NCBI GenBank assembly: GCA_965243025.1
Contig: CBDETY010000003.1
Span: forward strand, 3,904,001 to 3,968,000
Source of the DNA: Candidatus Latescibacterota bacterium
GTDB taxonomy: Bacteria; Latescibacterota; UBA2968; UBA8231
Length of the DNA: 64,000 nt
Direction of reading: 5' to 3'
Shown here: positions 1 through 64,000 of the stretch, piece after piece
How the letters are laid out: the number at the start of each line of letters is the position of its first letter
How positions within the stretch are numbered: the first letter of the stretch is position 1
Notes under the pieces: generated by a model
Told to the model about the DNA's origin: nothing
What the model saw: only the letters and a program-made list of their open reading frames with translations
The model's database searches: none
Program-made: the position numbers and the translations under genes

Positions 1-1051
1 GGCCCAGGCGGCAGCCGCCCGGCTGGCCGAGGCTCTCCCGGGGGTCGTGCCCGAGCAGCTGCCCGGCCTGCGCAACGTCATGGGCAGGCTGAACATCGAG
101 TCGGAGCCGCTCGGCGGGGAGCCGGATCCGAATCGACCGTCCTTCTTCTTCGTCGAGGCGGACGGCGCCACCCCGATCACGGCCTACGACATGCCGCGCA
201 TCCACTCGGCCGGCACCCGGACCGTCGAGCTGGGCTACAAAGGAGTGGTGGCCGGCAAGGTGGTGGTGGCCGCCGACCTGTACCAGTCGAGGATCGAGAA
301 CTTCGTCGGGGCGATTTCGGTGGAGACGCCCAATGTCTTCCTCGACCCGCAGAGTCTGGGAGCCGCCCTGGGCGAGGGGATCGGCCAGGCCCTGTCCGAT
401 CCGGACAACGCCGAGCTGGCCGGGGCCCTGGCGGTGCTCGACGCGGCCCGGATCCCCGGGGTGGTGCAGGGAAACAACAACGGCACCCCGGTGGACGAGC
501 TGGCCGGCATCCTCACGGCGGGGGCGGCGGCCATCCCCTACGGCACCGTCTCCCCGGAGCAGGCCACCGATCCCTACGCGATGATCATGAGCTACCGCAA
601 CTTCGAGGACGTTACCATCCATGGACTGGACCTGAGCCTGGCCTGGTATCCGGCCGACCGCTGGAGGCTGGCGGGGAACTACTCGTTCGTCGACGACAAT
701 TTCTTCGAGAACCTGAAGTTCCTGCATTCCGAAGGGGGAGCCGACATTGCCCTGAACGCGCCCAGGCACAAGGCCAAGCTCGGGGCGGATTACGACTTCG
801 GCAGGTGGGGACTTTCAGCCGGCGGCCGGGTGCGCCATGTCGGCGCCTTCCCCATGAGCTCGGGGGTCTTCGTCGGCGAGGTCGATTCCTACACGGTGAT
901 CGATCTCAACCTCGCGTACCGGCTGCCCCTGGAGCAGGACCTGGTGCTGGGGGTCGACGCGAGCAACGTCCTCGACCGGGCCTACCAGGCGTTCGTGGGC
1001 GCCCCGGAGGTGGGGCGCCTGGTCTTCGCGCAGCTGGGGCTGCGGTTCTGA
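1..1051 (+). CDS. TonB-dependent outer-membrane receptor, C-terminal part (5' end outside window)
   Basis: Alternating beta-strands, ELGYKG, DLNLAYRL and NVLDRAY motifs, C-terminal aromatic (LGLRF). Confidence 0.88.
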   Translation, partial: AQAAAARLAEALPGVVPEQLPGLRNVMGRLNIESEPLGGEPDPNRPSFFFVEADGATPITAYDMPRIHSAGTRTVELGYKGVVAGKVVVAADLYQSRIENFVGAISVETPNVFLDPQSLGAALGEGIGQALSDPDNAELAGALAVLDAARIPGVVQGNNNGTPVDELAGILTAGAAAIPYGTVSPEQATDPYAMIMSYRNFEDVTIHGLDLSLAWYPADRWRLAGNYSFVDDNFFENLKFLHSEGGADIALNAPRHKAKLGADYDFGRWGLSAGGRVRHVGAFPMSSGVFVGEVDSYTVIDLNLAYRLPLEQDLVLGVDASNVLDRAYQAFVGAPEVGRLVFAQLGLRF

Positions 1052-1238
1052 TGCGGCGGGGAGAGCAATACCAGCGGGTAGGGGTGGCCGCTCCCCGCTT
1101 TGGGTGCGGCCGGCAGGCTCGACCGGGGACTTCCGGCAACCCCGTACTGGATGAGGTTGCGGGCCTCCCGGCCTCGGCCAAGCTGCTTCGGTGAGGAAGT
1201 CGGCAGGCCGCGAGCATTTTGCGGCCGTCAGGTGAGAA

Positions 1239-2042
1239 TCAGTCGGCCGGGGTTCGTTCCAGCGTTTCCAGCCAGCGGTAACCGTAGTCAGGAATATCCG
1301 ATGACGCCGCAGTTACACCATCGGGCAACATGTCGAAGCGTTCGACCCGCAGGCGGTAGCTGTAGCCGTGCCACGGCTGGAAACCGACGATTTCGCTGTG
1401 AAAGGCCTCACCATTGACCACGTTGCAGTACACCCGGTCGCCGCTGCCGCACTCGATCCTTCCTGGGCCAACGGTTATTTCTTCCTCATCCGTAGCGGCC
1501 GCTTCGGTTTTCGAGATCACCGAATTCAACAGGTACCGGCCATCGCCGTACCTGTTTGCGTCGAGGGTATAGTGAAAGCCGGCCTCGTATTCGAAGCTGG
1601 TGACAATGTCGTTGTACGGAGCGCCGTCGATCAGCAGACAGAAGTCGTCGGCCCGCGGGCACCTTACCCGGGCAGGTCCAACCGACAGGGTCGCGGAAGT
1701 GTAGGAAGCGGGAGTTTTCTCAAGCTGTTCCAGCAGACGGTAGCTGTACTGGCCCGCGTCCTGCGGCGGTTCCCCTCCGCCCCAGGGGTCGTACTTCCCG
1801 ATGCGCAGCCGGTAGTCGTAGCCCGCCTCGTAGTCTAAGCCCTCGATGCCGTCGTAGAAAAACCCCCCGTCAACCACCATGCAGGTCTGTTCGCCCACGC
1901 CGTAGCATTTGGCCAGGGCGGGCCCGACGGTTACTTCCCTGATCTCGAGGTATTTTTCTCCGTCAGGTCCCACGGGCCCGTCGTCACAGGAGGCAATGGC
2001 CAGGGCAAGGAGACCTGAAATCAACGGGATTCTCGTGCTCAT
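1239..2042 (-). CDS. Lipoprotein with three DUF4377-like repeats
   Basis: Start MSTRIPLISGLLALAIASC (lipobox); three repeats of VGPxxxxC...C..V.G..FY..I.GF.Y..GY.Y.L. Confidence 0.75.
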   Translation of the reverse strand: MSTRIPLISGLLALAIASCDDGPVGPDGEKYLEIREVTVGPALAKCYGVGEQTCMVVDGGFFYDGIEGLDYEAGYDYRLRIGKYDPWGGGEPPQDAGQYSYRLLEQLEKTPASYTSATLSVGPARVRCPRADDFCLLIDGAPYNDIVTSFEYEAGFHYTLDANRYGDGRYLLNSVISKTEAAATDEEEITVGPGRIECGSGDRVYCNVVNGEAFHSEIVGFQPWHGYSYRLRVERFDMLPDGVTAASSDIPDYGYRWLETLERTPAD

Positions 2043-2185
2043 CGGTTTACCTCCGAGGTGCGGCAATCGCCGGGGATCCGGGCTCTCTTTTCCCGACGTG
2101 ACCGCAATTGGCCACCCTCCGCCGATCCCTTTCCTCGCGCCGCCAGATCTCTCATAGGACAACTCCACCTTTGAGGAGTTCCCGC

Positions 2186-3067
2186 TCAGGAGCACGCCCT
2201 GTGCTCAAGCGCCATCGCCATGTAGTCGGGCCGCACCGGCCAGAACACGTCCACCACGTCGACCCCGGCCGGGCGGATGCGGGCGGCGTGCACCATCCCT
2301 CCCGGCTGCAGGATCACGTCGAGGTCCTTCATCGGCAGCCAGTCGTCGATGATTCCCTCGTCCATCTCCCCCTGCAGGACCATCATCAGCTGGTCTTCCG
2401 GGTGGAAGTGGTGGGGGAAGGAGGAGCCGCCGTCCATGCGGATGAAGCTGAGCATGAAGTTGCGGCCCCACATCAGGGTGGTGTGGGCCGTCGGGGGCAG
2501 CGATTCCCGCCCCGGCATGACGACCGGCTGCCGCGGGATGTCCTCGAACCGGTACACCACCCCGGCCCGCAGCGACGGCTCGATCCCCTGGTCGGGAAAA
2601 CCAACCTCCGCATCCGCCTGCAGCTTCGTTCCGGCCAGCGCGAGGTGCCCTGCCAGCACGGGCGAGAACACTTCCATGGCGGCGAAGCCGCCGGCGCCCG
2701 CCCGCAGGGTCCGCCGCATTCCATCGGTCAGGTAGAGGAACGACCTGCCGCCCAGTTCCACTTCCCTGCCGTCGACCTCACAGGTGGCCGAGCCGCCCTG
2801 CACCGCGGTGATCAGCTCGCCGGGCAGGGTCTGTTCCGGGTACAGGGCCCCGGGCTCCATCTCGAGCCATTCCAGCAGGGTGCCGCGCCCCCACGAAACG
2901 GAAGCCCTCACCCCTTCGGCGATGGCGATGCCAGGCAGGTCGGCCGTGGCGTACACCTTGCCGGCCTCCATGGCGACCGCAACCTCCGGCTCTGGAACCT
3001 CGCGTTCGCGGCTGGTCAGTCCTTTTTCGGCGATGTACCGGGCGTTGTGGCCGGCCCATGCTTCCAT
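2186..3067 (-). CDS. Bicupin domain protein
   Basis: Two cupin-like halves; the second has HHFHPEDQ...QPGGMVHAA metal motifs. Confidence 0.8.
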   Translation of the reverse strand: MEAWAGHNARYIAEKGLTSREREVPEPEVAVAMEAGKVYATADLPGIAIAEGVRASVSWGRGTLLEWLEMEPGALYPEQTLPGELITAVQGGSATCEVDGREVELGGRSFLYLTDGMRRTLRAGAGGFAAMEVFSPVLAGHLALAGTKLQADAEVGFPDQGIEPSLRAGVVYRFEDIPRQPVVMPGRESLPPTAHTTLMWGRNFMLSFIRMDGGSSFPHHFHPEDQLMMVLQGEMDEGIIDDWLPMKDLDVILQPGGMVHAARIRPAGVDVVDVFWPVRPDYMAMALEHRACS

Positions 3068-3236
3068 GCCTCTCCTCCTTTTTCAGGGATACCTGCGATT
3101 TCCCGGATCGGCAAAATCCAGGCCGGGGCACCTCCGGGAACGCCCGGATTCAACGCCCCGCATGGGGAATCGTTCTCTTTCAACTGCCTCGCATCTGTCC
3201 GGAATTCCCGGATCAACCGCCCCCGCGGCATTTGAT

Positions 3237-4001
3237 TCAATCGAGGTTCTCCAGGGCCCTGGCGTAGCGCGGACGGAAGTGCATGCGGCGGAAGCCGAGG
3301 CGCCGGTAGACTCTCTCGGCGGGGCTCTCGCATTCGACCTCCAGCGTGGTCCAGCGGTTGCCCAGGGCCTGCGAGTCGGCGACGGCGCGCGCGACCGTTG
3401 CGGAGGCGACGCCGCGGCGGCGGTGCTCCGGCAGGGTGCCGACCGCGTCGATGTAGCCGATTCCGTTGCGGGAATACAGCAGCGCGGTGCCGGCCGGCTC
3501 CCCCCGCCTCGAGGCGAGGTAGAGGCGGACCTCGGGCACGCAGAGAACCGAGCGGCCAACCTCTACAACTTCGGGGGGATTGCCGAAGCAGGTGCACATG
3601 ATCTCCGCCCAGGTGCCGTACCTGCCGCCGCCGGCGGTCTCCACCTCGACGCCTTCGGCGGAATCCGGGCCCGCCAGCCTGTCGCAGAGCATCGCCACCG
3701 GCAGCAGCGCCAGCTCGAACCCCCGTTGCCGCAGCCGTTCGGCCATGTCGGCAGGCCGGTCCAGCGGCGACAGGGTGAAGAGGCAGTCGTACTGCTTCTC
3801 CCGAAAAAACCGGACGGCGGCGTCGATCAGCCGGTCCGCCTCTTCCCCGGCCACGTCGACCCGGGCGACGCGGTGGAACATGACCGCCTTCACCTCTTCG
3901 CGGCTGTAGGCGCGGGCCCCCCCGAGGTCGGTGCTGTCGCACCAGCGGGCGCGGAACTCGTTCCAGTGATTCTCGAAGGTCCTGGTGAATTCGTCCGTCA
4001 C
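3237..4001 (-). CDS. GNAT family N-acetyltransferase
   Basis: C-terminal ~254 aa of ORF 3237..6002; VGTLPEHRRRGVA acetyl-CoA motif and YRRLGF; GTG start inferred. Confidence 0.85.
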   Translation of the reverse strand: MTDEFTRTFENHWNEFRARWCDSTDLGGARAYSREEVKAVMFHRVARVDVAGEEADRLIDAAVRFFREKQYDCLFTLSPLDRPADMAERLRQRGFELALLPVAMLCDRLAGPDSAEGVEVETAGGGRYGTWAEIMCTCFGNPPEVVEVGRSVLCVPEVRLYLASRRGEPAGTALLYSRNGIGYIDAVGTLPEHRRRGVASATVARAVADSQALGNRWTTLEVECESPAERVYRRLGFRRMHFRPRYARALENLD

Positions 4002-4103
4002 CGAAAGTCTCCCGGGTATTGCGTTGCGCAGCCGAATCCGGCGGAGTAACGTACCCGCAACGATAGCCTTTCCCTCGACTCGCAGAAACCTGGACGCATT
4101 CGC

Positions 4104-6047
4104 ATGAGAGCGACAGCGCTTGCAGGCTCCCTTCTGCTTCTTTCCATCGTCTTTCCCATTGGGGTACGGGACGCTGCAGGCGCCGTCGTCGTCCGCCTGG
4201 GGACCCCGTTTTCCGCGGCGGAAAAGGACAGCCTGCGAGGCCTGGGTCTCGAATACCTGGAAATCGACTGGACGGTGTCCCAGCTCGAGGAGGGGCTCGA
4301 GCTCGATCTGCTGCAGGCCGGGGTGCTGCAGCCGAACTTCTTCGAGAAGGACGAGGATATCGCCGCCACGGTGCTGGGCAGGGGCGGCTGGGTGGGGGTG
4401 ACCACCACCTACAACTTCTGGGACAAGCTGGTCGGAGAGGTGCTGCTCGACCAGGACCCGGCCACCTCCTACGGCTGGCCGGCACTGTCCGCGGAGAGCT
4501 TCGACCTTTCTTCGGAAGCCCGCCTGCGGGGCGTCACTCTCGTGCTGGGCGGGCGTTTCCTCGTCCGGGAGATCCGGTTCCGCCCCCTCGCCGATCGTCC
4601 GGACCACTTCCTCGAGCAGTTCCGGATCGGCATCAGCGACGCGGATTTCAACACCTTCCGGGTCCCCTGGTTTCCGACCCTGATAGAGGTCAGGGAAAAC
4701 ACCGAGGACGAGGTCAGCGTCCTCCTCGATCCCCCGGTTACCACCGAGGCGGTTCAGCTGCGCATCACCCGCGACACCCCGAAGGAGATCGGCCTTGCCG
4801 ACTTCGAGGTGTACGGGGGAGGGTTCGTCGGCCAGGCGGCCTACGAGTCGGACGTCATCGAGCTGGACGAGATCGCCAGCTGGGGGGATATCCGCTGGTC
4901 GGGTCGAAGGGATTCCCTCGCCCGCGTCGATATCCGCACCCGCATCGGAAGCGACCCCCAGCCGGAGATCTTCTGGGAGACCCGCGTCGAGCAGCAGGAC
5001 AGCGTCGAGTTCCTTCAGGGGGGCGGGGACCTGAGCCTGGCGGAGTACAAGCGCCAGTACGGCAGGTTCTCCGACTTTCTCAAGCCGATGCTCGAGGAGG
5101 ACCGCGCGACTCCGGACACCGAGAACTGGAGCTTCTGGTCGAGCCCCTACCCCTTCGACGATCCCGGGGTCGGGATCGTATCGCCCGGCCCCCGCAGATT
5201 CATCCAGCTGCGGACAGAGTTCACGTCGACCACCGACGACGGGGGAAAAATCGACTACGTCGAGTTCAAGGCCTCGGTGCCGCCGTCGGTCCGCCGCCTC
5301 GTGGGCGAGATCCACCCGATCGAGACCATTGTCGGAGAGCCGACCCGGTTCACCTACTTCATCCGTCCGACGATCCGTTCCGGGGACATCGGCTTCGACG
5401 GGGTCGAGATCTCGACTCCGTCCGGGGTGCTCTCGGTCGACTCGCTGCGCATCGGGGGCATCGAGCTGCAGGACTTCACCTGGACGATCGACCCGGACCG
5501 CCGCGGGTTCGAGGTGCTCCTGCCCCGCAAGCTGGACACGACGGACAACGGCGCCCTGCTGGAGGTGGTGTTCAGAGCCCCGGTGCTCCGGGAGGTGGGA
5601 ACCCGGTTCGCCGGCCGGGTGTTCGACACCGGAAGCCCGCACGAGGTGCGGCAGCGGGTGGTTCCCGGCAACGCCAGCGACGACGTCGAGGGCAACCGGC
5701 TTTCGGTTACCACGTCCCTGAGCAGCTCGCTGGTTTTCGCGCCCCGTGTCTGGCCGAGTCCCTTCACTCCGAACGGCGACGGCGTCAACGAGGCCGCCAG
5801 GATTTCCTACAAGCTGCTGCGGGTGACCTCGTCCGTGCCGGTGGCGATCGGGGTTTTCGATCTGTCGGGGCGGCGCGTGAAACAGCTGTACGAAGGGACG
5901 GATCCTCTCGGGGAGTACGAGCACTCCTGGGACGGCCGCGACGACTCGGGCAGGCTGGTCCCTCCCGGACTCTACCTGTACAGGATCGAGGCCGACCTCC
6001 ATTCGCAGCGGGAAATCAACAGCGGCATCCTGTCGGTAGCCTACTGA
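4104..6047 (+). CDS. Secreted protein with C-terminal FlgD Ig-like domain
   Basis: Signal peptide; PSPFTPNGDGVNE...WDGRDDSGRLVPPGLYLY tail; similar to the 9040..11661 protein. Confidence 0.85.
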   Translation: MRATALAGSLLLLSIVFPIGVRDAAGAVVVRLGTPFSAAEKDSLRGLGLEYLEIDWTVSQLEEGLELDLLQAGVLQPNFFEKDEDIAATVLGRGGWVGVTTTYNFWDKLVGEVLLDQDPATSYGWPALSAESFDLSSEARLRGVTLVLGGRFLVREIRFRPLADRPDHFLEQFRIGISDADFNTFRVPWFPTLIEVRENTEDEVSVLLDPPVTTEAVQLRITRDTPKEIGLADFEVYGGGFVGQAAYESDVIELDEIASWGDIRWSGRRDSLARVDIRTRIGSDPQPEIFWETRVEQQDSVEFLQGGGDLSLAEYKRQYGRFSDFLKPMLEEDRATPDTENWSFWSSPYPFDDPGVGIVSPGPRRFIQLRTEFTSTTDDGGKIDYVEFKASVPPSVRRLVGEIHPIETIVGEPTRFTYFIRPTIRSGDIGFDGVEISTPSGVLSVDSLRIGGIELQDFTWTIDPDRRGFEVLLPRKLDTTDNGALLEVVFRAPVLREVGTRFAGRVFDTGSPHEVRQRVVPGNASDDVEGNRLSVTTSLSSSLVFAPRVWPSPFTPNGDGVNEAARISYKLLRVTSSVPVAIGVFDLSGRRVKQLYEGTDPLGEYEHSWDGRDDSGRLVPPGLYLYRIEADLHSQREINSGILSVAY

Positions 6048-6123
6048 TCCCCGGCGGCGCCGGGGCGGCGCACCTGTCCCGGCGCGGCGGAACCTTCCCC
6101 GGACGCCGCGGACAAGGGCAGTC

Positions 6124-6804
6124 TCAGCCGCCGCTCCTTTCGGACGACAGGACGACCTCCTCCGCCAGGTGCGGAGGGATGAAGAGCACCCCGGTCACGG
6201 TGCCGAGGACGACGTCCCCGGGAATGCAGGTCGCCCCGCCGATGCGGGTGACGCCGTTGATGTCCGGCATGGTGACCCCCGGTATCGCCTCCGGGTGGAT
6301 GCGCTTAACGAAGGTGCAGAAGTCGGGGATCTTCAGGATGCGCTGCAGGTCGCGGATGCCGCCGTCGATCACCATGCCGCGGCCCCCGTTCGCCTTGATG
6401 GCGGTGGTCAGGTTGTCCCCCACGAGGTTGACCTTTCCGAACAGGTCGGCCACCAGAACGTCGCCGTCCACCATCTCGTCGATCACCCAGGAGTTGAGGA
6501 AGCCGACGCGGCCCTCGGCTTCCCCGAGGCGCAGCAGGGCTTCGTGAAGCTCGGGGCGCATAGGCACCCAGCGGCAGGTGATGGCGCGGCCCACCAGCAC
6601 CCGGTCGGGGAAGAGGACGGTCCAGCCGCCGGCGAAGTTGTGCTCCCAGCCGTGCTTCTGCAGCACCGTCCAGGCGTCTTCGGTGGTAACCGATTTCATG
6701 CGTTCTAGGATGTCGTCGGGTACCATCGGGCGGCCGGCGGCGTCCCGCTCCCCCTCCCAGCGGCTGGTCACCTCGGCGATCATGTCGGGGTGGGTCAGTT
6801 TCAC
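6124..6804 (-). CDS. RraA / HMG-aldolase family protein
   Basis: GDNLTTAI, GMVIDGGIRDL and PGDVVLG motifs; GTG start overlaps upstream stop. Confidence 0.85.
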   Translation of the reverse strand: MKLTHPDMIAEVTSRWEGERDAAGRPMVPDDILERMKSVTTEDAWTVLQKHGWEHNFAGGWTVLFPDRVLVGRAITCRWVPMRPELHEALLRLGEAEGRVGFLNSWVIDEMVDGDVLVADLFGKVNLVGDNLTTAIKANGGRGMVIDGGIRDLQRILKIPDFCTFVKRIHPEAIPGVTMPDINGVTRIGGATCIPGDVVLGTVTGVLFIPPHLAEEVVLSSERSGG

Positions 6805-7940
6805 TGCGGCACCCCCTCGATCCCCAGCACCCGCGCCGCGCACCCGCCCATGATCATCGCCAGCCCGGCATCTCCCAGCCCCGCGGCCGGGGCGAAGTGG
6901 CGCTCGATCCAGTGGCGGGACTGGCGGTAGGTGCAGAAGCGGTTCTGGAACGGCATGTCGGTTCCGTACATCAGCCGCTCGGGACCGATGCGTTCCACCA
7001 TCGCCTCGAGCGCCGGCCAGACCTCGCGGTACGGGTAGTCGAAGAGGTCGCCGATGCGGACCGGGAAGCAGACCTCGAGGCTGAGGCGGGGGTTGGCGAA
7101 GGCCTCCCAGATTCCCTCGGGAAGGGAGATGCCGCCGCGGTCGAGGAAGACGCGCCAGGGAAAGCCGTGGGTGATGTTGCACACGAGGGAGGGGTGCTTC
7201 TCCATCAGCCGCGCCAGGATGACCAGCTCTCCGAGATACCCCTCCTGCTTCTCGGCGTCCGGGGCGATTTCCAGGCCGCGTCCCGGCCCGGTGCTCAAGG
7301 TGAAGAAGACCGGCACCCCGAGAGCCGACACCGCCTCCCAGAACGGCTCGTACGGCCCCCCGTCCCAAGGCTCCGGGCTGACGTCGTAGCCGTAGCTGCC
7401 GAACTTGATCGCCTGCAGCCCGAGATCGCGGATCGCCGCGGCGATCTCCGCGGCCGCCGCCTCGGGTTCGCCGTGGATCCGGGTCTCGTCGAGGCCGGCC
7501 ATCGACAGGATTCGCCCGGGGTACCTGCGCACGCACTGGGCCTGGTACCCGTTGTCCCGGCCCAGCATCGGGTTGGTGTGCAGCAGGACCCGCTGCACCC
7601 CGGCGTAATCCATCTCGCCGATGAGACTTTCCGGGGTGAACTCGAGATTGCGCAGGTTCGGCGGGTAGAAGTGCTTGGTCCAGGTCTCCCCTTCCCAGTC
7701 CCACAGAACGCGGCCGGCCTCCCTGTCGATGCGGAAGCCGACGTCGGGAAGGTCGTCGAGCCTGCCCCTGGACGAGTCGAGGACGTGCGACGGCCCCTCG
7801 ACGCCGTCGCGGATCCGGAAGGCGGGCTGGTGGTGGCGCGCCTGGGACTGCTGCACGATGGCGAGGTGCTCGCCGGCGCTGGCGTACCCCCGCGGACTGT
7901 CGGCGGGCTCGAAGCAGTAGGCGTGGGAATCGATGATCAC
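6801..7940 (-). CDS. Amidohydrolase family protein
   Basis: IIDSHAY N-terminal motif and RLMYGTDMP C-terminal motif. Confidence 0.85.
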   Translation of the reverse strand: MIIDSHAYCFEPADSPRGYASAGEHLAIVQQSQARHHQPAFRIRDGVEGPSHVLDSSRGRLDDLPDVGFRIDREAGRVLWDWEGETWTKHFYPPNLRNLEFTPESLIGEMDYAGVQRVLLHTNPMLGRDNGYQAQCVRRYPGRILSMAGLDETRIHGEPEAAAAEIAAAIRDLGLQAIKFGSYGYDVSPEPWDGGPYEPFWEAVSALGVPVFFTLSTGPGRGLEIAPDAEKQEGYLGELVILARLMEKHPSLVCNITHGFPWRVFLDRGGISLPEGIWEAFANPRLSLEVCFPVRIGDLFDYPYREVWPALEAMVERIGPERLMYGTDMPFQNRFCTYRQSRHWIERHFAPAAGLGDAGLAMIMGGCAARVLGIEGVPQ

Positions 7941-8043
7941 GGTCGGTCTCCGGTGCTGTCGCGGGTGAATCCTGGGATTTCAACGCTATCCCGGAGGCCG
8001 TACCCGCGGCGGCCGTCCGGGCATTGCGGTTGCAGGTGCCTCC

Positions 8044-8826
8044 CTACAGGCTGGTCCAGCCGCCGTCGACCATCAGCGAGGTGCCGGTGACGTACTCCGA
8101 GGCGTCGGAGGCGAGGAACACCACCGCTCCCTTGATGTCGTCGTTGTGCAGCATGCGCCCCACCGGGGCGCGCTTTTCGTAGCTCTCGACGAACGGCTGC
8201 GGCTGGTTGTTGAAGTACCCTCCCGGGCAGATGCAGTTGGCCCGCACCCCCTGCTTGCCGTAGTAGTTGGCGACGTAGCGGGTGAAGTTGATCATGCCGG
8301 CTTTGACGAAGTTGTAGTCCGGGGGCTGCTTCATTTCGGTGCCCTCGTACAGGTTCGGATCGTTGCCGACGACCCCGTAGATGCTCGAGATGTTGACGAT
8401 CGAGCCGCGGCCCTGCTCGACCATGGCCGGGATGAAGGTCTTGCACATGGCGAACAGCCCGGACATGTTGCCGCCGGCGCTGTACTGCCAGTACTCCCAG
8501 GTCTGGTCGTCGAAGCTGCCGCCGCGCCCCACCACGGCGCTGTTGACCAGCACGTCGATGCGCCCGAAGCGGTCGAGCACCTCGCCGCCGAGCGCCGAGA
8601 TCGAAGCGGGATCCGTGATGTCGAGCTGCATGGCGTGGGCGTCGTGCCCCTCGCCGCGCAGGCGCCCGGCGAACTCCTCGTTGCGCTCGAGCGAGCGCGA
8701 CGCCGAGACGACCGTTGCGCCGGCCTCGGCGAGGCCCTCGCTGAGACTGCTGCCGAACTGGGGACCCGATCCCCCCGAGACCAGGGCGACGCGCCCCTGC
8801 AGCGAAAACTTGTCGAGTATCCCCAT
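8044..8826 (-). CDS. SDR family oxidoreductase
   Basis: RVALVSGG, DVLVNSA, NISSIYG, YNFVK (YxxxK), VDGGW. Confidence 0.93.
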   Translation of the reverse strand: MGILDKFSLQGRVALVSGGSGPQFGSSLSEGLAEAGATVVSASRSLERNEEFAGRLRGEGHDAHAMQLDITDPASISALGGEVLDRFGRIDVLVNSAVVGRGGSFDDQTWEYWQYSAGGNMSGLFAMCKTFIPAMVEQGRGSIVNISSIYGVVGNDPNLYEGTEMKQPPDYNFVKAGMINFTRYVANYYGKQGVRANCICPGGYFNNQPQPFVESYEKRAPVGRMLHNDDIKGAVVFLASDASEYVTGTSLMVDGGWTSL

Positions 8827-9039
8827 CCTGAATGCTCTCCTGTGGTGGTCGCGGTTTCGAGCAGCCGCTTCGCGGTTCCATGCAGCCGCCCGGGCCCCTG
8901 CAGAGCCGACCGCGGACAATTTACGGGATTTGGACCGGGGGCAGACAGGTGCGATCTTTCCCGCAGCTGCCGAAGCGGGCAATTTCAAAAGGAAGCGAAG
9001 ACGCGTGGAGCGTCCGCGCATCTCCGAGGAAGATCGCCG

Positions 9040-11661
9040 ATGACAGGCTCATCACTCCACCCGGTACCGCCCCGGCGGGGAATCCTTTTCGCCGCCGCGG
9101 CACTCCTGCTCCCCCACGCAGCTTTCCCCCAGGAGGGCCACACGGTCACCGCGACCGAGATCCGCGCCGACCGCGCCTCCCACTGGCGCGCCTGGGACGT
9201 CGTCGGCGGCACCGTCGAGATCGCCCCCGACGGCTCGGTCAGCCCCCGGTTCCTGCGCAAGAACATCAACGCCGCCCTCGACGCCCTCGAGTTCTCCACC
9301 GAGGACACCCAGGGCGGCGTGCTCGTCGGCTCCAACCCCGCCGACGCCAACCTCGTCGTCGACGGCGACATGAGCACGAGCTGGGGCCCGAACCTCGACG
9401 ACCCCCTGGACGACTGGTGGATCGAGCTGCACCTCGGGCGCATCGTCGTGGTGCAGAAGATCGTACTGCGTTTCGCCGACGAGGGGGAAGGCGACCCGTT
9501 CCTGCAGTTCAAGGTCCGTGCCTGGCGCACCCCGACGTCGAGACTGGCGAGCGTCGGGTACCTCGACGGCACCGACGTGCCGAAGTTCTGGGAGCTGGGG
9601 CGGACCTTCAAACCGAACAAGGCGGAGCGGGAGTTCGAGTTCTTCCCCGACCCCGAGTCGCAGAATCCCTTCATTGGATGGGAGTCGCAGATCTCGGCAA
9701 ACGACGCCTTCGTCGGCGACCCCCTCGACCGCATCCAGATCATCATCACCGACTCGGACTTCGACCGCGGCGCGGAGCTGCCCTCGGAAGCGGAATGGAC
9801 AGCGCTCCCCGAGGGGCAGAGGGGGGCGGTCGACCACTACCGCAGCGAGCCGTCCGGCAGGGAGTCGGAGGTGAGCGAGGAGGAGTACTACGATATCGCC
9901 GAAGAGCGCCGCGGCTCCATCCGCTACTACCGGAAGGAGCGGCCGCGGCTGGCCGAGATCGAGGTCTGGACCGCGGGCGACAACATCATTCTCGGGGTCG
10001 TGGAGCGGGGGGGGTTCGTCAGCATGGAGGCGAACGCAGGCGACGCCAAGGACATCGGCGCCACCGCTTCCGACGGACGCTACTCTACCGGTTTCACGGG
10101 AACGATCTTCGGGGGGCTGGTATACGACATCTTCATAGACCTGGGGACCATCTACTGGCTCGACACCCTGCACTTCCTCAACGACGGCAAGAGCGGGTTC
10201 GAGCACATGGCCGTCGACGTCTCCACCGGGCAGAGGGCCCCCGACGGCAGCATCAAGTGGACGAGGGTGGCCGGCAGCGTCGACGACGTGCGCCTGATCC
10301 AGCAGGGGCGCGCCTCGTACAAGTTCCGGGAGTTCCGGATCGATCCGGTCCGCGCCCGCTACATCAGGGCGCCGTTCGGGATGCCGGTGTACACGGGCAC
10401 GCAGTCGACCACGGGAGCCCGCTTCATCACGCTGACGGAGCTGCTGCTCTACGGCGAGGGCTACGTCCCCGAAGTCCTGCTGACATCCGAACTGGTTCTC
10501 CTGGGGGGCACCAGGAACCTCGTCTCCATCGACTGGGACGCCGAAACTCCCCCCGGCACCGGCGTTCAGCTGCAGACCCGGTCGGGCAACAGCCTGGACG
10601 AGGTCCTCACCTACCACGACGCCAACGGCAACGTCGTCACCGAGTCCCGGTACAACAAGCTGCCGAAGTCGAAGAAGGGAGATATCACGAGCTTCTTCAA
10701 ACCGGGAGGAGACTGGAGCCCCTGGAGCACCCCCTACCTGGAGCAGGGGGCGCCGATAAGGTCCCCGAGCCCCCGCCAGTACATGCAGATCAGGGCCGCC
10801 CTGCAGTCCGAGGACCAGTACGCCGCCCCGACCCTGCACGCGGTCACCGTCGACGTCACCGATCCGCTGGCGAGCAGGCTCATCGGCGAGATCTGGCCGG
10901 TCGCCATCGACTCCCTCGGGCGCCCCAGCGACCTGTCGTTCTTCATCCGCCCGTCGTTCACCGTGAGAGGCCAGGGGTTCGACGAGGTGCGCATCGAGGC
11001 GACCGGGGAAACCTCGCTCGAGCTGGTCGGAGCCCTGACCGGAAGCGACGGCGACTTCGAGAACGGGGCCGCCGCCCTCCTTCCCGCCGCCGACTTGGAG
11101 GTAATGGAGTCGGAGCCGGGAACCCTGTGGTTCCGCCTGCCCGAGGCGGTCGGCAGCGGCGTCGATCTCGTCGAGGTCCGCTTCCGCGCCACGCCCTACA
11201 ACACCAGCACTTCGTTCCAGGCCCTCGGGCAGGATTCCGGAACCCCGGGCTTCTGGCAGCGCGTCGACGTCGGCGACGCCACCGAGCTCGTCGACAGCCA
11301 GTCGACGACGGTGCTGGCGATATCCGGCAACCGGGTGCTTCACGATCTCGCCTCCTCGCCGGTACTGACTCCGAACGGAGACGGCCTCAACGACGAGGCC
11401 ACCTTCGAGTTCAGCATCTCCCGCATCAGCTCCGGGGAGGCGGTGTCGCTGAGGATCTACGACCTGTCCGGCGGTCTCGTCGGCGAGTTCTCGGAGGAGC
11501 GCCAGGACCCGCGGGGAAGCTGGGAGATGGCCTGGAACGGACGCGACGTCAGCGGCAACCTCGTGCCCCCCGGGATCTACATCGCCTCGGTGGAGGTGGC
11601 GGCCCAGTCCGCCTCGGCCACCGGCACCACGGCGCAGCGGCTCCTCCACGTCGCCTACTGA
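9040..11661 (+). CDS. Large secreted protein with discoidin-like regions and C-terminal FlgD Ig-like domain
   Basis: Signal peptide; VVDGDMSTSW/WWIELHLG discoidin-like segment; LTPNGDGLND...WNGRDVSGNLVPPGIY tail. Confidence 0.85.
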   Translation: MTGSSLHPVPPRRGILFAAAALLLPHAAFPQEGHTVTATEIRADRASHWRAWDVVGGTVEIAPDGSVSPRFLRKNINAALDALEFSTEDTQGGVLVGSNPADANLVVDGDMSTSWGPNLDDPLDDWWIELHLGRIVVVQKIVLRFADEGEGDPFLQFKVRAWRTPTSRLASVGYLDGTDVPKFWELGRTFKPNKAEREFEFFPDPESQNPFIGWESQISANDAFVGDPLDRIQIIITDSDFDRGAELPSEAEWTALPEGQRGAVDHYRSEPSGRESEVSEEEYYDIAEERRGSIRYYRKERPRLAEIEVWTAGDNIILGVVERGGFVSMEANAGDAKDIGATASDGRYSTGFTGTIFGGLVYDIFIDLGTIYWLDTLHFLNDGKSGFEHMAVDVSTGQRAPDGSIKWTRVAGSVDDVRLIQQGRASYKFREFRIDPVRARYIRAPFGMPVYTGTQSTTGARFITLTELLLYGEGYVPEVLLTSELVLLGGTRNLVSIDWDAETPPGTGVQLQTRSGNSLDEVLTYHDANGNVVTESRYNKLPKSKKGDITSFFKPGGDWSPWSTPYLEQGAPIRSPSPRQYMQIRAALQSEDQYAAPTLHAVTVDVTDPLASRLIGEIWPVAIDSLGRPSDLSFFIRPSFTVRGQGFDEVRIEATGETSLELVGALTGSDGDFENGAAALLPAADLEVMESEPGTLWFRLPEAVGSGVDLVEVRFRATPYNTSTSFQALGQDSGTPGFWQRVDVGDATELVDSQSTTVLAISGNRVLHDLASSPVLTPNGDGLNDEATFEFSISRISSGEAVSLRIYDLSGGLVGEFSEERQDPRGSWEMAWNGRDVSGNLVPPGIYIASVEVAAQSASATGTTAQRLLHVAY

Positions 11662-11681
11662 CCCGCCGGCCCCCCGGGACA

Positions 11682-13364
11682 TTGCGGTTGAGGACGGCTC
11701 CCGGCCCTGCACGCCCCCTGCCCCGCGGGGCGCTGGTGGGGCTGCTGGCTGCGTTGGCCTGCTCCCCCGACGGGCCGGAACCCCCTGAATCCCCTCCCCT
11801 TCTGTTTGCGGAGACAACCGCGGAAGCCGGGCTCCCCGCACCGGCCCGGGTCCCGGACGGCACCTGGTTCCTTCCCGAGATCATGGGGGGCGGCGTCGCC
11901 CTCTTCGACGCCGACGGCGACGGCGACCTCGACCTGCTGCACGCCCGCGCTCCCGCCCCAGGCCGTCCCCAAGACCCGGCCCCGAACCGCTACTACCGGC
12001 AGGAGGGGGACGGCCGCTTCACCGAGGCGGGAGCCGCGGCGGGCCTCGACGATCCCGGATACGGCCAGGGGGTCGCGGTCGGCGACGTCGACAACGACGG
12101 GCATCCCGACCTTTTCGCCGCCAACTACGGCCCCGACGCCCTCTACCGGAACCGCGGGGACGGCACCTTCGCCCCCACCGACTCCGCCCCCTTCGCCGCG
12201 GACCGCTGGAGCACCTCGGCCGCCTTCGTCGACTACGACCGCGACGGCGACCTCGACCTCTTCGCCGTGCACTACGTCGAGTACTACCCCGGCGTCGTCT
12301 GCCGCTCCCCGAACGGCGTCGACTACTGCCCCCCGGGCAAGTTCCCCGGCGTGCGCGACGCCCTGTTCCGCAACGATGCCGGTGTCTTCGCCGACGTCTC
12401 CGGGGCCGCGGGGGTGAACGCCCCGGCCCGGGGACTGGGTGTCGCCTGCGCCGACCTGACCGGCGACGGCCGGGTCGACATCTACGTCGCCAACGACGGC
12501 GAGGCCAACCAGCTCTGGATCGCGCAGGGGGACGGCACCTTCCTCGACGAAGCGGTGATGCGGGGGGCCGGGTTCAACGGCAACGGCAAGCCGGAGGGGA
12601 GCATGGGAGTGGCGATCGCCGACGCCGACGGGGACGGCCGCCTCGACCTGGCGATGACGAACCTGTGGAACGAGAGCAACACCTTGTTCGCGGGGACCGG
12701 AGGGGGGCTCTTCAGCGACGCCTCCGGCCGCTCCGGGATGGCCGCTGTCGACCTGCCCCTCACCGGCTTCGGCTGCGGCTTCTTCGACTACGACCACGAC
12801 GGCGACCTCGACTTCGCCGTCGTCAACGGCCGCGTGCAGGGCTGGCCGCCGCTGCCGGCGGCCGGGGCGGACGATTTCTGGAGCAGCTACGCCGAGTCGA
12901 ACCTGCTGTTCGAGAACGACGGCCGCGGCCGCTTCGCGAGCGCCGGCGGACGGGCGGGCACCTTCTCCTCCCTGCCGGGGATGCACCGCGGCCTCGCCTT
13001 CGGCGACCTCGACCGCGACGGCGACCTCGATCTGGCGGTCGGCGGCCTCTGGCAGGTCAGGCTGTTCCGCAACGACGCCCCCGCGGCCGGCAACCGCTGG
13101 CTCTCGGTGCGCGCCGTGACCGGCAACAGGGACGCCATCGGGGCCGAGGTCGTCGTCTCCGCGGGCGGCAGGAAGCAGCGGCGCCTCGTCGCCGCCGGGT
13201 ACAGCTACGCGAGCAGCAGCTCTCCGCGCGCCCATTTCGGCCTCGGAACGGCGGGTTGCGATTCCGTCGAGGTCCTGTGGCCGGACGGCAGCCGGGAGCG
13301 CTTCGCCATCGCCGGCGTCGACCGCGCCGTGACCGTGCGGCAGGGGGAAGGGGCGGCGCCGTGA
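11682..13364 (+). CDS. CRTAC1 family (FG-GAP/VCBS repeats + ASPIC/UnbV) lipoprotein
   Basis: Multiple DxDxDGDLD repeats; NRDAIGAEV...GYSYASSS..RAHFGLG; LALAC lipobox; TTG start inferred. Confidence 0.9.
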   Translation: MRLRTAPGPARPLPRGALVGLLAALACSPDGPEPPESPPLLFAETTAEAGLPAPARVPDGTWFLPEIMGGGVALFDADGDGDLDLLHARAPAPGRPQDPAPNRYYRQEGDGRFTEAGAAAGLDDPGYGQGVAVGDVDNDGHPDLFAANYGPDALYRNRGDGTFAPTDSAPFAADRWSTSAAFVDYDRDGDLDLFAVHYVEYYPGVVCRSPNGVDYCPPGKFPGVRDALFRNDAGVFADVSGAAGVNAPARGLGVACADLTGDGRVDIYVANDGEANQLWIAQGDGTFLDEAVMRGAGFNGNGKPEGSMGVAIADADGDGRLDLAMTNLWNESNTLFAGTGGGLFSDASGRSGMAAVDLPLTGFGCGFFDYDHDGDLDFAVVNGRVQGWPPLPAAGADDFWSSYAESNLLFENDGRGRFASAGGRAGTFSSLPGMHRGLAFGDLDRDGDLDLAVGGLWQVRLFRNDAPAAGNRWLSVRAVTGNRDAIGAEVVVSAGGRKQRRLVAAGYSYASSSSPRAHFGLGTAGCDSVEVLWPDGSRERFAIAGVDRAVTVRQGEGAAP

Positions 13365-14626
13365 GGATCCCCCTCCTCTCGGCGCTTGTCCTTTCGGCGC
13401 CGGTCATTGCCGGCCTCGGCTGCGGCGGCCGGAACCCGGAGCAAGTCCCGCTTCCCGACCTGACCCAGATCGCCGACGAGCGGCTGCTGGCCGCCGTCCG
13501 GGAAGCGCGGGCCGCGGTCGAAGGGGACCCTGGCCCGGCGGCCGCCTGGGGACGGCTCGGCCACATCTGCCTCGCCCACGGCTGGCCGCAGGAGGCGTCC
13601 GAGTGTTATCGGCAAGCGGCTTCGCGGGAAGCGGGGGCATCGCGGTGGCTCTACTTCCTGGGGCGCGCCCTCTACCAGGTCGATGCCGCCGGCGCGGCCG
13701 ATGCCTTTGCCCTGGCGGTATCTCTCGAGGCCGGCGGCGCCCCGGTCCCCTACTACGTCCACGGCGCCCGCGCCCTCCGGAACCTCGGCCGCACCGACGA
13801 GGCCCTGGCCCTTCTCGAAGGCGGGCGTGAACACCATCAACGCAGCTCCTCGCTCGAGCTCGCCCTCGGGCAGGTCCACCTGGAGGCGGGCCGCTACGGC
13901 GAGGCGCGGCGTCACCTCGAAAGCGCGCTGGCCCTCGACCCCGAACGCGGCGAGACCCATACCGCTTTGTCGCAGGTGCACATGGCTGCGGGGAACCGCG
14001 GCGAAGCCGCCCGCCACGCCCGGCTCGGGGTGCGCCACTTCGAGCAGGGGAGCATGCCGGATCCGCTGTTCGCCGAGGTTGCCCGGGCCGGGGTCAGCTC
14101 CTTCTGGATGCACCGCCGCGGCAAGAAGCGGCTGCAGGAAGGGGATTTCGCCGGCGCCCTCGAGGAGTACTCGCGGGCGGTCGCGGCCGGGGAAAGCGAT
14201 CCGATGATCTGGAACGGGTACGGCAGCGCCCTGCTCGGGGTCGGACGCCACGAGGAAGGAGTCGCCGCCCTGGAGCGCGCCCTCGAAGCGGCGCAGAGCG
14301 GCTCGGGGGACGGCGACCTTGCCCCGGACAACATGCGCCTGATCCACACCAACCTCGGCCACGCCCTGGCGGCCAGCGGCGACCTCGACCGCGCCGGGCA
14401 TCACCTGCGCGCCGCCCTGAGGCTCGACCCGGCCTCGGTCACGGCGGCCTACAACCTCGCCCTCCTGCATTTCCGCCGGAAGCAACCGGAGCTGGGGCTC
14501 GAGGCGCTTTCCGGAGTTCCGGACCTCGAAAGCCAGCCCGAGGCGGCGCGGCTGCGCGCCCGGCTGCGAGCCGCCGCCGGGCGCCCCGATCAGCTGTCCC
14601 CCGGCGAGGGCGGGGAGAACCGGTAG
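13361..14626 (+). CDS. Tetratricopeptide repeat lipoprotein
   Basis: GTG start overlaps upstream stop; TPR consensus (AWGRLG, YFLGRAL, NLGHALA, AYNLA). Confidence 0.85.
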   Translation: MRIPLLSALVLSAPVIAGLGCGGRNPEQVPLPDLTQIADERLLAAVREARAAVEGDPGPAAAWGRLGHICLAHGWPQEASECYRQAASREAGASRWLYFLGRALYQVDAAGAADAFALAVSLEAGGAPVPYYVHGARALRNLGRTDEALALLEGGREHHQRSSSLELALGQVHLEAGRYGEARRHLESALALDPERGETHTALSQVHMAAGNRGEAARHARLGVRHFEQGSMPDPLFAEVARAGVSSFWMHRRGKKRLQEGDFAGALEEYSRAVAAGESDPMIWNGYGSALLGVGRHEEGVAALERALEAAQSGSGDGDLAPDNMRLIHTNLGHALAASGDLDRAGHHLRAALRLDPASVTAAYNLALLHFRRKQPELGLEALSGVPDLESQPEAARLRARLRAAAGRPDQLSPGEGGENR

Positions 14627-16302
14627 ACCCGCACCTCCTCCGTCTCGAACAGCAGCTCCAGGGCTCCCATCCTCCGCAGCAGCCCGCGCAGCGCCGGAGA
14701 GGCGCGGTCGAGATCGACCAGCAGGTAGCGGGTGCCCCGCGCCCGCAGATAGTCGATGTCTGCCGCGGTCGGCTTCCGCAGCCTGCGCCTGAACTCGCGG
14801 TGATGGTCGGGGAAGTACCCCGAGAAGCCGTTCAGGAGCGGCTTCTCGAACTCCAGCCCCCGCAGCATGGCAAGCAGCACCGGCTCGAAATGAGCCGCCC
14901 GTCCGCTCGGTGAGGGGGGCAGCAAGGCCACCGGCCCGGGCGGCAGCTCCCGCAGCCGCACCATCCAGCCCGGAGAGTACACCTCTTCCCTCCCCGGGCT
15001 GAAGCGCTGGAGCGGCGGCAGCACCTCGGCCAGGGCGAGGGCAACCAATGCGGCGGCGAGGACGCGGCCGGCGCGGCCCTTCCGGTCCCAGAGGAGCTGG
15101 AGACCGATGGCGGCCAGGGCCAGCAGCCCCACCTGCATGAAGGCGGCGAGGCGGAAGGAGCTGCGCATCTGGGAGAACCCCGGATAGACCTGGCGCAGCC
15201 ACTCGTAGGGGGAGAACCCGAACAGGCCCACCCGCGGCCCGAAGCTCAGCAGGAAGGCCAGCGCCGAGAACGCAGCGAAGCAGAGGACGAGCCGGCGGCG
15301 GCGGCCCGCTTTCAGGGAAAGCGCTGCCCCGGCGAGGGCCAGCAGCGACAGCGCCGTCCCGGGGTAGAGCCGCTGCGGCGCCGCGGAGCGGTCGCCGAAC
15401 TCCTCGCCCCCGAGCCAGGGGACCAGCCCCGCGGCGCCGGCCCGGGAGCGCAGCTTCAGGAAGTGCTCCGGCACGGCGCTGCCGATGGCGAGCGCCGCCT
15501 CGTTGCGGCTGAACTCCCGGGTCGACTCCAGCTGGCCCGGCAGCACCGGGGCCAGCAGCAGCAGACAGACCGCCGCGGCCGCGGCGGCTCTCTTCGCATT
15601 CGCCGCGGTGAGCTGGTCCCTGCCGACCAGCAGCGCCCCCGCCAGCAGCAGGAAAAGGGACAGGTAGACCCCGAAGTAGTTGGAGGTGAGGTATGCCGCC
15701 GCCGCCCACAGACCCAGCACCACCGCCCGGCCGTAGCCCGGCGATTGCAGAAACCGGACCAGGGCGGCCACGGCGAAGAGGACGGGGAACAGCACCGTCA
15801 TCTGGATCACCCCGAGCTCGTTCGAAACCCACGGCAGGCCGACCGCGAGCAGGCCGGACAGCAGCGCCGGGGCGCGTCCGGCTCCGAGGGCCGCGGCCAG
15901 GTGAGCGGCGGCGGCCCCGTTGAGCGCGAGGATGGCGAGCAGGCAGAGGTTGTAGGAGAGGAAGGGGTTCGAGGTCGCCAGGCGCAGGATCGCGAACAGG
16001 AGGCCGGTGGCCGGCATCGGATCCGACAGGCCGAAGGCAGCTTCCTGCGGGTGGAAGACCGGCGCGTCCCAGTAGCCGGAGAACAGGTGGGCGGCGCGGT
16101 CGGCGTTCCAGTTCAGGGTCCAGAGGTTGAACAGCGGCAGCGTCGCCGAAGACTCGCTGCCCAGGGGCAGACGCGACCCCACCTCAAGCAGGAGCGGCCA
16201 GGTGAACAGGACGGCGAGCCCCAGGTAGAGAACGGGCGCCGCGATTCCCCGCGCGGTCCTGCCCGCGGCCGTCCTGATCTCTCCTGAGAGGCCGGGCGGC
16301 AC
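14590..16302 (-). CDS. Multi-pass membrane protein, GT-C/YfhO-like putative glycosyltransferase
   Basis: Many hydrophobic helices; NLWTLNWN, WDAPVFHP, NGFSGYFP motifs; lies in a glycosylation gene cluster. Confidence 0.65.
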   Translation of the reverse strand: MPPGLSGEIRTAAGRTARGIAAPVLYLGLAVLFTWPLLLEVGSRLPLGSESSATLPLFNLWTLNWNADRAAHLFSGYWDAPVFHPQEAAFGLSDPMPATGLLFAILRLATSNPFLSYNLCLLAILALNGAAAAHLAAALGAGRAPALLSGLLAVGLPWVSNELGVIQMTVLFPVLFAVAALVRFLQSPGYGRAVVLGLWAAAAYLTSNYFGVYLSLFLLLAGALLVGRDQLTAANAKRAAAAAAVCLLLLAPVLPGQLESTREFSRNEAALAIGSAVPEHFLKLRSRAGAAGLVPWLGGEEFGDRSAAPQRLYPGTALSLLALAGAALSLKAGRRRRLVLCFAAFSALAFLLSFGPRVGLFGFSPYEWLRQVYPGFSQMRSSFRLAAFMQVGLLALAAIGLQLLWDRKGRAGRVLAAALVALALAEVLPPLQRFSPGREEVYSPGWMVRLRELPPGPVALLPPSPSGRAAHFEPVLLAMLRGLEFEKPLLNGFSGYFPDHHREFRRRLRKPTAADIDYLRARGTRYLLVDLDRASPALRGLLRRMGALELLFETEEVRVYRFSPPSPGDS

Positions 16303-16305
16303 CGG

Positions 16306-17247
16306 TTACCCCCGCGGCTGCGACCGGTACCAGTCGATGGTCCTGCGCAGGCCCTCCTCGAGACCGACGGAGGCTCTGAAGCCGAAAGCCCGGGCCGCTC
16401 TCGAGGTGTCGACCCTGCGCCGCAGTTGGCCGTTGGGGCGGCTGGTGTCCCAGACGACCTCGCCGCGGTACCCGATCATCTCGCACAGCATCCCGGCCAG
16501 ATCCGCAATGGAGATCTCCCTGCCGCTGCCGAGGTTCACCGGCTCCGGCCCGTCGAACTTCTCCGCGGCGAGCAGGATTCCCTCGGCGGCGTCCTCGACG
16601 AACAGGAACTCCCGGGTCGGGGTGCCGTCCCCCCAGAAGACGACCCTTTCCTCCCCGGCTTCCTCCGCCTCGGCGATCTTCCGAATCATCGCCGGGATCA
16701 CGTGCGAGGAGGCGAGGTCGAAGTTGTCCCCGGGGCCGTACAGGTTGGTCGGCAGCAGGTAGACGGCGTTGGTGCCGTACTCCTGGCGGTAGGCCCGGGC
16801 CTGCACGAGGAGCATCTTCTTAGCCAGGCCGTACGGGGCGTTGGTCTCCTCGGGGTAGCCGTTCCAGAGATCCTCCTCGGCAAACGGCACAGGCGTGTTC
16901 GCGGGGTAGGCGCAGATCGTGCCGACGGCGACGAACTTCGCGATCCCGAAGCGCCGCGCCTGCTCCATCAGCTGCACCCCCATCATCAGGTTGTCGTAGA
17001 AGAAGGAGCCGGGGCTCGCCTGGTTGGCCCCTATGCCCCCAACGGTCGCCGCCAGGTGAATGACCATGTCGGCGCGCGACTCCTCGCAGAGGCGCACGAC
17101 ATCCTCCTCGCGCCGCAGGTCGTACTGCCGGGAGCGCGGCACGACGACCTCGCCGCAGTCCCGCCCGGCGAGCCGGGCGACGACGCGGGACCCGAGGAAA
17201 CCGGCGCCGCCGGTAACGATCACCCGCTGCGATTGCCAGAAACTCAC
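16306..17247 (-). CDS. fcl: GDP-L-fucose synthase
   Basis: [54 protein letters not shown]. Confidence 0.92.
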
Positions 17248-17267
17248 GCTTCCTCCCAGTGTCCCGC

Positions 17268-18887
17268 CTATCTGCCGGGTACGCGGTATATCGTCAAACC
17301 GGGCCCCGGCCGGACCACGGCGCCGAACCCGGCCACCGGGATGTAGAAGGCATCGGCGGCGTCGAACACCGCCTCCTGCGACCTGCCCTCGACGAACGGG
17401 CTGAACCTCCTGACCACGGTGCCTTCCCTTTCGAGCAGATCGCCGACCGCCGGCGGCGGCTGCGGCGAATAGGCGGAGATGGGGTGGCTGTCGACGACGA
17501 ACCAGGCCGGGGCCAAACGCCGCGGATTCCGCGCCCTCGCGTCCCGGTAGCGGGTGAAACTGACGTACGCCCCCGGCCCCGGCAATTGGGGCCGGGCGTA
17601 CTTCAGGCGGCCGCGGGCGACGAGAACGTCCCCTTCCGGGACGTTGGCCTCGATCCACTCGCGGGCGAGCTGCCGTGTGTCGACCCGGCCGGCGATGCGG
17701 TTGAAGCAGACGGTGCGCCAGGCCGGCTCCGCCGCGGCCAGCAGGACGACCGCGGCGGCCGCTGCGAGACTCCAGCGCGTGCCGAAAACCCCCTGGCAGG
17801 CTGCGAGCGCCGCATTGGCGGCCAGCAGGCAGAGCACCGGCATCGGCAGCGCCATGTAGCGGAAGAACAGCACCACCGTGAGGCAGTACGCGGCCAGCAC
17901 CGTCCCCGCAAACGCCAGCAGCAGCAGCGCCGCGTCCCCACCGGGCCTGCGGCCTGCCGCCAGGTAGAGCGCGTACCCGGCGCCGGCGGCTGCCAGGGCG
18001 GTGAGGAGATACCCGGCGCCGTAGCGAAGCCCGAAGCCGAAGATCCAGGGCAGGCCGGCGCTCAGCTCCCCGACGGGCAGGCCTTCCCCGCGCAGCAGCT
18101 CCCCGGTGATGAAGGTCGACACGTCCTCCCGGAACCGGCCGCTGTTGAGGAGCACGTAAGGGGAGGTGCAGGCGAAGGCGGCGAAGGCGGCGGCCAACCC
18201 CGCCAGGGGCCGGTCGAGCAGCAGCGGGCGGGCCCACTCCCCGCGCCGTTCGCGGAGGGCGAACAGGTGGGCGGCCAGGCAGGGCACCGCGAGCACCGCG
18301 GCGGTGTATTTCGTAGACACCGCCAGTCCGGCGAGCCCGCCGGCGAGCAGGTAGTCGCGCCGGCGGGCGCGGCGCGCCAGGGGCAGCAGGCGCCACAGGA
18401 CCAGGGTGGCCAGCAGCGCCGCGGGCACGTCGGTGGTGGCGAAGTGGGACTCCCTGGCGTGCGAGAAGTTGAGGGCGAGAAGCATGGCCCCGAGAAGACC
18501 GGCGCCGCGGCCGAAGGCATCCCGTCCCAGCAGGTAGGCGGCGAAAACGCCGGCGACCCCGAGGGCGGCGGTGGTGAGCCGGCCGGTCAGGTAGACGGGG
18601 ACGGCCTCGCGGGCGGCGGCGAAAGCGGCGAAGCTCATCCCGCCGAAGAGGCCGAACAGCTCCCCCAGGTTCTGCACGGCCCCGAGTACGAGGGAGGTCG
18701 CGTAGATGTAGAGGGAGGGGTAGACGTAGAACCCGGGGTCGAGCTGCCCCTGCAGGACGCGGAACGCCTTGAGGACGATGTACCCCTCGTCCGGCCGGTA
18801 GCGGCCGGGAAAGCCGAAGTCGATCGACCACAGCCGCAGGGCCGCGGCGGCAACGAGCACCGCGGCGAGGATCCAGCGCTCGCGCAT
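17268..18887 (-). CDS. ArnT/PMT-like (GT39/GT83) membrane glycosyltransferase
   Basis: LRLWSIDFG...[12 protein letters not shown] and GLAVSTKY motifs; multiple TM helices. Confidence 0.85.
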
Positions 18888-19675
18888 CAGCCGGCCCCGG
18901 CCCGGAGGAGGCGGATGCGGGCGAACATCGCGGTGGCCCCGGCGGCGAACCCGAGCGCGCGCTCGACGCCGCTCCAGAAACCGAAGCTCCATCCCGGCAT
19001 GAGCTGGCGCAGCGACAGCCCCCCTGACAGCAGGTAGCGGAACGGCATGTACGGCTCGACCCGGTCGAGCCGCCACTCGGGGAAGCCGCTCTCGAAATGG
19101 GCCCTGTCTCTCGCGAAGACGATCCAGGGGAGGGCGGAGTTGGCTCCCGTCATCGGGCCTGTGCCCGGAGTTTCCCACTCCCGGGCATGCACGTCGATCT
19201 CTTCGTGGTGGAACCTGCCGTAGATGAACCGCGACCAGGGGGTGCACCAGGGCTCGATCATGACTACCGCCCCCCCGGGCCTGACGCAGCGGGCCGCCTC
19301 GGCGAGGAAGCGGCGCGGTTCCGGCAGGTGGTGGAAGACGTTGGTCATGGCGATCCCCCGCAGTACCCCGCCGGCGAACGGCAGGCGCTGCCCGTCGAGC
19401 ACGAGGTCGAGGCTGTCTGAAAAAACCAGGTCGGAGCTGAAGCAGCCGCGGGTGCGGTCCTCCAGCAGTCCGCCGGCGCCGGCACCCAGTTCGATGACGG
19501 CGCCTGGCCCCTCGGGAATCGAGGCGCCCAGCCACTCCCCCCACTCGGCGTATACGCGCCGCAGGAAGGGCTTGGCCTCGATCAGCTTGCGGTGCGCCCC
19601 GGCGCGGCCGGGAGCGTCGAGGTCGAGGCCCCGCACCGCGGGTTCGGCGAGCAGCCGGCGCAGGGCGGAGATCAC
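18887..19675 (-). CDS. Class I SAM-dependent methyltransferase
   Basis: [28 protein letters not shown]; GTG start inferred. Confidence 0.85.
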
Positions 19676-21126
19676 GCGAACTTGAGCTTGCGCATGGCGA
19701 TGGCCGTCATCTTCAGCAGCAGCCAGCCGTGGCGGAAGCGCTGGATCTGGGTGCTGCCGTAGCGCCTCTCGCGGTAGCGCACCGGGACCTCGACGATGCG
19801 CAGCTGCAGCCTGGCGGCGCCGAAGAGGAGGTCGAAGTCTCCGAAGGGATCGAGGTCGCCGAAGTAGGCGCGCCCCGCGGCGATGCGGGCGTAGTCCCTG
19901 GCGAAAAGGACCTTGGTGCCGCACAGGGTATCGCGGATGCGCTGCTCCAGCAGGTAGGTGAAGGCGACGCTGAAGAGCTTGTTGCCGAGAAGGTTGAGCA
20001 GCCGCATCGCCTGGCGCTCCATCGGGTAGACGAGGCGGGTGCCGTTGATCAGCTCCCCCCGGCCCTCGACCAGGGCGTCGTAGAACCTCGGCAGGTCCTC
20101 CGGGGCCACGGTGAGGTCGCCGTCGAGGATCATCAGCACCTCCCCGCCGGCGCGGGCGAAGCCGCGGCGGACCGCGTCCCCCTTGCCGCTGCCGTTATCC
20201 TGGCGGACGAGCTTGATGTCGCGCTGCGGGTACGCGGCGATGACGCGCTCGATCTCCTCGGCGGTGCCGTCCCGGGAGCCACCCTCGACGAAGATCAGCT
20301 CGGTGCGGGAGCCGATGTCGGGGGTGCGCAGGACCGCCTGCTCGACGTTCCCCTTCTCGTTGCGGCAGGGAATGATTACTGAGCAGGCCGGCGGCTCGGG
20401 GCGCGCCTCCGGGGCCGCGGGGCGGGCGACGACGAACTGCGACAGGCAGAGCCTGCGGATGCCGGGAAGCCTGGCGAGGAAGCGGTTGACGAAGGGGGAC
20501 AGCAGCGGCACCCGCCGCGGCGCCAGGAAGCGGTAACCGGAGTTGACGGTCTCGAAACCGGTGAGGTAGAGCAGGTTCCCGATGTCCCCGGCCGAGAGCC
20601 AGTTCTGCAGCGGCACCTTCATCTTCAACCGCAGGGCCTCCCCGAGCTTGAGCAGCGGCTCCCACAGGTAGTTGAAGCTGGTGACGATGACGCGGGTATG
20701 GGGCTCCGACACCTTGTGCAGCTGCGCGAAGGCGCCCTGGACGTCGAACAGGTGGCCGACGACGTCGGAGAGGATTACGTAGTCGAAGGTCTCGTCGACC
20801 TCGAGGTTCTCGGCGTCGCCGGCGCGGAACTCGAGGCCGGGGTGCCGTGCCGCCGCCAGCTCGACCATCTTCGGACTGATATCGATGCCGAGCCCGCGGC
20901 CGGGAGAGACCGCGGCGAGGAGGTCGCCGGTGCCGCATCCGATCTCGAGCACCCTCGACCCGGGCGGGATCACGAAGCGGCAGAGGTCGGCGACCTGCCG
21001 GTAGTAGTAGCGGTTGCGGCGCAGCCAGCGCTCGCGCTCAGGGGCCAGGGCGTCGAAGAGCGGGGCCATGCTCTCCGGGCGCAGCGCCGGGCCGCGGCGG
21101 CTCGTCCAGGGCAGCCAGCTCGTCAC
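19672..21126 (-). CDS. SAM methyltransferase / GT2 (polyprenol-phosphate-type) glycosyltransferase fusion
   Basis: N-terminal LEIGCGTG; C-terminal SVIIPCRNE, GKGDAV, ILDGDL, DTLCGTK. Confidence 0.9.
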   Translation of the reverse strand: MTSWLPWTSRRGPALRPESMAPLFDALAPERERWLRRNRYYYRQVADLCRFVIPPGSRVLEIGCGTGDLLAAVSPGRGLGIDISPKMVELAAARHPGLEFRAGDAENLEVDETFDYVILSDVVGHLFDVQGAFAQLHKVSEPHTRVIVTSFNYLWEPLLKLGEALRLKMKVPLQNWLSAGDIGNLLYLTGFETVNSGYRFLAPRRVPLLSPFVNRFLARLPGIRRLCLSQFVVARPAAPEARPEPPACSVIIPCRNEKGNVEQAVLRTPDIGSRTELIFVEGGSRDGTAEEIERVIAAYPQRDIKLVRQDNGSGKGDAVRRGFARAGGEVLMILDGDLTVAPEDLPRFYDALVEGRGELINGTRLVYPMERQAMRLLNLLGNKLFSVAFTYLLEQRIRDTLCGTKVLFARDYARIAAGRAYFGDLDPFGDFDLLFGAARLQLRIVEVPVRYRERRYGSTQIQRFRHGWLLLKMTAIAMRKLKFA

Positions 21127-21472
21127 CGGGCGGCGTCTCCGGTCCCGGCGCGGGGGCGGCGTTCTTCCATGACGGGGAACATAACCATCCCGGAGCCCGC
21201 CCGGGAACAGAAAACCCGCCTCTTCTTCCCCCTGCCCGAAGACTGGTTGCCGCCCCGGGGTCTTCCCGCCCTGGTCTGCAAACCGGTCGTCTCCGGTTCG
21301 ACAGTGCGTCGGCTGTCTTCGGCAGCATTGCCCGCCCTCGCCTGCAGAGCAACCTTATCCGGGCTGTCTGGATGACTTTCCACCGATGATTTCGAGTCCT
21401 TTGCGTTTTCCCCAAACCGCATTCGAGTGGGGAGAATTCGACGTGACGGAAACCCGAGTTGACGAGACAACC

Positions 21473-23710
21473 ATGACGCGGACACGACGATCTCCCCTCT
21501 GGATGCCGCTTCTCTGCTGCCTCGCCGCGGCTCCGGGGTGCTCGCCGGACCCGGACGGGGATACAGCGGCGGAAGGCACCCGCGCCATGGCCGAGCGCCT
21601 CGAAGCGATCGCCGCCGGCGTCGACCCGGAGGCCAACCCCTACGCCAACGGGGTCCGGGTCGAGCACTTCCGCCGGCGGCTGGACAGCCTGCGGACCTCC
21701 GCAGCCGCAGAGGAGCCCCCCCCTGAGCCGATCCTGCGCGCCCGTTTCACCCTCGCCAACGAACTGCTCCTCGACGGACAGTCCGCGGAGGCGGCCCGGG
21801 AGTTCGAAGCCCTGCTGCAGGACGCCGAGAAGCCAGGCAACCGACACAACATCCGCATCCTCCTCGGTCTGACCTGGCTGCGCCTCGGGGAGCAGGAGAA
21901 CTGCGTGGTGCGGCACACCATAGACTCCTGTCTTATGCCCGTAGGCGGCTCGGGGGTGCACCTCATCGAGCGCGGCTCGCGCGGGGCCGTGCGCGAGTTC
22001 GGGAAGGTGCTGGAGCGCAACCCCAGGGACCTGTCCGCCCGCTGGCTGCTCAACATCGCCTACATGACCCTCGGGGAGCACCCCGGAAAGGTGCCCCCCC
22101 GGCACCTGATCCCGGAAGAGGCCTTCGCGTCGGACTACGACATCGGGCAGTTCCGCGACGTCGCCCCCGCCCTCGGCCTCGACCTGGTGGGCCTGGCGGG
22201 GGGCGGCATCATGGAGGACTTCGACGGGGACGGCCACCTCGACGTCTTCGCCACCTCCTGGGGGCTGCGCGACCAGGTGCGTTACTTCCGCAACGGGGGC
22301 GACGGCTCCTTCTCGGACCTGACCGAAGCGGCCGGACTGCTCGGCATCGTCGGGGGCCTCAACGCCCTGCAGACCGACTACGACAACGACGGCTGGGCCG
22401 ACCTGCTGGTGCTGCGCGGGGCCTGGCTGAACCGCCCTCCGGCTACCGACGGGGGGCGCCATCCCAACTCCCTGCTGCGCAACCTGGACGGGGTGGAGTT
22501 CGCCGACGTCACCGCCGAAGCCGGGCTGCTGAGCTTCCACCCGACGCAGACCGCGGCCTGGGGGGACTGCGACAACGACGGCTGGCTCGACCTCTACATC
22601 GGCAACGAGAGCCTGGGAACAGACAGGCATCCCAACGAGCTCTACCTCAACGCCCGGGACGGCGCCTTCCGGAACGCGGCGGCGGCCAGCGGAGTCGCCC
22701 TGGAGGGGTACGTCAAAGGAGTGGTCTGGGGGGACTACGACAACGACGGGCGGCTCGACCTCTACGTGTCGCGCCTGCTCGAGGAGGAGCCGAACATCCT
22801 GTTCCGCAACCGCGCCGGAGACTCCGGGCCTCCCCGCTTCGACGACGTCACCGAGGCCGCCGGCGTCCCGGGTCCGGCCTACAGCTTCCCCGCCTGGTTC
22901 TGGGACTACGACAACGACGGCTGGCTCGACCTGTTCGTCTCGGGGTACCGGGCCCGCGCTTCCGAGGTGGCCGCCGACTACCTCGGGATTCCCCACTACG
23001 GGGAGCTTCCCCGCCTTTACCGCAACAACCGCGACGGCAGCTTTGCCGACCTCACCCGGGAGGCCCGCCTAGACAAGCCCCTGCTGACCATGGGCAGCAA
23101 CTTCGGCGACCTCGACAACGACGGCTGGCTCGACTGCTACATCGGCACCGGGTCGCCGGGGCTGACGTCGCTGATGCCGAACCGGATGTTCCGCAATGCC
23201 GGGGGCCGCTTCTTCCAGGACGTGACCACGTCTGGGGGATTCGGCCACATACAGAAGGGGCACGGGGTCGCCTTCGGGGACGCCGACCACGACGGCGACC
23301 AGGACGTGTACGCGACCATGGGGGGCGCCTACGCCGGCGACGTGTACCAGAACATCCTGTTCGAGAACCCCGGGCACGGGAACCGCTGGCTCAAGCTGAA
23401 GCTCGTCGGGGTGCGCTCCAACCGGGCGGGGATCGGGGCGCGCATCAAGGTTACGGTCGACACCGGGGAGGGGGAGCGTCAGATCCACGCCACCGTCGGC
23501 AGCGGCGGCAGCTTCGGAGCCTCGAGCTTCCGCAAGGAGATCGGCCTCGGGCAGGCGAGCGCCATCCGGTCGCTGGAGGTCTACTGGCCGGCCAGCGGCG
23601 AGCGCCAGCTGTTCGAAGAGGTTGAGATGGACCGGGTGCTGCAAATCACCGAGGGAGACCCGGCCCCGCAAGTCCTGCACTACGAGCCCTTCCGCCTGGG
23701 AGCCGGCTGA
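21473..23710 (+). CDS. CRTAC1 family (TPR-like N-terminus, FG-GAP repeats, ASPIC/UnbV) protein
   Basis: Repeated DYDNDGWLDL; SNRAGIGARI...GGSFGAS...EIGLG. Confidence 0.92.
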   Translation: MTRTRRSPLWMPLLCCLAAAPGCSPDPDGDTAAEGTRAMAERLEAIAAGVDPEANPYANGVRVEHFRRRLDSLRTSAAAEEPPPEPILRARFTLANELLLDGQSAEAAREFEALLQDAEKPGNRHNIRILLGLTWLRLGEQENCVVRHTIDSCLMPVGGSGVHLIERGSRGAVREFGKVLERNPRDLSARWLLNIAYMTLGEHPGKVPPRHLIPEEAFASDYDIGQFRDVAPALGLDLVGLAGGGIMEDFDGDGHLDVFATSWGLRDQVRYFRNGGDGSFSDLTEAAGLLGIVGGLNALQTDYDNDGWADLLVLRGAWLNRPPATDGGRHPNSLLRNLDGVEFADVTAEAGLLSFHPTQTAAWGDCDNDGWLDLYIGNESLGTDRHPNELYLNARDGAFRNAAAASGVALEGYVKGVVWGDYDNDGRLDLYVSRLLEEEPNILFRNRAGDSGPPRFDDVTEAAGVPGPAYSFPAWFWDYDNDGWLDLFVSGYRARASEVAADYLGIPHYGELPRLYRNNRDGSFADLTREARLDKPLLTMGSNFGDLDNDGWLDCYIGTGSPGLTSLMPNRMFRNAGGRFFQDVTTSGGFGHIQKGHGVAFGDADHDGDQDVYATMGGAYAGDVYQNILFENPGHGNRWLKLKLVGVRSNRAGIGARIKVTVDTGEGERQIHATVGSGGSFGASSFRKEIGLGQASAIRSLEVYWPASGERQLFEEVEMDRVLQITEGDPAPQVLHYEPFRLGAG

Positions 23711-23852
23711 AGCGGAACAGGGCGAGACCCCTGCTCGCGTATGTAAGCGCAAGGAACGCGGCGAGCCGGGATGCAGTGAGAGCCGGGTTCACGGAACTGC
23801 GTGGAGAGGCATCAGGCCGGGGCCAGCCCGGCCGCAGATGGCGGTGCGACGG

Positions 23853-24860
23853 CTAATCCATCTCCAGCGAGGCCTTGATCCGCCCCCAGGAAACCGACTC
23901 GACCGCGCTGTTTTGCGGCCCGGCGCCGGCCGGCAACAGCAGTCCGTCGAGAAAGTAATCGGCGGCAAAACTTTCTATGTCCCAGAAAACTTCACGATCG
24001 GATGCCATGACCTGGACTTCCGGTGCCAACTGGGCAGTAGAATTCCTCCCCTTGTCCGCATCATACACGCCAATCGCGAAGCCGATGATCTTGCCTGCGC
24101 TCAGATCGCTTGGGGCAGACCCGTCGGGACTGGTCAGGTCTTCCCTGTGGTCGAACGGCGTGATGTACAGCTCGATTGTCCAGATGACGGGCGCTTCTCC
24201 GGCTACGCCGCCGCCGGCCTCCGCGTAGGGGGGCAGGGTCATCCAGGAAAAGGCCCCCGTCATATATCTGGACTGCCACTCATCCAAAGTCGGTCCACTG
24301 GGAGTTTGGGAAATGGCCTCATATGACTGAGCCTCCCCGGTAATCTCCAGGAATCTCCCCGGTCTGACAGGAACTGCCAGGTCACGCCCGGGACCGCCGC
24401 TGTGATCTCCGTCGATTCCGAGGACAATACCGTCGTTATATCCACCAAGGAATACCAAATTATCCTTACCAGACTCTATCCAATTGTCCACATCGTAGGT
24501 GTGGGTATTTACGTATCTGTCATCGGTGGCCACGAAGGCTACATAGAGGCGAGCCGGCTCATCGTGCCAGGCCAGCCAGATCCGGAAGTCCAAGTCGGCC
24601 GGATCATGCGTGGATTCCCTGAACTCGTCCATGAAATCCACCAAGCTCAGGGCAGGCTCACCGATCAGATCGAACCACTCCTCCACCGAGCCGTCGTGGA
24701 GCTGAATCTCTGAAAGCATCTCGTCGGTCAACTCCGCGAACGGGAAGACCCGACTGCCGACGTGGGCTTCTGCCTGGTCAGCCAGGCCGGCGGACAGGGC
24801 CGACCCGACGAGCAGGCCGAGGGCCATGCGCCAGTGATTCCTGCTGAAAAAAAAGGACAT
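23853..24860 (-). CDS. Secreted CBM9/DOMON-like protein with C-terminal SWGRIK motif
   Basis: Signal peptide ending AEA; IWLAWHDEPARLYVAF..TDD; ends AVESVSWGRIKASLEMD. Confidence 0.65.
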   Translation of the reverse strand: MSFFFSRNHWRMALGLLVGSALSAGLADQAEAHVGSRVFPFAELTDEMLSEIQLHDGSVEEWFDLIGEPALSLVDFMDEFRESTHDPADLDFRIWLAWHDEPARLYVAFVATDDRYVNTHTYDVDNWIESGKDNLVFLGGYNDGIVLGIDGDHSGGPGRDLAVPVRPGRFLEITGEAQSYEAISQTPSGPTLDEWQSRYMTGAFSWMTLPPYAEAGGGVAGEAPVIWTIELYITPFDHREDLTSPDGSAPSDLSAGKIIGFAIGVYDADKGRNSTAQLAPEVQVMASDREVFWDIESFAADYFLDGLLLPAGAGPQNSAVESVSWGRIKASLEMD

Positions 24861-24892
24861 CTGTTTTCCTTCCTCCTCTTCAGGAAAAACAA

Positions 24893-24963
24893 GGGCGAGG
24901 ACCCATCCCCCTGAAGGGGACGGAGCCCTCGTCCTGGAATTCCGCGTCAGCGAAAACGCGGAA
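24893..24963. terminator. Two adjacent hairpins between the small Cys-peptide gene and the 23853..24860 gene
   Basis: gggcgagg...cctcgtcc (24893-24934, enclosing tcccc-ctgaa-gggga) and ttccgcgt...acgcggaa (24940-24963). Confidence 0.4.
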
Positions 24964-24969
24964 GGATGC

Positions 24970-25225
24970 TCAGTTCCTGCACTCGCAGTACCAAGCCCCT
25001 GGGCCGGGGAGGTCGCGAACCCGGTAATCGTCGTGCCAAAGCCGGGAGCAGTTATATGCGCACGTTCCGTCCGCCTCGCTGTTCGTGTAGGCGTACATGG
25101 TGTGGCCGTGGTGCCAAGGAGGTACTCGATTCGGCCTCCACCCAGGACACGCCTCCGGTGGTGAGCAGGAACCCCCGCCAGAACGCCAGGACGGCCTTCA
25201 TGCTCTGCTTCAACTGATTTCCCAT
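24970..25225 (-). pseudogene. Frameshifted small secreted Cys-rich (CxxxC...CxC) peptide gene
   Basis: RBS AAAGGGGG and ATG at 25225 give signal-like MGNQLKQSMKAVLAFWRGFLLTTGGVSWVEA; a second frame (25098-24970) gives MYAYTNSEADGTCAYNCSRLWHDDYRVRDLPGPGAWYCECRN*. Confidence 0.5.
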
Positions 25226-25285
25226 TGCTGCCCCCTTTGTTTTCGGGGTCGCGCCTGTTCGCTACCCCCGTTCACCAAAAAGAGA

Positions 25286-25301
25286 TGCAAATGGCATGCC
25301 T
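25286..25301 (-). promoter_or_regulatory. Sigma54-type -24/-12 promoter
   Basis: Minus strand AGGCAT-GCCAT-TTGCA fits TGGCAC-N5-TTGCW spacing; 60 nt upstream of the ATG at 25225. Confidence 0.6.
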
Positions 25302-25434
25302 GTACCTGGCCGGCGGCTCCATCAGTGGTGTCCGTGATGACGTAACCTGTTGTTTTCCTGTTTTTTGAACACCTGTTTTTTTTTATTTCGACGACAAAAA
25401 GCTCGCCCTCGCCGCCACCGGCTTCCCGGTACCG

Positions 25435-25500
25435 TCGTATTTAATACGATTTTGTCGTATTTAATACGATCCGGCCGTATTTAATACGATTTCCGTATTG
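25435..25500. repeat. Three tandem palindromic operator-like repeats (TCGTATTTAATACGA, 20-bp period) plus a partial fourth
   Basis: Copies at 25435, 25455 and ~25476; each is a 6-7-bp inverted repeat around a central T. Confidence 0.9.
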
Positions 25501-25615
25501 CCGCGGCCCGGCTGAGGACTGCTTGCTTCTGCAAAATCAGCTTCCGTCCCGAATTTGCGTGTCCCCGGATGGATTGATATGATTTTACGAATACAGTTTT
25601 CATACTTGGGTAAAC

Positions 25616-25831
25616 ATGCGAATTTCTGAACGAGGACAAATCACCATTCCCAAGCGACTGAGAGATCGCTTCGGAATGAATCCCGACGTCGAAGTCGAGA
25701 TCACGCCGACAGAGCACGGCCTGCTCATTCAAAAACGGACCGCAGCGAGGCACCCTGTCGAGCGCGTGTACGCCATCCTGGGAAGCGGCGCAAGCACCGA
25801 CGATTACATCGAGGAAATCCGTGGGAGATGA
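25616..25831 (+). CDS. AbrB/MazE/SpoVT family antitoxin
   Basis: MRISERGQITIPKRLRDRFGM; overlaps downstream PIN gene (ATGA). Confidence 0.92.
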   Translation: MRISERGQITIPKRLRDRFGMNPDVEVEITPTEHGLLIQKRTAARHPVERVYAILGSGASTDDYIEEIRGR

Positions 25832-26223
25832 TCACCGCGGTCGATACGAGTGTCCTGTTGGACGTGTTTCTCCCCGACGAGCGTCACGGCCCCCGGTCGA
25901 AGGAATTGCTGCGGGACGCCTATGACAGGGGGGCCATTTTCATCTGTGAGGTGGTCTATGCGGAACTCGTTCCCGCGTTCGATGACCGGGCAAAGCTCGA
26001 CGGAGCGCTGCGGGAGATCAGCGCTGCGATTTCACCCATCGATACCGATATTGCTTTCGAAGCCGGGCATCGCTGGTCTCGCTACCGGCAGGCCGGCGGG
26101 TCCAGGAATCGGATAATCACGGATTTTCTGATCGGCGCCCACGCGGTTGTAAAAGCCGAAACTTTTCTCACACGGGACCGCGGCTTCTACTCGACCTACT
26201 TTCCGGAATTGCATAGAGGGTGA
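25828..26223 (+). CDS. vapC: VapC family PIN-domain toxin
   Basis: AVDTSVLLD, VYAEL, DFLIGAHA, LTRDRG; acidic catalytic residues present. Confidence 0.92.
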   Translation: MITAVDTSVLLDVFLPDERHGPRSKELLRDAYDRGAIFICEVVYAELVPAFDDRAKLDGALREISAAISPIDTDIAFEAGHRWSRYRQAGGSRNRIITDFLIGAHAVVKAETFLTRDRGFYSTYFPELHRG

Positions 26224-26355
26224 GGTTCCCACCCCACCCTCTGTGGGCGTCTCCACCGCAGGGCCATCCAGGCGCCAGCAGGCCACCGCGACAAACGCGC
26301 CGCTCCTCAGTCAGCTTCCAACCCCCCGAGACCTTGGGGAGCCGTCGGCAGACAA

Positions 26356-27321
26356 TCACTTGGAGTCCGGCACACCGGATTCCCCGCTACGGCCTATCTG
26401 CGCCTTGACCGCCCCCCAGGCCGCGGCTCGAATCGCGCTGGCCGCCTCCGCGGAAATCCAGGCCGGGTAGATCGCGTCCGTCGAGGTCTGGGTCAGGTTG
26501 ACGGGGTTCGAGCCATCGGCATCCATCACGTAGATGTCGTAGTCGCCGTCCCGGTTCGAGGCGAAGGCGATCCGGGTCCCGTCCGGGGACCAGGCGGGCC
26601 AGTAGTCGGCGTACGCCTGGTTGCGGGTGATATCGACCGGGTTCGAGCCGTCCGCATTCATCGTGAAGATGTCTATGTCCCCCCCGTTGCGGCGGGAGGT
26701 GAAGGCGATAACGGAACCGTCGGGGGACCAGGCGGGACGGGAGTCCGCGGCGGGATCGTTGGTCAGGTTGACGGGGTTCGAGCCGTCCGGCCCAATCGTG
26801 TAGACCTCGAGATTGCCGTCTCGCAGGGAGTGGAAGGCGATGCGGTTGCCGTCGGGAGACCAGGCGGGATAGGCGTCTTCCTCGGGGTGGCGGGTGACGT
26901 TCAACAGGTTCGTGCCCCCGGCTTCGATCGTGAAGATGTTGAGGGGGCCGTCGAAGTCGGAGGTGACCGCGATGCGGCTGCCGTCGGGAGACCAGGATGC
27001 CAGTCCGAAGCGATGGTGGGTGTCGGTGACGTTGACCAGGTTGGAGCCGTCGACCGACATGACCCAGAGGTTCTGGAAGCCGCTGCGGTTGGAAGCAAAC
27101 ACGAACTTCGTGCCGTCGGCAGTCACCGCCGGCTCCCAGTCCCGGGCCGGGTTGTTGGTGAGGTTGACGGGGTTGGATCCGTCCTCCTCCATCACGTAGA
27201 TCTCGACGTTGCCGTCGTCGCGGTCGGTGGCGAAGGCGATCTTGCAGTCGCAGGCGGCGCCGCTCCGTTGCGCTGTCAGAGCTGCCGCCAGCGCGGCGAT
27301 CAGCAGGGGGGATCTGCCCAT
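26356..27321 (-). CDS. TolB-like PD40 beta-propeller secreted protein with C-terminal WGAVK motif
   Basis: Repeats of PAWSPDG.RIAF.S.RDG...IY.M.ADGSNPVNLT; signal peptide; AAAWGAVKAQ near C-terminus. Confidence 0.9.
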   Translation of the reverse strand: MGRSPLLIAALAAALTAQRSGAACDCKIAFATDRDDGNVEIYVMEEDGSNPVNLTNNPARDWEPAVTADGTKFVFASNRSGFQNLWVMSVDGSNLVNVTDTHHRFGLASWSPDGSRIAVTSDFDGPLNIFTIEAGGTNLLNVTRHPEEDAYPAWSPDGNRIAFHSLRDGNLEVYTIGPDGSNPVNLTNDPAADSRPAWSPDGSVIAFTSRRNGGDIDIFTMNADGSNPVDITRNQAYADYWPAWSPDGTRIAFASNRDGDYDIYVMDADGSNPVNLTQTSTDAIYPAWISAEAASAIRAAAWGAVKAQIGRSGESGVPDSK

Positions 27322-27376
27322 GGCGAGCTCCTGTGAATGACCGGCGCCCGCGGAAGGCCGCGGGAGCCGGCCGCGT

Positions 27377-28501
27377 TCAGACGCGGTTGTCCTCGATGTA
27401 GTCCCAGTCCAGCTCGAAGCCAAGCCCCGGTTTCTGCGAGACGATGACGTTCCCCTCGCCGTCGAAGGGATCGCAGATCTCCTTCATGTACGGAGGCGGC
27501 ACCTCGTAGGCCTCGTCGTGGCCGGGGGCGAACAGCCCGCGCTCGAAGTACTCGATGGTGTCGACGTTCGTCGAGGCGTAGATGTGCAGGTTGCCCCAGC
27601 CGCCGCCGTGGATCGTCGCCCGCATACCGAACGACTCGTACAGGGCCACCGATTTCCTGCAGCCGGTGATGCCGTTGAAGTTGACCTCGGTGCGCCCCAT
27701 GTCCGCCGCCTTCCTGACGATCCACTCGGTGCGGCTGTACGGCAGGTTGCCGAGCTGCTCGGGGGCGCAGACCGGCACCTCGAGGTTTTCGGTGAGGCGG
27801 ATGTAGGGTTCGATGTTGTTCTCCGGCATCGGGCTCTCGAACCAGAAGAAGTCGAGCCCGGCGATCTCCCTGCCGACGTAGAGCGCCTGCTCGTAGTTGT
27901 AGATGCCGGCCTGGTCGAGCATCAGGACGATGTCGCCGCCGACGCGCTCCCGCACCGCCTCGCAGACCTCGACGTCGTGCCGGGGAAAGGCGGGGTTGCG
28001 GGGGGCCGGCTCCATCCTGACCGGGTCGTACCACATGTAGGCGTGAATCTTGTAGGCGGTGTACCCCTTTCTCACGCACTCCTCGGCGTGGTCGGCGAAA
28101 ACCTCCGGGGAGCCCATGTTCGGGTAGGAGCTGGCATAGCACTTCAGCCTGTCGCGGTAGCCGCCGAGCAGCTTGTGCACCGGCTGCTCGAGGCAGCGGC
28201 CGGCGAAGTCCCACAGCAGCATGTCGAGCAGCATGTTGCCGCCGCTCAGCTGCCAGAGCTGCTCGCGGTCCATCGGGTCGCGGCCGATGGCGAGGGCCTC
28301 GATCCAGGGGGGCAGGCCGCCGCCGCGTGGAAACCAGTAGCCGCTGACCCCGGTGTCGGTCTCCAGCTCGAACAGCGTCGTCGCGGTCTCTTCGGGCTCG
28401 GTCCGCAGCAGCTCCAGCGGGTAGATCGAGTACCCGTACTTCCCCTGGTAGCGGCGCGACATGGTTTTGAAGCGGTGCTGCTTCACAGCGGTGATCTTCA
28501 T
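27377..28501 (-). CDS. Mandelate racemase / enolase superfamily protein
   Basis: MKITAV start, LWDFAGR, AYKIH, LMLD, WFESP, PGLGFELDWDYI. Confidence 0.9.
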   Translation of the reverse strand: MKITAVKQHRFKTMSRRYQGKYGYSIYPLELLRTEPEETATTLFELETDTGVSGYWFPRGGGLPPWIEALAIGRDPMDREQLWQLSGGNMLLDMLLWDFAGRCLEQPVHKLLGGYRDRLKCYASSYPNMGSPEVFADHAEECVRKGYTAYKIHAYMWYDPVRMEPAPRNPAFPRHDVEVCEAVRERVGGDIVLMLDQAGIYNYEQALYVGREIAGLDFFWFESPMPENNIEPYIRLTENLEVPVCAPEQLGNLPYSRTEWIVRKAADMGRTEVNFNGITGCRKSVALYESFGMRATIHGGGWGNLHIYASTNVDTIEYFERGLFAPGHDEAYEVPPPYMKEICDPFDGEGNVIVSQKPGLGFELDWDYIEDNRV

Positions 28502-28515
28502 TTTTCTCCTCCTCC

Positions 28516-30519
28516 TCACCAGTAGTGCACGCGGTGGCCGTCGGCCGGGAACCAGATGGCGTCGATGACTCCCGAGAGGACCACCCCGGCGACGTAGCCG
28601 ACCCCGAGCCCGTAGAAGAAAGGCTTGCCCGCCTGGTAGGCGCCGCCGCCGCCGTAGCGCAGCAGGGTCAGCTTGACGATCCAGACCAGCAGCAGGCTGA
28701 ACCAGTAGTGCACGAGGCCGGGGGCGTACTGGAAGGCGAGCCCGACCGGGTGCAGGGCGAACCAGTGAAAGCGGCCCCGAAGGTAGGCGAGTCCCGCCGC
28801 TTCGAGAAACCCCGTCAGCCAGACCCCCCATTTGCCGAGGTCGAAGGCCCGCGGGTGGTTGAGCAGCGTCGCGATCTGCGGGTAGACGTTGAAGGCGTAG
28901 GGCAGGTGCACGGCCCCGCCCTGGTCGTAGGCGACGGTGATGCTGCAGAGGGAGGCGACCAGGCAGCCGACGGGGAAGGCGACGAGCACCACGGCGCAGA
29001 CGCGGCCGGGCTGGAAGCGCAGGGAGAATATCCGCAGGTGATGGGGCAGGGCCGGCCAGGCCGGCAGGCGTATGTTGCCGAAGAAGGCCTGGCTGACGAA
29101 CAGCTTGAAGGCGACGACGTTCTTCGCCGACAGGTTGGCCGAGCCGACGAGGTCGGTGATGAACAGCCCCCCCTTGGCGTTGGCCCAGGTCGGCATCAGG
29201 TAGGGGAACCCGGTGGCGGCGATCAGCTTGATGGTGACGAAGAACGACACCGTCATCAGCGCGAAGGTCGCCGCCGCCAGCGGCAGGCTCGCCCCCAGGC
29301 TGACCCCGAAGGAGATGACGTACACGGCCGAGACCGCCATGCCCGCGGCGGCGATCCGGTAGATGCGGACGTCGGCGGGGTCCCCCTCGCCGCGGGCGAT
29401 GCTCCCCCAGACCTCGCGCAGGTGGCGCCGCGCCAGCCACAGCGACCAGAGGGCGATGCAGACGATGGCGCCGTAGCTCTCCATGTCGAGGATGTCGCCG
29501 CTGCCGAGCTGCTGGCCCGAGGAGCCGACGCTGAACCCGAGCTGGTCCATGGCCCCGGTCTTGGCGACGGCGAGGAAATAGAAGAGCACGAGGCTTCCGA
29601 GAATGTCGAGGGGGCAGAGGTAGACCAGGGCGAGGACCAGGGGCAGCACGCGCAGCACCGGGGACGGCCAGGGGCGCGGCAGGGTGATCTGGAAGCGCTC
29701 GAGGTAGAACTCCGCCTGCGGCAGCCCCGGGGTGAACCAGGTGCCCATGTTGTAGAACAGGGGCAGGAAGACGACGCCGAAGCCGATCCAGAAGAGGCGC
29801 GAGTGGAACAGGTCCGGCAGCCGCCGCGGCCCGTCGAAGCCGCGGGTCAGCTCCAGGGGCATCTGCGCCAGCGGGAAGGTCAGCCTCTCCGCTTCGATCC
29901 ACTGGCGCCGGAACAGGATCACCAGGCAGAGGCCGAAGACGACCATCGCCAGCGACGCTGAGAACCAGCGGGCGATGGCGCCGGCCCAGGCGTCCCAGGG
30001 CAGGGGCATCCCTTCCGGCAGGCCGAGCCAGAAGGTGTGGATGACCCGCTCCGTCGGCTCCGGGAAGGCGTTCCACGGCATCCAGGGGAGGATCAGGGTG
30101 TCCCACTGGTTCTCCGGGGTGGCCATGAAGAACGGGGCTCCCATGACGGCGACCCAGTAGTCGCTCCACCCCCACATCGGCAGGGCGCCGACGATCCACG
30201 TCATCGAGAAGATGGTCAGCAGCTCTCCCCGGGTCAGCGCCGCGCGCGGCCGGATCGATTTCAGCAGGACGTTGAGGAAGAGCCAGAGCACGAAGGGGAT
30301 GACGGCCACCATCGGGTACTGGGAGAGCACGAAGGTGCTCGAGGCGAGGTTGATGCCGACGACGACGATCAGGCAGTAGAACCAGCCGGCGACGGTCAGG
30401 GCGCCGACGAACACGCCGCGCCAGGTGATCCTCAGCCCCTCGTCACCGTCCTCCCCTGCCGCCCCCGAATGCCGCTGACCAGGGCCTTTTCTCCTGCTGT
30501 CCGTCGACACTGATTCCAT
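28516..30519 (-). CDS. Large multi-pass membrane protein (DUF6785/DUF6784-like putative transporter)
   Basis: Many TM helices; LTRGELL, RRQW...ERLTFPL, WFALHPVG, KPFFYGL motifs. Confidence 0.7.
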   Translation of the reverse strand: MESVSTDSRRKGPGQRHSGAAGEDGDEGLRITWRGVFVGALTVAGWFYCLIVVVGINLASSTFVLSQYPMVAVIPFVLWLFLNVLLKSIRPRAALTRGELLTIFSMTWIVGALPMWGWSDYWVAVMGAPFFMATPENQWDTLILPWMPWNAFPEPTERVIHTFWLGLPEGMPLPWDAWAGAIARWFSASLAMVVFGLCLVILFRRQWIEAERLTFPLAQMPLELTRGFDGPRRLPDLFHSRLFWIGFGVVFLPLFYNMGTWFTPGLPQAEFYLERFQITLPRPWPSPVLRVLPLVLALVYLCPLDILGSLVLFYFLAVAKTGAMDQLGFSVGSSGQQLGSGDILDMESYGAIVCIALWSLWLARRHLREVWGSIARGEGDPADVRIYRIAAAGMAVSAVYVISFGVSLGASLPLAAATFALMTVSFFVTIKLIAATGFPYLMPTWANAKGGLFITDLVGSANLSAKNVVAFKLFVSQAFFGNIRLPAWPALPHHLRIFSLRFQPGRVCAVVLVAFPVGCLVASLCSITVAYDQGGAVHLPYAFNVYPQIATLLNHPRAFDLGKWGVWLTGFLEAAGLAYLRGRFHWFALHPVGLAFQYAPGLVHYWFSLLLVWIVKLTLLRYGGGGAYQAGKPFFYGLGVGYVAGVVLSGVIDAIWFPADGHRVHYW

Positions 30520-30830
30520 CCGAAGGGGTTATACCTGACCGTCCCGCCCCGCGAAGGGCAGGCGGGATCCATTGTCCTGTCCCATCAATATCCTGCAATT
30601 CTTGCCCCGATCCATCCCGGCTCGCGGCGGGTTTTTTTCAACCTGCTTCCCGGCAGGACACCAGGCTGGACCCGGCTGCCCTTCCATCGGCGAGACCGGG
30701 GTACGTGAGGCGGCGTATCTGTCCGGGCAGTGGAGCATTATCTTTTCATACACTGAAAACTTGCCGGTTTGCACCGCGGCCCCGGCGGAACCCGCCACAG
30801 AGAGGGGCTGCCGATTCGCACTCACCATCG

Positions 30831-33143
30831 ATGAAGCTCTTCCCGCACTTCCGAGCCGGCCCGGCCTTCTTCCCGGCCGCCGCCCTCGCCCTTTCCCTCG
30901 GTCTGGCAACCTGCTCCTCCCCCACCGGGCCGGGCCCGGCCGTGGTCATATCGACCGTCGTCGGCAACGGCATCGCCGGCGACAACGGCGACGGCCTGCC
31001 CGGACCGGAGACCTCGCTCTACCTCCCCCAGGACATGACCTTCGGCCCGGACGGGGTGCTCTACTTCGCCGACTGGAACAACCACCGCATCCGCCGCCTC
31101 GTCGACGGGGTCGTCGAGACCGTGGCCGGCACCGGGGAGCTGGGGGACGCCCTCGACGGCTCCGCCCTCGAGACCCGGTTCAACCATCCGACCAGCATCG
31201 CCTTCGACGGCGAGGGCCGCATGGTGATCGCCGCCTGGCACAACAGCAAGATAAAAAGGGTCGACCTCCTCACCGGGAGCATCGAGAACATCGCCGGCAA
31301 CGGCGACCGCAACTTCGGCGGCGACGGCGGCCCCGGGAACGAGGCGATCCTCGACCTGCCGAGCTCCGTCGCCGTCGACGCGGCGGGCAACATCCTGATT
31401 TCGGACCAGGCCAACCAGCGCATCAGGCTGCTCGAGCCGAACGGCACCATCACCACGATCTGCGGCGACGGCGAGCCGGGGTACTCCGGTGACGGAGAGG
31501 TGGCGGAGAACGCCCGCCTCAACTCTCCCTCCGGCCAGTCCGCGCCCCCTTCCGGCAGGATCTCCCTCGACGCCCTCGACCGCATCTACATCGCCGACAC
31601 CGGGAACCACGTCGTCCGCGTGATCGACAACGACCGCCGCATCCGCACCATCGCCGGCACCGGCAAACGGGGCTACAGCGGGGACGGCGGAGCGGCGACC
31701 GAAGCGCAGCTGAACACTCCCAGCGACGTCGCCGTCGCCGATGACGGGACCGTCTACATCGCCGACACCATGAATCACGCCATCCGCAGGATCGATTCCG
31801 ACGGGGTCATCACGACCTTCGCCGGCACCGGCGAACGCGGCTACGACGGCGACGGGGGAGCGCCCGGGGCCGCCCTGCTCGACAGGCCGTACGGGGTGGC
31901 GATCTCTCCGGACGGGGAGCTCTACATCGCCGACACCCACAACCACCGGGTGCGCCGGGTCACCGCCGACAATTCCGCCACCGAGGTCGTCGTCGCTGCG
32001 GAACCGGAACCGGTGGAGGTCGTTCCCTGCACCGACATCCCCGGAAGCATCTGCACCTGGGCCGGCACCGGCCGGACCGGCTTCAACGGCGACGGCAACG
32101 AGCGCCTGCAGACCGATCTCTACTGGCCCTTCGACGTCGAGTTCACCCCGAGCGGCCGCCGCATCCTGCTCGACTGGAACAACCACGCCGTCCGCGAGAT
32201 CCTGCCGGACGGGACCCTGAACACGATCATGGGGACCTACTTCGTCGGCGACGGCCCGGAGGACCTGAGCGACCTCGCCGAGCCTGGTGCGGACCCGCTC
32301 CTCGTCAACCTCAACCACCCGACCGACGTCATGGAGCTCGCCAACGGCGACCTGCTGCTGATGGCCTGGCACAACCACAAGATCCGGCTGCTCACCGCCG
32401 ACAGCCGCCGCGTGCTCGTGCTCGTCGGCAGGCATGCCGATTACGCCGGCGACGGCGGTCCGGCGCGGGACGCCCTGGTCAACCAGCCGCCGCACGCGGT
32501 GATCGACGGCGGCGGCAACCTGGTCTTCATCGACCAGCGCAACCAGCGCATCCGCGCCATCGCCGATTTCCTCGGGCAGCGGGAAGACGGCATCATCGCC
32601 ACCATCGCCGGCACCGGCGTGAAGGGGTTCAACGGCGACGGTCCGGGGCTCTCGACCCAGGTGGCCTTTCCCGACGGAGGCAACCCGGAACCGAGCGGCG
32701 GCATGGCCCTCGGCGCCGACGGCAGCCTCTACTTCGCCGATACCCACAACCACCGGATACGCCGGATCGAGTTCGGCGGCGCGACGCTTTCCGACAACCT
32801 GGTCACCACCGTTGCCGGCACCGGCGAGCCCGGATTCAGCGGCGACGGCGGCCCCGCCTCCGCCGCGGCGATCAATTTCCCCCAGGACATGGAGATCGGC
32901 CCGGACGGCCGCCTCTATTTCGCCGACACCGACAACCACCGGGTGCGCCGCATCGACCTCGCCGACGGCACCATCGAGACCGTGGCCGGCAGCGGCGGGA
33001 AAGGGTACTTCGGGGACGGCGGGCAGGCCCGCGACGCCGCCTTCAACCGCCCCTTCGGAATCGCCTTCGACGCCGAGGGGGCCCTCTACGTTTCCGATAC
33101 CTTCAACGGACGCATCCGCAAGGTGATCCTGGAGAGCCGATGA
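30831..33143 (+). CDS. NHL-repeat (teneurin-like) lipoprotein, two propellers
   Basis: LATC lipobox; many YIADT.NHR.RR and AGTG..G.SGDGG repeats. Confidence 0.92.
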   Translation: MKLFPHFRAGPAFFPAAALALSLGLATCSSPTGPGPAVVISTVVGNGIAGDNGDGLPGPETSLYLPQDMTFGPDGVLYFADWNNHRIRRLVDGVVETVAGTGELGDALDGSALETRFNHPTSIAFDGEGRMVIAAWHNSKIKRVDLLTGSIENIAGNGDRNFGGDGGPGNEAILDLPSSVAVDAAGNILISDQANQRIRLLEPNGTITTICGDGEPGYSGDGEVAENARLNSPSGQSAPPSGRISLDALDRIYIADTGNHVVRVIDNDRRIRTIAGTGKRGYSGDGGAATEAQLNTPSDVAVADDGTVYIADTMNHAIRRIDSDGVITTFAGTGERGYDGDGGAPGAALLDRPYGVAISPDGELYIADTHNHRVRRVTADNSATEVVVAAEPEPVEVVPCTDIPGSICTWAGTGRTGFNGDGNERLQTDLYWPFDVEFTPSGRRILLDWNNHAVREILPDGTLNTIMGTYFVGDGPEDLSDLAEPGADPLLVNLNHPTDVMELANGDLLLMAWHNHKIRLLTADSRRVLVLVGRHADYAGDGGPARDALVNQPPHAVIDGGGNLVFIDQRNQRIRAIADFLGQREDGIIATIAGTGVKGFNGDGPGLSTQVAFPDGGNPEPSGGMALGADGSLYFADTHNHRIRRIEFGGATLSDNLVTTVAGTGEPGFSGDGGPASAAAINFPQDMEIGPDGRLYFADTDNHRVRRIDLADGTIETVAGSGGKGYFGDGGQARDAAFNRPFGIAFDAEGALYVSDTFNGRIRKVILESR

Positions 33144-33646
33144 TCCCGCGGAAGTTCCCCCGCCGGGCCGCTGTTCTCGCCGCGGCCGCCGCCGCCGCCC
33201 TCGCCCTCGCCCTGGCCCTGGCCGCCTGCGGCAAGGGTCCCACGAAGGGGGAGAACGGCGCCGATCCGGTGTTTCCCGACGACTACCTCGAGACCTTCAC
33301 CGAAGTCCGCGACTGCCGCTTCAGCAGCTCCCACCCGGGGATGGTCCGGGTGCTTGTTAACGACGCCGGGGCCGACGCCTACCTCGCCGGGGAGAACCCC
33401 CTGCCGACGGGGACCATCGTGGTCAAGGAGGTGTTCGACGGCACCGACTGCGACGATTACAGCGAGCTGGGAACATGGGCGGCGATGCGCAAGGAGGCGG
33501 CCGGCTTCGACCCGGAGGACGGCGACTGGCACTGGCAGGAGGTGCGGCCGGACCGCTCGGTGGAGACCGACACCAAGACGAGCTGCATCGCCTGCCACAG
33601 CAGGGACGAGTGCGCCGGCAGGGATTTCATGTGCACCGAGGAGTAG
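33140..33646 (+). CDS. Cytochrome P460-family c-type heme lipoprotein
   Basis: LAAC lipobox; PTGTIVVKE motif, AAMRK..GFDP..GDWHW, C-terminal CIACH. Confidence 0.8.
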   Translation: MIPRKFPRRAAVLAAAAAAALALALALAACGKGPTKGENGADPVFPDDYLETFTEVRDCRFSSSHPGMVRVLVNDAGADAYLAGENPLPTGTIVVKEVFDGTDCDDYSELGTWAAMRKEAAGFDPEDGDWHWQEVRPDRSVETDTKTSCIACHSRDECAGRDFMCTEE

Positions 33647-34857
33647 CGGAAATCCCGCCGTTTCGCGGCCGCTTCCGGCCGGGGCCGCCACGGTTTCCTG
33701 ACGGCGGCTCTTCCGACCGGCTGAACCCCCTCCTTACAATTCCCCTTGCCCTCGCGGCCCTGCTTTCCGGCGCCGGCTGCGGCGGCGGCTCCCCCACATC
33801 GGGCCGACTCCCGGCGGTGTGCGACGAGCCGGGGGTTATCTGCACCGTCGCCGGCACCGGGCTGCGCCAGTTCGACGGCGACGGCCGGCAGGCGCGGGAG
33901 ACCTCCCTCTACAACCCCCTCGACGTCGAGTTCGACCGCCGCGGCCGCCCCCTCATCCTCGACTGGAACAACCTGCGGGTCCGGAGGATAAACGGGGACG
34001 GCACGGTCGAGACCGTCATCGGCCAGGATTTCGAGGGAGCCGCCGAGGACGGCGCCCTGGCGGTCGACACGCCGCTGCACCACCCCGGGGATCTCGAGAT
34101 CGACGCGGCCGGCAACATCTACATCGCCTCCAACCACATCTCCAACGTCATCCGCCTCGGCGTCGACGACCGGGTGTCCGTGGTGGCCGGAACCGACCAG
34201 TACGGGTACGAGGGGGACGGCGGTCCCGCCCTGGAAGCGGTCCTCGCCGCCCCCTTCGGGGTGCTGCCGGCAGGGGACGGCGGCTTCTACATCAGCGACA
34301 CCGAAGCGCACGTGGTCCGGCGCGTCGACGCCGCCGGGATCATCACCACCGTCGCCGGCGACGGCAGCCGCGGCTTCTCCGGCGACGGCGGTCCGGGCTC
34401 CGAAGCGCAGCTCGACGGCCCCACGCGCCTCCGCCTCGACGGGGAGGGCCGCCTGTACATCTGCGACACCCGCAACCACCGCATCCGCCGGCTCGACGCC
34501 GACGGCAGCATCTCCACGGTCGCCGGCACCGGGGATCCCGGCTTCGCCGGCGACGGGGGGCGGGCGCTCGAGGCGCAGCTTGACTCCCCCTTCGACCTGC
34601 GCTTCGCCGGGGGCGGCCTGTACATCGCCGACTCGGGCAACAACGCCGTCCGCAGGATCGGGGCCGACGGCGCCATCGCCACCGTGGTCGGCACCGGGGA
34701 GGCCGGTTTCTCCGGCGACGAGGGGGAGGCCCGCCTCTGCATGCTCAACCGGCCCTCGGCCATCGCCTTCGCCAGCGACGGTTCGCTCTGGATCGCCGAC
34801 ACCTTCAACCAGCGGATCCGCCGGGTCGCCGGCTTTCTCGAGGACCGGGGGGGATGA
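33631..34857 (+). CDS. NHL-repeat lipoprotein
   Basis: GAGC lipobox; NHL repeats; start uncertain (GTG 33631). Confidence 0.85.
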   Translation: MHRGVAEIPPFRGRFRPGPPRFPDGGSSDRLNPLLTIPLALAALLSGAGCGGGSPTSGRLPAVCDEPGVICTVAGTGLRQFDGDGRQARETSLYNPLDVEFDRRGRPLILDWNNLRVRRINGDGTVETVIGQDFEGAAEDGALAVDTPLHHPGDLEIDAAGNIYIASNHISNVIRLGVDDRVSVVAGTDQYGYEGDGGPALEAVLAAPFGVLPAGDGGFYISDTEAHVVRRVDAAGIITTVAGDGSRGFSGDGGPGSEAQLDGPTRLRLDGEGRLYICDTRNHRIRRLDADGSISTVAGTGDPGFAGDGGRALEAQLDSPFDLRFAGGGLYIADSGNNAVRRIGADGAIATVVGTGEAGFSGDEGEARLCMLNRPSAIAFASDGSLWIADTFNQRIRRVAGFLEDRGG

Positions 34858-35969
34858 CCCGGATCCCGGCATGGCTGCCGGTGCTCCTGCTGCTGGGCGG
34901 CTGCGGAGACCGCGCCACCGACGGCAACGGCGCGCCCGAGGAAGGCGGGATCGGTACGTACGCCGGCACCGGAGAGGCGGGGTTTTCAGGAGACGGCGGT
35001 CCCGCGGGCAGGGCGCAGCTCCACACCCCCCTCGACGTCGTCCCGGGACCCGGGGGGGACCTCGTCGTCGTCGACTTCGGCAATCACCGCCTCCGCGCCA
35101 TCGCCGCCGACGCGGAGGTCGTGACCACCCTGGCCGGCGGGGACGGCGGCGTTCTGCGGTTTCCCACGGATGTCGCCTTTGCCGGCCGGGATTTCTACGT
35201 GACGAGCTGGGGCTCCCACCGGGTATTCGGTTACCGCGGAGGGGAGCCGTTCGCCGTGGCCGGCAGCGGCGAACAGGGATGCGCCGACAGCGGGCCCGCC
35301 GATGCGGCGGCGATCGACCGGCCTCGGGCAATCGGACTGCTCGCCGACGGCATCCTCCTGATCGCCGGGCAGGGATGCCGGCGCATTCTCGCCCTCTCCC
35401 CTTCCGGGGAGCTGAGCCCCTGGGCGGGCACCGGGGCGGCGGGATACGGAGGGGACGACGGACCGGCCGCGGAGGCGGTCTTCGGCGCCGCGGATCCGGA
35501 AGGAAACGGCCCGGTCCCCGGTTTCGGTTTCGCCCTCAGCCCGGAGGACCCCCCCGACGAACTCTACATCGCCGACACCGGCAACCACGTGATCCGGGAG
35601 ATCAACCTCTTCAGCGGCACCGTCAGGACCTTCGCCGGCACCGGCGAACCAGGTTTCGCGGACGGTTCCCCGAGGTCGGCGACCTTCAACCGGCCTGCCG
35701 CCGTCTTCGTCTCGGAAGACCACACGGTCTGGGTCGCCGACACCGGCAACCACGCCATCCGCCGCATCGATCCGCTGCAGATCGAGGTGGCGACGGTTGC
35801 CGGGACTGGCCGGGCCGGGTTCAACGGGGACGGGATCCCGGCGCTCGAGGCCCGGCTCGACCATCCGGCGGGGGTATACGTCACCGGGGACGGCGTGATG
35901 TATATTGCCGACAGCGGCAATCACCGCATCCGCAGGGTGATCCTGCCGGGATACGGGCCGCTGCCGTAA
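34854..35969 (+). CDS. NHL-repeat lipoprotein
   Basis: LLGGC lipobox; IADTGNH repeats; ATGA overlap with upstream gene. Confidence 0.9.
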   Translation: MTRIPAWLPVLLLLGGCGDRATDGNGAPEEGGIGTYAGTGEAGFSGDGGPAGRAQLHTPLDVVPGPGGDLVVVDFGNHRLRAIAADAEVVTTLAGGDGGVLRFPTDVAFAGRDFYVTSWGSHRVFGYRGGEPFAVAGSGEQGCADSGPADAAAIDRPRAIGLLADGILLIAGQGCRRILALSPSGELSPWAGTGAAGYGGDDGPAAEAVFGAADPEGNGPVPGFGFALSPEDPPDELYIADTGNHVIREINLFSGTVRTFAGTGEPGFADGSPRSATFNRPAAVFVSEDHTVWVADTGNHAIRRIDPLQIEVATVAGTGRAGFNGDGIPALEARLDHPAGVYVTGDGVMYIADSGNHRIRRVILPGYGPLP

Positions 35970-36032
35970 ACGGCTCGGGGCTCCGAAGGCGGAGGCTCCA
36001 CCGGCGTTCCGCACGCACCGACGGATAATCGC

Positions 36033-37103
36033 ATGAACACCGACAACAGACGCACCGCCATCGTTTCGGCGGTCTCCCTGGTCCTGGCGGCCGCGCTTGG
36101 CTGCTCGTCGCCGACCTCCGAAAACGGCAACGGCGGACCCGCGGGCCCGCCCTCGTGGAAGCTCGTGCAGCAGGAGCTGCCCTCCGCCCTGATGTCCGTA
36201 CAGGTCGTCTCCAACGGCGACGTCTACGCCGTCGGCGCCGACGTCGAAGACGGCAGGGGGCCGTACGTGCTGCGCTTCGACGGCAAAAGCTGGACCCGCC
36301 TGGAAACCGGCGCGTCCGGCGACCTGTGGTGGGTGCACGAAGTCGGCCCGGACGAGATCTGGATGAGCGGGGCCGACCGCCTCGTGCTGCGGCACCAGCC
36401 CTCGACAGGGACTTTCACCCGGTCCGACGCGGGGGAGGGGGAGGAAATCCTCTACGGGATCTGGGGATTGGACGGAGGCGACATCTGGGCGGTCGGCGGC
36501 AGGAAATGCGGGGTCGCCCTGCGCTACGACGGCAGCAGCTGGCGCGAGCTCGAGCTGCCTGAATTCGAGGGGGCGGTCTGCATGCCGAACCTGTTCAAGG
36601 TCTGGGGCCCGGCGGCCGACGAGGTCTGGATGGTGGGAGAGCGGGGCGTCACCATCGCCTTCGACGGCACCGGACTCGACCTGCAGCAGACCGAATCGGG
36701 GCGCACCCTGTTCACCGTGCACGGGGACCCCGAGGGGGAGCTGATCGCGGCGGTCGGCGGGCAGCTTTCGGGCGAGGCCTGGGAGCTGGTCGACGGAGTC
36801 TGGCTCGAAACGACCCCGGAACGACCGCCGCAGTTGCTCGGGGTCAACGTCGGGCCGGATGGAGAGGCGGTAGCGGTCGGCGACGCCGCTTCGAGCCTCC
36901 GCCGGGGCAGCGAAGGCTGGTCGGTCGAGGAGAACGGCCTTTTCGACACGGTCGGCGACCTCACGTTTCACGCGGTCTGGAGCGACCCGGACGGCAATTC
37001 CTGGGCGGTCGGAGGCCAGCTGCTGATCGGGCCCTTCGACCGCGGCATGGTCGCCTACTTCGGCCCCGGCACCCCTTCCTCGGAGATCGTCAACGGCCGC
37101 TGA
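36033..37103 (+). CDS. Beta-propeller lipoprotein (WD40/YVTN/BNR-like)
   Basis: ALGC lipobox; repeats such as LYGIWG..DIWAVG, LFKVWG..EVWMVG, YDGSSW. Confidence 0.75.
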   Translation: MNTDNRRTAIVSAVSLVLAAALGCSSPTSENGNGGPAGPPSWKLVQQELPSALMSVQVVSNGDVYAVGADVEDGRGPYVLRFDGKSWTRLETGASGDLWWVHEVGPDEIWMSGADRLVLRHQPSTGTFTRSDAGEGEEILYGIWGLDGGDIWAVGGRKCGVALRYDGSSWRELELPEFEGAVCMPNLFKVWGPAADEVWMVGERGVTIAFDGTGLDLQQTESGRTLFTVHGDPEGELIAAVGGQLSGEAWELVDGVWLETTPERPPQLLGVNVGPDGEAVAVGDAASSLRRGSEGWSVEENGLFDTVGDLTFHAVWSDPDGNSWAVGGQLLIGPFDRGMVAYFGPGTPSSEIVNGR

Positions 37104-37221
37104 GCCGGCTTGCGGGAGCGCTGAAATTATCCGCAGGCGCGAGCGAACCCGGCGGGACTTCCCCCCCTCGGGTTGACCGCCGGGGTTTGCCAATCCCGCT
37201 CAACCTTCGGAGAATCCCCGC

Positions 37222-38046
37222 ATGCGAAAGTCCTTCCACGCGCTGCTGCGCCCGGTCGCGGCAGCCGCCTGCGCCGTTGCCGCCTCCGGATGCGGCGATG
37301 AGGGCGCGGATGAAATGGGACGGGTCACCATCCGCTTCGAGCACGAGGTCGACGGCGCCGTCCTAGAGTTGGAGACCGGCAGCTACACCAACGCCGCCGG
37401 CAACCGGTACTCCGTGACCCACCTCGAGTACATCCTCACCGAAATCTCCCTGGCCGATGCCGGCGGCGGCAGCGTCGACCTCGCCGGCCACCACTACCTC
37501 AACGAGTCCTGCGGCGGATCAAGGCGGCTTTCGGCCGATGTTCCCGGCGGCTCCTACAGCGCCCTGCGTTTCCGTTTCGGGATCGGCGGGGAGGCCAACG
37601 TCACCGGCGGGCTGCCGAACCGGACGGCGTACAACAACATGGCCTGGCCCGACAACATGGGCGGAGGCTACCACTACATGCGCCTCGAAGGCATTTACGA
37701 CGACGGCGGGGAGGTGGCGAGCTTCCTGTCGCACACCGGCCCGGCCGGCGGCGGGGACTTCTCGTTCCCGGTCGAGCTGCCGATCGCCCTCGAGGTCGAC
37801 GCCGGCCACTGGGAGATCGCCGTCGCCATGGACGTCAACAGCTGGTTCGACGAGCCGGTGTACGACTTTACCGGCGCCGGCGCGATCATGGGGAACGCCG
37901 ACGCCCAGGTCCTCCACCGCGACAACGGAGCCGACGTGTTCACGGTCTACGGGGTTTCGCGCGGCGGCATGGAGGGGGAAGGCAACGACATGGACGGTAT
38001 GGATACGGAGTGCGCGCCCGGGGGGGCGATGCAGCACGACGGTTAG
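37222..38046 (+). CDS. mbnP: MbnP family copper-binding protein
   Basis: YTNAAGNRYSV..LEYIL..I.L, YSALRFRFG, MAWPDNMGGGYHYMRLEG, HTG; directly upstream of a di-heme enzyme. Confidence 0.78.
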   Translation: MRKSFHALLRPVAAAACAVAASGCGDEGADEMGRVTIRFEHEVDGAVLELETGSYTNAAGNRYSVTHLEYILTEISLADAGGGSVDLAGHHYLNESCGGSRRLSADVPGGSYSALRFRFGIGGEANVTGGLPNRTAYNNMAWPDNMGGGYHYMRLEGIYDDGGEVASFLSHTGPAGGGDFSFPVELPIALEVDAGHWEIAVAMDVNSWFDEPVYDFTGAGAIMGNADAQVLHRDNGADVFTVYGVSRGGMEGEGNDMDGMDTECAPGGAMQHDG

Positions 38047-38059
38047 CCCCGGGGGCGTT

Positions 38060-39094
38060 GTGCGAAACCTTTTGAAAATCGCCGCGGCCGCGGCGCTCGC
38101 CGGCTGCGGCGGGGAATCCGTCCCGGGGCCGGCCAGCGTTCCCACACCGTACGAGCTCGCAATCCCCGACCGTTTCCCGCCGATGGCGATCCCCCCGGAC
38201 AACCCGATGACGGAGGAGGGGGTGGCTCTCGGCCGGCGCCTGTTCTTCGACCCGATCCTGTCGGCCGACGGCACCACCTCCTGCGCCAGCTGCCACCGGC
38301 CTGAGTTCGCCTTCAGCGATCCGGAAGCGGTCAGCCGCGGCGCCGGCGGCGGCACGAGGCGAAACTCCATGACGCTGGCCAACGCCGGCTGGTCGCTGTC
38401 GCTGTTCTGGGACGGGCGCGCCGCCAGCCTGGAGGACCAGGCCCTGCAGGTGGTGGAGAGCCCCGTCGAGATGGGGGAGTCCTGGGAGAACGTCGAGCGC
38501 AAGCTGCGGGCGCACCCGGAGTATCCCGGGGAGTTCCGGCGCGCCTTCGGGGACGTCCCGGTCACGCGGGACAACGCCGTCAGGGCGATCGCCCAGTTCG
38601 AGCGCACCCTGATTTCCGGGGGGGCCAAGTTCGACCGCGTCCTCGCCGGGCAGGAGCAGTTCACCGAGGTCGAGGAGCTCGGCCTCGAGCTGTTCTTCTC
38701 CGAGCGCGGCGACTGCTTCCACTGCCACGGCACGCTGCTGTTCACCGACGGCGACTTCCACAACACCGGCCTCGACGAGGCCCCGGCCGACTCGGGTCGC
38801 GTCGCCGTCACCGGCAGGCGCCTCGACTACGGCAAGTTCAAGTCGCCGACCCTGCGCAACGTCGAGTTCACCGCGCCGTACATGCACGACGGCCGTTTCC
38901 CGACCCTCGAGGAGGTGCTCGACCACTACGACTCGGGACTGCACCTGAACGAGTTCCTCGACCCCCTGCTGCTGCGCTTCCGCGAGCCGCGCAACTTCAC
39001 CCGGGAGGAGCGCGAGGCCCTGGTCGCCTTCATGCTGACCCTCTCCGACCCGGGGTTCGTCAGCCCCGGCCTGTTGCCACTTCCCGGGGAATAG
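38060..39094 (+). CDS. mbnH: MbnH/MauG-type di-heme cytochrome c peroxidase family protein
   Basis: DNPMTEEGVALGRRLFFDP, CASCH, FWDGRA, CFHCH, KFKSPTLRNVE.TAPYMHDG. Confidence 0.85.
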   Translation: MRNLLKIAAAAALAGCGGESVPGPASVPTPYELAIPDRFPPMAIPPDNPMTEEGVALGRRLFFDPILSADGTTSCASCHRPEFAFSDPEAVSRGAGGGTRRNSMTLANAGWSLSLFWDGRAASLEDQALQVVESPVEMGESWENVERKLRAHPEYPGEFRRAFGDVPVTRDNAVRAIAQFERTLISGGAKFDRVLAGQEQFTEVEELGLELFFSERGDCFHCHGTLLFTDGDFHNTGLDEAPADSGRVAVTGRRLDYGKFKSPTLRNVEFTAPYMHDGRFPTLEEVLDHYDSGLHLNEFLDPLLLRFREPRNFTREEREALVAFMLTLSDPGFVSPGLLPLPGE

Positions 39095-39128
39095 GGCCAA
39101 ATTTTACCCGGTACAAGGAACCTGCTTC

Positions 39129-41420
39129 ATGTCGAGACTTCCCCCACCGGCGATCCGGGCGGCAGCGCTGCGGCCGCTGGTCCTGGCGGCCCTGATCCTG
39201 CCGGCCGCCGCGGATGCCCAGCACTCCGTCGCCCGCCTGTGGAACGAGGCGGCTCTGCACGCGGTCCGCAACGACTTCCCGAGACCGGCGGTGCATGCGC
39301 GCAACCTCTTTCACCTCTCCGTCGCCATGTACGACGCCTGGGCGGCGTACGGCACCTCTCCAACCTGGCTGCTGGGAAACGAGGTCGACGGTTTCCGCTG
39401 CGATTTCGAAGGGGTCGAGCCCCCAGCCGACCTGCGGGCGGCGCGCGAGGAGGCGATCAGCTTCGCCGCCTACCGCCTGCTCAGGCACCGCTACAGGAAT
39501 TCCCCCCGCGCCGACGTCGCCCTGCCGCGGTTCAACACCGTCTTCGCCAGCTACGGGCACGACCCGTCGTTCACCTCGACCGACTACGCCGAGGGCCCAC
39601 CTGCCGCCCTGGGGAACTACATCGCCCGCTGCGTCATCGACTTCGGCCTGCAGGACGGGGCAAACGAAGAGAACGGGTACGCCAACCGCTTCTACGAGCC
39701 GGTCAATCCTCCCCTGTACGCCGCCCTGCGCGGCAACCGCCAGATACTGGACCCGAACCGCTGGCAGCCGCTGGTGGTCAAGGAGTTCATCGATCAGACC
39801 GACGCGGTGTACAACGGGGAACAGCCGGACTTCGACAGCCCCGAGTGGGGCCGGGTGACCCCCTTCTCTCTCGATGCCCGAGACCTGACCATCAAGGAGA
39901 GGGACGGAAACCAGTACAACGTCTACCACGATCCGGGGCCGCCGGTTCACGCCGACACCGACGGAGAAGCCCCGCTCGAAGAGGTGTACAAGTGGTCGCA
40001 CACCCTGCCGTTGATCTGGTCGTCCCACCTCGATCCGGCCGACGGGGTCGAAGTCGACATTTCCCCGGCCAGCCTCGGCAACTTCGACCTCGACGAGTTC
40101 GGGACGATCGAGGATTTCCCCCGCACCATCGAGGGGCTCGGCGCCTTCTACGACCGCTTCGACGGCCGCGGGCAGGGCCGGGGCCGGGATCTCAACCCGC
40201 ACACCGGGGAGTCGTACCGGCCGGTGAAGGTCCCGAGGGGGGATTTCGCCCGCGTCGCCGCCGAGTTCTGGCCTGACGGCCCGGGGGACGAATCCGTTCC
40301 GGGGTTCTGGTTCGTCATCCTCAACAACGTCGGCGACCACCCGCTGTTCGAGAAGCGGTTCGCCGGGCAGGGGCCGGTCCTCGACGACCTCGAGTGGGAC
40401 GTGAAGGCCTACCTCACCCTCGGCGGAGCCCTGCACGACGCGGCGATCGCCACTTGGTCGATCAAGGGGTGGTACGACTACATCCGGCCGATAGGGGCGA
40501 TCCGGTGGATGGCGGAGAAGGGACAGAGCAGCGACCCCGAGCTGCCGCGCTACTCCCCCGACGGCCTGCCCCTCGTCGACGGTTTCATCGAGACCATAAG
40601 GGAGGGGGACCCGGTAGCCGAGGTCGCCGGCGACCCGGACTTCCACGTCGGCCGGGTCAAGGTGTACACCTGGAAGGGGCCCGACTTCATCGTCGACCCC
40701 GAGACCGATGCCGCGGGGGTGACCTGGATCCTCGCCGTAGCCTGGTGGACCTACCAGGCGGCGAACTTCGTCACCCCGCCCAACGCCGGGTACGTCTCCG
40801 CGCCGGCGGCCTTCTCGCGCGCCGCCGCCGAGACCGTGACCCTGCTGACCGGGGACGAGTTCTTTCCCGGAGGCCTGGGGGAGTTCCGCGCCGAGGCGGA
40901 CGAGTTCCTGCAGCTCGAGAACGGCCCGAGTGTCGACGTGAACCTGCAGTGGGCCACCTACCGCGACGCCGCCGACCAGGCGAGCCTGGCGACCTTCTGG
41001 GCCGGCATCCAGTCGCCGATAGAAGACATCCCGGGCCGGCTGATCGGCCGCAGGGTCGGCATCGACGCCTTCCACCGCGCCGGGGAGCTGTTCTCCGGAT
41101 CGCAGACCGCGGTCGAGGAAAGGGGCCAGGCGGCCTTGCCCGGGGCCCTGGCGCTGGACCAGAACTTCCCAAACCCCTTCAACTCCGGCACGGCGATCCG
41201 TTTCGATCTCGACCGGCCTGGAGAGATCGAGCTGTCCCTGTACGACCTCGGCGGGCGCAAGGTGGCAACCCTGGCCAGGGGGCCGCGCCCCGCGGGCAGG
41301 TACGAAGTCCGCTGGGACGGCCGGGGTCCGGCCGGGTCGCGGCTGGCCAGCGGCGTCTACCTCTACCGCCTGGAGTCCGGGGAGCGCTCGCAGAGCCGCA
41401 AGCTGCTGCTGCTGCGCTGA
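39129..41420 (+). CDS. Vanadium haloperoxidase-like (DUF6851) secreted protein with FlgD/T9SS-like tail; catalytic residues altered
   Basis: SVARLWNE, HARNLFH, KGWYDYIRP present; GYVSAPA and ATFWAGIQ replace SGHS and R..GGIH; NFPNPFN...SGVYLYRL tail. Confidence 0.82.
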   Translation: MSRLPPPAIRAAALRPLVLAALILPAAADAQHSVARLWNEAALHAVRNDFPRPAVHARNLFHLSVAMYDAWAAYGTSPTWLLGNEVDGFRCDFEGVEPPADLRAAREEAISFAAYRLLRHRYRNSPRADVALPRFNTVFASYGHDPSFTSTDYAEGPPAALGNYIARCVIDFGLQDGANEENGYANRFYEPVNPPLYAALRGNRQILDPNRWQPLVVKEFIDQTDAVYNGEQPDFDSPEWGRVTPFSLDARDLTIKERDGNQYNVYHDPGPPVHADTDGEAPLEEVYKWSHTLPLIWSSHLDPADGVEVDISPASLGNFDLDEFGTIEDFPRTIEGLGAFYDRFDGRGQGRGRDLNPHTGESYRPVKVPRGDFARVAAEFWPDGPGDESVPGFWFVILNNVGDHPLFEKRFAGQGPVLDDLEWDVKAYLTLGGALHDAAIATWSIKGWYDYIRPIGAIRWMAEKGQSSDPELPRYSPDGLPLVDGFIETIREGDPVAEVAGDPDFHVGRVKVYTWKGPDFIVDPETDAAGVTWILAVAWWTYQAANFVTPPNAGYVSAPAAFSRAAAETVTLLTGDEFFPGGLGEFRAEADEFLQLENGPSVDVNLQWATYRDAADQASLATFWAGIQSPIEDIPGRLIGRRVGIDAFHRAGELFSGSQTAVEERGQAALPGALALDQNFPNPFNSGTAIRFDLDRPGEIELSLYDLGGRKVATLARGPRPAGRYEVRWDGRGPAGSRLASGVYLYRLESGERSQSRKLLLLR

Positions 41421-41707
41421 GGTGAGATCGACCGCGACCCTTGGGGGCCGCGACGTGAGCCCCGGGGAGGTGCGCCGCATGCAGGCCGGCGGCTGCATCC
41501 TGCACGTGCGCGGCGGCGAGTTGCGGAAAAATCCCGGTCCGGAAGACGCGCGACCCGGACCGTCGGAGGATCACCGCACCGGACGCCGCACCGGGTCGCT
41601 GGATTTAACTTCGACGCTTGGCTTCATTGGTTTCGGGAACAGGCTTGCCCCGGCTCGGGTTGTACTGAGTACACCGCATCCGAAATCCCTGCGGAAAGGA
41701 GAAGCGG

Positions 41708-42142
41708 ATGAATCCTTTGAGATCGTTCACCGTCCCCGATCACTCCCCCTTTGCCAATGCCGCCCTGCTTCTTCTGCGGGTGGTGGCCGGCCTCGCCTTC
41801 GTCTTTCACGGCTGGCCGAAGATCCAGAACCCCTTCGGCTGGATGGGTCCCGACGCCTTCGCCCCCGGCCTGCTCCAGGCCCTGGCCGCCCTCTCCGAGT
41901 TCGGCGGCGGCATCGCCTGGATAATCGGTCTGCTCGTGCCTCTCGCCTCGCTGGGGATCGCCTGCACCATGGCGGTCGCCGTCTGCATGCACGCCTTCAT
42001 GCGCGGGGACCCGTTCGTCTCGGTGGGGGGTTCTTCCTACGAGCTGGCCGCGGTCTACTTCTGCGTCTCCATCCTGCTGCTTGCGGCCGGACCGGGACGG
42101 TTCTCGCTGGACGGGAAGATCTTCGGTCCGCGCCTGCCGTAG
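41708..42142 (+). CDS. DoxX family membrane protein
   Basis: LLLRVVAGLAFVFHGWPKI, EFGGG, GPGRFSLD. Confidence 0.92.
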   Translation: MNPLRSFTVPDHSPFANAALLLLRVVAGLAFVFHGWPKIQNPFGWMGPDAFAPGLLQALAALSEFGGGIAWIIGLLVPLASLGIACTMAVAVCMHAFMRGDPFVSVGGSSYELAAVYFCVSILLLAAGPGRFSLDGKIFGPRLP

Positions 42143-42176
42143 CGGGCAGCGGGTCAGCGAAGACACCACCTTCGAA

Positions 42177-42215
42177 CTACCCGAGAAGGCTTACCTCGTC
42201 ATCACGCCTGCTCAT
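42177..42215 (-). pseudogene. Remnant of HEPN/DUF86 toxin N-terminus
   Basis: MSRRDDEVSLLG* overlaps the MNT stop, in the usual position of the HEPN partner. Confidence 0.5.
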
Positions 42216-42513
42216 ACTGAATCTCCGCCGAATTGAGGATTTCCTTTCGGAGCACCCAATTGCGGCTTCTTTCGACTCCACGGAAGGTGTGCATATCCAC
42301 TCGCTGCCCGAATATCTCAGACAGCTCGTCCTGCATGGTGATGAACGCCAGTCCCGGCGTCTTCCCAGGTGCGAATTCGACCAGCACGTCGATGTCGCTC
42401 TCGGGGGTGAAGTCGTCGCGCAGCACCGAGCCGAACAGGGCCATGCGCTGGATGTGATGGCGCCGGCAAAAGGCGGCGATCTCTTCTTTGGGCATGTCGA
42501 TTCTCGCGCTCAT
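42202..42513 (-). CDS. MNT minimal nucleotidyltransferase antitoxin
   Basis: LFGSVLRDDF...SDIDVLVEF (GSx10DxD). Confidence 0.92.
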   Translation of the reverse strand: MSARIDMPKEEIAAFCRRHHIQRMALFGSVLRDDFTPESDIDVLVEFAPGKTPGLAFITMQDELSEIFGQRVDMHTFRGVERSRNWVLRKEILNSAEIQYEQA

Positions 42514-42556
42514 GTGGACCTGGAAACTACTAGCTCCATAGGTTGACCTTGTTTTT

Positions 42557-43894
42557 TCAGAGTTCCGAGAGCTTTACCATCATGACCCGAATCATTTCGT
42601 TGAAAATCCCCTTGAGATTCTGCAGATCACCCCCCATGGATTTTCTTTTGAAAATGCTAGTTAGATATGTTTCTCCACTTGTCATGATCTCCGCCGAAAA
42701 ATCCCAGACATTCCCATCAGAGTCCGTTTTATTTTCAATTCGCAAGAAAATTTTTTCGCCAAACTTTCCCTGGTAGTTATTCAACTCGAAAGTAACCTGG
42801 GTTGAAATCGCAAGTGCCTTTTCTGGCCAAGATGCATCCTGCTTCTTCAGGGAAAATCTATGGTTCTTACTATCCGGGTCACTAACCGTTGAACTACCCC
42901 CGAAACTCATTCCCTCAAACGCTCTGGAAAACAATTTGACCTTCTCTTCGCAAAATAAGTAGAAGGGATTCAGCACCTGCTCCCAATACGCCCTTGCATC
43001 GATTGTGCCGCTCATGACCTTCTGCAAGAAGAGTGCGATCTCCTTGTCAATATCCTCTACGTCTTCAATACTTTCTCCACGTGCCGCCTTCAGGTGGAGA
43101 TTCAGGGCGTACCTGCAACAGCCCGCGAGAAATGCGATGAATTCCCCGAGATCTTCGCTCCTGTCGGCCTGCTCAAGCATTTCGATGTACCGGCTTTTCT
43201 CGCCCCTGGGTACGATCGCAACGGTGTACCCGTGCCTGATCAGAATCATGTTCATCAGAAGCCTTGCCATGCGACCGTTCCCGTCGTCAAAGGGATGGAT
43301 GCGCACAAAGCGGTAGTGAAATGTCGCCGCAATGACTATGGGATGCTCGCCCTCCTTCTCCCTGGTTCTGTACCAGTCCAACAGGTCGCTCATCGCCGGC
43401 TTCACCTGTTCCGGCGGAGTATAGTGGTATATCTCGCCGGTTGAAGTCAGCACGTTGTTCGGCTGCGTTTTGTATTCTCCGATCGCGACCCACCGCTTCG
43501 CAGGATGTCCTTCGGGGGTCACTGCATCGACTTCGTAAGGCTCCTTCAGTAGTACTTTGTGAAGATTCCGGATGAAGACCTCGCTGAGCCCCTCATCCTT
43601 CCTCACCGCTTCCTCTATCGCCTTTACCGCCTCGTTGTGCCCTTCGATGTCGAGATGATCCCGCATCGGCTTGCCGCGTGCAGTCAGTCCGTGAAGGATC
43701 AGGCTTCTCGTTTCTCCGAGAGTCAGGCTGTTGCCCTCCAAGGCATTGGAATGAAAGTTGGAATCGATCCTGAGCTTTTGCCCGACCCGGTCCACCACAT
43801 CGGATGACAGCGGCCGCAGCTCGTCCAGCTCCCTCTTCAGGCGGTCGATCTCTTCGATGATCGCCGCGCCAGCAGGTCGGTCGTTATCAGTCAT
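42557..43894 (-). CDS. Fic family protein with N-terminal autoinhibitory motif
   Basis: SNALEGN and HPFDDGNGRMAR motifs; AT-rich C-terminal extension. Confidence 0.92.
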   Translation of the reverse strand: MTDNDRPAGAAIIEEIDRLKRELDELRPLSSDVVDRVGQKLRIDSNFHSNALEGNSLTLGETRSLILHGLTARGKPMRDHLDIEGHNEAVKAIEEAVRKDEGLSEVFIRNLHKVLLKEPYEVDAVTPEGHPAKRWVAIGEYKTQPNNVLTSTGEIYHYTPPEQVKPAMSDLLDWYRTREKEGEHPIVIAATFHYRFVRIHPFDDGNGRMARLLMNMILIRHGYTVAIVPRGEKSRYIEMLEQADRSEDLGEFIAFLAGCCRYALNLHLKAARGESIEDVEDIDKEIALFLQKVMSGTIDARAYWEQVLNPFYLFCEEKVKLFSRAFEGMSFGGSSTVSDPDSKNHRFSLKKQDASWPEKALAISTQVTFELNNYQGKFGEKIFLRIENKTDSDGNVWDFSAEIMTSGETYLTSIFKRKSMGGDLQNLKGIFNEMIRVMMVKLSEL

Positions 43895-43943
43895 GGTTCC
43901 CTCGTGCGGCTTGGGCGCATCCCGGGTATGAACCACCCTACGG

Positions 43944-44918
43944 TCACAGCGGCAGCCGGGTTCCGATTCCGAGCTCGACCGCGGCGCGGTACACGCGGAT
44001 GGCGGTCGCCATGTCCTCGAGGGCGATGCCGAGGTTCATGGCGATGATTCGCTCCTCCTCCCGCTCACGGCCCGGCTTGAGGCCGGCGGCGAGCTCCCCC
44101 ATGTCGGCGTAGGCCGCCGGCGTCTGCCCGAAGTACCCTTCCCCCCGGTAGTACTCCATCTGGGCCAGGTCGTCGGTGGCGATCTTGTCCGCCTGTTCCA
44201 GGGCCGCCCCCTGCCAGTAGGAATCGAAGTCGACGGCGCTGGCGAAGCCTCCCGGCTCGAGCCAGTCCGCGGCGATGGCGGGGTCGGGGTTTTTCGACAT
44301 CGGTCCCGCGGTGACGACCAGGTCCGCGCCCCGCATGGCAGCGCGGGGATCCGCGGCCCCCTCGACCTCCAGGCCGAGCTGGTCCCGTATGTCGCGGGCG
44401 TACGCCCCTGTCCGCTCCGGGCGGGGGTCGAAGGCGCGCACCTTCTTAAGGTCGAACAGGGCGGCGAGGGCGTGGATGTTGCTGCGGCCCTGGACGCCGC
44501 AGCCGAGGACCGCCAAGGTCGAGCTGTCCTGGCGCGCCAGGTAGCGGGCGGCGAGGGCGGTCGCGGCGCCGGTGCGCATCGCCGTGATCCAGGTGGCGTC
44601 CATGACGGCGAGGGGAATCCCGGTCAGGGGGTCGTTGAGCACCAGCAGGCCGGTGATGTAAGGCAGGCCGCGCGCCTGGTTTCCCGGGTACCCGGAGACC
44701 CACTTCATGCCGGCCGCCTCGAGGCTGGGGATGTACGCCGGCATGGCGTGGATGAAGGCGTCGGGCCGGGTGTGGATGCCGGGCTTCGGGGGCATCTCCA
44801 CCTCGCCCTGCCCCTTCTCTTTGAACATCTCGTCCAGGGCGGCGATGATGTCGGCCATCGACAGGTCGACGGCCTCGACCTCCTCGCGCGACAGGTACAG
44901 CAGGGTTTGTTCCGTCAT
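43944..44918 (-). CDS. Ornithine cyclodeaminase / mu-crystallin family protein
   Basis: HAMPAY, MKWVSGYPGN, TAMRTGA, GCGVQG, GIALED. Confidence 0.92.
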   Translation of the reverse strand: MTEQTLLYLSREEVEAVDLSMADIIAALDEMFKEKGQGEVEMPPKPGIHTRPDAFIHAMPAYIPSLEAAGMKWVSGYPGNQARGLPYITGLLVLNDPLTGIPLAVMDATWITAMRTGAATALAARYLARQDSSTLAVLGCGVQGRSNIHALAALFDLKKVRAFDPRPERTGAYARDIRDQLGLEVEGAADPRAAMRGADLVVTAGPMSKNPDPAIAADWLEPGGFASAVDFDSYWQGAALEQADKIATDDLAQMEYYRGEGYFGQTPAAYADMGELAAGLKPGREREEERIIAMNLGIALEDMATAIRVYRAAVELGIGTRLPL

Positions 44919-44925
44919 TCTGTTC

Positions 44926-45477
44926 TCACTTCTTCGGCCAGCCGCTGAAGTTGTCCATGTCCGGCTCGATCGACTGGCCGCGCTCGAGGTCGAAGTCGAT
45001 CTCCACCGAGTGCTCCAGGTAGTCCTGGTCCCCCCGGGTCGTCTGGTAGACGTCGCGGCCGCTGACGCAGACCGGCATGGTGTGCCAGACCTTCAGGTGC
45101 AGGCAGACCCCGGTATCGCCGTCGCTGTAGAAGGCGCGCAGCTCCTCGGCGCGGATGTCGTCCTGCACTGGGCCGACCAGGAACACCGACGGGGAGTGGA
45201 GCCTGGGGTAGAAGGACTGCCCGGCGTCGGTGTGGAAGGCGAAGTGGGCCCGCTGCAGGCCCTCGGATATCGGCACCCTGTCCTGGTGCGCCTGGTACCA
45301 CGCGGGGCCGTCCTTCGGCTCGGCTCCCGGCTCGGCGATGACGGGGTACTCGTTCGATCTGTGGCCGCCCTTGGCCACGTCGGGCTTGCGCTCCTCGAAG
45401 GTCCGGATCACGTGTCCGAACGGGGCGAAGGCCTCCGGCTCGAGGCGCTCGACCGGGATTTTCACCACTTCCCACAT
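44926..45477 (-). CDS. Ureidoglycolate lyase-like cupin
   Basis: ERLEPEAFAPFGHVI, LRAF..DG..GV.L..KVWH. Confidence 0.75.
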   Translation of the reverse strand: MWEVVKIPVERLEPEAFAPFGHVIRTFEERKPDVAKGGHRSNEYPVIAEPGAEPKDGPAWYQAHQDRVPISEGLQRAHFAFHTDAGQSFYPRLHSPSVFLVGPVQDDIRAEELRAFYSDGDTGVCLHLKVWHTMPVCVSGRDVYQTTRGDQDYLEHSVEIDFDLERGQSIEPDMDNFSGWPKK

Positions 45478-45511
45478 GTTCTGTTCTCCCTGAATCTGGT
45501 GTCCGTTTCCA

Positions 45512-45775
45512 TCAAATGTCCCCGGTGTTTCTCTCTCCTGTCCCTTCCACCCCCGGGGCAGATTCCTGTTCGCCGGCGACGAGGTCGGAGCGTTCGCAGC
45601 CCAGGCCCGAGCACAGCCGGGCGACCTCCTCCTCCTCGACCTCGTCCTCGCCGTTGACGATGATGGCGGTGAGGCGTTCGTAGCTCATGCCGACGGCGTT
45701 GGCGAGCTGAAACTTGAACAGGAAGTTCCGCCCCATCATGATGCGGTGAAGAGCTTTTACGTCGATTCGCGGCAT
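45512..45775 (-). CDS. Small XRE/Cro-like helix-turn-helix protein
   Basis: QLANAVGMSYERL...VARLCSGLGCERSDLV pattern. Confidence 0.6.
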   Translation of the reverse strand: MPRIDVKALHRIMMGRNFLFKFQLANAVGMSYERLTAIIVNGEDEVEEEEVARLCSGLGCERSDLVAGEQESAPGVEGTGERNTGDI

Positions 45776-46051
45776 GGTATCCGGGGACCGGTGGTGAAAG
45801 GGGACTGCATCGTCCGGCAGTCGCGCCTGGTTGAGATACCCTGCGGGTAAAGGTAGCTTTGCGGGCCCCGAAGTGGAATCGCCCCGCGCCGGAAAAAGCC
45901 AGGCCAATCCCCCAGGCCAACCACAGCGCCGCAGCCGTGGTCCTGGACCTCGCGGGCTCGCCCCCGGGGCAACCTGGCCTTGCAGGAAACCTCGGGCCCG
46001 CGGCGCGGTACGGGTGGTAACCTGAACGCCAAGGGAAGGGACTAAACACGG

Positions 46052-46858
46052 ATGAAAGTCGGAGTGTACGCCTCGATGTTCGGCAAGGACGATCCCCCGA
46101 CGCTGGAGACGGTCGAGAGCTACATCTCCCTCTGCGCCGAGCTGAAGGTCGAATCGATAGACTTTCTCGCGGGGCGCGGATGGGCCTCCCACGAGCCGGA
46201 CTATCTGCTCGAGATCAAGATGAAGTGCCTGCGGGCCGGGCTGTCGATCGGCTACCTCGCCTCGGGGGGCCATTTCGTCGGCAGCGACGAGGAGCTCGAG
46301 GGCAAGGTCGAGGTTACGCGGGAACACGCGCGCATCGCCTCCTTCCTCGGGGCGCCGATGATCCGCGTGTTCTGCGGGGAAGCCCCCGAGGCGGAAGAGG
46401 ACAGGCGGCGGGAGATCCGCTGTTTCCAGCAGTCGTGCGATCACGCCGCCGAGGTCGGGGTCGCCGTCGGCCTGCAGAACCACCCCTGCACCGGGGACGA
46501 CGTGCTGCGCATCCACGAGGGGGTCGGCCGGCCGAACTTCACGGTGATCATGGACACCGGCCAGTGGCTGGGATCGCCGGGCAGGAACAAGGGGGTGGGC
46601 GATCCCGCCCACGACATCTACCGCTACATGGAGCAGGTCGCCCCCCTGACCTCGCACGTGCGCGCCAAGTTCTACAAGATCGACAGCGGCAGGGAGGAGT
46701 GGCTCGACTACGGACGCATCGCCGGGATCCTCGAGGCGGCCGGGTACAACGGCACCGTCGGGGTGGTGTTCGAGGGGCAGGACGTCAACAGCTGCGGCGA
46801 CCGGGAGGTGATCCGTCTTGCCGTGGCCCACCTTCGCGACACGATCGGGCAGCCGTGA
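46052..46858 (+). CDS. Sugar phosphate isomerase/epimerase (TIM barrel)
   Basis: LGAPMIRVF, GLQNH, MDTGQW, HVRAK, GYNG.V..VFEG. Confidence 0.88.
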   Translation: MKVGVYASMFGKDDPPTLETVESYISLCAELKVESIDFLAGRGWASHEPDYLLEIKMKCLRAGLSIGYLASGGHFVGSDEELEGKVEVTREHARIASFLGAPMIRVFCGEAPEAEEDRRREIRCFQQSCDHAAEVGVAVGLQNHPCTGDDVLRIHEGVGRPNFTVIMDTGQWLGSPGRNKGVGDPAHDIYRYMEQVAPLTSHVRAKFYKIDSGREEWLDYGRIAGILEAAGYNGTVGVVFEGQDVNSCGDREVIRLAVAHLRDTIGQP

Positions 46859-47652
46859 TCAGGGAGATTCTCGGGGTGCGGCTGTTCGGCTACGGGGTGC
46901 CGTACCGGGCGAGGGTCCGCGGGAGAGTCGTCGAGCCGCTCGAGACCGGTCCGGAGACCGAGGCGGCGGACCTGGCGCAGGCACTCGCCCGGCTGCGCGG
47001 AGCGCCGGGAACCGGCGAGAGCGACGATGCCTGGGCGGTGTCGATGCCGTTCGGGCGCTGCGGGCTGAACGGGCTGCCGCGCGAGCACATCCAGGTGTTC
47101 GCCGCCCGTGAGGCCTGGCTTGATCTGCTGACCCGGGAAGGGCCGCAGGTGGTTGCCGTGAAGCCGGGACAGCCGGTCGCCATCGAACCGCAAAGGGTCG
47201 TGCGCCTGCGCGCCCGGCCGCAACCGGGGGGGCGGGTGCTGGTGGCGTTCCAGACGCAGGACCGCACCCCCCTGATGGGGAACGCCGCTCCCTTCACCCT
47301 CGACGGCGAGGTTCCCGAGGGCTGGGACGAGCGCCTTCGCAAGGGGCACGAGGCTTTCACGAAGGTGGCCGGGCTCCGGGCCGGGGACCGGCCGGGGTAC
47401 GAGGCGGCCCTGGAGCGGTTCTTCGGCTCGATGGCGGAGAAGCTGGAAGGGGATGCGGAGGTTGCCGCGGTCTGCGAGGAAGCCAGGGGTGCGGGTTCCT
47501 ACGACGCCGCGGACGAGGGGGCTTTCTTCGACTGCCAGGAAGGGATGATCGACGAGCCGCTGCTGGCGCGCATCCGTTCCCGGGATCCGGAGCTGTTCCG
47601 CTTTCCCGGGATGTTCGGCGGCATCGCGACGCTGTTCAACTGCCTGGAGTGA
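46855..47652 (+). CDS. Hypothetical protein, degenerate cupin-like
   Basis: GTG overlaps upstream stop; coding-like codon usage. Confidence 0.65.
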   Translation: MIREILGVRLFGYGVPYRARVRGRVVEPLETGPETEAADLAQALARLRGAPGTGESDDAWAVSMPFGRCGLNGLPREHIQVFAAREAWLDLLTREGPQVVAVKPGQPVAIEPQRVVRLRARPQPGGRVLVAFQTQDRTPLMGNAAPFTLDGEVPEGWDERLRKGHEAFTKVAGLRAGDRPGYEAALERFFGSMAEKLEGDAEVAAVCEEARGAGSYDAADEGAFFDCQEGMIDEPLLARIRSRDPELFRFPGMFGGIATLFNCLE

Positions 47653-47828
47653 GGGTGGCCTGATTCGACAGGCTGCAGCAGGTTCCCGCTTCGGCTTTCC
47701 GGGTTCTGTGTCCCAAGTGGGAACTCAACCGTGCGGTTCGCCCCAGGCGAGTGGCCGGGGCCCCGGGTCCCTTTCTCGTCCACGATTCCGGGCGACCACC
47801 GGCAGGCCGCAGGCTCCCGGCACCTGCC

Positions 47829-49382
47829 CTACAACAATGAATTACACAATGCCGGGCGCGGCGCCATGTAGGGCCCGCCGCTGCTGACGCCGGCGATCTC
47901 GTCGCCGCGCCAGCGGAAGGTCACCGTCTCTTCTTCGGCGGACTCGTCCCGCGACAGCTCCTCCTCCTCGTACTCGGGAAGTTCGAAGCGCAGCTCGCTG
48001 GTCGTGGCCCCTTCTCCCTGCGCCACCGCCACGAACCCGTTCTCCACCGATACCTCGACCGGCCGGCCGTCCACCTTCAGCGAGCAACTCCCCTCATCGG
48101 CCCAGCCCGGGAGCCGCAACCGCAGCTCCTTTCCGGTTCGGTTGACCACCGTGACCCGGGCCCCGCTCTCGCCGCGCTCGGCCTTCACCTCCACCTCCGG
48201 CAGCTGGCGGTCGAAGTGGAAGTTGACGCGGACGATCTCCGCCTCGACGTCGACGGTGCGGGTCCAGAGCTCGATCAGGCTGTGCAGGGCGGCGGCGGTG
48301 AAGTCGGTGACGCAGGTCTGGCCGCTGACGTGGCCTACCGAGCCGCCGATGGCGCCGAGGAAACGGTCGGCGAGGTCGCGGTAGCAGTCGCGGGAGTCCG
48401 CTGCCTTGGCAGGGCGGATCGCCACCGGTTCCCGCACCTGCGCCGGGAACAGCCGGGCCCGCGCGATGCGCTCGGCGTCGTCGAGCAGCCCGGGGTCGGC
48501 GAACAGGTCCCACAGCAGCAGCGCGATGTGGGCGATGTCCCCGGCCGAGGCGATGTCGCCGGCGTAGCGGTCGCCGATGTCGTGGGTGACGAACCCGGAG
48601 CGGGTGATCATCCCGGAGACCGCGTCCCGGTAAGTCCGGTAGATCAGCTCCTGGCGTTCGCGCGACCCCTGGAGCACGGCCAGCATCAGCAGGCCGCGGA
48701 GGGTGTTGAGGTACGAGTGGGTGTGGTGGCCGCAGCCCTCGGCGAGACTGCCGTCCTCGTTCAGCAGGTATACGAAGTGGAAGTCCGCCAGGCGCTCCGC
48801 CTCCTCGAGGGCGGCCGGCTCCCCGGTGGCGGCGTGGAAACAGAGCAGCCCCTCGATGGCTCGGCCGTGGGTGTAGGCCGGGGCGGCGCTGTTTCCGTGC
48901 TTTGCCCGCGGCGGGCCCCCGTCGAACGAGAACCTCCACTCCTTCAGGTCCCGGCTGGCGCGGCTCATCCTCTCGATCGCCCGCTTTCCGCACTCGGCGG
49001 CGCGGCCGCTGCCGCGGCACTCGACCAGCAGTCCGAACGACAGCATGGTCTCGCGGTAGGAGTGGATGTACCAGGTGGCCGGGTCCCGGGGGTCGACGTC
49101 CTCGAGGAAGATGCCGCTGGCGTTGTCGGCAAGGCGCCAGCTGTTCTCCAGCATCGCCGCCTCCATCTCGGCGGGGATCTCGAAGCCGGCGGCGCGCTCG
49201 AGCCGCAGCATGGTGTTCCACCAGCGTCCGACGTTGTGGCCGGTGCTGTAGCGCCGGAACTGATACATGGCGCGCAGCTCCTCGTCGACCGCCATGTGCC
49301 AGTACGGAAGGCAGCCGTCGTCGCGCGACAGGCAGCCGAGGAGGTTGCGGCCGGTAAGCAGCAGTCGGTCTTCGACGTTCAC
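47829..49382 (-). CDS. GH127/GH146-like (alpha/alpha)6 glycoside hydrolase-like protein
   Basis: HNVGRW, GHHTHS, LDDAERI and LRLRLPGWA in C-terminal beta domain; GTG start inferred. Confidence 0.6.
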   Translation of the reverse strand: MNVEDRLLLTGRNLLGCLSRDDGCLPYWHMAVDEELRAMYQFRRYSTGHNVGRWWNTMLRLERAAGFEIPAEMEAAMLENSWRLADNASGIFLEDVDPRDPATWYIHSYRETMLSFGLLVECRGSGRAAECGKRAIERMSRASRDLKEWRFSFDGGPPRAKHGNSAAPAYTHGRAIEGLLCFHAATGEPAALEEAERLADFHFVYLLNEDGSLAEGCGHHTHSYLNTLRGLLMLAVLQGSRERQELIYRTYRDAVSGMITRSGFVTHDIGDRYAGDIASAGDIAHIALLLWDLFADPGLLDDAERIARARLFPAQVREPVAIRPAKAADSRDCYRDLADRFLGAIGGSVGHVSGQTCVTDFTAAALHSLIELWTRTVDVEAEIVRVNFHFDRQLPEVEVKAERGESGARVTVVNRTGKELRLRLPGWADEGSCSLKVDGRPVEVSVENGFVAVAQGEGATTSELRFELPEYEEEELSRDESAEEETVTFRWRGDEIAGVSSGGPYMAPRPALCNSLL

Positions 49383-50410
49383 AAGGTGTGGTCTACTCCG
49401 AGCTTGATGGACCGTTCCGGGTGCTCGCAGATCTCGTGATACGCCTCGGCGGCCCGGGCGAAGGGGACGACCGGCGCCACCAGGCCGTCCGCCTTCAGCC
49501 GGCCCTCCCGCAGCAGCGCCAGGGACTCGGAGCGGACGCGGGGCACGTCCCATCCTGAGTGGAGATGGGGGGTGCTGACGGCGCGGCTCGATACGATCTC
49601 GATGCGGTTGCGGTGCCACTCTCCGGCCAGGGACAGGCCCTTTGCCCCGTGGTAGTAGGCGGTCGAGACCACGGTGCCGGCGTACTTCACCGCGCGCAGG
49701 GCGTCCTCCAGGGCGGCGTAGGAACCGCTGGTCTCGAAGACGACGTCGGCGCCCACCTTTCCCGTCGCCTCCTTGACCGCTACCCCGAAGTCGGATTCGG
49801 TCGGATCGTACACGGCATCTGCCCCGTGGCGGGCAGCCCCCTCGCGGCGCATGGCGATCGGGTCGGAGACGGCCACCCAGCGCGCCCCGCAGACCCGAGC
49901 CAGCTGCGCCACCATCTGGCCGATGGCCCCGAGCCCGGTGACGGCGACCCGGTCCCCGAGCCGCACCGGGGCGTCGCGCACCGCTCCCACGGCGAAGTCG
50001 GCCGGGTCCCAGTAGACGAGAGCCTGCTCCGACATTCCGTCCGGCGCGGGGTGCAGCCTCGCCGCCGGCACCGTGTGGGTCTCGCGGATCGGCAGGTGGC
50101 CGAAGACGCGGTCCCCCGGTTGGAGGCTGCCGGCGTCCGTGCCCACCTCCTCGACGGTCCCGACACACATGTTCCCCAGGGACATCGGGAACCGCGGGGG
50201 CGCCGGCTCGCCGCGGCGGTGCAGGCGCAGCCCGGAATCGAAGCGGTCGCTTGCGTCGGGGGTGTCGGCGCGGAAATCCCGCAGCTCGGTGCCGTGCTTG
50301 ACCGAGCTGAACCGGGCGCGCACGCACACCTCCCCCGGTTCAAGCGGCGGTTCTTCGTACTCCCGGAGCAGGGCGTGTCCGGGGCGGTCGGCGATCAGTT
50401 CGAGGGGCAT
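49379..50410 (-). CDS. Zinc-binding alcohol dehydrogenase (MDR) family
   Basis: KHGTE, GNMCVG, GLGAIG, DVVFETSG. Confidence 0.88.
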   Translation of the reverse strand: MPLELIADRPGHALLREYEEPPLEPGEVCVRARFSSVKHGTELRDFRADTPDASDRFDSGLRLHRRGEPAPPRFPMSLGNMCVGTVEEVGTDAGSLQPGDRVFGHLPIRETHTVPAARLHPAPDGMSEQALVYWDPADFAVGAVRDAPVRLGDRVAVTGLGAIGQMVAQLARVCGARWVAVSDPIAMRREGAARHGADAVYDPTESDFGVAVKEATGKVGADVVFETSGSYAALEDALRAVKYAGTVVSTAYYHGAKGLSLAGEWHRNRIEIVSSRAVSTPHLHSGWDVPRVRSESLALLREGRLKADGLVAPVVPFARAAEAYHEICEHPERSIKLGVDHTL

Positions 50411-50599
50411 TGTCGGTTCCCTTTCGGCATATTGGGCTTGTCGGGCCGGCTTGTCCGGGGCATGAGCAGGATCAGGCGCCCCGAATCATCGACCAGGGGC
50501 GTGCAGCTTGACGCCGGCCTTCCCGGGGCAACCACTCGAGGCTGGTGCGCGTGCGGCTGGCCCGGCGCAGTCCGACCGTCGAACGTACATTGAAAACTG

Positions 50600-51055
50600 A
50601 TGAAACAGAACACTGAGGTCACCCCCTTTGGGAAGGCGATGGCAGCGCCCCTCCTGCTCTTTCTGCTCTTCTTCGCCGCCCTGGCCTGTTCCGACCTGAC
50701 CACGAGCACGGAGATGGTTTTCGATCCCGTTTCGGAGGGGCCGGCAACCTTCGAGCGGGTCCAGGGTCTGTTCGACGTTTCCTGCGCTTCGAGCGGCTGC
50801 CACGGCGGCCAGGAGTGGAGCGCCTGGCCCGACCTGAGGGCCGGCATGGCGTACGACAACATCGTCGGCGTCGAGAGCACCCGGGGCATTCCCCTGGTGG
50901 CACCGGGCCAGCCGGACAGCAGCTACCTGTATCTCAAACTGTTGCCGGACGCCGCGATCTCCGGGGACCGCATGCCCCTCGGCGGGCCGTACCTGGAACC
51001 CTCCACGCTGGAAACGGTTTACATGTGGATAGAACGGGGCGCGCCGAGGGACTGA
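50600..51055 (+). CDS. c-type cytochrome-like lipoprotein (CxxxxCH)
   Basis: LAC lipobox; SCASSGCHGG; VAPGQPDSSYLY.KL...RMP...WI.RGA. Confidence 0.75.
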   Translation: MKQNTEVTPFGKAMAAPLLLFLLFFAALACSDLTTSTEMVFDPVSEGPATFERVQGLFDVSCASSGCHGGQEWSAWPDLRAGMAYDNIVGVESTRGIPLVAPGQPDSSYLYLKLLPDAAISGDRMPLGGPYLEPSTLETVYMWIERGAPRD

Positions 51056-51095
51056 CCCCGGGTACGCCGCCGGCAAACCAATCCGGGACGACCTG

Positions 51096-51707
51096 ATGCG
51101 CTGGATCCTCACCCTCCTGATCTGCCTCCCCCTCGCGGTCCGGGCCGGCGAATGGCAGGTCGACAAGAAGGCCCTGGACAACCAGGTCAAGTTCACCTCG
51201 AGGGTGACGGCCTTCACCTTTTCCGGCGTCACCGATCAGGTCGACGGCTTCGTCTATTGGGAGGGGGACTCCCTGTTCGCCCAGAAAGCCCAGTTCCATT
51301 TCGAGGTGAACCTCGCCGGCTTCGACACCGGCATCGGCAAGCGGGACCGCGACATGCGCGAGGTGCTCGACACGGAGAAGTGGCCCAGGGCCGTTTACAA
51401 AGGGGTGATCGCAGAACACGCCGCGGTCGATTCCACCGGAGCCGCCTATCGCGTCGGGACGAAGGGGACGCTGTCGCTGCACGGGACCGACCGCGCCATC
51501 GAGGTGCCCGGGACGGTGGTGGTCGAAGAGGGGCGCTTTAGGATCGAGGCCGCTTTCACCCTGAAGCTGGCCGACTACGAGATCGAGGCCCCCTCCCTGG
51601 CCGTCTTCGTCAAGGTGAGCCAGGAGATCGCCCTCGAAATCTCGGTTTACATGAAGCACCTGACCCCGGCGGAAGACCCGCAGGGGACGGAAGGAGCTGA
51701 TCGATGA
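51096..51707 (+). CDS. YceI family lipid/polyisoprenoid-binding protein
   Basis: FDTGIGKRDRDM, GTLSLHG, LADYEI. Confidence 0.9.
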   Translation: MRWILTLLICLPLAVRAGEWQVDKKALDNQVKFTSRVTAFTFSGVTDQVDGFVYWEGDSLFAQKAQFHFEVNLAGFDTGIGKRDRDMREVLDTEKWPRAVYKGVIAEHAAVDSTGAAYRVGTKGTLSLHGTDRAIEVPGTVVVEEGRFRIEAAFTLKLADYEIEAPSLAVFVKVSQEIALEISVYMKHLTPAEDPQGTEGADR

Positions 51708-52573
51708 GAATTCGCGCCTCACTGGCGGCGGCCGTTCTCGGACTGCTGCCGGCCCTCGCCGGGGCCCAGCCGTCGTGGCAGGCGATCGCGCCCCCGGAGA
51801 CCCGGCTGGAGCTGTTCACCGCCCTGAGGACGGCCAACTACCCGACCGCCGAATCCCTCTACCGGGGGGACTTCCACTACGAGATATCGCACCGCTTCCT
51901 GCCGACCATCGACCAGGGGTACGAGGCCGGCTTCGGGCTCGACGGGCCGGCCAACATCCGCACCACGGTCAGCTACGGGCTGCACGACCGGCTGATGGTT
52001 ACCCTGGGGCGCAGCAGCCTGCAGGACAATCTCGACCTGCAGCTGCGGTACCGCTGGCTGCAGTTCCGCCACATGCGCTTCCCGTCGGTCCTCGCCCTCA
52101 ACGCCGGCGCCGCCTGGAACACCGACATCCCCGCCGGCATCGACCGGGGGGCGGCCGCGGCCGAGAACTTCCAGTACTTCGGGCAGCTGGTTTTCAACAC
52201 GATGATGGACGACAAGCTGGGTTTGGGCCTGGTGCCTTCGTTCCTCTACAACAGCGCCATCTTCAGCGTCGACCCGCAGTACACCGCCACCCTGGGGACC
52301 TACGTCCACTACTTCATCAACCACACCTGGGGGATCTGGGTGGAGTACAGCCCGGCGCTGACGGGCTACCAGGGCATCCTGTCGCCAGGCGAGAGCGGGC
52401 GCTCGCACAACTCCCTGGCCTGGGGCCTGTCCATCGACACGGGGGGGCACACCTTCTACCTGTTCGCCACCAACAACACGCGCCTCAGTCCGTCCCAGTA
52501 CCTCGTGGGGGCGCCCTACGAAGCGGCCCCGGAGAACTGGCGCTCCGGCTTCGGGATCACGCGGTTCCTGTAG
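51704..52573 (+). CDS. DUF5777-like outer-membrane beta-barrel
   Basis: EISHRF, FGLDGPANIR, DTGGHTF..FATN, GFGITRFL. Confidence 0.78.
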   Translation: MRIRASLAAAVLGLLPALAGAQPSWQAIAPPETRLELFTALRTANYPTAESLYRGDFHYEISHRFLPTIDQGYEAGFGLDGPANIRTTVSYGLHDRLMVTLGRSSLQDNLDLQLRYRWLQFRHMRFPSVLALNAGAAWNTDIPAGIDRGAAAAENFQYFGQLVFNTMMDDKLGLGLVPSFLYNSAIFSVDPQYTATLGTYVHYFINHTWGIWVEYSPALTGYQGILSPGESGRSHNSLAWGLSIDTGGHTFYLFATNNTRLSPSQYLVGAPYEAAPENWRSGFGITRFL

Positions 52574-52722
52574 GGAGAGGAAGGGGGAGCGTCCACCGCG
52601 GCGGCTGTCCGTCGCCGCCGCTGACTGCCCGACCAGGAGGCAGGGGCGCGGCACCGGCCCGGCGGGTGTGGGGCGGTGGTGTGCAGCTCTCCGAGGCGGC
52701 CGTTGAGCGCCTTCCGGGTCTC

Positions 52723-52890
52723 GAGGGCAGCAGCTTCCTGGATGAGCCCGTCGTAGTATCCAAGCTGGGGGCGCATGAGAGCCGCGGCGATAGCGCCTTC
52801 ATCGCGGATTCCTGGTGAGCCGCCAAAGGCACCAATCAGAGCGTCGTGCATGGCGACGACTTCCTCGATGGTTGGGAAGTCATGGGTCAT
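52723..52890 (-). pseudogene. doc: Truncated death-on-curing (Doc) toxin
   Basis: MHDALI..FGGSPGIRDEG....ALMRPQLGYY...EAAAL, then unrelated sequence; no HPFxDGNKR motif. Confidence 0.75.
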
Positions 52891-53114
52891 CTGGCCAGCA
52901 TTTCACCCAGGCGGCGGTTTTTCTCGACACTGGCCTGAAAATGGGCCATGACCGAGGCCCGGAGCTTTTCTTTAGAGCGGTTCTCAATGTATTCCCGCAT
53001 GGCTTCTTCCAGTACTGCCTGGAAATGACGGCCTTCCTCGCGGGCGATTTCTCGCACTGCGGCCAGCAACTCCGGCGAAGCCTGGCTGGAGAATTTCTCT
53101 CGTGGAACATCCAT
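52887..53114 (-). CDS. Ribbon-helix-helix antitoxin of the Doc module
   Basis: REKFSSQASPELLAAVREIAREEGRHFQAVLEEAM; ATGA overlap with doc. Confidence 0.8.
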   Translation of the reverse strand: MDVPREKFSSQASPELLAAVREIAREEGRHFQAVLEEAMREYIENRSKEKLRASVMAHFQASVEKNRRLGEMLAR

Positions 53115-53473
53115 CACCAATTCCCCCTTCGTATTCGTTCTGTACAAGCTGTAAGGTCGTGAAGAAAGGCGTCAAGAAACATCTTGATCGAAATGGGCGG
53201 AAGCGTTGCAGATCACCGGGCGGAAGCAAGGCCGCCGCCGGTCTCGACGGGCGTCTCGTCGAGCCGGGTGCGGCAATCGTCGCTGGGAAGCTCGTTACCG
53301 GGATGATGGCGCCCGTCCGAAATTAACTACATACACTCGAATACCCCTTGCCTTGCAACGAGTTAGGCCAGGGAAGCCGAATTAGATCAGTCCATTGACT
53401 CTATCTGTGCCGCCGCATGGTTGAAGAGTCCTTGCGGAAGCCTGATCTTCCCGATTCCTCCCCCTTGGAGATC

Positions 53474-54658
53474 ATGCTGACCACCGAACAATTACAGGCG
53501 TTGATGGCAGACGGTGAATCGGACCGCGTGGCGCTGACGACGTCCACCAGGGACACCGATAAATTCGCGCAGGCCATCTGTGCCTTTGCCAACGACTTCC
53601 CCGATCACCGGCAGCCGGGCTATCTCCTTGTAGGCGTGCACGACGACGGCAGAGCCAGCGGTCTGTCCGTCGATGATCGACTGTTGCGGGACCTGGGGGA
53701 ACTGCGCTCAAACGTCAACCTAGAGCCGCTCCCGGTGATGACCGTGCAGAAGTGCACGTTGCCCCAAGGGGAAGTGGCCGTGGTGGAGGTGCTTCCATCC
53801 GAGCTGCCTCCCGTCCGCTACAAAGGCAGGGTCTGGATACGGGTCGGACCTTCCCGGCGCGGGGCGAACCAGCAGGAAGAGCGCATTCTCACGGAGAAGC
53901 GGACCGTTTTCCAAAGGCCCTTCGATGCCCGGCCCTGCCAAGGCTGCACGCTTGACGAACTGGTCCTGGATCTGTTCCAGGTAAGCTACCTTCCGGCGGC
54001 GGTGGCTCGTGACGTAATCGACGAGAACGAGCGAAACACCCCTGAACAGATGGCATCCCTGCGCTTTTACGACCTTACCGCCGACTGTCCGACGAACGCC
54101 GCCGCCTTGCTGTTCGCCAAGAGGCCCCTGCACTGGATTCCTGGAGCCTGGGTTCAATTCGTCCGTTGGGCAGGAACGACGATGGCCGACGAACCGGTCG
54201 GCGAGAAGAGATTCAGCGGGGACTTGCTCACCCTTCTGCGCGAGCTCGAAGCGTTCATCACGGTTCCTGCACAGTCCCGTCCGGTGGCAGAATCGGCTCT
54301 GCGGGACCGGGCTGAGAGCGACTACCCGCAGGTGGCCATCCGAGAGTTGCTGTTGAACGCAATCATGCACCGTTCCTACGAGTCAAACGCACCCGTACGG
54401 TTTTACTGGTACGATGACCGCATGGAAATCCAGAATCCAGGGGGGCTGTACGGGATGGCCTCTCCGGAGAACTTCCCGAGGCAGACGGATTATCGAAATC
54501 CGGTCATAGCGGAGGCCATGGCGACGTTGGGCTATGTCAACCACTTCGGTCGAGGCGTCATCAGAGCGCAGGATGCCTTGCTGAAAAACGGGAACCCGGA
54601 AGCGGAATTCACCTTCGAGCCCGCCAACGTGCTGGCCACCATTCGAAGAAAGCCATGA
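53474..54658 (+). CDS. AlbA_2 (Schlafen-like) domain + RecG-C/HATPase_c_4 domain protein
   Basis: AICAFAND, LLVGVHDDG, RELLLNAIMHRSY, NPGGL, RNPVIAE, FGRGV. Confidence 0.85.
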   Translation: MLTTEQLQALMADGESDRVALTTSTRDTDKFAQAICAFANDFPDHRQPGYLLVGVHDDGRASGLSVDDRLLRDLGELRSNVNLEPLPVMTVQKCTLPQGEVAVVEVLPSELPPVRYKGRVWIRVGPSRRGANQQEERILTEKRTVFQRPFDARPCQGCTLDELVLDLFQVSYLPAAVARDVIDENERNTPEQMASLRFYDLTADCPTNAAALLFAKRPLHWIPGAWVQFVRWAGTTMADEPVGEKRFSGDLLTLLRELEAFITVPAQSRPVAESALRDRAESDYPQVAIRELLLNAIMHRSYESNAPVRFYWYDDRMEIQNPGGLYGMASPENFPRQTDYRNPVIAEAMATLGYVNHFGRGVIRAQDALLKNGNPEAEFTFEPANVLATIRRKP

Positions 54659-55644
54659 AAACCGTCGCTTTCTTCAACAACAAGGGAGGAGTCGGCAAGA
54701 CGACTCTGGTCTACCACCTCGCCTGGATGTACGCCGACCTCGGCATGTCGGTTGTCGCGGCTGACCTCGATCCGCAGGCGAATCTGAGCACCATGTTCCT
54801 GAGTGACGACCGGCTCGAGGAGTTGTGGCCGGATGGAGATCATCCGGAAAGTATCTACGGATCGGTCTCCCCGATCCTTCGCGGTCTTGGTGACATCGAC
54901 GACCCGCACGTAGAGGTAATCCTTGAAAACCTCGGCCTTCTGGTGGGCGACCTTGGTTTAGCTCGGTTCGAAGCCAGGCTCTCCTCCGCATGGCCCGACT
55001 GCATGAACCGCGACGAGGCGGCTTTCCGCACCGAGTCCTCCTTCCATCGAGCAATTCTGAAAGCGGTAGAGATACGGGAAGCCGATCTGGTATTGATCGA
55101 TGTCGGCCCCAACCTGGGAGCGATCAACCGCGCGGCGATCATTGCAGCCAATTTCGTCGTTTTCCCGCTCGCCCCGGACCTGTTCTCGCTGCAGGGACTT
55201 CGCAACCTCGGGCCGACTCTGCGCGATTGGCGCAGCCAGTGGCAGGATCGCATGGATCGACGTCCCGACGACCCGAACCTGCCCCTGCCTTCAGCCGACA
55301 TGAAGCCGGCAGGCTATACAGTCATGCAGCACGCCGTGCGGTCGGGGAGTCCCGTTCAATCATACCAGAGATGGATGACCCGCATTCCCGGTGTCTATCA
55401 CAAGGAGGCCCTCGGGGAAGATGCCCCAACGGCCTCCTCGACGGATGACGACCCCGAATGCCTCGCTACGCTGAAGCACTACCGCAGCCTGATGCCGATG
55501 GCCCAGGAAGCGCGGAAGCCGATGTTCCAGCTCAAGGCCGCGGATGGGGCTCTCGGTGGTCATATCCACGCCGTGCAGGACTGCTACGCCGATTTCAAGG
55601 CACTGGCGGAATCGATAGCTGACAAGTGCGGAATCGAGCGGTAA
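54655..55644 (+). CDS. ParA-family ATPase
   Basis: FFNNKGGVGKTT, DLDPQANL, IDVGPNLG, PDLFSLQGL. Confidence 0.9.
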   Translation: MKTVAFFNNKGGVGKTTLVYHLAWMYADLGMSVVAADLDPQANLSTMFLSDDRLEELWPDGDHPESIYGSVSPILRGLGDIDDPHVEVILENLGLLVGDLGLARFEARLSSAWPDCMNRDEAAFRTESSFHRAILKAVEIREADLVLIDVGPNLGAINRAAIIAANFVVFPLAPDLFSLQGLRNLGPTLRDWRSQWQDRMDRRPDDPNLPLPSADMKPAGYTVMQHAVRSGSPVQSYQRWMTRIPGVYHKEALGEDAPTASSTDDDPECLATLKHYRSLMPMAQEARKPMFQLKAADGALGGHIHAVQDCYADFKALAESIADKCGIER

Positions 55645-55857
55645 GGGATCCCATGCCGCTCGCGTTGCCGCGCAGGCGCCAGCGGATCGCCTCGAAGCGG
55701 CGCTCAAAGCCCTGGTAGTAGCCATTTCGTTCAGTTATCCATATCAAAAGTCGGAGTGAAACCGGGATGATGTTGCCGCCGGCACCCCGGCTCTCCGCCA
55801 TTTCGTTTCCGGTTCGAGTGACATGCGGGTCCCCGAACCTGAACCGCGCTGTTGGCT

Positions 55858-57618
55858 TTACTCCCGGATCCCTATGTGGAGTTCCCGCAACTGCTCAGGC
55901 GAGACCTCGCCCGGTGCGCCCATGAGCGGATCCTGCGCATTCTGGTTCATCGGGAAGGCGATGACCTCCCGGATGTTCGGTTCGTCCGCCAGCAGCATGA
56001 CGATGCGGTCGATGCCGGGGGCGATGCCGCCGTGGGGCGGAGCGCCGTAACGAAAGGCGCGGATCATTCCCCCGAACCTGCGATCCACTTCCCGCCGCGC
56101 ATGTCCGGCAATCTCGAACGCCTTGTACATGATGTCCGGCCTGTGGTTGCGGATGGCACCGCTCGACAGTTCGAGGCCGTTGCAGACGATGTCGTACTGA
56201 TACGCCTTGACCTCCAGCGGCGGTTGCGTCTCCAGCGCAGCCATGCCGCCCTGCGGCATGGAGAACGGGTTGTGCGAAAAGGCCACGCAAGCGCGTTCCT
56301 CGTCCCATTCGTACATGGGAAAATCGACGACCCAGCAGAATTCATAACAACCCTCCCGCCGCAGGTCGAGCCGGTCTGCCAGATGCAGGCGCAACCGTCC
56401 CGCCAGGGCCGCTGCCTCGGATGGCGCGCCGGCGATGAAGAAAACGGCTGACCCCGGAGCGGCTGCGCAGTGCTCGAAAATGCGGCTGCGCACGCTCTGT
56501 TCCAGGGCGGCGGCAAATGATCCTGTGGCCTGCGCTCCGTTGATTAGGTAGGCCAGCCCCTTGCCGCCCGCCTCTTTGACGAATGCTTCGAGGCCGTCGA
56601 AAAACGAGCGCGGCTGCCCTTCCATCTCAGGAACGCACAGGGCGCGGACGACCCCGCCTGCTGCGACGATGTCCCCGAACAGCCTGAACGAGGAGTCCGC
56701 GAAGATCCCGGTGAGGTCCTGGATTTCGAGACCGAAGCGCAGGTCTGGTTTGTCCGTGCCGAACCGCAGCATGGCGTCGGCATGGGAAAGACGCGGGAAC
56801 GGCGGCGCGGTCACTGCCCAATCGGTGAACTCGCGGAAGAGACCGGAAAAGAGTTCCTCGACCACGGCGAAGACGTCCTCCTGTTCGACGAAGGCCATCT
56901 CGAGATCGAGCTGGTAGAATTCGCCGGGGGAGCGGTCGGCGCGGGCGTCTTCGTCGCGGAAGCAGGGCGCGATCTGGAAGTAGCGGTCGAAGCCGGACAC
57001 CATCAGCAACTGCTTGAACTGCTGCGGCGCCTGCGGCAGCGCGTAGAAGCGGCCGGGATACAGCCGGCTCGGCACGAGGTAATCGCGCGCGCCCTCGGGC
57101 GAACTGCTGGTGAGAATGGGCGTCTGGAACTCGGCAAAGCCCATCTCCGTCATGCGCCGCCTGATGCTGGCGATCACTTCCGAGCGGAGCTGAATGCGGC
57201 GGTGCAGCCCTGCCCGGCGCAGGTCCAGGAAGCGATAGGACAAGCGGGTGCTCTCCCCCACTTCGGGATCTTCGGCCACGGAAAAGGGGAGCGGCTCCGC
57301 CGGCGAGAGCACTTCCAGCTCGCGAACGGCGATTTCCACTTCTCCCGTCTCCATCGCGCTGTTGACGGTCTCAAACGACCGTTCGCGCACGTCGCCTGCG
57401 ACGCTGATTACGGATTCGCGGGGGACCTTTGACGCGATTGCCGCAGCGTCATTGTCCGGCAAGATCACGAGCTGGGTGATACCGTAGTGGTCGCGCAGAT
57501 CCAGGAACAGTATGCCTCCGTGGTCCCTTTTGCGATGCAGCCAACCGCTCAGGCGAACGGTCTGGCCGGCGTGGCGCTTGCGAAGTTCGCCGCAGGTGTG
57601 GGTGCGATAGCGGTGCAT
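55858..57618 (-). CDS. aspS: Aspartate--tRNA ligase, probably non-discriminating (Asp/Asn)
   Basis: [45 protein letters not shown]; RBS GGAGG. Confidence 0.97.
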
Positions 57619-57646
57619 GGCCACCTCCAGTTTTTGGATGTACATG

Positions 57647-57679
57647 AAAAACCGCCGTCGGCGCGAGGCTCAACGGCGG
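57647..57679 (-). terminator. Attenuator terminator 2 upstream of aspS
   Basis: mRNA CCGCCGUUG-agccucgcgc-CGACGGCGG-UUUUU (9-bp stem plus U-tract). Confidence 0.85.
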
Positions 57680-57702
57680 GTTGGGGTGAGAGTGTAATCC
57701 GA

Positions 57703-57795
57703 TCACGGCCAACGCCATCGAGCCCGAATGGCGGGATTATTGTCGTCGTTGTCATGCGAAATAGCGCGTGCCGTGTGCTTGTAGCGAAATGTCAT
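57703..57795 (-). CDS. Leader peptide 2 (30 aa, MTFRYKHTARAISHDNDDNNPAIRARWRWP)
   Basis: SD UAAGGAG; six consecutive Asp/Asn codons; 3' end overlaps the antiterminator arm. Confidence 0.85.
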   Translation of the reverse strand: MTFRYKHTARAISHDNDDNNPAIRARWRWP

Positions 57796-57809
57796 CTCGT
57801 AAACTCCTT

Positions 57810-57850
57810 AAAACAGAAAACCCGCCGCGATGCGTGTTCGCGACGGGTTT
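57810..57850 (-). terminator. Attenuator terminator 1
   Basis: mRNA AAACCCGUCGCGA-acacgca-UCGCGGCGGGUUUUCUGUUUU (13-bp stem, U-tract). Confidence 0.85.
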
Positions 57851-57879
57851 GGGATTCTCGGATTCGGTTGGAGCAGTCG

Positions 57880-57966
57880 TCAGAACACGCGTAATGGGGC
57901 GATCGGATTATTGACGCCGGCGTTGGCTGGATAATTCTGCCTGCGGTCTTTCTGACGGGCCATCAT
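57880..57966 (-). CDS. Leader peptide 1 (28 aa, MMARQKDRRQNYPANAGVNNPIAPLRVF), near-leaderless
   Basis: ATG 8 nt after the -10 box; four Asn codons ending in NNP; stop codon lies within the antiterminator arm. Confidence 0.72.
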   Translation of the reverse strand: MMARQKDRRQNYPANAGVNNPIAPLRVF

Positions 57967-57974
57967 GCTCTTGC

Positions 57975-58003
57975 AACGTATGAGGAGGGCCGCACTCCGT
58001 CAA
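57975..58003 (-). promoter_or_regulatory. Sigma70-type promoter of the aspS leader
   Basis: TTGACG-17 bp-TACGTT on the minus strand, just after the soxR stop. Confidence 0.7.
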
Positions 58004-58014
58004 ACCCGCTTCCT

Positions 58015-58485
58015 TCAACCGCCGGATGCGCCCACTTTCCCGGAACCTCCCATCAGGGAACTGCCGTCGACGCGGGATGCCATCTCGTCATCCCGGTTGA
58101 AGAGCGAGCACGACCGCAGGGACAGGCAGCCGCAGCCTATGCATCCCGTGAGGTTCTCTTTCAACCGCTCGAGCGTCTCAATCCGCTCTTCCAGCTGATC
58201 CCTCCAGCCCCTCGACAGGCGTGCCCAGTCCGCCTTGTTCGGTGTGCGCCCGTCCGGAAGCGTGTCCAGCGCTGACCGGATTTCCCGGAGCGGCACTCCG
58301 ATTCTCTGGGCGGCCCGAATGACGGCGACGCGGCGCAATACCGCCTGTCGATACCGGCGCTGGTTCCCGCCGGTCCGCTCCGAGGCGATCAGGCCCTCGG
58401 CTTCGTAAAACCGCAACGCAGAGGTCGCGACTCCGCTTCGCGCCGCTACGTCCCCGATGGTCAAAGTGGGTGAAAGTGGTGCCAC
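58015..58485 (-). CDS. soxR: Redox-sensitive transcriptional activator SoxR
   Basis: MerR HTH, GNQRRY and CIGCGCLSL..C [2Fe-2S] motif. Confidence 0.96.
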   Translation of the reverse strand: MAPLSPTLTIGDVAARSGVATSALRFYEAEGLIASERTGGNQRRYRQAVLRRVAVIRAAQRIGVPLREIRSALDTLPDGRTPNKADWARLSRGWRDQLEERIETLERLKENLTGCIGCGCLSLRSCSLFNRDDEMASRVDGSSLMGGSGKVGASGG

Positions 58486-58495
58486 AAGGTTTTCC

Positions 58496-58526
58496 TTGAC
58501 TTCAAGTATACTTGAAGTTGCAGATT
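58496..58526 (+). promoter_or_regulatory. SoxR-controlled promoter with SoxR box
   Basis: Perfect palindrome ACTTCAAGTA-TACTTGAAGT (58499-58518) between -35 TTGACT and -10 CAGATT, with the 19-bp MerR-type spacer. Confidence 0.92.
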
Positions 58527-58617
58527 CGATCCAGGCTCATCCGAAGAGCCTGCCTTACCGGCTTCGGTGACCTGGAACCAGGGAAGCGGATGCCGGAAAC
58601 ACCGAAAGGAGAAAACC

Positions 58618-60369
58618 ATGGGAAAACCGGCAAGGGAACGGCTGAACGCGGGATCGATCGATGAGATAAAACACAAGGGAAGAATCCTGGTTCGGGGAGG
58701 GCCTGTCCCGATCGTCCTCTTCTGCTCGGAGGGGGAATTTCACGCGGTCGACAACCGCTGTCCCCACATGGGGTTCCCCTTGCATCGCGGAACCATCGAG
58801 GACGGTATCCTGACCTGTCACTGGCACCACGCCCGTTTCGATCTGCGGAGCGGCTGCACCTTCGATCTCTTTGCCGACGACGCGGCGACATATCCGGTCG
58901 AAGTCGAGGACGGTCGCGTCTTCATCGATGTTTCCGCAAACACCCGCAATCCGGTGGAGCATGGTCTGCGGAGGCTCGAGGAAGGCATGGACCAGAACAT
59001 CAGGCTCGTGATCGCCAAAGCCGTTGTCGCCCTCCTGCACGCCGGGGCGAATGCCGACGACATTTCCCGGGCGAGCGGCCTGTACGGGGTACGGCGCCGG
59101 CGTTCGGGATGGGGGAACGGGTTGACGATCCTGACGGCGATGGCAAACGTGAGCGACCATCTCCGCGGTGACGAACGCATCGCCCCGCTTTATCAGGGGG
59201 CTGCGCAAATCGCATCCGACACGAGCGGTCAGCCGCCCAGGATTCCGCTGCGGCCGCTCGAAAGCCGGGAAATCCCGCGGGGCTCCCTGAGACGGTGGTT
59301 CCGCTACCTGGTCGAGGTGCGCAACGCGGACGGGGCCGAACGCACCCTGCTCACCGCCGTCGAGGGCCCTCTGAGCCAGGCCGATCTGGCGGAAATGATG
59401 GTGACTGCGGCGACCGACCACTTCTACCTCGACGGCGGCCACGTCGTCGACTTCATCAACAAGGCCTTCGAGCTGCTCGACCGCATCGGCTGGGAGTACG
59501 CGGCAGACGTCCTGCCCTCCTTGATCCCCCAACTCAGCAGGGCGCAGCGCAGCGAAGAACAGAACAGCTGGCGCTCTCCCGTCGACCTCGTGGCGCTCCT
59601 GAGCGAGGCGTTCGACTCGCTGGATCAGCTGCTGGAAGAAGGGCAGGGAGCAGAGTGGAAACGGGACGGTGAGTTCACGGAGAAGCTACTGCAGGACGAT
59701 CCCGGAACGATTGTAGCGGCCCTGAACGAAGCGCTGAAGCAGGGCGCGCGCCCGGTACAGCTGGCGGAGGCAGTAGCCCAGGCAGCGGCGCTCCGGGTAG
59801 CCCGGTTTCACGTGCAGAACGAGTTCTCGGACTGGATCTCGGTGCTGCACACCTTCTCGTACGCCAACGCGCTGCACCAGATGCTGAAAAGGGCGGAGTC
59901 GGCCGAAATGCTGCGCGGCGTCTACCATGGGGCCATGCGCGTCTACCTCGACCGCTTTCTCAATGTTCCGGCTGCGCGCCTGCCCGGCGGAAGCGCGAGG
60001 AGGGCGCCGGGCAATGAGCATCGCGAGGCAATGGAGGGATTCCTGCTTCTGCTCAACCAGCAGCAGAAGGTCGATGAAGCCGGGGAACTCGTTCACGGCT
60101 ACCTGGCATCGGGGGGTGAACCGGGGCTCCTGTTCCGCACGCTGGCGGAATCCCTGGTGAGGGAAGACGCCGAGTTCCACAGCTTCCAGATGCTCGAGGC
60201 GGCCATCCGCCAGCACGGAGAGCGCACCGATATCGAGGAGCAACGGATCCTGATGGTGGCAGCGGCCCGTTTTCTGGCGGCCAAGGCGCCGACTCAGCGG
60301 GAGCTGTTCCAGACACTTCGAATCGCCCGGCGGCTGCACCGCGGGGAGGCTGTCTACGAGGAGAGTTGA
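58618..60369 (+). CDS. Rieske [2Fe-2S] domain protein with long helical C-terminal region
   Basis: CPHMGFPL...CHWHHARFDL; RBS AAAGGAG before MGKP. Confidence 0.88.
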   Translation: MGKPARERLNAGSIDEIKHKGRILVRGGPVPIVLFCSEGEFHAVDNRCPHMGFPLHRGTIEDGILTCHWHHARFDLRSGCTFDLFADDAATYPVEVEDGRVFIDVSANTRNPVEHGLRRLEEGMDQNIRLVIAKAVVALLHAGANADDISRASGLYGVRRRRSGWGNGLTILTAMANVSDHLRGDERIAPLYQGAAQIASDTSGQPPRIPLRPLESREIPRGSLRRWFRYLVEVRNADGAERTLLTAVEGPLSQADLAEMMVTAATDHFYLDGGHVVDFINKAFELLDRIGWEYAADVLPSLIPQLSRAQRSEEQNSWRSPVDLVALLSEAFDSLDQLLEEGQGAEWKRDGEFTEKLLQDDPGTIVAALNEALKQGARPVQLAEAVAQAAALRVARFHVQNEFSDWISVLHTFSYANALHQMLKRAESAEMLRGVYHGAMRVYLDRFLNVPAARLPGGSARRAPGNEHREAMEGFLLLLNQQQKVDEAGELVHGYLASGGEPGLLFRTLAESLVREDAEFHSFQMLEAAIRQHGERTDIEEQRILMVAAARFLAAKAPTQRELFQTLRIARRLHRGEAVYEES

Positions 60370-60453
60370 CCGGCTTCGCGGGCGCTGTTTGCAGGTATGG
60401 CCCGTCAATTCGGGCCTGGCCGTGCTCCGGGGGGAAGCCCGGGCACCAAGCCC

Positions 60454-61260
60454 CTACTCCGGCTCGACCCCTATCGATTTCAGGAAATCCAGGATCGGGC
60501 GCTCTTCCTCCTGCGTATGGAAACCGTGAGCCGCCCAGTACAGCCCGGTCCACGGGCCGCCGAGAATCCGGGTCCGCGAGTTGACGTCCACGCCCTGCTC
60601 GATCAGGAAGCGGATCACGTCCAACCTCAGGTGGTAGCAGGCCAGACCGAACGCCTGCTCGACCAGTTCCTTCTCGTCCCTGGCGATGGGAAAATGCGGC
60701 CCGTCGTAAACCGCGGCGGGATCGAGCCGGCCGTCGGAGCCGAACCAAGACCGCATCCTGTCGAGGTCTCCGGCGCCGGCGGCGAACAGCAGGTTGTCGA
60801 TGCGCGCCCCGCACCGCACCAGCATGTCGACTGATTGCGTGTAGCTGAACATCAGGGCGGTCGCCAGCGGCGCGCCGTCGTCGGCCACGCCGTTCACGGC
60901 GGCTCCGGCATCGCACAGGACCTTCACCAGGTCCGGCTGCAGTCCCGCTTCGGCAGGATGGCAGCTCGAAACGAGCAGGCAGAGGGTCGTCTGGTTCGTG
61001 CCGCCGCCATAGGTCTCCGCGAGGGCGTCGACTTCAGCCCCGGCCTCGAGCAGGATCCGGGCTATCTCCACGGCGTTCGGCGGCGTCTTCTGCAGCTCGT
61101 CCTCGATGCCATTGGCCCCCACGTAGTGCAGGAGGGTCGACCGGTGTTTGGACCGGGCACGGGCTTGGATCAGGCCGGGGTCTTCCTGCAGCAGTTTCTT
61201 CAGTGCGGCCGCGTCCCCGGTGATGACGGCGGTTACCGCTTCGTCGAATCGCGTGCTCAT
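60454..61260 (-). CDS. Ankyrin repeat protein
   Basis: STLLHY, ILLEAGAEVD, LCDAGAAVN, FLIEQGVDVN. Confidence 0.85.
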   Translation of the reverse strand: MSTRFDEAVTAVITGDAAALKKLLQEDPGLIQARARSKHRSTLLHYVGANGIEDELQKTPPNAVEIARILLEAGAEVDALAETYGGGTNQTTLCLLVSSCHPAEAGLQPDLVKVLCDAGAAVNGVADDGAPLATALMFSYTQSVDMLVRCGARIDNLLFAAGAGDLDRMRSWFGSDGRLDPAAVYDGPHFPIARDEKELVEQAFGLACYHLRLDVIRFLIEQGVDVNSRTRILGGPWTGLYWAAHGFHTQEEERPILDFLKSIGVEPE

Positions 61261-61301
61261 TCTATGGCCTTTCTCCCGGGCTGGTTCGTCCGTGCCTGTG
61301 T

Positions 61302-61396
61302 ATTGATATTGTATATACAGTGCTGGGGACAGATTTCGGCTGATCTCCGCGCGGACAGCGACGCCAGCCGAAAGGAAACAGTATGAAGACCAGTGA
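61302..61396 (+). pseudogene. Internally deleted BrnT-like toxin remnant
   Basis: DIVYTVLGTDF (N-terminus-like) abuts, out of frame, RLISARTATPAERKQYEDQ* (BrnT C-terminal signature), which overlaps the antitoxin start. Confidence 0.68.
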
Positions 61397-61673
61397 TTTG
61401 AAAAAAAGACTGACGAGGAATCGGACGATGGTACCTGTGAGCATTCGAATGCCGGAAGACGTTATCGACGATCTCAAGCGCATCGCCCCTCAATTGGGAT
61501 TTTCCGGATACCAACCGCTCATTCGAGCCTACATCGGGCAAGGTCTTCGTCAGGATCTCCTGCGTCTGGAAAACAACCCCGGGCTTGAATTTTTCGTAAA
61601 AAGCCTGCTTCAACACGGGGTAGATTCGAAAACCATCGAACAGGCAATGGCCGACGTGAAGCAGCCTGCCTGA
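61383..61673 (+). CDS. CopG/RHH (BrnA-like) antitoxin
   Basis: VSIRMPEDVIDDLKRIAPQLGFSGYQPLIRAYI. Confidence 0.82.
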   Translation: MKTSDLKKRLTRNRTMVPVSIRMPEDVIDDLKRIAPQLGFSGYQPLIRAYIGQGLRQDLLRLENNPGLEFFVKSLLQHGVDSKTIEQAMADVKQPA

Positions 61674-61770
61674 CGGATGTTTCAGACCCCAACCGGATTG
61701 CCGCCCCTTGGTGTCCGAAGGGGTATCGAGGTTTCAAAGAGTTGGAAAAATGGGCCTCCGTCCTCAGGGG

Positions 61771-63552
61771 TCACCGTTTCTTCCCACGGCCAGGCCGATC
61801 ACTCCTTCCGCGGCCCTTGCCGGCACCCTTGGTCCGGGCCGTTTTCCGCCGGCCGGCTCCTTTCCCGGCTGCCGCTGGCTTCCCCCGGCTTTGCGGTTCC
61901 GGCGCAGCCGCCTCGAAGTTGATGCGCCGCTCCTCCAGGTCGACCTCCACAAGGCGCACGGTCAGCCTGTCGCCGAGGGTATAGGCAACTCGCGTGCGGC
62001 GGCCGACCAGGGCATGCGCCTCCTCCCAGACCTCGAAGTAGTCGCCGCTGCGCTCGCCGAGAGTGCGGACCGGCACCAGGCCTTCGGCGAACAGCTCTTC
62101 GGGACGGACGAACAGTCCCGCGGCATGAACGCCGGTTACCCGGGCCGGCATCACCTCTCCCAACCGCCTGCGGGCGACGAGGCAGGCGGCGACCTGAACG
62201 ATCTCCCGCTCCGCTTCGATGGCGCGCCGCTCCGTCTCGGAGGAGCTCTCCGCCGCGGCTTCTAGACGGCGCAGCTCGGGCTTCTTCAGCCAGTGGTTCC
62301 AGAGGGCGCGGTGGACGAGCAGGTCGGGGTAGCGCCGAATCGGCGAGGTGAAGTGGGCGTAGGCTTCCGAGGCCAGCCCGAAGTGGAGGTCGACCTCGGC
62401 CGAGTAGAAGGCCTGGCTCAGGGAGCGCAGCAGCAGCATCTGCCCGCTCTCGGACTGGCGCGACTGCTTGAGCCTGGCGAGCAGCCCGGCGACCGCTTTC
62501 GGGGTGTTCTCCTTGCCGGTCCTCACCGGGTGTCCGAAGCGCTTTGCCCAGGCGGCCATCAGCTGCCACTTCTCCCGCGGCGGCGGCGGATGCACCCGGT
62601 AGACCCCCTCGAGACCGCGGTCGAGCAGGTGCTCGGCGACCGACTCGTTGGCGGCGACCATCAGGTCCTCGATGACCCGGTGAGCCGGCAGCGGGTTGCG
62701 GGCCACGACGTCGGCGGGGCCGCCCCCCTTGTCGAACAGGACCTCCGGCTCGGGGATCTCGAGATCGAGGGAGCCTTTCTCCAGGCGCCGGCGGCGCAGC
62801 AGCCGCGAGGCCTCGATGCAGTCCCGGACAACCGCTGCCGCCGCCTCGGGAACGGCGTCCGGGGCGCCGTCGATCTGCGCCTGCACCTGGGTGTAGGTGA
62901 GGCGGGCGGCGCTCTGGATCAGGGAAGGGTAGATCTCGATGCTGCCGCGCCCGCCGTCGCCGTCGACCACCATTTCGCAGGTCACGGTCAGCCGCGGTTC
63001 CCCGGGAACGAGCGAGCACAGCCCGTTCGACAGCCGTTCGGGAAGCATAGGCAGGACGCGCCCCGGCAGGTAGACGCTGGTGCCGCGCAGCAGGGCCTCC
63101 CGGTCGAGGGAGCTGCGCGCCGTGACGTACCGGGCGACGTCGGCGATCGACACCCAAACCCGGTAGCCCTCCCCCTGCTTCCCGGCCGACACCGCATCGT
63201 CGAAGTCCCTGGCGTCCTCCCCGTCGATGGTGACGTGGATGCGCGAGCGCAGGTCGCGGCGCCTTCCCCGGGCCAGCGCCTTTTCCGGGTCGACCTCGGG
63301 GAAGGCGCCGGCCTGTGCGAGCGCCTCTTCCGGGAAGGCGGCGGGCAGGTCGAGATCATCGATGGCATTTGCGAGATACGCGGCCGCCGGGGCGGACCTG
63401 GCGGGGGCCTTCCTGCGGCCGGCTGATTGCGCTGATTGCTTCTGACGCTTGCCCCTTGCCGCGGCAGGTCTGCCCCCGCTCTTCCGCCGGGGAACGGAAC
63501 GCCGCGGGGTTTTGCCGCCTTTTCCTTTTCGAGATTCTGCCAAATTCTTCAC
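61771..63552 (-). CDS. rnr: Ribonuclease R/II family exoribonuclease (RNB + S1)
   Basis: TIDGEDARDFDDA, HFGLA, HFTSPIRRYPDL; S1 domain; basic tails. Confidence 0.9.
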   Translation of the reverse strand: MKNLAESRKGKGGKTPRRSVPRRKSGGRPAAARGKRQKQSAQSAGRRKAPARSAPAAAYLANAIDDLDLPAAFPEEALAQAGAFPEVDPEKALARGRRRDLRSRIHVTIDGEDARDFDDAVSAGKQGEGYRVWVSIADVARYVTARSSLDREALLRGTSVYLPGRVLPMLPERLSNGLCSLVPGEPRLTVTCEMVVDGDGGRGSIEIYPSLIQSAARLTYTQVQAQIDGAPDAVPEAAAAVVRDCIEASRLLRRRRLEKGSLDLEIPEPEVLFDKGGGPADVVARNPLPAHRVIEDLMVAANESVAEHLLDRGLEGVYRVHPPPPREKWQLMAAWAKRFGHPVRTGKENTPKAVAGLLARLKQSRQSESGQMLLLRSLSQAFYSAEVDLHFGLASEAYAHFTSPIRRYPDLLVHRALWNHWLKKPELRRLEAAAESSSETERRAIEAEREIVQVAACLVARRRLGEVMPARVTGVHAAGLFVRPEELFAEGLVPVRTLGERSGDYFEVWEEAHALVGRRTRVAYTLGDRLTVRLVEVDLEERRINFEAAAPEPQSRGKPAAAGKGAGRRKTARTKGAGKGRGRSDRPGRGKKR

Positions 63553-63738
63553 TCAGTCCTGTTGGTCCGGGGTGTTACCGGGGGTCCCTGACAACTCGGG
63601 CTGTCCGTTGGTTGGCCACTGCGAAGGTCCCTTGCCGCACAGGTTCCCGAAAGAAACGGAGGCCGGATTCACGCCGAGTTGCACCTGCTGTCACTTCAGA
63701 GGAGGAACACTCTCCCCTCCCACGGGGAAGCGGTGGTC

Positions 63739-63768
63739 TTGACATTGTTCCTGAGCAAAAGGTACTCT
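63739..63768 (+). promoter_or_regulatory. Sigma70-type promoter
   Basis: TTGACA-18 bp-TACTCT. Confidence 0.55.
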
Positions 63769-63944
63769 CGGCGGCAGAATGAAGGACGCGATCAGACATT
63801 ACTTGAACGAGGCGGACCGGATTGCTTTCGAGATAAGCCGGTCCGCAGCGTATTACCTGCCCCGAGGGGGATATCCATGCCCGGTTCGGAACTGGGATCG
63901 TCTGCCACCGTAACATTCGCGTAACTGAGGTGCGAATCGAATTC

Positions 63945-63984
63945 AGGCCGTGGGGGGTTCCTCCGCGGCCTTTTTCATTTTTTT
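63945..63984 (+). terminator. Intrinsic terminator
   Basis: AGGCCGTGGGGG...CCTCCGCGGCCT stem followed by TTTTCATTTTTTT. Confidence 0.85.
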
Positions 63985-64000
63985 ACGGATACGAAAGATG

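Follow-up and report, generated by a model that had tools for sequence, protein, structure and literature searches.

The stretch of DNA analysed here (the window, 64,000 nucleotides) raised the question why an aspartyl-tRNA synthetase gene, aspS2, is preceded by two short open reading frames, each followed by a terminator hairpin, and what such a leader might sense. The earlier note had proposed a tandem attenuator governed by asparagine and aspartate codons. Our analysis led to a related reading, to which we assign a probability of roughly 80%: judged from sequence comparison and RNA modelling, two classical ribosome-mediated attenuators in series would control an accessory aspS, with Asn-tRNA sensed first and Asp/Asn-tRNA second. 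What was established directly is how the locus is built and conserved, its codon pattern and folding potential, and which genes the genome holds.

All elements were located on the minus strand in the order promoter, 28-codon ORF1, terminator 1, Shine-Dalgarno site with 30-codon ORF2, terminator 2 and aspS2. Everything named in the earlier note, from the promoter and the two ORFs to both antiterminator/terminator pairs and aspS, is present. The promoter (57975..58003) was read from the sequence, with the -35 box TTGACG (58003-57998), a 17-nt spacer and the -10 box TACGTT (57980-57975). It was not called by a consensus promoter scan, because the -10 box fits at just 3 of 6 positions; TTGAC[AG] was present 30-31 nt upstream of the ORF1 start codon in 20 of 28 homologues. 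ORF1 (57880..57966; 28 codons plus TGA, peptide MMARQKDRRQNYPANAGVNNPIAPLRVF) carries Asn codons at positions 11, 15, 19 and 20, the last two forming AAT AAT (57912-57907) with Pro next. Since its ATG lies 8 nt past the -10 box and a Shine-Dalgarno site is absent, the ORF1 mRNA is probably leaderless; such a site was lacking in all 28 homologues, with the promoter spacing fixed. In the minimum free energy (MFE) fold of the untranslated RNA, region 1 of unit 1 (CGUCAGAA, 57950..57957) pairs with UUCUGACG at the end of ORF1, which constitutes a predicted anti-antiterminator. As its 5' strand the antiterminator uses region 2 (GCGUGUUC U GACG, 57878..57890), which spans the final ORF1 codons and the stop codon; terminator 1 contributes region 3 (57845-57832) with its 5' arm and loop. 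This terminator (57810..57850) consists of a 5' arm (57847-57838), a loop (57837-57831), a 3' arm (57830-57821) and a U tract (57820-57810); the terminator scan reported 13 pairs, and the stem covers 57847-57821 or, including an A/U extension, 57850-57818.

Unit 2 begins with the Shine-Dalgarno site AAGGAG (57804..57809), also read from the sequence, and ORF2 (57703..57795; 30 codons plus TGA, peptide MTFRYKHTARAISHDNDDNNPAIRARWRWP). Its control run D15 N16 D17 D18 N19 N20 (57753-57736) is again followed by Pro, and the observation of the earlier note that AAT AAT CCN closes both control blocks was borne out. Region 2 of this unit, the antiterminator 5' strand (GGCUCGAUGGCG UUGG, 57710..57725), lies within the final ORF2 codons, and region 3 (57684-57681 plus 57678-57667) overlaps the 5' side of terminator 2 (57647..57684; 5' arm 57679-57671, loop 57670-57661, 3' arm 57660-57652, U tract 57651-57647). 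Terminator 2 is present in the RNA folds and was missed by the terminator scan because its loop exceeds 8 nt. The gene aspS2 (55858..57618, 586 aa) follows with its ATG at 57618 and a Shine-Dalgarno site GGAGG at 57628-57624. The upstream neighbour of the leader in this genome (G000) is a soxR-like gene.

By its matches aspS2 is a bacterial-type aspartyl-tRNA synthetase: over its full length the product reached 797 bits with NF001750 (cut-off 443) and 603 bits with TIGR00459 (cut-off 373.85), and relatives in the PDB were found at E values of about 1e-153. The nearest outside relatives are alphaproteobacterial AspRS with 56-66% identity, which marks the gene, on the strength of its sequence, as an accessory, horizontally acquired second copy of alphaproteobacterial type. 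The earlier note had treated it as the aspS of the cell, a view that had to be revised, as a housekeeping aspS (aspS1), asnS and gatB are also present. In the inventory of the genome, asnS scored 472 bits and the two aspS genes 727 and 603 bits, and gatB is present; asnA gave no match, and the best asnB match scored 102-108 bits versus a cut-off of 267. The Caulobacter genome used as a control contained gatB and lacked asnS. AsnB was found over the cut-off in 10 of 35 family genomes bearing aspS2 versus 26 of 41 without it. Since nearly all family genomes carry asnS, gatB, glnS and aspS1, and 15 of the 41 genomes without aspS2 also have no AsnB over the cut-off, the housekeeping AspRS may itself be non-discriminating. 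The physiological rationale for aspS2 is incomplete. AspRS2 is probably non-discriminating for Asp and Asn, considering that its affinity is alphaproteobacterial, that Asn codons serve as control codons and that the genome has gatB. The idea that aspS2 and GatCAB form one co-occurring module was rejected as stated, with gatB found in 73 of 76 genomes regardless of aspS2.

The codon content of the leader ORFs was compared with that of 1,996 long ORFs from this genome. Asn accounted for 20.9% of the codons in ORF1 homologues (139 of 664) and 14.4% in ORF2 homologues (68 of 471), versus 2.34% genome-wide. The rare Asn codon AAT was favoured in the leaders, making up fractions of 0.60 (ORF1) and 0.44 (ORF2) of the Asn codons versus 0.139 genome-wide. 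The ORF1 of this genome contains 4 Asn codons only, two of them adjacent (binomial P 0.004), and the case therefore rests on the comparison with relatives. There, conservation of the D/N codons, which the earlier note had named as a check, was clearly visible: in ORF1, 81 of 84 codons at the last 3 positions of the run encode N or D, in 10 different nucleotide strings, and in ORF2 this holds for 92 of 96 codons at the last 6 positions, in 11 strings. Substitutions in the runs were confined to AAT/AAC, GAC/GAT or N/D swaps. An intact ATG-to-TGA ORF1 was found in 28 of 29 genomes examined, ORF1 of G062 is shortened by TAG, and ORF2 was intact in all 16 tandem loci extracted, with an SD-like motif upstream in 15 of 16 homologues. 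Both leader ORFs thus carry a control-codon run cognate to the regulated function, with a different make-up, Asn only in unit 1 and Asp plus Asn in unit 2.

A leader of this kind might also act purely as RNA, be it as a riboswitch or as an operator to which tRNA or a protein, for example AspRS itself, binds; the ORFs would then be incidental and the A-rich AAUAAU a binding site or linker. In favour of this, each unit is highly conserved in nucleotide sequence over its 3' two thirds, with 49 invariant columns among 6 sequences from 5 genera, and the last ORF2 codons show zero synonymous changes in 15 of 16 sequences. However, the invariant stretches coincide exactly with the antiterminator strands, and within the N/D blocks the nucleotides vary at constant codon meaning. 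The retention of start, stop and frame of ORF1 and of the SD-like motif of ORF2 likewise argues for translation, as do the divergent leaders of G021, G022 and genus g13, which, apart from Asn run, ORF and terminator, have little in common with the others. The comparison with Rfam recommended by the earlier note (cmscan of 57300-58400, E<=10) returned no family match, including T-box, and two chance-level hits, CrfA at 20.1 bits versus a gathering score of 38 and covering the terminator hairpin only, and Collinsella-1 at 12.6 bits. We regard an RNA-only switch as quite improbable.

Translated ORFs could in turn respond to another cue, for instance to translation capacity in general, or to a pause at N-N-P that depends on the nascent peptide or on proline (EF-P or Pro-tRNA status). 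Pro does follow the run in 25 of 28 unit-1 and 15 of 16 unit-2 sequences, and the C-terminal peptides PLRVF and RARWRWP are conserved. Nevertheless, the Asn run is kept and Pro is absent in G022, in unit 1 of G021, in unit 2 of G076 and in all four g13 leaders, the conserved C-terminal codons overlap the antiterminator strand, and a glnS leader described below offers Gln codons in a similar scaffold. Sensing of such a cue appears improbable, and we keep to attenuators that read Asn and Asp codons.

The folding potential of both units was evaluated next to their codons, as the earlier note had advised. The 3' end of each ORF is able to base-pair with its own terminator, over the loop and the 5' arm. 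Hairpin energies were -17.9 kcal/mol for terminator 1 and -18.0 kcal/mol for terminator 2; the antiterminators reached -17.7 versus -17.9 kcal/mol in unit 1 and -29.1 versus -18.0 kcal/mol in unit 2. For unit 2 the MFE structure of the free RNA contained the terminator, a masked ribosome on any of the six control codons shifted it to the antiterminator, and one at the stop codon restored the terminator. Unit 1 of this genome retained the terminator in the equilibrium fold even with a stalled ribosome, and anti-termination there therefore needs a kinetic argument, the antiterminator forming first. When the upstream part was subjected to dinucleotide shuffling, the observed sequestration and energy were matched in 6 of 500 (unit 1) and 0 of 500 shuffles (unit 2).

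Across relatives, where the earlier note had called for stem conservation and covariation, antiterminator 1 was paired in 98.1% of 312 cells (7/500 shuffles) and antiterminator 2 in 97.6% of 255 cells (3/500 shuffles), each with 2 compensatory pairs, every one of which rests on one sequence, and most of the aligned leaders belong to one genus, are ~90% identical and linked by gene transfer, and are thus not independent. Slid controls were paired in 10-55% of cells, and terminator 2 in 100% of 144 cells. The anti-antiterminator appeared in the free-RNA MFE and was paired in 94.5% of 200 cells in unit 1 and 88.4% in unit 2, without covariation in either; the unit 1 helix is missing from the short ORF of G019. 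The divergent leaders of G021 and G022 have another sequence with a copy of the terminator 3' arm inside the ORF, and by this arrangement appear to retain the switch logic.

A covariance model of unit 1 matched 34 of the 76 family genomes, and the best 30 of these 34 matches lay directly upstream of aspS2, 28 confirmed by tblastn, one ahead of a copy that is truncated and one where the contig ends. In 33 of 35 aspS2-bearing family genomes the gene is preceded by an Asn-rich ORF and a terminator, a count that includes four genomes of genus g13 with a divergent Asn-rich leader; the exceptions are G006 without a leader and G052, cut by a contig end. The tandem form occurs in 17 genomes, this one and 16 more. 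Because the unit 1 model matched the second unit weakly (E 1e-4 to 9e-3 in 13 genomes), unit 2 looks like a diverged duplicate of unit 1. At the DNA level, resemblance to other genera sets in at the -35 box (58003-58006) and stops at the aspS2 stop codon, the mark of a 2.15-kb cassette, bounded by these two sites, that has moved between genera. Among the nearest outside relatives, most of them Alphaproteobacteria, 80 aspS loci yielded 5 chance ORF matches, none of which had a terminator, and upstream of aspS1, asnS and gatB in this genome no such leader was seen.

These distributions also bear on the possibility that the hairpins are ordinary terminators or insulators, for instance for the upstream soxR-like gene, accompanied by small ORFs arisen by chance. 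Both hairpins are canonical intrinsic terminators, and the whole 400-nt leader was no more stable than its shuffles (z = -0.36), a value in keeping with this explanation and uninformative for a switch. But it is aspS2 that the element accompanies, not the gene upstream, which varies among genomes, the cross-genus similarity respects the boundaries given above, Asn is enriched about nine-fold, and shuffles seldom match the antiterminators. We consider mere terminators highly improbable.

For the preferred reading, two attenuators in series, we infer stalling, termination, two-gate logic and enzyme specificity as follows. Transcription would start ~8 nt upstream of ORF1, and ORF1 would probably be read from a leaderless mRNA. 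With charged tRNA-Asn plentiful, the ribosome would reach the ORF1 stop codon and cover GCGUGUUC-U-GACG, terminator 1 would form and transcription would end near 57810. With charged tRNA-Asn scarce, it would stall on the Asn codons, mostly the rare AAT, leaving the 3' end of the ORF free to base-pair with terminator 1 over its loop and 5' arm; the polymerase would continue. At unit 2, which has its own Shine-Dalgarno site, charged tRNA would be tested once more, over six consecutive Asp/Asn codons and with a predicted antiterminator (GGCUCGAUGGCG:CGCCGUUGAGCC) stronger than that of unit 1, before terminator 2. When the RNA is not translated, each antiterminator strand would pair with the 5' portion of its ORF, giving termination by default. 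The output would be the product of two read-through probabilities; basal expression would be low and would rise steeply once Asn-tRNA(Asn) runs short, with Asp-tRNA as a second input. Most likely aspS2 would be switched on only when charged tRNA-Asn is short. AspRS2, probably non-discriminating, together with GatCAB would then supply Asn-tRNA(Asn), and hence asparagine, to a cell whose genome lacks any recognisable asparagine synthetase.

Classical attenuators with Rfam leader families are trpL, hisL, leuL, thrL and pheL of Enterobacteria. The leader described here shares with the trpL type a short ORF with a cognate codon run, predicted mutually exclusive antiterminator and terminator, and termination as the expected default on read-through of the ORF. 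It differs in its Asn and Asp control codons, its two units in series, its probably leaderless ORF1, the lack of an Rfam sequence match and its target, a tRNA synthetase paralogue instead of a biosynthetic operon. In E. coli, pheST is a synthetase operon under the leader peptide pheM, rich in cognate codons. Both systems place an aminoacyl-tRNA synthetase gene under a cognate-codon leader; pheST has a single unit for one amino acid and an essential housekeeping enzyme, whereas aspS2 is an accessory paralogue behind two units that would read Asn and then Asp/Asn. T-box riboswitches upstream of synthetase genes sense uncharged tRNA and cause terminator read-through, and tandem copies are known. 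In contrast, sensing here would proceed via translated codons and not via tRNA:RNA binding, and no T-box family was matched. One source on leader-peptide attenuators of amino-acid operons is PMC1183508.

The literature search retrieved no described attenuator with Asn/Asp control codons, with an earlier prediction possible in Lopatovskaya et al. 2010 (Mol Biol 44:128), and no description of such regulation for the transamidation route of Asn-tRNA synthesis. The remark of the earlier note that it knew of no description of a tandem Asp/Asn attenuator for aspS held in this respect; tandem leader-ORF attenuators as such are, however, known from the Salmonella mgtCBR leader with mgtM and mgtP, according to Lee and Groisman 2012 (PMC3641672). 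There, two short ORFs on one leader RNA each have their own attenuation structure, as here, and mgtP senses charged tRNA via a codon run, as we propose. The mgtCBR units are presented there as responding additively to unrelated signals (ATP, proline), while the signals of the aspS2 units would overlap and be tied to the enzyme product; a canonical intrinsic terminator ends each unit in the aspS2 leader, unlike in mgtCBR. For Thermus and Deinococcus, Sheppard et al. 2008 (PMC2330236) describe AsnRS alongside ND-AspRS plus GatCAB as the sole asparagine route. Our genome is alike in possessing asnS, gatB and an extra aspS without AsnA or AsnB over the cut-off. The extra AspRS of Thermus and Deinococcus is of the archaeal type. 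Here, in contrast, it is bacterial and alphaproteobacterial-like, its non-discrimination is presumed, and gatB occurs family-wide with or without aspS2.

If true, this reading would extend ribosome-mediated attenuation to asparagine, aspartate and the indirect, transamidation-based route to Asn-tRNA, and would provide a natural two-stage attenuator with both stages reading products of the regulated enzyme. The aspS2 leader would then be a clean system to determine what attenuators in series add in terms of lower leak and steeper response. Control codons would moreover hint, from sequence alone, at what an unannotated paralogue does: when Asn codons govern an aspS, its product is very probably non-discriminating. 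Many genomes have two aspS genes, and the same reasoning could be extended to them.

The cassette is also a case of a regulator transferred together with the gene it governs. We tentatively entertain a wider scheme, which we think somewhat less probable than its negation: the 2.15 kb might be a self-contained mobile asparagine-supply cassette of promoter, leaderless Asn-only gate, Asp-or-Asn gate and non-discriminating AspRS, moving between genera with a two-stage logic of its own that ribosomes read, and expressed only when the Asn-tRNA(Asn) of the host fails. The interchange of Asn and Asp in gate 2 might be an evolutionary read-out of dual specificity, and in one genus the C-terminal tail of a full-length protein, that encoded by lysS, might serve as control peptide of the attenuator.

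A parallel was observed at glnS. A Gln-rich leader (QQQRQQQ) with a terminator, absent from 31 further genomes including this one, precedes glnS in G053, G015 and G059, where it was weakly matched by the unit 1 model; as with the aspS2 leader, its control codons match the synthetase. Separately, in one genus the sensor was found fused to the final codons of lysS.

The leader occupies the 395 nt that separate, on the minus strand, a soxR-like MerR gene (58485-58015) from aspS2, the aspS gene of the window. The upstream neighbour belongs to the MerR family, carries CIGCGCLSLRSC as a C-terminal motif and is presumably SoxR-like; approximately 52 nt of its 3' end are repeated at several sites in related genomes with 92-94% identity. 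Reading along the minus strand, the sequence contains a promoter (TTGACG-17-TACGTT, 58003-57975), leader ORF1 (57966-57880, MMARQKDRRQNYPANAGVNNPIAPLRVF), terminator 1, a strong hairpin with U tract called by a pattern scan (57850-57810), an AAGGAG motif followed by leader ORF2 (57795-57703, MTFRYKHTARAISHDNDDNNPAIRARWRWP), terminator 2, a second hairpin with U tract seen in the folds (57679-57647), and finally GGAGG and the aspS ATG at 57618. An earlier note, made from the sequence alone, had described exactly this order of elements, and its description proved accurate to the base. The comparison with Rfam that it had suggested yielded no family matching the leader, the two hits at E<=10 being at chance level. 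Its interpretation as an attenuator controlling aspS was supported by the analyses described below, while the target had to be corrected to the second aspS of the genome.

The genome of the window (G000) encodes two bacterial-type aspS genes, one scoring 727 bits and the other, located in the window, 603 bits. The housekeeping AspRS, 42-47% identical to the window's protein, was detected in 75 of the family's 76 genomes. The window's type of aspS, with at least 60% identity, was found in 35 family genomes; a search of 56 genomes from the class's remaining three families did not find it. The family AspRS2 copies form one clade (SH-aLRT 99), and outside the family they are most closely related to AspRS of Alphaproteobacteria, at 56-66% identity over 200 residues. 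An Asn leader was found at none of 80 outside aspS loci. Remnants of aspS2 were observed in G019, G065 (two TGA stops), G016 and G083. At the G019 locus (L007, 1452-2980) promoter, leader ORF (MNNNPTKTGDNNPPDLLRVF) and terminator are intact, and the gene itself begins at residue ~180 and loses its frame further on, as a decaying copy.

Several features suggest that the leader ORFs are read and that their Asn/Asp codons are what matters. Unit 1 (ORF1 with terminator 1) typically encodes the peptide MMTRQNDRTQNNNNPLVPLRVF, and unit 2 (ORF2 with terminator 2) the peptide MTFRHKHTARAFSHNNDDNNPAIRARWRWP. Asn accounts for 20.9% of the codons in unit 1 (139/664) and 14.4% in unit 2 (68/471), compared to a background of 2.34% in 1,996 long ORFs of G000. 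The rare codon AAT provides 60% (unit 1) and 44% (unit 2) of the leader Asn codons versus 13.9% genome-wide. In relatives, N or D is kept in 81 of 84 cases for the last 3 codons of the unit 1 run, encoded by 10 different nucleotide strings, and in 92 of 96 cases for the last 6 codons of the unit 2 run, encoded by 11. As substitutions within the runs are limited to AAT/AAC, GAC/GAT or Asn/Asp swaps, what is constrained is the meaning of the codons rather than the sequence of the RNA. In contrast, the final codons of both ORFs, which form the antiterminator strands, are almost invariant in nucleotides. Of 29 genomes, all but one retain an intact ORF1, the exception being G062 with an in-frame TAG. 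In this genome (locus L048) the TAG lies 4 codons before the usual stop and no in-frame ATG is present; the terminator of unit 1 and the entire unit 2 are undamaged. An SD-like motif precedes ORF2 in 15 of 16 sequences and ORF1 in 0 of 28. In 20 of 28 sequences the ORF1 ATG follows the -35 box at a distance of 30-31 nt, i.e. 8 nt past the -10 box. Missing SD and proximity of the ATG to the -10 box suggest a leaderless start of ORF1. At one locus (L049 of G071) the promoter region is split by ~50 inserted nt, which lie between -35 box and ORF1 and contain a hairpin of their own (CTCCCC...GGGGAG).

For the analysis of the switch, each unit was folded with the ribosome footprint masked. Free RNA of G000 unit 2 folded into the terminator (-45.2 kcal/mol), while the 5' portion of the ORF sequestered the antiterminator strand. 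Whichever of the six control codons the ribosome occupied, the antiterminator formed, capturing 9 of 11 arm bases, and a ribosome at the stop codon restored the terminator. Before synthesis of the 3' arm, the antiterminator reached -29.1 versus -18.0 kcal/mol for the terminator hairpin. The predicted behaviour of G000 unit 2 in the masked folds is that of a textbook attenuator. For unit 1, antiterminator and terminator were near-equal (-17.7 versus -17.9), and at equilibrium G000 retained the terminator, while G058 and G004 switched; unit 1 thus relies on the order in which its strands are transcribed. When the upstream part was dinucleotide-shuffled, the observed capture and energy were matched in 6 of 500 cases for unit 1 and in 0 of 500 for unit 2. 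Across relatives, 98.1% of 312 cells of antiterminator 1 were paired (two compensatory pairs, 7/500 shuffles), with slid controls at 10-55%, and 97.6% of 255 cells of antiterminator 2 (two compensatory pairs, 3/500 shuffles). This covariation is supportive and not decisive, since every compensatory change comes from one sequence. The data are compatible with anti-antiterminators, for which covariation was absent. The leaders of G021 and G022, which diverge most, build the antiterminator differently, from a copy of the terminator 3' arm within the ORF, so that the predicted switch logic is preserved despite the changed sequence. Control codons and stems, both proposed for testing in the earlier note, are kept in relatives.

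A DNA search of 41 relatives found unit 1 conserved like coding sequence (76-83% identity) and located directly 5' of aspS in other genera too, single or doubled. A covariance model built on the 3' part of unit 1 matched in 34 of 76 family genomes. The 30 strongest matches were all located just 5' of orthologous aspS: 28 were confirmed by tblastn, one precedes the truncated copy of G019 and one lies at a contig end (G056). The 4 weak matches comprised an ordinary terminator (G013) and three leaders upstream of glnS. Unit 2 was detected by the model ~170 nt downstream of unit 1 in 13 genomes, to which an ORF search added G000, G062, G066 and G070, resulting in 17 tandem and 13 single arrangements. 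Four genomes of another genus (g13) carry a divergent Asn-rich stretch with terminator that the model did not recognise. Overall, leader and terminator are present in 33 of the 35 genomes bearing aspS2; G006 has no leader, and G052 is interrupted by a contig end.

In silico, the aspS2 leader shares the short ORFs, cognate control codons, terminators and antiterminators of classical attenuation, and we assign a probability of roughly 0.8 to such a mechanism, here in doubled form. Tandem leader-ORF attenuators are already known from mgtCBR (PMC3641672), an arrangement common to both systems. Neither an attenuator with Asn or Asp codons nor a leader peptide that precedes aspS or gatCAB was found in the literature consulted, including the accessible parts of PMC2659441 and PMC4833913; Lopatovskaya et al. 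2010 may contain an earlier prediction. Distinctive here are units in series with different codon make-up, an accessory, horizontally moving aspS paralogue, a probably leaderless ORF1 and a variant fused to lysS.

Alphaproteobacterial AspRS must charge tRNA-Asn, because gatB is present and asnS absent, e.g. in the Caulobacter control genome. Given these relatives and the Asn control codons of the leader, AspRS2 is somewhat more probably than not non-discriminating and serving asparagine supply. In Thermus/Deinococcus, AsnRS occurs beside a non-discriminating AspRS with GatCAB as the sole asparagine route (PMC2330236), and the G000 gene inventory agrees: asnS (472 bits, cut-off 342.6) and gatB are present, asnA was not found, and the best asnB-like ORF reached 102-108 bits versus a cut-off of 267, with the N-terminal part of the profile missing. 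This ORF (L057 1189-2955, G000 C3, ~4.82 Mb; 588 aa, 108 bits) starts after the first ~110 profile positions, shows weak likeness also to XrtA/PEP-CTERM amidotransferase and lasso-peptide cyclase models, and is probably not AsnB. AsnB was above the cut-off in 10 of 35 genomes with aspS2 versus 26 of 41 without, hence complementary to aspS2 only in part. This partial pattern and the near-universal presence of gatB (73/76), asnS (70/76) and glnS (72/76) in the family tell against a simple story. As 15 genomes have neither aspS2 nor AsnB above the cut-off, the housekeeping AspRS may also be non-discriminating.

AspRS2 of G000 shares 92-93% identity with the proteins of genus g14 and is nested among them (SH-aLRT 94), while its AspRS1, the housekeeping copy, is 69% identical to that of g14 and 88% to that of the congener G002. 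Both congeners (G001, G002) are entirely without aspS2. Nucleotide similarity to g14 of ~90% spans exactly 55857-58006, bounded by the aspS2 stop codon and the -35 box, with nothing beyond. Leader and regulated gene move together as one cassette, which looks recently transferred into the G000 lineage. On the tree, the tandem state requires no fewer than 6 changes, at least 2 of them on well-supported branches, and is found in the deepest branch (G021), making repeated loss of unit 2 the simplest reading. Single-unit genomes have two junction types, between both SD sites or between both terminators, suggesting that unit 2 was deleted independently. Comparing L026, L027, L033, L038 and L042 with L022 and L041, the first type joins the terminator 1 U tract and ORF2 SD to the aspS start; in the second, terminator 1 is followed by sequence normally 3' of terminator 2.

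Two variant leaders were observed. In g13 (G080, G082, G014) an Asn-rich stretch, e.g. ...DNNRDNNNQGNNN..., lies in frame with the lysS C-terminus as a tail of ~45 codons (L064 ~620-830, L065 ~610-820, L010 1619-1808, minus strand), followed by terminator and aspS2; in G081, of the same genus, its homologue stands apart as a small ORF behind a different gene. Three genomes (G053, G015, G059) have a small ORF rich in Gln (e.g. MNALYQQQRQQQRIYDNARRRFLHW) with terminator immediately before glnS (L060 ~560-650, L061 ~560-680, and L062, minus strand), weakly matched by the aspS-leader covariance model. It was absent from 31 further family genomes, G000 included. This leader appears to be a glutamine-sensing attenuator that controls glutaminyl-tRNA synthetase.

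Follow-up and report, generated by a model that had tools for sequence, protein, structure and literature searches.

Tandem Asn/Asp-codon leaders as probable transcription attenuators of an accessory aspartate–tRNA ligase gene in Candidatus Latescibacterota

Why does a short reading frame with a run of Asp and Asn codons lie directly ahead of a second gene for an aspartate–tRNA ligase? The question arises on the minus strand of the window (the whole 64,000-nucleotide stretch of Candidatus Latescibacterota DNA that was analysed), where two short ORFs, each followed by an intrinsic terminator, precede the gene aspS2. An earlier note had proposed that the second of these elements, here called unit 2, is a classical ribosome-mediated attenuator. 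We consider it likely, with a probability of roughly 0.8, that the accessory aspS2 is controlled by two ribosome-mediated transcription attenuators in tandem, of which unit 2 is the one farther from the promoter, and we infer that the switch responds to a fall in Asn-tRNAAsn or Asp-tRNAAsp by raising AspRS. The classical mechanism is already known; judged against the literature searched, the new part is the Asn/Asp codon specificity together with an AspRS target. To our knowledge, no attenuators have been described in Candidatus Latescibacterota.

Anatomy and folding of the two leaders

Unit 2 spans positions 57810-57647 of the minus strand, and all coordinates given for it in the earlier note were correct when the sequence was read again. 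Its leader ORF (MTFRYKHTARAISHDNDDNNPAIRARWRWP, then a stop; 57703..57795, minus strand) has 30 codons, with the ATG at 57795-57793 and the UGA at 57705-57703. A Shine-Dalgarno sequence AAGGAG (57804..57809, minus strand) stands 8 nt ahead of the ATG, and its AGGAG is nearly invariant in the unit-2 alignment. Six consecutive Asp/Asn codons, GAC AAC GAC GAC AAU AAU (57736..57753, minus strand), can be read directly from the sequence, and the last Asn codon of the run lies 3 nt ahead of segment 1. The ribosome-binding site, the start codon at 57795 and the codon run at 57753-57736 were each found where the note had placed them.

The 1:2 hairpin (57713..57733, minus strand) consists of 8 bp with one bulge, in which segment 1, CGCCAUUCG (57733-57725), is joined through the loop GGCU (57724-57721) to the 3' strand CGAUGGCG (57720-57713). 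Segment 2 (57709..57725, minus strand) is the 5' strand of the predicted antiterminator and ends 4 nt before the UGA stop. Segment 3 (57666..57684, minus strand) is common to the antiterminator, where it pairs with segment 2, and to the terminator, where it pairs with segment 4. For the 2:3 helix the segments and coordinates of the earlier note held, but its tally of 13+4 bp did not: we count 12+5 bp with a CC bulge. The unit-2 intrinsic terminator (CCGCCGUUG/CGACGGCGG, 57679-57652, minus strand) is a GC-rich, bulged stem of 11 bp, and its U5 tract (57651-57647) ends 28 nt upstream of the aspS2 start. The Shine-Dalgarno sequence of the AspRS gene, GGAGG (57624..57628, minus strand), lies outside the terminator pairing and is not sequestered.

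Another frame in this region, starting from an ATG at 57755 (MTTTTIIPP...), would resemble a Thr/Ile leader and was rejected. This ATG occurs in G000 only, by way of the letters CAT-GAC; CATAAC, GCTAAC or something else stands at the position in the remaining 15 sequences of the alignment. The frame continues for 68 codons into aspS2.

By its sequence, unit 2 is the second, promoter-distal member of the putative tandem pair before aspS2. A putative promoter for both attenuators has a -35-like hexamer, TTGACG (57998..58003, minus strand), and TTGAC followed by A or G occurs at the same place in most of 28 unit-1 loci (24 by eye count); a consensus promoter scan did not pick up the hexamer. The probable -10-like hexamer TACGTT (57975..57980, minus strand) lies 17 nt past the -35 and 8 nt ahead of the unit-1 ATG, and relatives mostly carry TATCTT in its place at equal spacing. 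As the unit-1 ORF has no Shine-Dalgarno sequence and its ATG stands 8 nt past the -10-like box, it may be leaderless or nearly so. The gene upstream of the leader region in the window is soxR.

The unit-1 leader ORF (MMARQKDRRQNYPANAGVNNPIAPLRVF, then a stop; 57880..57966, minus strand) has homologous leaders, for example MMTRQNDRTQNNNNPLAPLRVF, at 27 family loci. Its antiterminator strand GCGUGUUCUGACG (57878..57890, minus strand) includes the UGA stop; its partner is the 5' arm plus loop of the unit-1 terminator, and the pairing reaches -17.7 kcal/mol when folded before the terminator 3' arm exists. In 27 sequences, 96.0% of the alignment cells of this antiterminator are paired, with 2 double changes. 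The unit-1 intrinsic terminator and its U-rich tract (57811..57850, minus strand) have a stem of 10-13 bp, a loop ACACGCA and an energy of -22.0 kcal/mol, and the stem is 100% paired in the same number of sequences.

The three unit-2 structures have computed energies of -10.2 (1:2), -30.1 (2:3) and -19.0 (3:4) kcal/mol. The 2:3 helix, whose standing against the terminator the earlier note had left to be computed, is therefore more than competitive. Folded free, the unit-2 leader has a minimum free energy (MFE) structure of -45.2 kcal/mol in which the terminator is formed, with a terminator pair probability of 0.725. When a ribosome on the D/N codons is represented by a steric mask, the antiterminator becomes the MFE structure at -35.2 to -39.2 kcal/mol; when the mask is placed at the stop, the terminator alone forms, at -19.0 kcal/mol. 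Masked at the D/N codons and folded before the 3' arm is made, all 10 of 10 units form the antiterminator, which pairs 8-15 nt of the terminator 5' arm and loop. For most unit-1 elements, and for G021 with the most distant unit 2, a stalled ribosome does not displace the terminator as thermodynamic optimum, so that the switch there would have to be kinetic. The unit-2 1:2 hairpin is 96.1% paired but invariant, without covariation, and far weaker than 2:3. Masking of segment 2 by a terminating ribosome probably matters at least as much as this weak hairpin.

Folded as a whole, the 176 nt have an MFE that does not surpass that of shuffles (z -0.40), and a simple terminator scan found 1 site against 1.6 expected, flagging the unit-1 terminator only and missing the bulged unit-2 hairpin. 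A cmscan search against Rfam over 57000-58600, with E up to 10, returned no leader family or T-box (RF00230) match; the only matches in this interval, CrfA at 20.1 bits and Collinsella-1 at 12.6 bits, are at chance level.

Conservation and codon specificity

Of the 76 genomes surveyed in the family, 33 have AspRS2. The leader survey examined 32 AspRS2 loci, 31 of them with upstream sequence, and a D/N-rich leader with a terminator is present in 31/31 assessable loci. Unit 1 is found at 27 of them, unit 2 at 17 (16 full and one partial, in G056), and 2 have a LysRS-tail variant, where the end of the preceding lysS gene supplies the D/N stretch. Unit 2 is dispensable, since 14 of the 31 loci do without it. 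The gene upstream differs by locus, and the leader-terminator-aspS2 block stays together.

Sixteen of the 17 unit-2 leaders keep a run made of D and N only, with exchanges between D and N and synonymous changes. The runs in relatives read NNNDNN, NNDDNN, NDNDNN or DDNN, and the exception, G004, has two Ser residues (NSDSNNN). Indels within the unit-2 ORF measure 3 nt (5 sequences) or 6 nt (1 sequence); a 1-nt indel occurs after the stop. Over its 17 bp the 2:3 antiterminator has 97.8% of cells paired and 2 double changes, and slid registers reach at most 52.8%, in a control that is biased because the structure tested came from the sequence of the window itself. The 11-bp terminator is 100% paired in 16 sequences, with 1 double change. 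All 16 aligned unit-2 rows are distinct, so they do not represent a single sequence duplicated in assembly; 15 of them are close, which leaves little covariation. The C-terminal PAIRARWRWP of the unit-2 peptide is more conserved than the remainder, and the stop that follows it is always UGA. Outside the D/N run and the part that overlaps the RNA helices, distant members (G021 versus G000) have little of the peptide in common.

In a search for the leader beyond the family, 80 genome-contig loci (56-83% identity) showed it only in L037, which is the same DNA as the family member G091, labelled Candidatus Latescibacterota by its submitter. None of 80 metagenome-contig loci (55-70% identity) has it, two D/N matches there being unrelated ORFs.

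Within the 6.8-Mb genome, a scan for short D/N-rich ORFs gave 8 matches, and this leader is the only one that combines mixed Asp and Asn codons with an adjoining aminoacyl-tRNA synthetase (aaRS) gene. The other 7 are D-rich, and 3 of these have a downstream T run. A scan for N-rich ORFs with a hairpin and a T tract gave two rows that represent one ORF read from two in-frame ATGs. Across both genome-wide scans, the only N-containing leaders with a terminator are the two at the aspS2 locus, and neither asnS nor the housekeeping aspS1 of the same genome was seen to have such a leader ahead of it. Among the 76 family genomes, the unit-2 core motif occurs exactly in 17, about 100 nt before AspRS2 (17 with AspRS2 coordinates), and the unit-1 motif is single-copy in 26, beside AspRS2. 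G056 is the exception for both motifs, as another of its contigs (C163) carries a second exact unit-2 motif beside a unit-1 motif.

Going by these sequences, the residue mainly enriched across the family is Asn, not Asp. Of the 471 leader residues in unit 2, 68 are Asn; for unit 1 the figure is 140 of 675. Long ORFs have about 1.8%, which makes the enrichment about 8-fold (unit 2) to 12-fold over background. The leaders make heavy use of AAT, a rare codon (0.41% of long-ORF codons).

A predicted charge-sensing switch and its rivals

In the proposed mechanism, transcription would start upstream of unit 1, and each unit would encode a short leader peptide, Asn-rich in unit 1 and Asn/Asp-rich in unit 2. 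While Asn-tRNAAsn and Asp-tRNAAsp are plentiful, the translating ribosome would reach the UGA at 57705-57703 and cover segment 2, the 3:4 terminator would form, and transcription would end at the U5 tract, 28 nt short of aspS2. A shortage of either charged tRNA would make the ribosome stall on the six D/N codons and cover segment 1 and the 5' leader. Segment 2, left free, would then pair with segment 3 (-30 kcal/mol), sequestering the terminator 5' arm and permitting readthrough into aspS2. A unit-2 leader that is not translated would adopt the terminator state. The extra AspRS may relieve a shortage of Asp-tRNAAsp and, via GatCAB, of Asn-tRNAAsn, which would explain the use of both codons. 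The classical attenuator suggested in the earlier note thus gains support, at the level of sequence and folding models, from the target gene, the conservation, the constrained folds and the tandem arrangement.

It is unlikely that the attenuator works without reading the charging of Asn- and Asp-tRNA. In that case the D/N codons would be incidental, and readthrough would depend on how fast translation runs in general or how many ribosomes are available, on an effect of the nascent peptide or the stop codon (...RWRWP-UGA), or on binding of the leader RNA by a protein, for example AspRS itself. Such a reading would suit the C-terminal PAIRARWRWP as the best-conserved part of the peptide, the constant UGA and the lack of covariation in the 1:2 hairpin, and feedback of an aaRS that binds its own leader has a precedent in E. 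coli ThrRS, as mentioned in the excerpted text of PMC2965389. However, this C-terminus is encoded where segments 1 and 2 lie, and its conservation is explained by RNA pairing. The codons also speak against this rival: 16 of 17 unit-2 loci (G004 has two Ser) keep the D/N run amid codons that vary, 27 unit-1 leaders and the LysRS-tail variant preserve an N run independent of it, and Asn stands about 8- to 12-fold over background.

Less probable still, and strongly disfavoured, is a non-regulatory origin in which an ordinary terminator or insulator follows soxR and the ORF is fortuitous. GC-rich DNA yields many spurious ORFs (88 are listed in 7 kb), and both the folding z-score of -0.40 and terminator-like sites that are no commoner than in shuffles are what chance would give. 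Against this, the upstream gene varies while the leader-terminator-aspS2 block is constant, the elements occur once per genome beside aspS2 (with the G056 exception), indels are in frame, the D/N run is conserved, and a second terminator 28 nt before the gene start would be senseless as an insulator. We give just as little credence to the idea that the short ORFs serve as small proteins or trans-acting RNA, their position before aspS2 being secondary. The peTrpL/rnTrpL pair of Sinorhizobium offers trans-acting precedents in the excerpts available, but in the present leaders distant members share little of the peptide beyond the D/N run and the stretch over the RNA helices, and a trans role would be compatible with the cis mechanism.

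The controlled synthetase, the asparagine route and known systems

The regulated gene, aspS2 (55858..57618, minus strand), encodes an accessory aspartate–tRNA ligase of 586 aa that matches NF001750 with 797.4 bits over residues 1-585. Its start was set at the conserved MH(R/P)YRTH, where homologues begin; the ATG at 57645 of the longer ORF was not used. With an aspartate–tRNA ligase as the controlled gene, the Asp/Asn codons make biological sense. AspRS2 is 44% identical to the housekeeping copy AspRS1. It is bacterial-type and groups with alphaproteobacterial-type enzymes in a quick IQ-TREE tree of 50 chosen rows (14 of 33 AspRS2, 14 AspRS1 and 22 of 80 outside matches). Both AspRS copies have the motif RDHGG in the anticodon-binding domain, the His of which is presumably linked to non-discrimination, and the sequence therefore does not mark AspRS2 as the non-discriminating one. 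No residue rule for discriminating versus non-discriminating AspRS was found in the review literature searched. An RNA-library contig of 1080 nt from a roughly 91%-identical relative covers 56756-57839, with DNA carry-over possible; the three metatranscriptome runs contained 5-8% of sampled words, and the contigs are uninformative on starts, ends, levels or uncovered parts.

The same genome encodes asnS (472 bits), gatB (526.5 bits) and glnS (659.9 bits). It has no asnA, and its best asnB-like match scores 101.9 bits against a cut-off of 267.1. Its single tRNAAsn has U1-A72 and its tRNAAsp has G1-C72. With AsnRS, GlnRS and GatCAB and no recognisable asparagine synthetase, Asn would have to be made on tRNAAsn from Asp-tRNAAsn. 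Genes of the asnB family also occur in several AspRS2 genomes (G010, G020, G021 and G022), and the same-genus genomes G001 and G002 have gatB and asnS and lack AspRS2. An association of AspRS2 presence with asnB absence was dropped as an argument, as 41 relatives gave no clean tracking. The asnB genes in some AspRS2 genomes, the G001/G002 pattern and the shared RDHGG make the physiological inference weak.

It is possible, if somewhat short of probable, that the tandem Asn/Asp attenuators form a charge-sensing gate on the indirect, tRNA-dependent Asn route. A horizontally acquired, alphaproteobacterial-type, non-discriminating AspRS would then be off while AsnRS can use free Asn, and induced when Asn-tRNAAsn (units 1 and 2) or Asp-tRNAAsp (unit 2) falls; it would charge tRNAAsn and feed GatCAB. 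If true, aspS and the transamidation pathway would gain their first reported ribosome-mediated attenuator, and leader-peptide codon content could predict the tRNA specificity of the controlled synthetase. The gate would give a genome that has AsnRS and GatCAB but lacks asparagine synthetase a regulatory reason to keep two AspRS genes, and it would offer a simple genetic handle for testing when bacteria take the indirect route to Asn-tRNAAsn. Loci with one unit, two units, a broken unit 1 or the lysS-tail version would be natural variants for dissecting the tandem response.

The E. coli trp, his, pheA, thr and pheST leaders are classical leader-peptide attenuators, and known attenuators of this kind sense amino acids such as Trp, His, Phe, Thr, Leu, Ile/Val, Cys and Pro. 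The leaders described here share with them a short ORF with a run of cognate codons, alternative 1:2, 2:3 and 3:4 hairpins and a terminator just before the gene, and an aaRS gene is also the target of some classical attenuators. They differ in having Asn and Asp codons with an aspS target, a 2:3 helix much stronger than 1:2, and a stop beyond segment 2. The literature searched held no attenuator that combines Asn and Asp codons with an aspS target. Attenuators have been predicted for trpS2 and leuS in Streptomyces (excerpted text of PMC1262725).

A functional likeness is offered by the tRNA-dependent Asn pathway of Clostridium acetobutylicum (ND-aspS/gatCAB), which is controlled by a T-box riboswitch (Saad et al. 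2012, 2013, cited in PMC4206432). There, too, an extra AspRS stands under a charging-sensing leader relevant to Asn, the output is transcription antitermination and, according to the title of Saad 2013, one leader has two specificities. The sensor differs: the T-box binds tRNA directly, whereas here a translating ribosome would read Asn/Asp codons, in another lineage. Deinococcus radiodurans and Thermus thermophilus have a second, non-discriminating AspRS of archaeal type, and within a set of 18 genera with AsnRS, GlnRS and GatCAB and without Asn synthetase, the five genomes that have a second AspRS all belong to Deinococcus-Thermus (excerpted text of PMC4206432). The present genome resembles these in having AsnRS, GlnRS, GatCAB, two AspRS, no asparagine synthetase and a tRNAAsn with U1-A72; its second AspRS is bacterial-type rather than archaeal-type, and its non-discrimination is putative.

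Tandem attenuators are known from the mgtCBR leader of Salmonella, where, in the portion of PMC3641672 available, two short ORFs in series are each coupled to alternative stem-loops controlling transcription into the coding region. The mgtCBR leader senses different signals for a virulence/Mg2+ operon, whereas both units at aspS2 would read the same codon class and each has its own terminator. In mycobacteria, leaderless polycysteine short ORFs are Cys-responsive attenuators (excerpted text of bioRxiv 10.1101/834739). Unit 1 resembles these as a putatively leaderless or near-leaderless regulatory ORF; unit 2, in contrast, has a strong AAGGAG site.

The leader of aspS2 and its alternative folds

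The accessory aspartate–tRNA ligase gene aspS2 (57618-55858, minus strand) is preceded by unit 2 (57810-57647), whose sequence, energetics and conservation support its reading as a classical ribosome-mediated attenuator. All of its elements lie on the minus strand. A ribosome site, AAGGAG (57809-57804), stands 8 nt 5′ of the ATG (57795) of a 30-codon leader ORF, MTFRYKHTARAISHDNDDNNPAIRARWRWP, that ends in UGA (57705-57703). Codons 15-20 (GAC AAC GAC GAC AAU AAU, 57753-57736) are the putative regulatory codons, and 3 nt past them begins the 1:2 hairpin, CGCCAUUCG/GGCU/CGAUGGCG (57733-57713). Segment 2 (57725-57709) has the potential to pair with segment 3 (57684-57666), which doubles as the 5′ arm of the terminator hairpin CCGCCGUUG...CGACGGCGG (57679-57652). 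A U5 tract (57651-57647) follows directly, and a further 28 nt containing GGAGG lead to the conserved aspS2 start, MHRYRTH at 57618. The minus-strand sequence bore out every position that an earlier note, written by a model from the sequence alone, had given for these elements. An alternative-frame ORF (57549-57755, minus strand), whose start MTTTTIIPP lies inside the D/N codons, was rejected; its ATG is unique to this genome.

The earlier reading depended on a 2:3 antiterminator that could compete with the 3:4 terminator, and in isolation the 2:3 helix reaches -30.1 kcal/mol against -19.0 for 3:4 (1:2, -10.2). It is thus energetically competitive, and the reading withstands the refutation test that the note had set on this point. 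We folded the leader, ATG through U tract, with the ribosome modelled as a steric mask. With nothing bound, the minimum free energy structure (-45.2 kcal/mol) contains the terminator, segment 2 is occupied by upstream leader sequence, and the outer terminator pair has a probability of 0.725. A mask reaching 10-15 nt past an A-site D/N codon makes the 2:3 antiterminator optimal (-35.2 to -39.2), and one reaching 13 nt past the stop leaves the terminator alone (-19.0). The modelled switch from antitermination during a stall on D/N codons to termination at the stop supports the classical geometry proposed earlier. When transcripts truncated 5′ of the terminator 3′ arm were folded with a ribosome mask over the D/N codons, 10/10 units from seven loci formed an antiterminator that pairs 8-15 nt of the terminator 5′ arm and loop.

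The 2:3 helix has three times the stability of 1:2, and the UGA stop is just 4 nt past segment 2; we therefore think that termination would come about mainly because the terminating ribosome covers segment 2. The 1:2 hairpin may then be a helper or pause element.

Conservation and specificity

We inspected the DNA upstream of AspRS2 in 32 of the 33 family genomes that have it (G081 yielded no locus); since G052 lies at a contig edge, 31 loci were assessable. Each of the 31 has an Asn/Asp-rich reading frame with a terminator 3′ of it. Unit 2 itself is found in full at 16 loci and partially at one, and its run is purely D/N in 16 of these 17 (NSDSNNN in G004), taking the forms DNDDNN, NNNDNN, NNDDNN, NDNDNN and DDNN. 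The runs differ by G/A at first and C/T at third codon positions. Among 15 close unit-2 sequences, indels within the ORF measure only 3 nt (five sequences) or 6 nt (one sequence), and a 1-nt indel occurs only after the stop.

In a 16-sequence alignment, pairing extends to 100% of cells in the terminator (one double change), 97.8% in the antiterminator (two double changes) and 96.1% in the invariant 1:2 hairpin. Sliding the antiterminator registers by 1-3 columns gave 52.8% at most. With a mean column identity of 84% the sequences are close, and the window itself supplied the structure; the counts accordingly show that pairing is maintained, not that it covaries strongly. Close relatives (G073, G078, G067, G061, G050 versus G020, G010, G091) differ in whether unit 2 (57621-57803) is present, with two types of junction. 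At one type of junction the leader AGGAG becomes the aspS2 ribosome site, as in a contig from run X1 (57620 joined to 57804, 183 skipped); at the other, the unit-1 terminator is joined to the tail normally 3′ of the unit-2 terminator. The two junction types suggest deletions between short repeats, GGAG or GGCGGGTTTT.

Asn makes up about 1.8% of long-ORF codons in this 65.4% GC genome (AAT, 0.41%), compared with 68/471 residues in unit-2 leaders and 140/675 in leaders of unit 1, the upstream unit of the pair; Asp enrichment is limited to the unit-2 run. A genome-wide six-frame scan for ORF ends in which ≥5 of 6 residues are D/N returned eight matches, among which unit 2 alone combines mixed Asp/Asn with an adjoining aminoacyl-tRNA synthetase gene; three of the seven others, which are D-rich, also have a downstream T run. 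Unit 1 was the only match to a second pattern, an ORF of 15-46 codons with ≥4 Asn in a stretch of 10, then a stable hairpin and a T run. The exact unit-2 core occurs in 17/76 family genomes, about 100 nt before AspRS2 in the 17 genomes with known AspRS2 coordinates; in G056 a second exact core accompanies a unit-1 motif on a separate contig, C163. Three matches with one mismatch differ in sequence and look like chance: two come from genomes that gave no AspRS2, and the third lies some 2 Mb away from the AspRS2 gene. The unit-1 motif is present as a single copy in 26/76 genomes, beside AspRS2, the G056 copy being on C163. Outside the family, such a leader was found at none of 79 other genome_contigs loci and none of 80 metagenome loci (55-70%-identical AspRS).

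An accessory AspRS and the asparagine pathway

The aspS2 product matches the aspartate–tRNA ligase equivalog NF001750 over its whole length (797.4 bits). The 6.8 Mb genome encodes a second enzyme, AspRS1, with 44% identity to AspRS2. AspRS1 is present in nearly all relatives, and in a quick tree this genome's copy groups with those of its genus mates G001 and G002. By sequence comparison AspRS2 is an accessory gene, found in 33/76 family genomes (E ≤ 1e-190) and in neither of the two other same-genus genomes. It forms its own clade (SH-aLRT 100, quick tree) adjoining a group of mainly alphaproteobacterial enzymes (56-62% identity) and was probably acquired horizontally. The copy studied here is 89-93% identical to, and nested among, those of another genus (g14, 21 of 31 genomes). 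In the tree AspRS2 sits with g14 and AspRS1 with the copies of this genome's own genus, and neither of the other two members of that genus has AspRS2; this suggests that the leader-aspS2 cassette was transferred within the family or lost in the genus mates. G019 retains only an AspRS2 fragment (C1:3148923-3149633; 83% identity over residues 180-416, in a 466-aa open frame) that is probably a remnant. The cassette is flanked upstream by a SoxR-family regulator (58015-58485, minus strand; 203.8 bits), a neighbour that is not the same in other genomes, and on its other side by a ParA/MinD-like ATPase ORF (54655-55644, plus strand) assigned by eye from a KGGVGKT motif.

The genome encodes AsnRS (472 bits), GlnRS (659.9 bits) and GatB (526.5 bits). 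AsnA was not found in it, and its best AsnB-family match (101.9 bits) falls below the 267.1 cut-off. Its single tRNAAsn gene has the U1-A72 pair described as required by bacterial GatCAB (PMC4206432), and tRNAAsp has G1-C72. The same source describes this gene set in Deinococcus and Thermus, where tRNAAsn is the only site of Asn synthesis, by way of a second, non-discriminating AspRS. If AspRS2 likewise charges tRNAAsn, more AspRS2 would yield more Asp-tRNAAsp and, via GatCAB, more Asn-tRNAAsn, and a leader reading both codons would fit. We infer this link and keep it conditional, since asnB-family genes also occur in some AspRS2 genomes, genus mates without AspRS2 retain GatB and AsnRS, and the RDHGG motif is common to both AspRS copies.

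Tandem units, known systems and variants

Unit 1 (58003-57811, minus strand) starts with a promoter-like pair, TTGACG-17-TACGTT (58003-57975), whose spacing recurs in most homologues. The ATG of its N-rich leader ORF, MMARQKDRRQNYPANAGVNNPIAPLRVF (57966-57880), lies 8 nt past this pair and has no Shine-Dalgarno sequence, so the ORF is probably leaderless or near-leaderless. The ORF's last codons and UGA fall within an antiterminator strand, GCGUGUUCUGACG (57890-57878), which pairs with a strong terminator (57850-57818) along its 5′ arm and loop. Across 27 family loci with homologous leaders (typical form MMTRQNDRTQNNNNPLAPLRVF), paired cells amount to 96.0% in the antiterminator (two double changes) and 100% in the terminator. 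The gap between the unit-1 U tract and the unit-2 ribosome site is only about 10 nt, so polymerase can reach unit 2 only by reading through unit 1, which places the two in series.

A known case of a leader-peptide attenuator before an aminoacyl-tRNA synthetase gene is pheST. Others are predicted for trpS2 and leuS in Streptomyces (PMC1262725), and tandem leader-ORF attenuators are known for Salmonella mgtCBR (PMC3641672). An extra AspRS and GatCAB in Clostridium acetobutylicum are under T-box tRNA control (cited in PMC4206432). Full-text literature on leaders, attenuators and T-boxes gave no Asn/Asp leader before aspS; its sole aspS match was a predicted RNA motif of unspecified type in Shewanella (PMC2659441). 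An earlier description is possible, because attenuator surveys in subscription journals lay outside this literature. What sets unit 2 apart is its predicted Asn/Asp specificity, accessory AspRS target, tandem arrangement and host lineage.

Some loci depart from this arrangement. Some 330-180 nt upstream of aspS2 in L214 (G062), the start codon and 5′ part of the unit-1 leader have been lost and a TAG interrupts its frame; the unit-1 terminator and the entire unit 2 are intact. In L221 (G080; 2-1414 and about 1300-1500), a lysine–tRNA ligase gene (508.1 bits, residues 1-425) ends in a 45-residue C-terminal tail that constitutes the D/N-rich stretch, …DNNRDNNNQGNNNH…. This variant occurs in one genus (L221; L222 in G082; L013 in G014). 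A terminator and then aspS2 lie 3′ of the tail, and such an attenuator would rely on the ribosome that completes the lysine–tRNA ligase; translation could alternatively begin at an in-frame ATG (MVKAR...). In a metagenome contig (L118, 250-3149), the match to a 66%-identical AspRS relative is stretched over 2449 nt, and the DNA just upstream translates to a LysRS-like motif, ERFEVFVCGIELGNAYSELNDP; this locus may be a lysS-aspS fusion or tight operon.

Follow-up and report, generated by a model that had tools for sequence, protein, structure and literature searches.

A putative asparagine-sensing leader-peptide attenuator, first of two in tandem, upstream of an accessory aspartyl-tRNA synthetase gene in a Latescibacterota bacterium

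The aspS2 gene of the window (the whole stretch of DNA analysed here, 64,000 nucleotides long) encodes an accessory aspartyl-tRNA synthetase (AspRS) and is preceded by two leader units, the first of which is, with a probability of about three in four on the strength of its sequence, a classical ribosome-mediated attenuator that senses Asn-tRNA. What is observed directly is the anatomy of this unit, its conservation among relatives, a bias in its Asn codons, a constraint on its reading frame and a limited covariation of its paired bases. The observation made in the earlier note on this DNA is confirmed, and its interpretation, a mainly Asn-tRNA-specific sensor reporting flux through indirect (transamidation) Asn-tRNA synthesis, is partly supported. 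In the direction of transcription, the features of the locus are:

58015–58485, minus strand: MerR-family SoxR-like gene with a CIGCGCLS...C motif and Pfam MerR domains, the upstream neighbour
57998–58003, minus strand: −35 box TTGACG of the leader promoter, read from the sequence
57975–57980, minus strand: −10 box TACGTT, weak (3 of 6 consensus matches), read from the sequence
57880–57966, minus strand: uORF1, 28 codons and a stop, MMARQKDRRQNYPANAGVNNPIAPLRVF then stop (ORF translation)
57950–57957, minus strand: region 1, CGUCAGAA, uORF1 codons 4–6 (minimum free energy, MFE, folds)
57907–57912, minus strand: candidate sensor codons Asn19-Asn20 (AAT AAT), followed by Pro, read from the sequence
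57878–57890, minus strand: region 2, the 5' strand of the antiterminator, GCGUGUUCUGACG (complementarity)
57811–57850, minus strand: terminator 1, a 13-bp stem (57850–57818) with a loop of 7, then a U-run
57832–57845, minus strand: region 3, CGUCGCGAACACGC, the partner of region 2, made of the 5' arm and loop of terminator 1
57703–57795, minus strand: uORF2, MTFRYKHTARAISHDNDDNNPAIRARWRWP then stop, with its own Shine-Dalgarno sequence AAGGAG at 57809–57804
57713–57725, minus strand: 5' strand of antiterminator 2, GGGCUCGAUGGCG, pairing with 57678–57666, the 5' arm of terminator 2
57647–57679, minus strand: terminator 2, stem 57679–57652 (−19.0 kcal/mol) and a U-run
55858–57645, minus strand: aspS2, a bacterial-type AspRS of 595 aa with Pfam tRNA-synt_2, OB and GAD domains

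The two promoter boxes are separated by a 17-nt spacer on the minus strand, and because the −10 box has just three matches out of six, a consensus scan of positions 57400–58600 called no promoter site. Eight nucleotides (57974–57967) lie between the −10 box and the ATG ATG (57966–57961) that opens uORF1, and no Shine-Dalgarno sequence stands at a usable distance ahead of it. The encoded peptide has Asn at positions 11, 15, 19 and 20 and Asp at position 7, the Asn codons outside the candidate sensor pair being located at 57936–57934 and 57924–57922; for an Asn frequency of 1.75–4%, finding at least four Asn in 28 codons has a probability of about 0.001–0.02. The earlier note had already given the coordinates of the unit, the start 8 nt past the −10 box, the lack of a Shine-Dalgarno sequence and the Asn and Asp counts, all of them correctly for the minus strand.

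In the MFE fold, region 1 (CGUCAGAA) pairs with UUCUGACG of region 2 as an 8-bp helix. Region 2, which contains the UGA stop of uORF1 (57882–57880), pairs in turn with region 3 to form an antiterminator of 13 pairs (8 + 5, with one bulged C), and it starts 16 nt after the two Asn codons. Both this distance and the antiterminator itself, spanning the stop codon and taking up the 5' arm and loop of terminator 1, had been described before and hold on re-analysis, the former being identical in 27 of 27 homologues and the latter gaining two compensatory changes in relatives. The energies obtained for unit 1 are −22.0 kcal/mol for the terminator, −17.7 kcal/mol for the antiterminator and −25.4 kcal/mol for the region 1:2 fold, and the duplex between the uORF and the terminator arm reaches −21.2 kcal/mol. 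A search of the leader region against Rfam at permissive thresholds returned no family, T-box included, and chance matches only, the highest-scoring of which aligned the terminator with CrfA at 20.1 bits, below the gathering score of 38.

Unit 2 lies directly behind unit 1, the two being arranged in tandem in front of aspS2, and both appear to have the complete four-segment layout of a trp-type attenuator. Its leader ORF, which could be read out in 15 genomes, carries an Asp/Asn run, DNDDNN, at 57753–57736, and its antiterminator hairpin has an energy of −30.2 kcal/mol. Promoter, leader and aspS2 form a self-contained cassette of about 2.1 kb. The soxR-like gene ends 48 nt ahead of uORF1, a gap that contains no soxR terminator, and is just a neighbour that stands outside the switch. 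When the entire genome (6.8 Mb) was scanned for small ORFs with a run of at least four Asn/Asp (at least two of them Asn) and a terminator, uORF2 alone was retrieved; uORF1, whose run is NN only, fails this filter. No similar leader was seen ahead of asnS, aspS1 or gatB in the source genome.

How would such a leader work? The start of transcription, the translation of uORF1, the stalling of ribosomes and the response to a shortage of Asn-tRNA are all predictions from sequence. Among public sequencing runs, one metatranscriptome contained 5% of the sequence words and three runs of unspecified type 70%, all of them as contigs that carry no information on transcript starts, ends or strand. Transcription would start at the first AUG or within a few bases of it, and leaderless translation of uORF1 would follow. 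When Asn-tRNA(Asn) is plentiful, the ribosome would reach the UGA and mask region 2, leaving regions 3 and 4 to form terminator 1. When it is scarce, the ribosome would stall at the Asn codons with region 2 still 16 nt ahead of them; region 2 would then be free to pair with region 3, so that terminator 1 would be blocked and the polymerase would continue. If no ribosome is loaded, region 1 would hold region 2 and termination would occur by default. The read-through RNA would then meet unit 2, with its own Shine-Dalgarno sequence and its DNDDNN run, as a second test based on Asn plus Asp codons; aspS2 would be made only once both units have been passed, and its full expression would need Asn shortage.

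Unit 1 is conserved among relatives. A covariance model of the unit matched 28 of the 76 genomes of the family at E < 1e-20, always directly upstream of aspS2 or of an aspS2 remnant, while the genes found upstream of the leader vary among relatives; eight further genomes gave weak matches, several of which correspond to the terminator part alone. From its ATG to the conserved UGA, uORF1 is intact in 27 of the 28 homologues, the exception being G031, where a TAG comes sooner and the 5' end differs. The typical peptide reads MMTRQNDRxQNNNNPLxPLRVF, and across the 27 uORF1s Asn accounts for 134 of 635 codons (21%) and Asp for 27. The longest Asn run comprises two, three or four codons in 6, 8 and 13 of them, respectively: the conservation of the Asn codons, on which the earlier note had made its interpretation depend, is thus borne out, most relatives (21/27, with NNN or NNNN) having longer runs than the NN of the source genome. 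Pro follows the Asn run directly in 27/27, and the run ends 16 nt ahead of region 2 in all 27 despite the variable length of the N-terminal part. Gaps in the coding columns of uORF1 are all multiples of three (3, 6, 9, 21, 24, 27 and 30), and those in the spacer (1, 2, 3, 5 and 8 nt) are mostly not. The identity of Asn and Asp residues is held through synonymous AAT/AAC and GAT/GAC changes, and AAT, used for 83 of the 134 Asn codons versus about 20% genome-wide (as estimated on a roughly chosen set of long ORFs), is a minor codon that is favoured here.

The position of the start codon is also constrained. A TTGACR motif occurs at most 50 nt from the uORF1 start in 25 of 27 homologues, and the ATG follows the end of the −35 box at 30 nt in 17 of them and at 31–33 nt in five more (22/27 in total), compared with 31 nt in the source genome. 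These distances put the ATG 7–10 nt past the −10 box, which in the relatives reads TATCTT, TATTTT or TATACT. The near-leaderless start suggested earlier thus keeps its distance from the promoter, which supports a uORF1 start that is probably leaderless or nearly so.

Conservation of the pairings was measured helix by helix. For helix 2:3 of unit 1, 96.8% of the cells are paired over 29 distinct sequences (9–57% when the alignment is slid), with two compensatory pairs, a number reached by 5 of 500 shuffles. Terminator 1 (99.4% of cells paired in 29 sequences, 22–64% when slid) and helix 1:2 of unit 1 (94.7% in 27 sequences, 25–55% when slid, the helix being absent in G019 and altered in G010) show no covariation, and their conservation speaks neither for nor against these two pairings. 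Helix 2:3 of unit 2 is paired in 98.1% of cells (16 sequences; 31–53% when slid), with one compensatory pair that 62 of 500 shuffles also reach and which is not significant. Covariation in unit 1 is thin, being limited to the two pairs of helix 2:3. The 28 close homologues cannot be counted as independent cases, as the cassette spread recently and part of the conservation is shared descent; since these sequences are close kin spread by transfer, the pairing statistics give modest support.

Another line of evidence comes from more distant aspS2 genes (63–70% identical), whose leaders are of unrelated sequence and again Asn-rich. G021 has two leader units, MTTNSQNRRNQNACDDNTVAAGFDVF and MRTTYFTSLIHDDNNPNTHVTRTRFRVP, each closed by a stop codon, then a terminator, and the leaders MQTLRNTLNNRLNADANRRRAGRSVF of G022 and MTQIRANNNQDHNRTSTGGTAPAG of G092, each ending in a stop codon, are likewise followed by a terminator. 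In G030, G025 and G014, the reading frame of the upstream gene runs on into an Asn-rich tract such as VDNNRDNNNQGNNNHTS. In G030 this gene encodes a lysine-tRNA ligase (lysS); in G025 and G014 its end reads like that of G030, and it is identified by this likeness only. The best pairing of each whole uORF with the 5' arm of the terminator was compared with 300 dinucleotide shuffles. In the source genome (G000), 4 of 300 shuffles were as good for unit 1 and 0 for unit 2 (the antiterminator 2 duplex), and in G021 the numbers were 0 for unit 1 and 5 for unit 2. For the G+C-rich leaders they rose to 98 in G022, 85 in G092, 48 in G030, 24 in G025 and 244 in G014. Two lineages therefore show the alternative uORF/terminator pairing beyond what shuffling gives, which the G+C-rich leaders do not.

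The gene placed behind this leader is a paralog. The source genome has two bacterial-type AspRS genes, and the product of aspS2 (TIGR00459, 603 bits; NF001750, 797 bits) is about 43% identical to the housekeeping enzyme, AspRS1. The earlier note had no indication that the AspRS gene behind the leader is an accessory second copy. A housekeeping-type AspRS occurs in all but one of the 76 family genomes, and a full-length aspS2 (63–92% identical) in 33 of the 76, with fragments or truncated forms in G019, G078, G016, G028, G006 and G014; three sister families, sampled with 56 genomes, yielded no aspS2. The nearest relatives of AspRS2 beyond the family are 56–62% identical and belong mostly to Alphaproteobacteria, with some in other phyla. 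Between genera, AspRS2 is 75–92% identical versus 69–72% for the housekeeping AspRS, and the cassette therefore moved horizontally within the family. In the two genomes of the same genus neither aspS2 nor the leader is present; one of them, G002, has a soxR homologue followed by unrelated genes, with no leader and no aspS2.

Two residues of the anticodon domain, a His and a Gly, reportedly mark non-discriminating AspRS, according to work attributed to Bernard and colleagues in 2006. AspRS2 carries the His marker and a Glu at the Gly position, as do most of its alphaproteobacterial relatives; in an alignment of 82 AspRS (the two G000 paralogs and 80 relatives, mainly alphaproteobacterial), 80 have the His and 49 the Glu. 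AspRS1 carries both markers and by these residues looks non-discriminating.

What is the supply of asparagine in this organism? The earlier note expected the genome to contain gatCAB and to lack asnS: GatB was found, in line with the first part, and the second does not hold, as an AsnRS scores 472 bits, over the cut-off. GlnRS is present as well (660 bits), together with a single tRNA-Asn(GUU) with a U1-A72 pair. In the source genome AsnA was not found, and the best AsnB candidate reaches 108 bits for a cut-off of 267 and is without the N-terminal part of the model. According to PMC4206432, tRNA-dependent asparagine synthesis requires a non-discriminating AspRS (ND-AspRS), GatCAB and a U1-A72 tRNA-Asn, and the combination of AsnRS, GlnRS and GatCAB with no asparagine synthetase is rare (18 of 547 genera), GatCAB and a non-discriminating AspRS being the sole asparagine route of such organisms. 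Because GatB, GlnRS and the U1-A72 pair are present and AsnA and AsnB were not found, transamidation looks like the only route to asparagine in the source genome; since asnS is present, the indirect route is not the sole way to Asn-tRNA. Within the family, GatB occurs in 74 of 76 genomes, and AsnB exceeds the cut-off in 8 of the 33 genomes with aspS2 versus 28 of the 43 without it: aspS2-bearing genomes tend to lack AsnB, a trend that is confounded by kinship and has exceptions both ways.

The sensor may report flux through the transamidation route, as the earlier note proposed. The purpose of the switch would be to provide more Asp-tRNA(Asn) for GatCAB when free asparagine, and hence charging by AsnRS, fails. 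The odds that AspRS2 charges tRNA-Asn with Asp for GatCAB are about even; if it does, aspS2 would be an asparagine-biosynthesis gene controlled by its end product. The fuller reading, to which slightly less than an even chance is given, is that the committed step of this biosynthesis (Asp onto tRNA-Asn) is carried by a self-contained, horizontally mobile cassette that joins aspS2 to a promoter, a leaderless uORF with Asn codons and one or two attenuators, and in which the units would act as a series gate, opened by Asn shortage at unit 1 and by Asn or Asp shortage at unit 2. Three observations count against a biosynthetic purpose: AsnRS is present, AspRS1 looks non-discriminating, and AsnB is found in 8 of the 33 aspS2 genomes.

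Several other explanations of the same data have to be considered. The strongest of them keeps the switch and changes its purpose: AspRS2 could be a back-up or inhibitor-resistant AspRS, turned on when AspRS1 is poisoned or failing, and the non-discriminating-looking AspRS1 would then supply both the Asp-tRNA and the Asn-tRNA pools. There is a precedent in an auxiliary antibiotic-resistant TrpRS reportedly placed under ribosome-mediated attenuation (work attributed to Vecchione and Sello in 2010). In its patchy, accessory occurrence, its horizontal spread and its frequent decay, aspS2 resembles genes that are useful only under certain conditions, and both non-discriminating markers are found in AspRS1. 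Yet Asp codons are what one would look for first in a leader built to detect failing AspRS, whereas unit 1 is nearly Asn-only (134 Asn versus 27 Asp codons in 27 uORFs), and no genes for inhibitor biosynthesis or immunity lie beside aspS2 in the window; a back-up role is thus unlikely.

The remaining explanations do away with the ribosome as a sensor. The leader could be a translation-independent RNA switch (a riboswitch, a T-box-like tRNA sensor or a protein-bound leader) in which the uORF is incidental, and the structural conservation of its 3' half, which explains part of the peptide conservation (PLRVF-stop), would fit. But indels in the uORF1 columns are all multiples of three and spacer indels are not, the ATG-to-TGA frame is held in 27 of 28 while the N-terminal length varies, Asn/Asp identity is kept via synonymous changes, distant aspS2 genes again have Asn-rich ORFs in unrelated leaders, and Rfam offers no match, T-box included, all of which makes such a switch very improbable. 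Still harder to credit is the idea, which the earlier note had named as its own refutation, that terminator 1 just ends the soxR transcript and that the Asn-rich ORF is due to chance. Read-through from soxR may also stop at terminator 1, but this terminator travels with aspS2: relatives have the leader behind other genes and invariably in front of aspS2, nothing of the kind lies behind the soxR homologue of G002, and the uniqueness of the leader and the conservation statistics oppose chance.

As a putative Asn-sensing attenuator, unit 1 can be compared with several known systems. The classical leader-peptide attenuators are those of Escherichia coli (trpL, hisL, thrL, leuL and pheL, and pheM-pheST, whose target is a synthetase gene), with which it shares a short leader ORF rich in codons for the sensed amino acid, the 2:3 (antiterminator) and 3:4 (terminator) pairings and a predicted 1:2 pairing formed from four segments, a stop codon that would let the finishing ribosome mask segment 2, and a controlled gene in the supply line of the sensed amino acid. 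Unlike them, it would sense Asn and is cross-wired, with Asn codons governing an Asp-tRNA synthetase; its uORF1 is apparently leaderless, two serial attenuators with differing codon sets are present, and there is no sequence homology. To our knowledge, asparagine is among the few amino acids for which no classical leader-peptide attenuator has been described. In the open literature, which leaves subscription journals largely uncovered, no Asn-codon leader or aspS attenuator was found, and this suggests that an Asn-sensing leader-peptide attenuator before aspS2 is apparently new, the attenuator mechanism itself being known.

Another parallel is of a different kind. In Clostridium acetobutylicum, tRNA-dependent asparagine synthesis is reportedly under T-box control (work attributed to Saad and colleagues in 2012 and 2013), and both systems would place an extra AspRS (there together with GatCAB) under an antitermination switch that reads the charging of tRNA-Asn, in organisms that have AsnRS and yet depend on the tRNA-dependent route. 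The difference lies in the sensor: there uncharged tRNA binds the leader RNA directly, whereas here the translating ribosome is the proposed sensor, in a different phylum and with no T-box motif or Rfam match. Another example is provided by mycobacteria, in which leaderless polycysteine short ORFs are reported to be Cys-responsive attenuators (bioRxiv 10.1101/834739); the likeness lies in a short ORF that opens the transcript with no leader before it and whose codons tie downstream expression to one amino acid, and the differences in the amino acid, the organism and the target, and in the explicit intrinsic terminator/antiterminator pair present here. As for the enzymes, Deinococcus and Thermus, as described in PMC4206432, resemble the source genome in having AsnRS, GlnRS, GatCAB, two AspRS and no asparagine synthetase, with Asn made on tRNA-Asn; their second AspRS is an archaeal-type ND-AspRS, whereas the one found here is bacterial-type, with a GAD domain.

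Taken together, the locus combines features that are uncommon: a probably leaderless leader peptide, serial attenuators with different codon sets and, in one genus, an upstream lysS reading frame that runs on into the sensor codons. The small self-contained cassette is suited to testing in a heterologous host. Asn codons placed in front of an Asp-tRNA synthetase make sense only via the transamidation route to asparagine, and if the proposed reading is true, the leader would be a ribosome-based counterpart of the clostridial Asn T-box. Why do some bacteria keep two AspRS genes, and both routes to Asn-tRNA? The element described here may offer a testable handle on these questions.

Both leader peptides of the tandem attenuators that precede aspS2, the gene of an accessory bacterial-type aspartyl-tRNA synthetase (AspRS2), carry a Pro codon next to their Asn run:

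57904-57906, minus strand, Pro codon of uORF1, the leader peptide frame of unit 1
57733-57735, minus strand, Pro codon of uORF2, the leader peptide frame of unit 2

An Asn run followed by a Pro codon is found in all 27 uORF1 copies and in 15 of the 16 uORF2 copies, and the two frames share AAT AAT CC at the junction. This proline may reinforce stalling, or it may be a mere trace of the origin of units 1 and 2 by duplication. The unit-1 alignment includes one row from a public record that bears a Candidatus Latescibacterota MAG label (L052, 1356-1478); this row is identical to the row of the related genome G099, an identity suggesting that the two are probably the same genome. Contigs from three public runs contain a form related to window positions 57620-57804, with a depth 8-20 times that of the exact sequence, in which 183 nt corresponding to unit 2 are missing and 3 letters stand in their place: this is a one-unit version, as in 12 of the 28 leader-bearing genomes of the family.

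Several relatives carry altered copies of the system. The genome G019 (L024, 1501-3100) retains an intact unit-1 leader encoding the peptide MNNNPTKTGDNNPPDLLRVF*, upstream of a shortened aspS2 frame, a 448-aa ORF that begins within the catalytic core and lacks the anticodon-binding OB domain; either gene decay or an AsnA-like core standing alone could account for this ORF. In unit 1 of G031 (L031/L009), the conserved promoter and start are gone and an in-frame TAG lies 3 codons ahead of the usual stop, while unit 2 and aspS2 are still present, with one TAG within the aspS2 match. In G084 (L044), an insertion of about 50 nt upstream of uORF1 separates the conserved -35 box of the leader promoter from its -10 box, and this promoter may be disrupted or replaced.

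In three genomes of one genus, G030 (L132, 1-675), G025 (L133) and G014 (L137), a putative Asn-rich sensor tract belongs to the upstream reading frame instead of having a uORF of its own. It lengthens the C-terminus of that frame's product by about 45 residues, ending in ...VDNNRDNNNQGNNNHTSDGETAMAG*, and is followed by a terminator and then by aspS2. Ribosomes that complete the upstream gene might then serve as the sensor. The extended frame of G030 is a lysine-tRNA ligase, with the last residue of the profile aligning at protein residue 179; the profile match is for G030 only, the frame ends of G025 and G014 being similar to it by reading. In a further relative, G006 (L139), a small Asn-rich ORF, VKFLNNAENKNVYHLVNHH*, precedes a split aspS2; the end of the gene 5' of it resembles, again by reading, the lysS ends of these three genomes, and no recognisable terminator for this ORF is present at the locus.

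On the other side of the leader, the MerR-family SoxR-like gene is divergent from one further ORF:

58567-60369, plus strand, ORF of 600 aa, Rieske [2Fe-2S] domain at the N-terminus

This ORF may be the target of the SoxR-like redox regulator.

The attenuators and aspS2 together form a compact cassette:

55858-58003, minus strand, whole cassette, from leader promoter to aspS2

AspRS2 is 92% identical between the window's genome and a genome of another genus, whereas the housekeeping AspRS of the same pair is only 69-70% identical, and the cassette is absent from both same-genus genomes. This pattern suggests a recent transfer of the cassette between members of the family.
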